Below are positions 1-18,759 of a stretch of 18,759 nt of DNA, one piece after another. The stretch comes from Candidatus Poribacteria bacterium (GTDB lineage: Bacteria > Poribacteria > WGA-4E > UBA9662): NCBI GenBank assembly GCA_036339735.1, contig JAYZAL010000008.1, forward strand, positions 1 through 18,759, read 5' to 3'. The translations under genes were made by a program, and so were the position numbers. The notes beneath the pieces are model-generated. The model worked only from the letters and a program-made list of their open reading frames with translations. It ran no database searches and was not told where the DNA came from. How positions within the stretch are numbered: the stretch's first letter is position 1; the number at the start of each line of letters is the position of its first letter.

Positions 1-2
1 AA

Positions 3-332
3 AACGCAGATGCTCTCTCTCACGGAGAAAGTTTCATGAATCTATTTCAACAGCGTATAACTCCGAGAGGTCTCTATCTAGTTGATGAACCTGAGGCGGC
101 TCTATCACCATTACGACAGTTGGGTTTGCTATCTCTCCTTAAGGAAGCGGTAGAGGAGGATTGTCAGTTCATAATTGCAACCCATTCACCAATCTTGATG
201 GCATTTCCAGAGGCGAGCATCTTGAACTTTGATAACCTGCCTGTTGCAGAGACTGAGTATCATGAACTTGAACACGTCAAATTGACAAGAGATTTTCTGA
301 ACAATCCAGAGGCTTTTTTAAGACATTTGTGA
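3..332 (+). CDS. C-terminal part of an ABC/AAA-family predicted ATPase (COG3910-like), 5'-truncated by the window edge
   Basis: Frame is open from base 3 ([15 protein letters not shown]...). It has the signature variant SHGESF, Walker B/D-loop [13 protein letters not shown] and H-loop IIATHSPIL. Ends TGA at 330-332. Confidence 0.9.
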
Positions 333-346
333 TAGATATTCTTACC

Positions 347-366
347 TTTCGCGTTATCTCGCGAAA
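347..366 (+). terminator. Short hairpin after the ATPase stop, possible terminator
   Basis: TTTCGCG-ttatct-CGCGAAA, a 7-bp perfect stem 14 nt after the stop. No good U-tract on the + strand. Confidence 0.3.
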
Positions 367-485
367 ATAATGTGAATTAATTTCGCTCAAATGCCTATTC
401 ACTACTGTATTCGTGTAACTCTATAGAAATCGACCAACTCTTTTTGCACAGTTGCATTTAAACCCCGATTTTGGGGAGCTGATTT

Positions 486-720
486 GTCATTTTGAAACGG
501 TGCAGAACTTTGGTTCCAGCGCTGACCAGTCTAAGTCTTAAATGACTACGTTATGGATGAATATTATAGGCACCGTCGAATGATTCACCAGTTCGACGCT
601 CTGCGGTACTGAATTAAACAGGCATATTGGGTATCAAGCCAGTGTTTAGTACTCGAAACCATCCAATAACTTTGACGAGGTAACCATTGCCTGACTGACT
701 TCGGTTAGTCAGCGATTAGT
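486..720 (+). ncRNA. omegaRNA (HEARO-like) scaffold of an IscB/IsrB OMEGA element; 5' boundary uncertain (about 455-500)
   Basis: Ordered HEARO-like motifs: TGACCAG-tCTAAG...GACTACGTT...ATAGGCACC...CCAGTT...CTCTGCG...TTAAACAG...CAGTG...AAACC...ATAAC-TTTGACGAGG. Stems: 534-537/544-547, 550-559/660-670, 574-580/592-598, 606-614/644-652, 621-623/638-640, plus a c(UUCG)g hairpin at 691-712. Lies directly upstream of an iscB-like start codon. Confidence 0.85.
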
Positions 721-738
721 GGGAAACCGCATTTATTT

Positions 739-1212
739 ATGAAAGTATTTGTCATCGACACTAACAAACAACCCTTATTCCCTTGCTCGGCTGGCAAGGC
801 TCGTCGTTTACTGCCTACTGGTAAGGCTTCGGTTTATCGTCGTTACCCTTTCACTATCATTCTTCATCTTCAGGTGTAAGATGCCAACCCACAACCCTTA
901 CGTTTCAAGGTCGACCCTGATTTCAGAACATCAGGCTTGGCTTTAGTCAATGATCAGACTGGTCAAATCCTATGGGCGGCTGAATTATCGCATCGAGGCT
1001 GTCTGATTAAGGATGCGTTAGAAAGTAGACTTAGTCTGAGAAGAGGACGACGAAGTCGAAAGACTCGTTATTGACCACCCCGATTTAATAACCGAACCCA
1101 ACCCAAAGGCTGGTTACCACCTTCCTTAATGAGTCGCTTATACAACATTGAAACTTGGTACCAACGTTTGGCCCAGCAATGTTTTATCAATAGTTTTACA
1201 AATAAAGGATAG
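739..1212 (+). pseudogene. iscB: Pseudogenised, 3'-truncated IscB/IsrB-family RNA-guided nuclease (PLMP/RRXRR region, RuvC-I, bridge helix)
   Basis: Manual translation from ATG 739: MKVFVIDTNKQPLFPCSAGKARRLLPTGKASVYRRYPFTIILHLQV*DANPQPLRFKVDPDFRTSGLALVNDQTGQILWAAELSHRGCLIKDALESRLSLRRGRRSRKTRY*PPRFNNRTQPKGWLPPSLMSRLYNIETWYQRL... This shows PLMP-like PLFP, YPFTIIL, RuvC-I KVDP..TSGLAL, RRGRRSRKTRY and GWLPPSL. In-frame stops are TAA 877-879 and TGA 1072-1074. Homology ends near 1170-1195, before RuvC-II/HNH. Confidence 0.9.
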
Positions 1213-1318
1213 AAAAAATCGCTAGTTTTGGCAGACTAAATCTCTTTGGATCTTGGCCTACGAGTGTATGCCTAAGATTTAAAATCCCTATTCCTTAGAC
1301 ACAGGTATATTGATCTGG

Positions 1319-1347
1319 TTGACAACCATCAAGTTTTGCCCTAGGAT
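1319..1347 (+). promoter_or_regulatory. Putative sigma70 promoter
   Basis: TTGACA (1319-1324), 17-nt spacer, TAGGAT (1342-1347). Confidence 0.45.
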
Positions 1348-1409
1348 AATCGCTCTACTCCCGAAAACTAGAATTGAATTGACAAGTAATTCCAAATAGT
1401 TTTTGTTTT

Positions 1410-1754
1410 TTCCTTTACAATCAAGAGAAGTTAAAGAAAATAAAGTCTCGGTTATGAAAGAATGTTGGTGAGATATGTAGGAGTAGATTCAATTCCCTGA
1501 GCTCATCAAATGATGATTAGTTAGATAATACTCTTAATCGTGTAACTGTCAACCGTAAGAATTACTAGAATTATAATATTCCCTACATATTGAACGCTGA
1601 TGAACTAAAGTCCATAAAGAGGTAAAAACAATCGTTATCCTGACCTGTTTGATGAAAAATCATAGACCTTTCGCTACAGAGGGAAGAACATGAATCAATT
1701 TCTTGGACCATGAAGCAGAATATTGAGAGTAATAATCTCTTCGACGATGAATGA
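1410..1754 (+). pseudogene. Heavily decayed NUDIX/MutT-like hydrolase remnant (tentative)
   Basis: Fragments in NUDIX order across frames: IKRS, then CW*DM, then IQFPELIK**LVR*YS*SCN (eroded Nudix box, with TAA where Glu GAA is expected), then KTIVILTC, then IDLSLQREEHESISW...NLFDDE* (typical L..EEH....W C-terminal motif). Many stops and at least one frameshift. Confidence 0.4.
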
Positions 1755-1786
1755 GACATTTAATTTAAACATTAGGCACAACATTA

Positions 1787-4063
1787 ATGATGGAAACTAT
1801 AACTTCAAAACATACCTTACAGGCTGTTCCTGTTACACAAGTTCAATTTACAGACCAATTCTGGACTTCAAAAATCGAAATAAACAGAACCAAGACCTTA
1901 GCCCAATGCTTTCGACAGTGTGAAGAAACTAACAGAATCCGTAACTTTGAGGTTGCAGGTGGATTAAACACAGGGGATTTCGATGGTATCTTCTTCAACG
2001 ATTCTGATGTCTACAAAGTGGTGGAAGGTGCCGCTCACATTTTGGCCTCCAATCGTGACCCAGCTATCGAAACACAGCTCGATCAATGGATCGCCAAATT
2101 TGCAGCCGCACAACAAGCTGATGGATATCTGAATACATACTACACTTTAGTTGAACCGGATAAACGCTGGACTGATTTACCGGTTATGCATGAGCTTTAT
2201 TGTGCTGGCCACCTGTTCGAGGCAGCTGTAGCACATTACCGTTCGACTGGTAAATGTTCTCTGCTTGATATTGCGACCAAGTTCGCTGACTATATTGATA
2301 GCGTTTTTGGGCCAGGTGGAAAGTCTGGTACTCCCGGCCACCAAGAAATTGAATTGGCTTTGGTTAAGCTGTACGAAGTAACGGACGAAAAGCGGTATTT
2401 GGATTTGGCCGCCTTCTTTATCGATCAGCGAGGTCAATCTGGATCTGACTATTCTCAGGATCATGTACCTGTTCGTCAGCAAAGTGAGATTGTGGGGCAT
2501 GCAGTACGGGCTATGTATCTTTATGCTGGAGTAGCAGATGTTGCGCGTTATACTGGGGACGAAGACTTGTTTGCTTGCATGGATCGGATCTGGAAAGATG
2601 TAACATTACGCAAGATGTACATTACCGGTGGGATTGGACCCTCTGGCCACAATGAAGGTTTCACTGTCCCTTACGATCTACCGAACGAAACCGCTTACGC
2701 CGAAACCTGTGCTGCTATTGGAATGGTTTTGTGGAGCCATCGTATGTTCCTCTTACACGGACGGTCAGAATACATTGATGTTTTGGAACAATCCCTTTAC
2801 AACGGTCTATTGTCGGGTGTTTCGCTGGACGGTGATAACTTCTTTTATACGAATCCTCTATCCAGTCACGGTCAACATCACCGGCAACCTTGGTTTGGTT
2901 GCGCTTGTTGTCCAACTAACGTAGTTCGGTTTATTCCACAGGTAGGTGGTTATTTCTATGCTAGCACTGCCAGTAGTTTGTGGGTCAATCTTTATGCTAG
3001 TAATCAGGCTACTGTCTCTATGGGTGAACAAATGGTTAACATCCATCAAGAGAGCAATTATCCGTGGCAAGGATGGACAAAATTAACCCTAGAGCCTGAC
3101 AAAACTAATGACTTTCAGCTTTGTCTCCGACAACCTAACTGGGCTAAACAGGTTGGTCTAAAGCTCAACGGACAAATACTTCAGATCACGTCTAACTCAA
3201 ACGGTTACTTGGAAATTACCAGAGCTTGGCGGGCTGGAGATGTGGTTGAAGTCAATTTTGATATGTCAGTAGAGCGAATCATTGCTAACCCACAAGCCAA
3301 AGCTAATAATGGCAGGCTGTCCCTACGCCGAGGACCATTGGTATACTGTTTGGAGGCGACTGACAACGATGGGTCGGTACGAGATATAGCCTTACCCAGA
3401 AATAGCCCATTGAAAGCTAAATTTGAGCCAAATCTGTTAGATGGGGTTGTAGTTCTCCAAGGTCCGGCTAACCGTCGTATAGCCGCAGATTGGGGAACAG
3501 AACTGTATAAAACTGTCAGTCTTGATCAGGAGACCCAAATTACTGCTATCCCCTACTTTGCCTGGGATAATCGAGAATCCGGCCAAATGACGGTTTGGCT
3601 ACCAGAAAGTACGATTCTGACTGAGCCTAAGTTACAGCCTAGTATCGCTAGTCAAGGCCGACCATCAGCTTCTCACGTTTTTGGACAGTTATCAGCAGCT
3701 ATTGATGGTATTTTACCAGCTAGCTCTGCTGATCAAACTCACCCTAAGTTTACCTGGTGGGATAAAAAAGGAACCCAAGAGTGGATTTGTTTGACTTTCA
3801 ACGAACCGGTGCAAATTTCAGAATCTGCGGTTTATTGGTTTGATGATACTGGATTTGGTGAATGCCGTCCACCAGAATCATGGTGGTTGGAGTGGGACAA
3901 CGGCGGTCAATGGCAACCAGTTAAAAACCCATCTAAATATGGCCTTCAGTTAGATGGGTTTAATTCCGTCACCTTTGATCCAGTTACTACTCAACAGCTA
4001 AGAATTGTAGTTGAACTACAAGATAATCTATCCAGCGGGTTGCTAGAATGGCTATTAAACTAA
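1787..4063 (+). CDS. Glycoside hydrolase family 127 (beta-L-arabinofuranosidase HypBA1-like cysteine glycosidase) with a C-terminal discoidin/F5-8-like beta-sandwich
   Basis: GH127 motifs FNDSDVYKVVE, HELYCAGH, GHQEIELAL, GHAVRAMY, NEGF, YAETCA, FYTNPL, WFGCACCPTN, RGPLVYCLE, IPYFAWDNR. The last ~140 aa (AAIDG...WICLTF...VYWFDD...FDPVTTQQLRI) look discoidin-like. No signal peptide evident. Start may be 1790. Confidence 0.93.
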   Translation: MMETITSKHTLQAVPVTQVQFTDQFWTSKIEINRTKTLAQCFRQCEETNRIRNFEVAGGLNTGDFDGIFFNDSDVYKVVEGAAHILASNRDPAIETQLDQWIAKFAAAQQADGYLNTYYTLVEPDKRWTDLPVMHELYCAGHLFEAAVAHYRSTGKCSLLDIATKFADYIDSVFGPGGKSGTPGHQEIELALVKLYEVTDEKRYLDLAAFFIDQRGQSGSDYSQDHVPVRQQSEIVGHAVRAMYLYAGVADVARYTGDEDLFACMDRIWKDVTLRKMYITGGIGPSGHNEGFTVPYDLPNETAYAETCAAIGMVLWSHRMFLLHGRSEYIDVLEQSLYNGLLSGVSLDGDNFFYTNPLSSHGQHHRQPWFGCACCPTNVVRFIPQVGGYFYASTASSLWVNLYASNQATVSMGEQMVNIHQESNYPWQGWTKLTLEPDKTNDFQLCLRQPNWAKQVGLKLNGQILQITSNSNGYLEITRAWRAGDVVEVNFDMSVERIIANPQAKANNGRLSLRRGPLVYCLEATDNDGSVRDIALPRNSPLKAKFEPNLLDGVVVLQGPANRRIAADWGTELYKTVSLDQETQITAIPYFAWDNRESGQMTVWLPESTILTEPKLQPSIASQGRPSASHVFGQLSAAIDGILPASSADQTHPKFTWWDKKGTQEWICLTFNEPVQISESAVYWFDDTGFGECRPPESWWLEWDNGGQWQPVKNPSKYGLQLDGFNSVTFDPVTTQQLRIVVELQDNLSSGLLEWLLN

Positions 4064-4501
4064 AAGTCATTAAGAAATCCTGAAAAATGAATCCAGAAAG
4101 GTTAATGATGCAAACTTCGATATCCTATCATCAAAGATGTCAAACCATAGTTTGGCTTTTGTTCGAAAGTTTACTGTAGTTGGAGCAGTGCTTGAATTCA
4201 GGCATAGGGTCGATCAGATGCTAACTGCGGTATTGATCGCGATCTGTTCGCCAAATGGCCGCTGCCATAAAAGAGGACACTGTAGTATCTTATCCTTCTT
4301 TTGATCAGGGTAGAGGTAACACAGAAACTGGTGGGAATGAAATTAGCAACCCAAAGAGTAAAGTTGGTTAATAATAGTGTTAAAAACAAATCTGCAAAGG
4401 TGAATTTATTACGGTGAGTCCTCAACTACATTAATAATTATAAAACCCACAAGCTTATTGGGATTACGCTAACATAGTAGTCCAATTAAGATATCTATCA
4501 A

Positions 4502-5284
4502 TCAGAATTCTGCAGGTGGCCTACGAGGTGGCAGAGGTTGTACTATCTGGCGTCTTTCTCTTGTTAATCTAGAAATTAGATCTGGAGAAGGCTGAAAACC
4601 ATAACGATCGTTCCCCCAATGGGGGCCATAGCGGATAATGAGTATTCGTCTTTGGCCTTGATTAACTCGACGAGCTGAACCATGCGCTAGGCAATCAACA
4701 AAACAGGCTGCGTCGCCAGCTTTCAGTTGGACTTCCACTGCTGCTGGTACTCCATCCAAAGAAGGTGCTTTCTCTTTTAGTGATGGGTGGAGAAGGTTAG
4801 ATTTATGGCTACCTGGTACAATCATCGTTGCTCCATCCCCTGGTCCCACATCATTTAAAGCCAGCAGAATATTTACCTGTCCGCAGCGGAACTGACCATT
4901 ATGATACCGGAACTGGGTTCGAATTCGGCGTTTACTGGCTCCAGAGTGTATCCGAGTGGATTGGCCATGGCCACGGATATCAGCAAATGACTCATCAATG
5001 AATAATCCATCATCTCCGCCAACGAAACAATTGATATGTGGTAACCAAGAAGGATGATCGATTAATCTTTCAAAAGGGGTACCCATTTCAAATATATTGT
5101 GCAAATGATAAGTTTCACCCCGTCCGGGATGGCGATAAACCCAGCCTCGCCAATGTCCAGGTTCTAGATCCAGATATGAGTCCAGTGTGTGATTAAGTTC
5201 TGACAGATGATTTCTGTCGATAGCTTCAGGAAGACAAACATATCCTCGAAGATCGAAGAGATACTGTTCTAATGTCGTTGGCAC
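4502..5284 (-). CDS. PhyH-family Fe(II)/2-oxoglutarate oxygenase with atypical H-S-G iron motif
   Basis: YLFDLRGYV start, LIDHP, LALNDVGPGDGATMIVPGSHKSN, KAGDAACF..LAHGS, RRILIIRY. First ligand motif is H113-S-G115, distal His is H201. GTG start preceded by AAGGA. Confidence 0.88.
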   Translation of the reverse strand: MPTTLEQYLFDLRGYVCLPEAIDRNHLSELNHTLDSYLDLEPGHWRGWVYRHPGRGETYHLHNIFEMGTPFERLIDHPSWLPHINCFVGGDDGLFIDESFADIRGHGQSTRIHSGASKRRIRTQFRYHNGQFRCGQVNILLALNDVGPGDGATMIVPGSHKSNLLHPSLKEKAPSLDGVPAAVEVQLKAGDAACFVDCLAHGSARRVNQGQRRILIIRYGPHWGNDRYGFQPSPDLISRLTRERRQIVQPLPPRRPPAEF

Positions 5285-5432
5285 GTATTAGTTTCCTTGT
5301 TCGCCTAATTAAATTTGATAATTCGTAAATAGAATAGCACTTTCAAGAAAGATAGTAGAAAATTTTTTCACAGATCGGAATATAAGAAAGAATAAAGAAT
5401 AGAAGGAAATAATGCTTCATCTGATTATCATA

Positions 5433-6623
5433 TCAATCAAAGAAGGATTGATCTTCTTCCTTCAAAAAGGGCTTGGTTAATTCTGGAATCAAATTTATTC
5501 CCATACCAGGTCGATCCCAAACTTCAATAAATCCGTCTTTCACAATTGGGTTTGGTAACCCTTCTACGATGTCATACCACCATTCTGGCTGGCCTATCGG
5601 ATATTCGAATGCGATATAATTTTGTGGTAATGTGGCACAAACCTGAACTAGAGCAGCTAAACCAAGCAATCCATTACCGATTCCATGAGGAGCCATCAAG
5701 ATTCCGTGCAAATCTGCATATTCGGCTACCCATTTCAACTCTGAGATACCACCAACATCGCAAGGATCCGGACCAATAACGTTAACCGCTTTTCTTTCAA
5801 GTAAATCTTTGAAATTTTGGCGCAAGTAAATTTGTTCACCTGTATGAATTGGAGTTGATGTTGACCGAGTTACTTCCCTATAGGAATCGGGGTCTACCCA
5901 TGGAACGTAATCTCCCGTCAGCATATCTTCCAACCACATCAAATTCAAATGCTCGACTGATTGCGCTAGCCGAATCGCATCGGGGACGGTAAATCCAGGG
6001 CCACAATCAAGTGCTAGTCCAACCTCATCACCTAATACTTCTTTCATCGCCTCGATACAATCGATTAAGTGTTTCATTCCTGACTCGGTTATTAATCCCC
6101 GATTCAATCGGTGTCCTTCAGGTAAGGATTCGCCGTAATAAAAATTAGGTATTTGTTGTGCCATAGGCGAATGAAAAGCAACGCCCTGTTTGATAATGGT
6201 AAACCCTTCCGGAGAAGACTTCATCAATGCCATATTATCCGCATGGTGTTTGGGCTCACCTCCCTTTGACGGGAAGCGAATCCCACCATTATAGACTCTG
6301 ACTAGATCGCGGACTTTGCCACCTAGTAGTTTATAAACAGGTAGATTAGCTGCTTTGCCCGCAAGATCCCATAGTGCCATCTCTATGGCACTAACGGCAC
6401 TCCCCCATGGTTTGAAACTCCCCATTCGACGGATTTGCATCATGACCCGCTCAACGTTCGTCGGATCTTGACCTATAATATGATCCTTATAAAAAATTAC
6501 ATGAGGCTTCAGGTAGGTCTTGAATGATTCGATTTGTCCAAACCCATCAATACCCTCATCTGTCACTATTCTTACTACTGGACTGTTTCCGATAACTGCA
6601 CATTTTAAATCTGTAATTTTCAT
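5433..6623 (-). CDS. Mandelate racemase/muconate lactonizing enzyme (enolase superfamily) protein, probably an acid-sugar dehydratase-like enzyme
   Basis: MKITDLK, VRIVTDEGIDGFG, SAIEMALWDLAGKA..LPVYKLLGGKVRD. Metal ligands in LALDCG, WLED and TGEQ. Also GPD, APH and FEY, and C-terminal PGMGI. Confidence 0.93.
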   Translation of the reverse strand: MKITDLKCAVIGNSPVVRIVTDEGIDGFGQIESFKTYLKPHVIFYKDHIIGQDPTNVERVMMQIRRMGSFKPWGSAVSAIEMALWDLAGKAANLPVYKLLGGKVRDLVRVYNGGIRFPSKGGEPKHHADNMALMKSSPEGFTIIKQGVAFHSPMAQQIPNFYYGESLPEGHRLNRGLITESGMKHLIDCIEAMKEVLGDEVGLALDCGPGFTVPDAIRLAQSVEHLNLMWLEDMLTGDYVPWVDPDSYREVTRSTSTPIHTGEQIYLRQNFKDLLERKAVNVIGPDPCDVGGISELKWVAEYADLHGILMAPHGIGNGLLGLAALVQVCATLPQNYIAFEYPIGQPEWWYDIVEGLPNPIVKDGFIEVWDRPGMGINLIPELTKPFLKEEDQSFFD

Positions 6624-6724
6624 TTATTTCTCACCAACAGGCGTTGTAGGTTTATCACAGGATTATTTGGGTATCATTAAATTTTAATTGTATTATAATG
6701 CATAAGGTGGATTGATTGTGATGG

Positions 6725-6752
6725 ATATTATGCTTCAGGTTGACTCAGTCAA
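6725..6752 (-). promoter_or_regulatory. Putative sigma70 promoter for the enolase-family gene; the -35 is half of the palindrome TTGACT-C-AGTCAA (6740-6752)
   Basis: Minus strand TTGACT (6752-6747), 16-nt spacer, TAATAT (6730-6725), in the divergent intergenic region. Confidence 0.3.
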
Positions 6753-6951
6753 TATGATTATGGCGTAAACACAGTACTTTATTATTGATTGTCTTACTAT
6801 CCGTTTATAGATCTCAAGATCATGCGGATACTCATCTATAGTCAAGTTTCTATATCCATTACTTCATTTCGAAAACCAGTTTGTATAACTTAATATTACA
6901 TGTTGGACCAGATCTAGACACACTTGAGTTAAAGAATAAGGAGAAAAACCG

Positions 6952-7854
6952 ATGGCAATGGTACAAATGAACCGCCTAGAACCATTACAAGACGCAACTA
7001 ATCTACTTGATCAACCAACAGATATACAACGGCAAGCATCAAAAGACGGTTATTTATTTTTTTCAGATCTACTAGATTCAACTAAAGTGTTTAACCTTCG
7101 ACATAAAATTATGTCTATTTGTGAGAAACATGGCTGGACCCAGTGTGGCACAAATTACATCGAGGGGCTAGCTAACCCTGATTTATTGGTAGTAGAACAT
7201 GAGGATCCTAGATGGAAAGATTTCTATGTAGAGGTACAGAGATTGCCAGAGTTCCACCAATTGGCTCTCGATGAAAATATTATTCGAGTTTTTGAAATCT
7301 TGTTCGGCGAAAAAGTTCTTCCCCACAGCCGAAATATATGTCGCTTGGTTTTTCCAAATTCTTCCTCTCATTCAACTCCACCCCATCAAGACAATTTGTA
7401 TATTGGTGGATCAACTGAAACGTGGACCGCGTGGATACCTTGCGGAGACTGCCCTGAAATGCTGGGAGGCTTAGCAGTAGCCAAGGGGTCACACCGCCAA
7501 GGCAAATTAGCCGATAAAAGAGCCGTTGGCCCAGGAGGTCGACAAGTAGAAGTCTCAGATGATCAAATATGGGTGGGTGGAGATTATATTTGTGGGGATG
7601 TGATGATCCTACATAGCTTAACCGTACATCAGGGATGCGACAACTTGAGTGGTAATAAACTTAGAGTTTCTTGTGATTTCCGATATCAACCACGAAGCCA
7701 CCCCATACGTTCGGACTCTTTAATGTCCCACATGTGCTTGTTAAACTGGGAACAGATTTACCAAGATTGGGAACCTAATAATCCAGCCAAATATTATTGG
7801 AAAGACTGGGATTTAGAAATTACAGGCGAAAGCTATCCCACATGGGATGACTAA
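6952..7854 (+). CDS. PhyH-family Fe(II)/2OG dioxygenase
   Basis: DGYLFF, TPPHQD, WTAWIPCGDCP..LGGLAVAKGSH, GDVMILHSLTVH, RVSCDFRYQP. RBS AAGGAG at 6938-6943. Confidence 0.92.
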   Translation: MAMVQMNRLEPLQDATNLLDQPTDIQRQASKDGYLFFSDLLDSTKVFNLRHKIMSICEKHGWTQCGTNYIEGLANPDLLVVEHEDPRWKDFYVEVQRLPEFHQLALDENIIRVFEILFGEKVLPHSRNICRLVFPNSSSHSTPPHQDNLYIGGSTETWTAWIPCGDCPEMLGGLAVAKGSHRQGKLADKRAVGPGGRQVEVSDDQIWVGGDYICGDVMILHSLTVHQGCDNLSGNKLRVSCDFRYQPRSHPIRSDSLMSHMCLLNWEQIYQDWEPNNPAKYYWKDWDLEITGESYPTWDD

Positions 7855-7874
7855 ATTGGGGACGGATTTGCCGG

Positions 7875-7913
7875 GATTGGAAACCTTATCAGTTTAGGAT
7901 AAGATTTCCAATC
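7875..7913. terminator. Long hairpin downstream of the PhyH gene (terminator or 3' stabiliser)
   Basis: GATTGGAAA-c-CTTATC, 7-nt loop, GATAAG-a-TTTCCAATC: 15 of 16 pairs, 20 nt after the stop. Confidence 0.5.
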
Positions 7914-7924
7914 GATTCTATCAA

Positions 7925-8210
7925 ATTGATACATCGTTAAATTGAACAGCTCGCAAATTTATGTGTGACAGTAGATTTTTCCAGTTGAAACTTGACAAAC
8001 TTTTATCATAGAACGCGCTATTCCTGACATTCGCCAAACTGACGGAAGCAATTAAATGTTCGTGATGATACATTCGGCGAACGCTTTACTACCAATAGTC
8101 TCCACGCTATCAGGTAAAGTGTAATGGTCAGACTGGTGTAATCATAGAAGACTAAAAGCACAATCTATGATTCGGTAAATACGGTAAAAAACCTCTGCAG
8201 TTTCTTACTC
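7925..8210 (-). pseudogene. Decayed BspA-type (LRR_5) leucine-rich-repeat protein fragment
   Basis: Minus-strand pieces: ETAEVFYRIYRIIDCAF, FYDYTSLTITL (8149-8117), LPDSVETIGSKAFAECIITNI* (from 8117), SVSLANVRNSAFYDKSLSSFNWKNLLSHINLRAV. These match the BspA consensus AFxxCxsLtsItLPdsVtxIGxxAF, broken by frameshifts and stops. Confidence 0.7.
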
Positions 8211-8353
8211 TCGTTGATTGGATGTCTAACTCCCATTGAAAATATCGGAAATAATTCTACTAAAATGATGGCGAATACTCCCGGTCTAGTGTCGTTTTGG
8301 AATTTTGTTGTGATTTTAACTGTCTTTTTTTGAAATAATGGAGGAGTATCAGT

Positions 8354-9118
8354 ATGACTAATAAATCTCAGAATACTGGTTTAACAGAAGACCAGAAAAA
8401 ATTTTACCAAGAAAATGGGTATATTATTTTAAGCTGTGTGTTTAGTACCACTGAGTGCCAAGATTTTGTTGGACACATGGAAGATTTAGAAAATGGAAAA
8501 AAAGATCTGGAACACTTTGGTCAACAGAGTACTTATGGTTTCCGGACCTTCAATCAACATTTATATGATCCATGGGCCTTAAATTTTCTAATTCATCCAC
8601 GATTAGCCAAGCCATTAGCCGATTGTATGGGAGATGAAGCAGAAGCCATTCAAACAATGCACTTCTATCAGGGATCTGAACATCCGCGTCATCAAGACCA
8701 ATATTATCTACCGGACTGCATGTCGGCTTGGATTGCCATGGTTGACGTAACTGATAAGAATGGTCCGTTATGTGTCCAACCAGGATCACATCGAGGGAGA
8801 CTGATCACCAAAAGAGATGTGTCAATGGAATTCTCCTCAGGTGAAACCTATGAAGATCAACAAGCAAATCGATATTTCCCAGCGGTTGAGAAAGTTTTTA
8901 TGGAAAATGGCGTAAAGGAGATAGAATTACAAGCCAATCAAGGTGATGTGGTTCTATTCAATGGCCGTCTGATACATGGTGGAGCCAAAGTTAAGGAGCC
9001 GGGTAGTCCTAGGCACGCACTAGCCTGTCATTATATCCCTTATCATTCTGAGAATTGGGATCGAGATTGGCCACGTATTGGTTTCAACGGTACCCGCAGA
9101 ATTCACTTTCAAAATTAG
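8354..9118 (+). CDS. PhyH-family Fe(II)/2OG dioxygenase
   Basis: LTEDQKKFYQENGY, HPRHQD, SAWIAMVDVTDKNGPLCVQPGSH, GDVVLFNGRLIHGG, RHALACHY. RBS GGAGGAG at 8340-8346. Confidence 0.92.
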   Translation: MTNKSQNTGLTEDQKKFYQENGYIILSCVFSTTECQDFVGHMEDLENGKKDLEHFGQQSTYGFRTFNQHLYDPWALNFLIHPRLAKPLADCMGDEAEAIQTMHFYQGSEHPRHQDQYYLPDCMSAWIAMVDVTDKNGPLCVQPGSHRGRLITKRDVSMEFSSGETYEDQQANRYFPAVEKVFMENGVKEIELQANQGDVVLFNGRLIHGGAKVKEPGSPRHALACHYIPYHSENWDRDWPRIGFNGTRRIHFQN

Positions 9119-9620
9119 AACAGCCATTTTCTGGTTGGACTGCTATATCCTATAACTCTAATTAAGTTGGATACAAAAGTGAAAGGGTAATTTAAATTAG
9201 CAGATAAGACTTAATCCAAAATTCGTTAAGTGTGATATATGGATAGACTACTTTCACTAAGTCCTATTGGATTGAAATATAATTTGGAAATAGAAGGGGT
9301 AGTGGAAAATACTGCCCAAAATATACCCGACTAAATGATAGATCAAGAAATTATATATTTAGTGATCAAAGTAATGTGGGTAATCAGACACTCTCCCTGA
9401 AGGTCTCGCCAAAGACCAATTGTTCACACGGACAGGTACTATCTAATCTAGATGGTACTCTTTTCGGTTTTTCTATCCATTTTAATCCTTCCATCTTTTT
9501 TATTTCAGTAAATCTTAATTATTGGCTCTTGGATAATTGGTTGTTTTTAGTATAGTATGAGGTTCAATCAGAGTAATCGAATGCAAAAATCTAGTTGAAT
9601 ACTATTGAATTTTTTACCAG

Positions 9621-9671
9621 CTATGTGTAGAGATGAAACCTCTTAATGTTAACCTTCATCTCTACACATAG
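9621..9671. repeat. Perfect 17-bp inverted repeat with a 17-nt spacer
   Basis: CTATGTGTAGAGATGAA (9621-9637) and TTCATCTCTACACATAG (9655-9671). Confidence 0.9.
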
Positions 9672-9763
9672 GATTTAGATTAACAAATTAAAAACGAAAA
9701 TGTTTTCTCAATATTACCGATAATTTCTAACCCCAAACTATATCCACGAACCAAGGAGCTACA

Positions 9764-10600
9764 GTGTTGAATAATCACCAACTTTCAACTGAGCAAATCC
9801 AGTCTTTTCTGGACGATGGTTATCTAATAGTCCCTGATCTTTTTGATCAAGAAGAGACTAATCTCCTATTAGATGCCGCCCAAGCAGATCCCATGATGAA
9901 GGATCATATATTGGACGTCGATGACCGATCAGGAAGGAATAGTCAGATCACCGTCTGGAATCATCCAGGTAACGATATCTGGGGTATGGTTAGTCGTTCA
10001 CATCGATTGGTGGATGCAATGGAATCAATGTTGGGAGGAGAAGTCTACCATTATCATTCCAAGCTTCTACATAAAAAACCGGAAATTGGAGGGGCTTGGG
10101 AGTGGCATCAGGATTACGGGTACTGGTATAAGAATGGGTGTCTCTATCCTTATTTGGCGAGCTGTTGGATTGCTCTCAATCGGGCTGATAAAAGCAACGG
10201 ATGTATGCAAGTGATCAAGGGGTCTCATCACGCCGGTCGAATTGAACACCATATTGATTCCGGTCAAAACTACGCAGATCCTGAACGAGTAGAACAACTG
10301 ATCAATCGACTGGAGATTGTTTTCTGTGAATTAGACCCAGGATCGGCTTTGTTTTTCCACTGCAATGTTCTACATCGATCCGATGCCAATACCAGTAATC
10401 GAAACCGATGGAACCTGATTTGTTGTTACAATGCAGCCCGAAACAACCCTTACAAGGCATTTCCACATCCGCAATATACGCCTCTCGAAAAGGTTTCCGA
10501 TACCGCCATCAAGGAAATTGGACTAAAGTTAAGTGTGTCATCTGATTCATTTTACAAACCAGACCAAGGTGTTATTAGACGAGGGCACACGGCCGATTAG
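9764..10600 (+). CDS. PhyH-family Fe(II)/2OG dioxygenase (ectoine hydroxylase / L-proline 4-hydroxylase-like branch)
   Basis: FLDDGYL, LGGEVYHYHSKL..K.P..GGAWEWHQDYGYWY.NGCL, NGCMQVIKGSH, FFHCNVLHRSDAN, RWNLICCYN. GTG start with RBS AAGGAG at 9753-9758. Confidence 0.92.
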   Translation: MLNNHQLSTEQIQSFLDDGYLIVPDLFDQEETNLLLDAAQADPMMKDHILDVDDRSGRNSQITVWNHPGNDIWGMVSRSHRLVDAMESMLGGEVYHYHSKLLHKKPEIGGAWEWHQDYGYWYKNGCLYPYLASCWIALNRADKSNGCMQVIKGSHHAGRIEHHIDSGQNYADPERVEQLINRLEIVFCELDPGSALFFHCNVLHRSDANTSNRNRWNLICCYNAARNNPYKAFPHPQYTPLEKVSDTAIKEIGLKLSVSSDSFYKPDQGVIRRGHTAD

Positions 10601-10633
10601 CGTAGGTGAAACAGCCACCGGTTAGCTGAACTC

Positions 10634-10661
10634 TTGACAGCATAGATAAGTCTGATAATAT
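10634..10661 (+). promoter_or_regulatory. Putative sigma70 promoter
   Basis: TTGACA (10634-10639), 16-nt spacer, TAATAT (10656-10661). Confidence 0.35.
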
Positions 10662-10934
10662 GAAGAAGGCATTTTATTGATGTCAAACAACTATAAGGTC
10701 TAAGTAGAAAAAGAAATCGTGCCCGATAATTCTTGAACTACTTGCGGGTTCAATTAGATGGGGCGCATACCGACAAATATGAATATAATTGTGGGTACAG
10801 AACTAACAAACACAAAAAGCTAAGTTGGTCTTTAAGGTATTAAGTCAGAAAGTGATATTAGAAAATTTAAGGTCTACTTATTCAATCGAGAAACTTTAGA
10901 AATTACCGAAAATCGTAATACGGGAAAAAATACA

Positions 10935-11804
10935 ATGAATCAGCATAATTTTACGATTCCTAATTTCTGTAAAAATGGATTTGCTGTTGTTGAAGATGGA
11001 TTGTCTAAGACAGAGGTTGACCAACTCCGGAAAGAAACCACTAAAATCTGCCGAGGGGAACTTGGACAGGTCGCAGGTCTTCCTCCCTCTGCACCAGAAG
11101 AAAATAGCTATGAAGTTCTAGAACGAGTATTATGTGTACATTTTCCCTACAAAATTTCGCAGATCATGTTCGACGTATTATCTCACCCTATCATCGTAGA
11201 TAATCTAACAAAAATCATTGGACCAAACGTCAAATGTATGCAACAAATGCTTTTCATTAAATCGTCAGGAATGCCAGGACAAGCCTGGCACCAGGACGAA
11301 TCATTTGTACCGACGCGGGACCGATCACTCAATGCTGCTTGGATCGCCTTAGACGATGCAACTGTTGAAAATGGTTGCCTGTGGTTCATGCCCAACTCTC
11401 ACCAGTCTGGTATTATCTACCCAAATCGAGAGCAAAGCGACGAACGTTTCGATTGTGTAGAGGAAGCCTATGGGTATCCATTCACTGAGAAAGAGGCCGT
11501 TCCAGTTGAAGTTGAGGCCGGATCTATTATCTTCTTTAATGGCTACACATTGCATCGATCTCTACCTAATGCAAACAAAAAAGTTTACCGAAGGTCTCTA
11601 GTGAATCATTATATGAGCGCTGAGTCCTTATTACCTTGGCGAAGGTCAGAAAATCCAATACCAGTTGCCCGATATGATCACCGTGATATTGTAATGATTG
11701 CAGGTGAGGATCCCTATGCATACAAAGGAATAGAAAAAATATCCTTTTCACATATTCGTCCTCAAAGGCAGGGCGGATGTCAATGGCCGAGCCAAACAGA
11801 GTAA
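10935..11804 (+). CDS. PhyH-family Fe(II)/2OG dioxygenase
   Basis: IIGPNVKCMQQMLFIK..G.PGQAWHQDE, AAWIALDDATVENGCLW..PNSH, GSIIFFNGYTLHRS, RRSLVNHY. Confidence 0.92.
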   Translation: MNQHNFTIPNFCKNGFAVVEDGLSKTEVDQLRKETTKICRGELGQVAGLPPSAPEENSYEVLERVLCVHFPYKISQIMFDVLSHPIIVDNLTKIIGPNVKCMQQMLFIKSSGMPGQAWHQDESFVPTRDRSLNAAWIALDDATVENGCLWFMPNSHQSGIIYPNREQSDERFDCVEEAYGYPFTEKEAVPVEVEAGSIIFFNGYTLHRSLPNANKKVYRRSLVNHYMSAESLLPWRRSENPIPVARYDHRDIVMIAGEDPYAYKGIEKISFSHIRPQRQGGCQWPSQTE

Positions 11805-11906
11805 GTTATTGAAAATAATTGTATGAAGTCTTTCTATCCTGAAAACTATCAATCAACGATCTGATTCGATCCTGCGTTCTATCTTCTCGCTGATTCTGCC
11901 CTTGAT

Positions 11907-11954
11907 ACTAGATTGGGTTTATTGTCTAAAAATTACCAATAAACCCAATCTAGT
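11907..11954. repeat. Perfect 18-bp inverted repeat overlapping the 3' end of the membrane-protein gene
   Basis: ACTAGATTGGGTTTATTG (11907-11924) and CAATAAACCCAATCTAGT (11937-11954). The 12-nt loop contains the TAA stop (11933-11935, minus strand). Confidence 0.9.
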
Positions 11955-13822
11955 GTCTGTTGGTTAAAAATAATAGCGTATGTTTTCCATAATAGTATGC
12001 AGGTAGCATCACCGATGGTAATACCTAGAAAGATTGGTATAGCATTACGTAACCCTTTTAGGCCGCTGAATTTGATGAGTGTCCATCGAATGAGCCAAGC
12101 TATAAAAATTGGGAACCAAAGGTGACGGAGCATCCAATCTTGGCCAATGATATAACCCAGTGGATGGAAACTCCACCAAATATATCGACGACTTAAAATA
12201 GCTAAAGCGAAAACGATACCGCCCCCTAGACTGAAGTAACTAAGGTAGACCAAATCAGGACGGGTTGTTTTATTTTGGATCTGGTTGACCAGACTGGAGA
12301 ATGTTTCTTCGCCTGCCCAAGTCTTATTGGTCAATCGGTAGGCACGTTCCAGATTTCCCACAAAACCAATTACAGTTCCTAATATCAGCGCAGCTACGAT
12401 TCCTACCACGACTATTCTAATTTGTCGAGAATGAAGTCGATGTTGCAGATAGAATCCCTCCATGATTTGTGGCATCGGGCTGCCACGCTGGCCAAAATCG
12501 ACAAACATAAATAGTGAAAATTGAGTTAGTGTGCGATTATCTATGTATCGAGTACTAATCACTCTGGATAGGAAACCTGAAACAGTAAACGGTATTTCAT
12601 GCGTCGGAGGGCCGACCTGTGCTCTAAGGCGTGTTGTCACAACCGTTAAGCCAAAAAAACCAGCTAAGAACAAAATTGCAAACAATAAGCTCATTCCGGC
12701 ATAAACCAAGAAAACGATAGCGATACTAGTACTAATCAAAAACCCCCAAACAGCTAAAAAGTAGGGTGTATCGTCGACTGATCTCAGTTTAGATGAGGTG
12801 AAAACTACCTTGAAGACCCCAATCAAATGCCGTCTTGCCCAATACAAAAACATGATACCGAATATTGCCATTCCACCTAGTCCTTGGATCCAATATCCCG
12901 GAAAATAAGGTAATTGATGAAGACCTGATGCCTGTCCCGTTACGTTTATCAATTTCCAAAACCAATAAAAAAACCAGATAGAAAACGAGAGTTTAGTTGG
13001 AATGAAAAAAGCTAATCCAGTTACAAAAGGTAGTATTTCGATATAGGCGACCTCAATCGCACTCCACGGTGGTTCAGGGAATAACTCTGCTAGGTTATAT
13101 TTACCATAGGTCAGTCCTGGGACAACCGGGACTAGGTGGTGAATTCCGTTGTTTAAGCTCAATAATGAGGTTACCAAAAACCCAAACCAAAATTTCTTGT
13201 TTTGATAAATTGATCGGCGAGGAGACAGTAATTGCAGAGGGATTTGGGCAATTGGAAAAGTCAACAATTCGTTGTTTATCCACTGTCTACGCAGCAGCAG
13301 GCTAAGAAAAATCATACTAAAGTAGAGCAGGATAGTGAATAAAGACCAAAGCAAGATAGGTTGGACCCAAGCTGGCCAAATGTGTGGGGAAAAAAAACTC
13401 TCATCGTAGTAAATCAATCCTTCAGCCACTAGAGGGTCGAGAATAACGAGACGCGTAGGGAGATAGTGAAAAAAAATCGATTTCCAATCATTTTCTGGAG
13501 AAGCGAAATGAACAGGATAGGCTACAATCTGAGTGAGAATCTCAAGGGTATCATGTCCAGCGGCGGCGGTAGCCGAAGTCAACATGATATAAACCAACAT
13601 TAGTTCGGATGGACGAAGAATTGCGCTCGTTTTCACTTTTAATAACAGTACATTTAATAAACCCAGTATAAAAGTGATGACAATAGCATTGATAAATAAT
13701 GAAGCTAGAGTGAAACCATTCCAAGTACTGGTAACCCAATATTGTGTAGATACCACCAAAAATGTGCCAACCAATAGAGTACCTGATCGAATTGAATTAG
13801 ACTGACTAGATATTCGAAGCAA
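11933..13822 (-). CDS. Large polytopic membrane protein, DUF6785/DUF6784-like (putative transporter)
   Basis: 629 aa with many hydrophobic segments. Family-like motifs SELMLVYIM, SPENDW, W..W..P...W, LRRQW...ELLTFPI, SIWFFY, WWSFHPLGY, FIAWLI, PIFLGITIGD. TTG start is uncertain; an in-frame TGA lies four codons upstream. Confidence 0.75.
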   Translation of the reverse strand: MLRISSQSNSIRSGTLLVGTFLVVSTQYWVTSTWNGFTLASLFINAIVITFILGLLNVLLLKVKTSAILRPSELMLVYIMLTSATAAAGHDTLEILTQIVAYPVHFASPENDWKSIFFHYLPTRLVILDPLVAEGLIYYDESFFSPHIWPAWVQPILLWSLFTILLYFSMIFLSLLLRRQWINNELLTFPIAQIPLQLLSPRRSIYQNKKFWFGFLVTSLLSLNNGIHHLVPVVPGLTYGKYNLAELFPEPPWSAIEVAYIEILPFVTGLAFFIPTKLSFSIWFFYWFWKLINVTGQASGLHQLPYFPGYWIQGLGGMAIFGIMFLYWARRHLIGVFKVVFTSSKLRSVDDTPYFLAVWGFLISTSIAIVFLVYAGMSLLFAILFLAGFFGLTVVTTRLRAQVGPPTHEIPFTVSGFLSRVISTRYIDNRTLTQFSLFMFVDFGQRGSPMPQIMEGFYLQHRLHSRQIRIVVVGIVAALILGTVIGFVGNLERAYRLTNKTWAGEETFSSLVNQIQNKTTRPDLVYLSYFSLGGGIVFALAILSRRYIWWSFHPLGYIIGQDWMLRHLWFPIFIAWLIRWTLIKFSGLKGLRNAIPIFLGITIGDATCILLWKTYAIIFNQQTLDWVYW

Positions 13823-13877
13823 AAACTTTTCTCAATATTTAGGTTACGCTGATTATGTATTAAGATATGGGAAAATC

Positions 13878-13897
13878 GTTTTCTCAGATGAGAAAAC
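13878..13897. promoter_or_regulatory. Palindromic operator-like site in a divergent promoter region
   Basis: GTTTTCTCA-GA-TGAGAAAAC, a perfect 9-2-9 dyad between the divergent membrane-protein and PhyH genes. Confidence 0.45.
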
Positions 13898-14077
13898 AGT
13901 GAACAATATACTTACCATTTCAACTTTTGTGTCTACGCAGAGTTATAATTCTAAAACATCCCTATAGGTGAATCGGAAAAAATTGGTAGACAAAAAGCTA
14001 TTTTTAATTTATTTTCTAGATAAGAATTCTGCTAAGAACAACATAGTATCAAAAAAAAACAGGAATAGGTTGATAAT

Positions 14078-15034
14078 ATGCTAGATAAAGAACAAATTAA
14101 TCGTTTCCATCGGGACGGTTTTTTGGTCATTCCTCAATTATTTTCAGGTAAAGAACTCGAATTGTTGCAACAAGCAGCTCAACATGTTCAGCACGAAGGT
14201 ACAGCTAGATTAGGAGCGGGACACTTGTATCATACACACGAAGATGGGACACAGACCTATTTCCGTAGTGAGCGTATGTGGGATCGAGACCCCATCTTTC
14301 GAGCAGTAACAGTCAATCCCGATTTGCTATCTGCGGTAGGCCAGTGTATCGGTCACTCCTTTTTTCCCTTCAATAATGCCCTTGTTTGTAAGCTACCAGG
14401 AGGAAATGTACCTGTGTTTTGGCACCAAGACCCTCCTTACTGGACCGAGCCAACCTTAACGCCAAAATTTACATCCATATGGGAATTAGAATCAACATTC
14501 GAAATTCCGAACTTTGTAGCTGATATCTACTTAGACCGTTCTACTATCGATAACGGCTGCGTTTGGGGTCTACCAGAACACCATCTGGTTGGTCATGTGG
14601 AGTTAAATCGTCTAAATGAAGATCAGCTATTTGAGAATCATAATACTGTGGCCTTAGAGATGGAGCCTGGGGATGTATTATTTCATGCCCTTTCCGCTCC
14701 ACACGGTTCGCGCGGTAATTTGACAGACACAACGAGACGAGTGGTATATCTACAATATGTGAATATTGAGGTTTTTTCCCATGGTTATTCAGACTGGACG
14801 TTTCATGGTCAACGCACCTTAGGAGTTAATGGGCAAAAATTAATTCAGGAAATGATGGATAGTCGTCGTGATCTTGGTTTTTCAGGTGTGGAAGGTTATC
14901 CACTTCGTCAAGTCGATAATCATTGGGAGTTTTTGGGAAATCCTTCCACACCTGACAGGCATTGGAAAGGTTTGATTAAACAGATGTCAGACCAAGAAAT
15001 CAAACAAAAAAAACGGTTGCAGTCTTTGATTTAA
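14078..15034 (+). CDS. PhyH-family Fe(II)/2OG dioxygenase
   Basis: EQINRFHRDGFLV, CKLPGG.VPVFWHQDPPY, DIYLDRSTIDNGCVWGLP.HH, PGDVLFHALSAPHGS.GN, RRVVY. Confidence 0.92.
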   Translation: MLDKEQINRFHRDGFLVIPQLFSGKELELLQQAAQHVQHEGTARLGAGHLYHTHEDGTQTYFRSERMWDRDPIFRAVTVNPDLLSAVGQCIGHSFFPFNNALVCKLPGGNVPVFWHQDPPYWTEPTLTPKFTSIWELESTFEIPNFVADIYLDRSTIDNGCVWGLPEHHLVGHVELNRLNEDQLFENHNTVALEMEPGDVLFHALSAPHGSRGNLTDTTRRVVYLQYVNIEVFSHGYSDWTFHGQRTLGVNGQKLIQEMMDSRRDLGFSGVEGYPLRQVDNHWEFLGNPSTPDRHWKGLIKQMSDQEIKQKKRLQSLI

Positions 15035-15065
15035 CCAACCTCACAAAGACTGTTGCAAAGTAAGA

Positions 15066-15124
15066 TGGAAGGATGAAAAAAATTACGTCTTACGTTAATA
15101 CATTGTTCTTTTTTTATCTTTCCA
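15066..15124 (+). repeat. Imperfect inverted repeat (16-bp stem with two G-U pairs) downstream of the PhyH gene
   Basis: TGGAAGGATGAAAAAA and TTTTTTTATCTTTCCA. Both DNA mismatches are G-U pairs on the + strand transcript. Confidence 0.5.
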
Positions 15125-15216
15125 GAATTAACCATCCAATTTTTTGTAATCACAGATGGGCTTCAGGATTTGACGGAATATAGTAGAAATTTGGGTTATG
15201 GTAAAGAGCAAATAAT

Positions 15217-15970
15217 ATGGCGATCAAACAAACCTTAGCTGAATTAGGCGTAGACGATCAAACACTCAGTACCAAAGAGCAACTCGACCAAGACGGATTT
15301 TTTGTCGTTAAGTCTGTATTGAGCAGGAAGTCATATACCAACATGTGTGACGAGTTTGATCAAATTCACCAAGTTGAAGGCAAACAATCAGGTTGGGAGG
15401 TACATAAGGAAGACGAGGCAATAAGACTATCGAACGTGCTCAACAAAACGACCAAATCTGGTGATTGTCTCTATAGCAAATCCTTGCTAGTTGCCGCTTA
15501 CCATCTGCTAAAACCAGACTTCAAAGTCTACGATTTGGCTTCTCCTAGTCACGATCATCAAAGGTTTTACAACGATTATGGTCCCGCTATTCCCATCGGC
15601 AACAACTGTGTTCTTAATTCCTTGATTTTGCTGGACCCGTTTACTGAAGATAACGGAGCAACCTGAATTGCGCCCGGCTCTCACCTCTTAGGCTTACAAC
15701 CGGAAGGTGTGATGGGCAATACACTAGATCCTCATTCGAACGAAATTCGCTTGACGGCACCAGCAGGTAGCACAGTTATCCTGAATGCTCACACTAGGCG
15801 CGGTGGTACGCTTAACGTCAGCGGTGAACAGCGACTTAGGACACACCTTACCAGTGTTTACGCTGAGAGCCAAAGCAACTGGTATAACAGATTTTCTGAC
15901 GCCAACACTGTATAACAGAATGCCATCTGCTCACCGCTATCTATTAGATATAAAACTACCTAAACCGTAG
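15217..15970 (+). pseudogene. PhyH-family dioxygenase pseudogene
   Basis: ORFs 15217-15666 and 15709-15915 are in one frame joined across TGA 15664-15666 (DPFTEDNGAT*IAPGSH; Arg CGA expected). A later frameshift leads to the likely tail ...LYNRMPSAHRYLLDI (to 15970). Iron ligands are lost: FYND in place of LHxD and NAHTRRGGT in place of WHGGT. Confidence 0.85.
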
Positions 15971-16072
15971 GTTGAAAAAAGAAGTATAAAAAAACTTTGA
16001 GAGAAAATAGCATTATTTAAAATAATCGCCCCTAATTTATAACTCTTCACAATTAGCAAATATTAAGTGTTG

Positions 16073-17725
16073 TCAATCTATTTCTTTGATAACCAATATT
16101 TGGTTAGGCTGAACAGAGTGTAAAATTTTTTGATTGCCGCTTGGCCACTCAATTTCGATGTCTGCTGTCTTGGCCGTTCCTAAACCGAAGTAGGCACGCA
16201 AATCACTTTGAGACAGGTAGCTTGATCCAGACCGAATCTCCCGAATCTGGGTTGACTCTTCTGTCTTAAGGCGAATCCGAGTTCCAATTGCATCTCGATT
16301 GCTTTTTCGACCGATACATTTAATGGCTAGCCAGTGGTTCTCATTGCCTCCATCATTGCGTAAGACATCTAGTCGCTGATTGAGATTGCTGATAACTAAA
16401 TCTAAATCTCCGTCATTGTCCAAGTCCCCATAAGCCATTCCCCTGCTGACCTTACGAAGTTGTAACCCTGAGCCAAAATCGGGACTCACCTCTTTGAAGG
16501 TACCGTCACCTCTATTTTGGAAAAGCTGATTGCGTTGTGCATAGGTTCCGACCTCACTGAAATCTTCAATATTATCATCAATATGACCATTAGCTATAAA
16601 AATATCGAGATAGCGATCGTTGTCGTAATCAAAAAAATCAACTCCCCAAGATAAATAGATTAAGCTCTTTGCGCCAATACCACACGAATAACTTAAGTCA
16701 GTAAAAAAACCGTTGCCTTCGTTATGAAATAGAACGTTGGGCTGGTCTTGAAAGTTGGTAACAACTAGATCTAGATTCCCATCGTTATTATAATCTCCAA
16801 AGCTAGTTCCCATACCATTGAGAGGTTGTCCATCTTCATTAAAGGCGACTCCTACTAACATCGAGACTTCAGTGAAGGTTCCATTACCCTCGTTTCTAAA
16901 TAGGAAATCTTGCATCAAATCGTTGGCAACAAAAACGTCTAAATCCTGATCGTTATCATAATCTGCCCAGCTAATACCTAGTCCTTTGCCAGGTTTCTCT
17001 AGGCCGGCTGCTTGGGTAACATCAGAGAAAGTGCCATCCTGGTTATTACGATATAGTACATCGAAGGTCGGTTCAAAAATATTAGGACTGCAATAGGTCG
17101 GAAAATCATTCTTAGCACACTTGGGATTATTGCCCAACTCAAAATCAACATAATTGACCACATACAGATCGAGATATCCATCATTATCATAATCAGCGAA
17201 ACTAGAACTGGTACTCCAACCTGATTCACCAACCCCTGCTTGTTGAGTAACATCCGTAAAAGTGCCGTCCCCATTGTTAATATAGAGCTGGTTTGGGCCA
17301 AAGTTGGTAATATAAATATCGGGATCACCATCGTTATCATAATCGCCGACACAAGAACCTACTCCGTAGCCGATACCGGTTACTCCAGCTTGTTGGGTAA
17401 CGTCCGTAAAAGTCATATCGCCGTTGTTACGATAAAGTCGATTTCGAATTGGATTTTCCAGTTCAGTCCCAGGAAGATTGCCTCCATTTACACAATAGAT
17501 ATCGAGATAACCATCAGTGTTAAAGTCGAGCAAAGCAACACCACAACCGAGGGTTTCAAGTAGAAACTTTTGTCCACTACGTCCATCGACATGCTCAAAA
17601 TCAATACCACTATCTAACGTTACATCCACAAATTGGGCGACTGTCCTGATGCCTGAAATAAAAAAACAGATGGAGAACAGAGTCCAAAACCAAGAAATTG
17701 AATGTCGAATCATCGCATCTTGCAC
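16073..17725 (-). CDS. CRTAC1 / ASPIC-UnbV family protein with FG-GAP/VCBS repeats, probably exported
   Basis: Hydrophobic N-terminus, then QFVDVT..SGIDFEH. Repeated D[FY][DN]NDG..D[IL][YF]V.N and NGDGTFTDVT..AG units. C-terminal ASPIC/UnbV region NRDAIGTRI...GSSYLSQSD...FGLG...IEWPSG. Start is GTG 17725 or ATG 17713. Confidence 0.92.
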   Translation of the reverse strand: MQDAMIRHSISWFWTLFSICFFISGIRTVAQFVDVTLDSGIDFEHVDGRSGQKFLLETLGCGVALLDFNTDGYLDIYCVNGGNLPGTELENPIRNRLYRNNGDMTFTDVTQQAGVTGIGYGVGSCVGDYDNDGDPDIYITNFGPNQLYINNGDGTFTDVTQQAGVGESGWSTSSSFADYDNDGYLDLYVVNYVDFELGNNPKCAKNDFPTYCSPNIFEPTFDVLYRNNQDGTFSDVTQAAGLEKPGKGLGISWADYDNDQDLDVFVANDLMQDFLFRNEGNGTFTEVSMLVGVAFNEDGQPLNGMGTSFGDYNNDGNLDLVVTNFQDQPNVLFHNEGNGFFTDLSYSCGIGAKSLIYLSWGVDFFDYDNDRYLDIFIANGHIDDNIEDFSEVGTYAQRNQLFQNRGDGTFKEVSPDFGSGLQLRKVSRGMAYGDLDNDGDLDLVISNLNQRLDVLRNDGGNENHWLAIKCIGRKSNRDAIGTRIRLKTEESTQIREIRSGSSYLSQSDLRAYFGLGTAKTADIEIEWPSGNQKILHSVQPNQILVIKEID

Positions 17726-17735
17726 AGAACCTCAA

Positions 17736-18758
17736 TCAAGGATTCTGGATTGATTTTTGGATTTGTTTCAGCCCACGTTGATAAAGTGTATTTGAAGGAT
17801 CTAAATCAATCGCACGCTGAATTGATTTTGTAGCTAACCGATATTCACCCTTCCGGTGGTAAATCCAAGACAAAATATTCAAATGTGGAGCCGAAGGTTG
17901 AATTTTTACGGCCTTTTCAGCGACCTCTAACGCCTGGTCAAGTCTGATTTTATCCCGACCGTATAATTTCGCCAATCCAATTAATGCCTGAGTGTTTTGG
18001 GATTGAATCAAGAGCGCGTTTTGATAGTGCCTTTCTGCCGCTTGGTAGTTCTGTTCATTAAAGTAAATTTCAGCCAAAGCACACTGGGCTTCAACCAGTT
18101 TGGGTTGTAATGTTATGGCGCGTTGATAATATTTTATAGCTTTCTTCGATTTAGATTGACGTAGATAGGTTAAACCTAGTGCAGCGTGTGCCTGAGCCAA
18201 ATCTGGTTTTAAGGCGATGGCTTTTTCTTGAGCCGCAACAGCGGCCACGTAGCGCTCTAACATCAGATAGGATAGACCCAATCCGCTATGAGCTTCGGCC
18301 AAATTGGGGTTGCGCCAAATCGATTTTCGATAGCTTTCAACTGCCTGTTGGTAGGCGCCATATTTCAGGTAGGTCTGGGCCAAATTAGAGAAGGCTGCGG
18401 CTTGATCTTGTCCTCGACTACGATCGACAATATCCCGTTTTTCTTCTATGTCTTTAGCTTGTACTTTCAATCGCTCAGCTATGTTTAGATGTTGGGTTGC
18501 TGTTGCTTTATGGTGAGGATTACTTTGACTAAGACGAAAATAAACTTTAGCCAAATTATAGTGGGCTGCCCCCATAACAGGTTTATATTGAATCGCAACC
18601 TGATAAGCTTTAGTAGCCGCCTGTAGTTTTTTCTGCTTAACCAGCAAGTTGCCTTTCTGATAGTAGGCTTCCGCTAACCGATTAGTCGCTGGCAGATGTT
18701 CTTCTAATAAAATAGCTCGGTTTAAATGTTGAAGAGCTTCTTTTATTAACCCTTGTTT
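17736..18758 (-). CDS. Tetratricopeptide-repeat protein, N-terminus beyond the window edge
   Basis: Frame stays open from 18647 to the window end (KQGLIKEALQHLNRAILLEEHLPATNRLAEAYYQKGNLL...). Several TPR units, e.g. AEAHSGLGLSYLMLERYVAAVAAQEKAIALKPDL and AQAHAALGLTYLRQSKSKKAIKYYQRAITLQPKL. Ends 10 nt before the CRTAC1 gene, so probably an operon. Confidence 0.93.
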   Translation of the reverse strand, partial: KQGLIKEALQHLNRAILLEEHLPATNRLAEAYYQKGNLLVKQKKLQAATKAYQVAIQYKPVMGAAHYNLAKVYFRLSQSNPHHKATATQHLNIAERLKVQAKDIEEKRDIVDRSRGQDQAAAFSNLAQTYLKYGAYQQAVESYRKSIWRNPNLAEAHSGLGLSYLMLERYVAAVAAQEKAIALKPDLAQAHAALGLTYLRQSKSKKAIKYYQRAITLQPKLVEAQCALAEIYFNEQNYQAAERHYQNALLIQSQNTQALIGLAKLYGRDKIRLDQALEVAEKAVKIQPSAPHLNILSWIYHRKGEYRLATKSIQRAIDLDPSNTLYQRGLKQIQKSIQNP

Positions 18759-18759
18759 G

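Follow-up and report, generated by a model that had tools for sequence, protein, structure and literature searches.

The window analyzed here (18,759 nucleotides, beginning with the first base of contig C8 in a draft genome of 4.32 Mb in 107 contigs, 92% complete) very probably contains, at positions 446–1194, a 749-bp internal fragment of a decayed, non-working IscB-omegaRNA (OMEGA/HEARO) locus. IscB is an RNA-guided nuclease and the ancestor of Cas9, and together with an omegaRNA encoded upstream it makes up the established OMEGA system; the intact protein consists of the PLMP domain, the split RuvC nuclease, the bridge helix, the HNH domain and the TAM-interacting domain. In an intact locus, a single transcript upstream of iscB provides the 5′ guide and, after it, the omegaRNA scaffold, and the IscB protein of about 437 amino acids binds this RNA and cuts DNA complementary to the guide. 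In the window, the protein gene is reduced to codons 1–152, two of which have become nonsense codons, and conserved residues are substituted; the RNA gene has kept its core but lost its first 12 nt along with everything upstream (the guide, any array, and the leader and presumed promoter). We infer that the relic is immobile and is not expressed as a functional guide RNA. An earlier note on this DNA described a hidden OMEGA element; the IscB frame and the omegaRNA are both present, but what they make up is a decaying relic, not a working element.

The relic is ordinary genomic debris of a known system, and the window adds no new principle, the array-bearing IscB type having been published already. 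It is a relic of gene plus RNA, of a kind that is skipped by ORF callers, and flagging it keeps the HEARO match from passing as a working OMEGA system. The relic also points to intact marine loci of about 90% identity (L050, L054, and L053) that represent this rare array-bearing type and could be studied as compact editors or as models for the origin of crRNA and tracrRNA.

Borders and surroundings of the relic

The borders were mapped by a blastn search of window positions 1–2400 against full-length loci from a metagenome scan; the best genes from the scan of genome contigs, from Deinococcus, are 46–47% identical and proved useless for this mapping. The identity reaches 90.6% with L050 and 90.0% with L054 and is confined to window positions 446–1190/1194, which places the left junction of the relic at 445/446 and the right junction at 1194/1195. 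This restriction of DNA homology to 446–1194 implies a piece cut at both ends. On the right side, where the earlier note put the cut-off near 1170–1195, homology ends at nt 1194, after codon 152; the window then continues with five unrelated codons and a TAG, and the intact iscB genes extend for 285 codons beyond the break. The unrelated tail of the frame (1195–1209 on the plus strand, with the TAG at 1207–1209) is seen when the DNA is set side by side with L050, L054, L053, and L058.

The left border was examined in the host flank (333–445), in which no relation to the leader or the array of the intact loci is detectable. Local alignment of this flank with the leaders of the relatives yielded scores of 15–16, compared to shuffle means of 14.5–15.8, and 211–289 of the 500 shuffles scored at least as high. 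A single contig from run X15 has positions 369–444 in common with the window and is unlike the window from 444 on; its 30-letter loose end matched neither the window nor the genome nor any of the fetched loci. Given that the flank-leader alignment is no better than those of shuffled sequences and that the X15 contig departs from the window at this very point, the left border is a truncation at 445/446, which has removed the leader and its presumed promoter as well as the guide and any array. We also considered an “array collapse,” in which window positions 426–436 would correspond to the degenerate first repeat (MAFFT aligned them in this way, with an 8-nt insertion). This candidate was rejected: alignment of 333–445 with the leader plus the first repeat scored 15 against a shuffle mean of 15.5, with 289 of the 500 shuffles reaching or exceeding this score, and the X15 contig diverges after the shared segment 369–444.

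Upstream of the flank and outside the relic lies the C-terminal part of an AAA_21/AAA_15-type ATPase gene (3–332, plus strand; PF13304, 36.2 bits; PF13175, 29.9 bits) that is cut by the contig start. Downstream, the relic is separated from the next gene by a non-coding spacer of 592 nt (1195–1786) with no iscB remains, which matched only itself in a blastn search against its own genome. The stop-to-stop frames in this spacer are at most 69 aa long, apart from those that enter from the neighbors, namely the relic frame (1075–1212), a frame on the opposite strand (1068–1235), and the frame of the next gene (from 1769). The latter gene, also outside the relic, encodes a GH127 beta-L-arabinofuranosidase-like protein (1787–4063, plus strand; PF07944, 386.8 bits; PF20736 and PF20737). 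Its ortholog in the same-genus genome G001 (75–77% nucleotide identity) has a different upstream neighbor, and the other same-genus genome, G002, produced no match, so that an empty-site comparison was of no avail and no pre-insertion site was reconstructable.

The iscB pseudogene and its decay

The iscB pseudogene (739–1194, plus strand; codons 1–152) encompasses the PLMP-like N-terminus, RuvC-I, and the arginine-rich bridge helix. All the motifs for which the frame opened by the ATG at 739 had been called IscB-like can be read in it: QPLFPCS, GKARRLL, RYPFTIILH, FKVDPDF, RRGRRSRKTRY*PPRFNNR, and KGWLPPSL. The two stops reported in this frame are likewise there, a TAA at 877–879 (codon 47) and a TGA at 1072–1074 (codon 112), and there is no frameshift. 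For profile searches, we used the read-through translation (P0001, 156 aa, with X at both stops). The scores were above the cut-offs for both the Pfam RRXRR family (PF14239; 172.3 bits, cut-off 25, residues 3–152) and the NCBIfam guided_IscB family (NF040563; 179.2 bits, cut-off 175, covering just model positions 1–150 of 314). The best matches among solved structures are IscBs (9k30, 4.8e-18; OgeuIscB 7xht, 6.1e-12), with a weaker match to the IsrB structure 8dmb (2.9e-9). The RRXRR and HEARO searches matched none of the 14 control genomes, which, together with scores exceeding the cut-offs, puts the signals far above chance.

The search for homologs retrieved 3,418 proteins at E ≤ 0.001, 120 of which were listed. 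The best of those listed are 437-aa proteins, P0002 (88% identity, spanning residues 1–154) and P0003 (83%). The HNH domain is present in 118 of these 120 best homologs out of the 3,418, the remaining two consisting of the RRXRR domain alone, and in all 11 listed homologs with at least 74% identity (74–88%). The gene of L050 is a complete 438-aa ORF with HNH, and that of L054, cut by the contig end after residue 229, encodes an HNH-containing protein as well. With the nearest relatives all possessing HNH, the remnant would descend from IscB rather than from IsrB, and we infer that the ancestor was a complete IscB locus. The statement in the earlier note that IscB and IsrB are indistinguishable here thus holds as far as the HNH-bearing part is indeed missing, but the choice is settled indirectly by these homologs.

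What was lost on the 3′ side are iscB codons 153–437, that is, RuvC-II, HNH, RuvC-III, and the TAM-interacting domain, in agreement with the earlier reading that the gene is cut before the first three of these. Neither RuvC-II, RuvC-III, nor the TAM-interacting domain was found in the window or the rest of the genome, and no piece of HNH adjoins the fragment. The intact sister copies that the earlier note proposed to look for did not turn up in the genome search; the sole other iscB trace is a scrap of about 100 nt (C24:757–854, corresponding to residues ~230–263 of P0002), and a tblastn search of the genome with P0002 revealed no further piece of the missing 3′ part. A stand-alone HNH gene on contig C44 is unrelated.

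The changes in the window were polarized with the more distant copies L053, L058, L052, and L051. On the branch leading to the window, the ORF accumulated 23 derived substitutions in 456 nt (5, 6, and 12 in the first, second, and third codon positions), of which 11 are nonsynonymous, including the two stops. The derived changes include E47* and R112*, both single-base nonsense changes, along with G61D, which adjoins the RuvC-I aspartate, W88C, R44L, R121Q, R147Q, and V77I; the nonsynonymous excess is spread along the whole fragment. The ORF branch of L054 and L050 carries 8 substitutions, all of them synonymous and in third positions. In the omegaRNA (446–738), there are 11 window-specific derived changes compared to 4 in the sisters, and L054 and L050 are identical throughout the scaffold 3′ of window position 485. 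Thus, in the ORF as well as in the RNA gene, change on the window’s branch has been about three times as fast as in the intact sister loci, as relaxed constraint on both would predict. The similar excess rate in the RNA gene and the dead ORF argues against separate retention of the RNA and shows the two halves of this RNA-guided nuclease locus decaying at a similar rate after loss of the protein. Pure neutrality would predict a nonsynonymous fraction of roughly three-quarters; the observed one (11 of 23) is lower, and part of the branch was therefore spent as a working gene.

The omegaRNA remnant and its array-bearing relatives

The omegaRNA scaffold remnant (446–738, plus strand) has an intact core and a damaged 5′ repeat/anti-repeat module. 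The HEARO-type RNA reported directly upstream of the frame is confirmed by the Rfam covariance model: cmscan produced a match to RF02033 at 486–690(+) with 109.4 bits (E = 3.5e-22; gathering score, 83), covering model positions 1–211 of 211. Throughout the 18.8-kb window, no other Rfam family exceeds its gathering score. The conserved RNA region ends at 738, right next to the ATG at 739 on the same strand. At the other end, positions 446–463 (plus strand) align with the 3′ 18 nt of the 30-nt repeats of L050, L054, and L053 and form the 5′ segment of the RNA.

The role of this segment is clarified by the intact loci. The HEARO matches in L054 (2196–2452, 124.7 bits), L050 (951–1207, 127.3 bits), and L053 (217–474, 112.4 bits) each open at the first base of the last repeat. 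In a consensus fold built from these three loci, with the window left out, the first 7 nt of the repeat, GUCAGCG, pair with CGCUGAC about 95 nt downstream to form helix P1, and the next repeat segment, GCACAGUU, pairs with AACUGUGC; the scaffold, accordingly, has two anti-repeat segments. The position at which the match opens, combined with the pairing of the repeat, indicates that the repeat is the 5′ end of the omegaRNA. The relic retains both anti-repeat strands, at 496–503 (with one mismatch) and 527–533, but it is devoid of the first 12 nt of the omegaRNA, that is, the 5′ strand of P1 beside the guide, in place of which there is unrelated sequence.

Mapped on the consensus structure, the relic keeps 84 of the 90 pairs. 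The six broken pairs all fall within the first ~100 alignment columns, three of them among the 7 pairs of P1, and not a single pair is broken 3′ of these columns. The covariance model builds P1 from a substitute, GUCA...UGAC, with the remaining helix deleted; because P1 has to come from this substitute, the relic scores 15–18 bits below its closest intact sisters, L054 and L050. The relic RNA is predicted to fold better than shuffled sequences (−86.3 kcal/mol, z = −2.6), 1 of 200 shuffles being its equal, and several of the window-specific changes preserve pairing (612/648, 682/689, and 720). With a core so well formed, there is a slight chance that some function of the RNA has been retained. 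No sigma-70-like site was detected upstream of the RNA gene, in a weak scan in which the total number of sites equals the shuffle expectation.

The three closest loci in which the upstream DNA is kept all contain a mini-array fused to the omegaRNA, with six (L050), three (L054), or two (L053) 30-nt direct repeats and spacers of 34–42 nt. The intact loci have a conserved leader of about 90 nt (the leaders of L050 and L053 align at score 90) followed by a degenerate first repeat. The gene upstream is the same in L050 and L054 (84% nucleotide identity), yet they have no spacers in common. The intact loci could be viewed with 1.3–2.5 kb of sequence on either side, in which no cas1 or cas2 was found. 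The 8 spacers of the three loci had no credible match in the genome that holds the relic or in the fetched loci, the sole match being a 17-nt low-complexity stretch; the 24 nt beside the scaffold, for one spacer per locus, had no exact matches in viral contigs, an exact-match scan being insensitive. In window positions 1–1800, there are no families of direct repeats, and the whole assembly contains no copy of the 30-nt repeat at up to 7 substitutions.

Judging from these relatives, the ancestor of the relic was probably of the CRISPR-array-associated kind, bearing in mind that every omegaRNA of this clade has these 18 nt in its 5′ part, so that an array in the ancestor cannot be read from the window. 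CRISPR-associated IscBs such as KraIscB-1 and DelIscB are described in excerpts of PMC11610941 and PMC12660989, and the ncRNA of DelIscB, according to the excerpt of PMC12660989, has repeats, spacers, and an anti-repeat. By this description, L050, L054, and L053 resemble the DelIscB ncRNA, whereas the relic lacks the array, the complete repeat, and the leader and has the anti-repeat segments. The sister loci match the published array-associated type, and their architecture is not new. A bolder reading sees in the relic the dead local representative of a marine IscB lineage, the living members of which may be natural intermediates between OMEGA and type II CRISPR. The spacers of the homologous loci L050 and L054 are wholly different, a pattern that would imply that spacers turn over even though no dedicated adaptation module is at hand; the basis for this reading is the array architecture and the lack of common spacers in just three loci, and we regard it as rather unlikely.

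Population data, alternative explanations, and related systems

Fourteen DNA sequencing runs labeled as marine or seawater contain 74–87% of the words sampled from window positions 300–1900. The DNA contigs from run X5 span 300–640 and 617–1900, with 2 and 9 letters different from the window, respectively, and bridge both junctions with both stop codons unchanged, which indicates that the relic is real and shared within the population. A contig from run X16 over 446–531 has, before 446, 12 loose letters that represent the missing P1 segment. In metatranscriptome (RNA) libraries, contigs over 446–752 and 1081–1198 carry the letters of the sisters at 583, 612, 635, 646–649, 671, 682, 689, and 720 (the relic’s own letters are A583, A612, C635, A648, T671, A682, G689, and T720) and continue into the missing 12 nt and the intact iscB. 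Given the sister letters and this continuation beyond the relic, these contigs derive from intact relatives and are uninformative on the relic; the intact sister loci, for their part, are represented in RNA libraries. No RNA contig covers 786–1055, which is not evidence of silence.

These observations bear on the possibility that the omegaRNA remnant was kept despite the death of the protein gene, either as a trans-acting, tracr-like scaffold for an IscB encoded elsewhere or as a regulatory RNA. The core pairs are all in place and the Rfam cut-off is passed, both anti-repeat segments (496–503 and 527–533) remain, and stand-alone omegaRNAs of host chromosomes are mentioned in an excerpt of a commentary on Altae-Tran 2021 (PMC11610941). 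Yet the assembly contains neither an IscB partner nor a copy of the repeat within 7 substitutions, neither the leader nor the P1 5′ strand is left and there is no sigma-70-like site upstream, the excess rate of change is similar to that of the dead ORF (11 vs 4 compared with 23 vs 8), and the RNA-library contigs over 446–752 carry the letters of the intact sisters, not those of the relic, all of which makes a stand-alone RNA quite improbable. Descent from a locus of IsrB, the HNH-less nickase, would agree with the absence of the HNH-bearing part from the window, with the match to 8dmb at 2.9e-9, and with the two of the 120 listed homologs that are RRXRR alone; the relic and IsrB also have in common the RuvC-I/bridge-helix region and the upstream omegaRNA. 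This origin appears very improbable all the same, because the match to IsrB is weaker than that to the IscB structures and the close relatives of the relic all have HNH, among them the 11 listed homologs at 74–88% identity (118 of the 120 listed overall) and L050 and L054, both of which encode HNH proteins and are about 90% identical to the relic at the DNA level.

The preferred reading of a decayed IscB locus also has to be weighed against a technical origin of the breaks, by assembly chimerism or sequencing errors in an organism that in reality has an intact gene. The draft is fragmented, the relic lies 445 nt from the contig end, and intact sister sequences co-occur in marine samples, but such an artefact is extremely improbable in view of the X5 contigs that bridge the junctions with the stops unchanged (X5 is perhaps not fully independent of the source sample), the 74–87% of words found in 14 DNA runs, and the nonsynonymous excess along the whole fragment. 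Continued expression of the gene, by read-through of its stops or under an alternative genetic code, has a close to negligible probability: the frame is unshifted and each defect is a nonsense change of a single base, but TAA and TGA would both need to be recoded, the neighboring long ORFs end normally under table 11, and the product would terminate at residue 156, without RuvC-II/III, HNH, and the TAM-interacting domain. One point against a dead relic is that a 92%-complete draft in 107 contigs may miss an intact IscB or tnpA located in an unassembled repeat.

Among the established systems, the relic shares with the IscB-omegaRNA OMEGA (OgeuIscB, 7utn/7xht; NF040563) the N-terminal architecture and the position of the omegaRNA directly 5′ on the same strand; it differs in having 152 of ~437 codons with two nonsense changes, with RuvC-II/III, HNH, and the TAM-interacting domain deleted, an omegaRNA without the first 12 nt and the guide, and no transposon end or tnpA. 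Compared to HEARO as defined by RF02033, the relic exceeds the gathering score, matches the whole model, and occupies the characteristic place before an IscB ORF, but its closing helix P1 is not intact. An excerpt of PMC9755519 equates HEARO RNA with omegaRNA and reports that 65% of HEARO nuclease 5′ UTRs have Rfam HEARO matches; these nucleases, according to the same paper, occur near TnpA only sparsely; excerpts of PMC4810608 and bioRxiv 10.1101/2023.03.14.532601 describe iscB as cargo of the IS200/IS605 family. Unlike the IS200/IS605 (ISC) elements, the relic ends in truncation junctions rather than transposon ends, the assembly has no Y1 transposase or TnpB-type gene, and nothing ties the relic to a transposon; the borders 445/446 and 1194/1195 cut into functional parts of the intact unit, so that nothing is left of any original ends. 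A literature search on decayed IscB or stand-alone omegaRNA returned nothing specific.

The genomic survey is in line with the earlier note, in which no tnpA or clear right end was seen, the right border being a truncation. The Y1 transposase TnpA (PF01797) had no matches in the 92%-complete assembly, with the control search matching 6 of 14 genomes, and no intact IscB was found there either; the assembly also contains no match to a TnpB-type gene, no second HEARO, and no other RRXRR match. The element is present in neither of the same-genus genomes G001 and G002. DNA matches to the element, mostly to its RNA part, were detected in 5 of 40 relatives. Among 41 genomes, HEARO exceeds the cut-off in one, the window’s own, and the IscB model does so in two (G000 and G003), and many iscB fragments are found in same-family genomes.

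Leader, repeats and upstream region of the array-bearing loci

The array-bearing iscB loci L050, L054 and L053, among which the first two are closest to the relic (the array-bearing regions span L050:518-980, L054:1973-2225 and L053:61-246), share a conserved leader of about 90 nt. In all three arrays, the first repeat is degenerate at exactly the seven bases that form P1, the omegaRNA helix between the start of the repeat and one of the two anti-repeat segments (GAATT at the start, not GTCAG). The five spacers of L050 and the two of L054 have none in common; the two loci do share an upstream FGE-sulfatase-type gene. Downstream of this gene lies a stretch of about 300 nt (L050:179-485; L054:1634-1940), non-coding in L054. 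It recurs with 78–88% identity on six or more contigs of the relic's own genome (among them C48, C95, C30, C19, C81 and C14) and produces no match in Rfam at the gathering score. The stretch is a dispersed repeat that these organisms have in common.

A protein gene apparently without its RNA, and a second remnant

The metagenomic locus L052 encompasses an intact iscB of 437 codons (L052:2488-3811), with 79% amino acid identity to P0002, the best protein homologue of the relic. Homology to the sister loci begins only 13 nt 5' of the ATG, and no HEARO match was detected in the locus with Rfam at the gathering score; L052 appears to be a protein gene that lacks an omegaRNA in cis and, as such, to mirror the window's relic.

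Outside the window, an intergenic region of the same genome (C24:757-854) holds another very small iscB remnant. It corresponds approximately to residues 230-263 of P0002 (81% amino acid identity; 84% nucleotide identity to L050) and may have come from the iscB copy that gave rise to the relic or from a different one.

RNA-library contigs next to the relic, and genes further downstream

Contigs from three RNA libraries cover the intergenic region 5' of the GH127 gene (window 1318-1777) at a depth of 2–7. Each differs from the window by 0 to 4 letters, and one also has a 3-nt gap; a sigma-70-like site (TTGACA, 17 nt, TAGGAT) is present at 1319-1347. The contigs could reflect a small RNA or an extended 5' UTR, or else DNA carry-over in the libraries. 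In RNA-library run X15, a single 557-nt contig matches window 369-444 (4 other letters and 1 gap), and its sequence beyond 444 was found nowhere in the window or in the genome; the source may be a related strain in which this site is arranged differently.

Further downstream, seven genes encoding PhyH (phytanoyl-CoA dioxygenase) domains are found within 11 kb of the window (4502-15666), an unusual tandem expansion: 4502-5284 (minus strand), 6952-7854, 8354-9118, 9764-10600, 10935-11804, 14078-15034 and 15217-15666. Interleaved with these are genes for an enolase-superfamily protein (5433-6623) and a DUF6785/DUF6784 protein (11933-13822), both on the minus strand.
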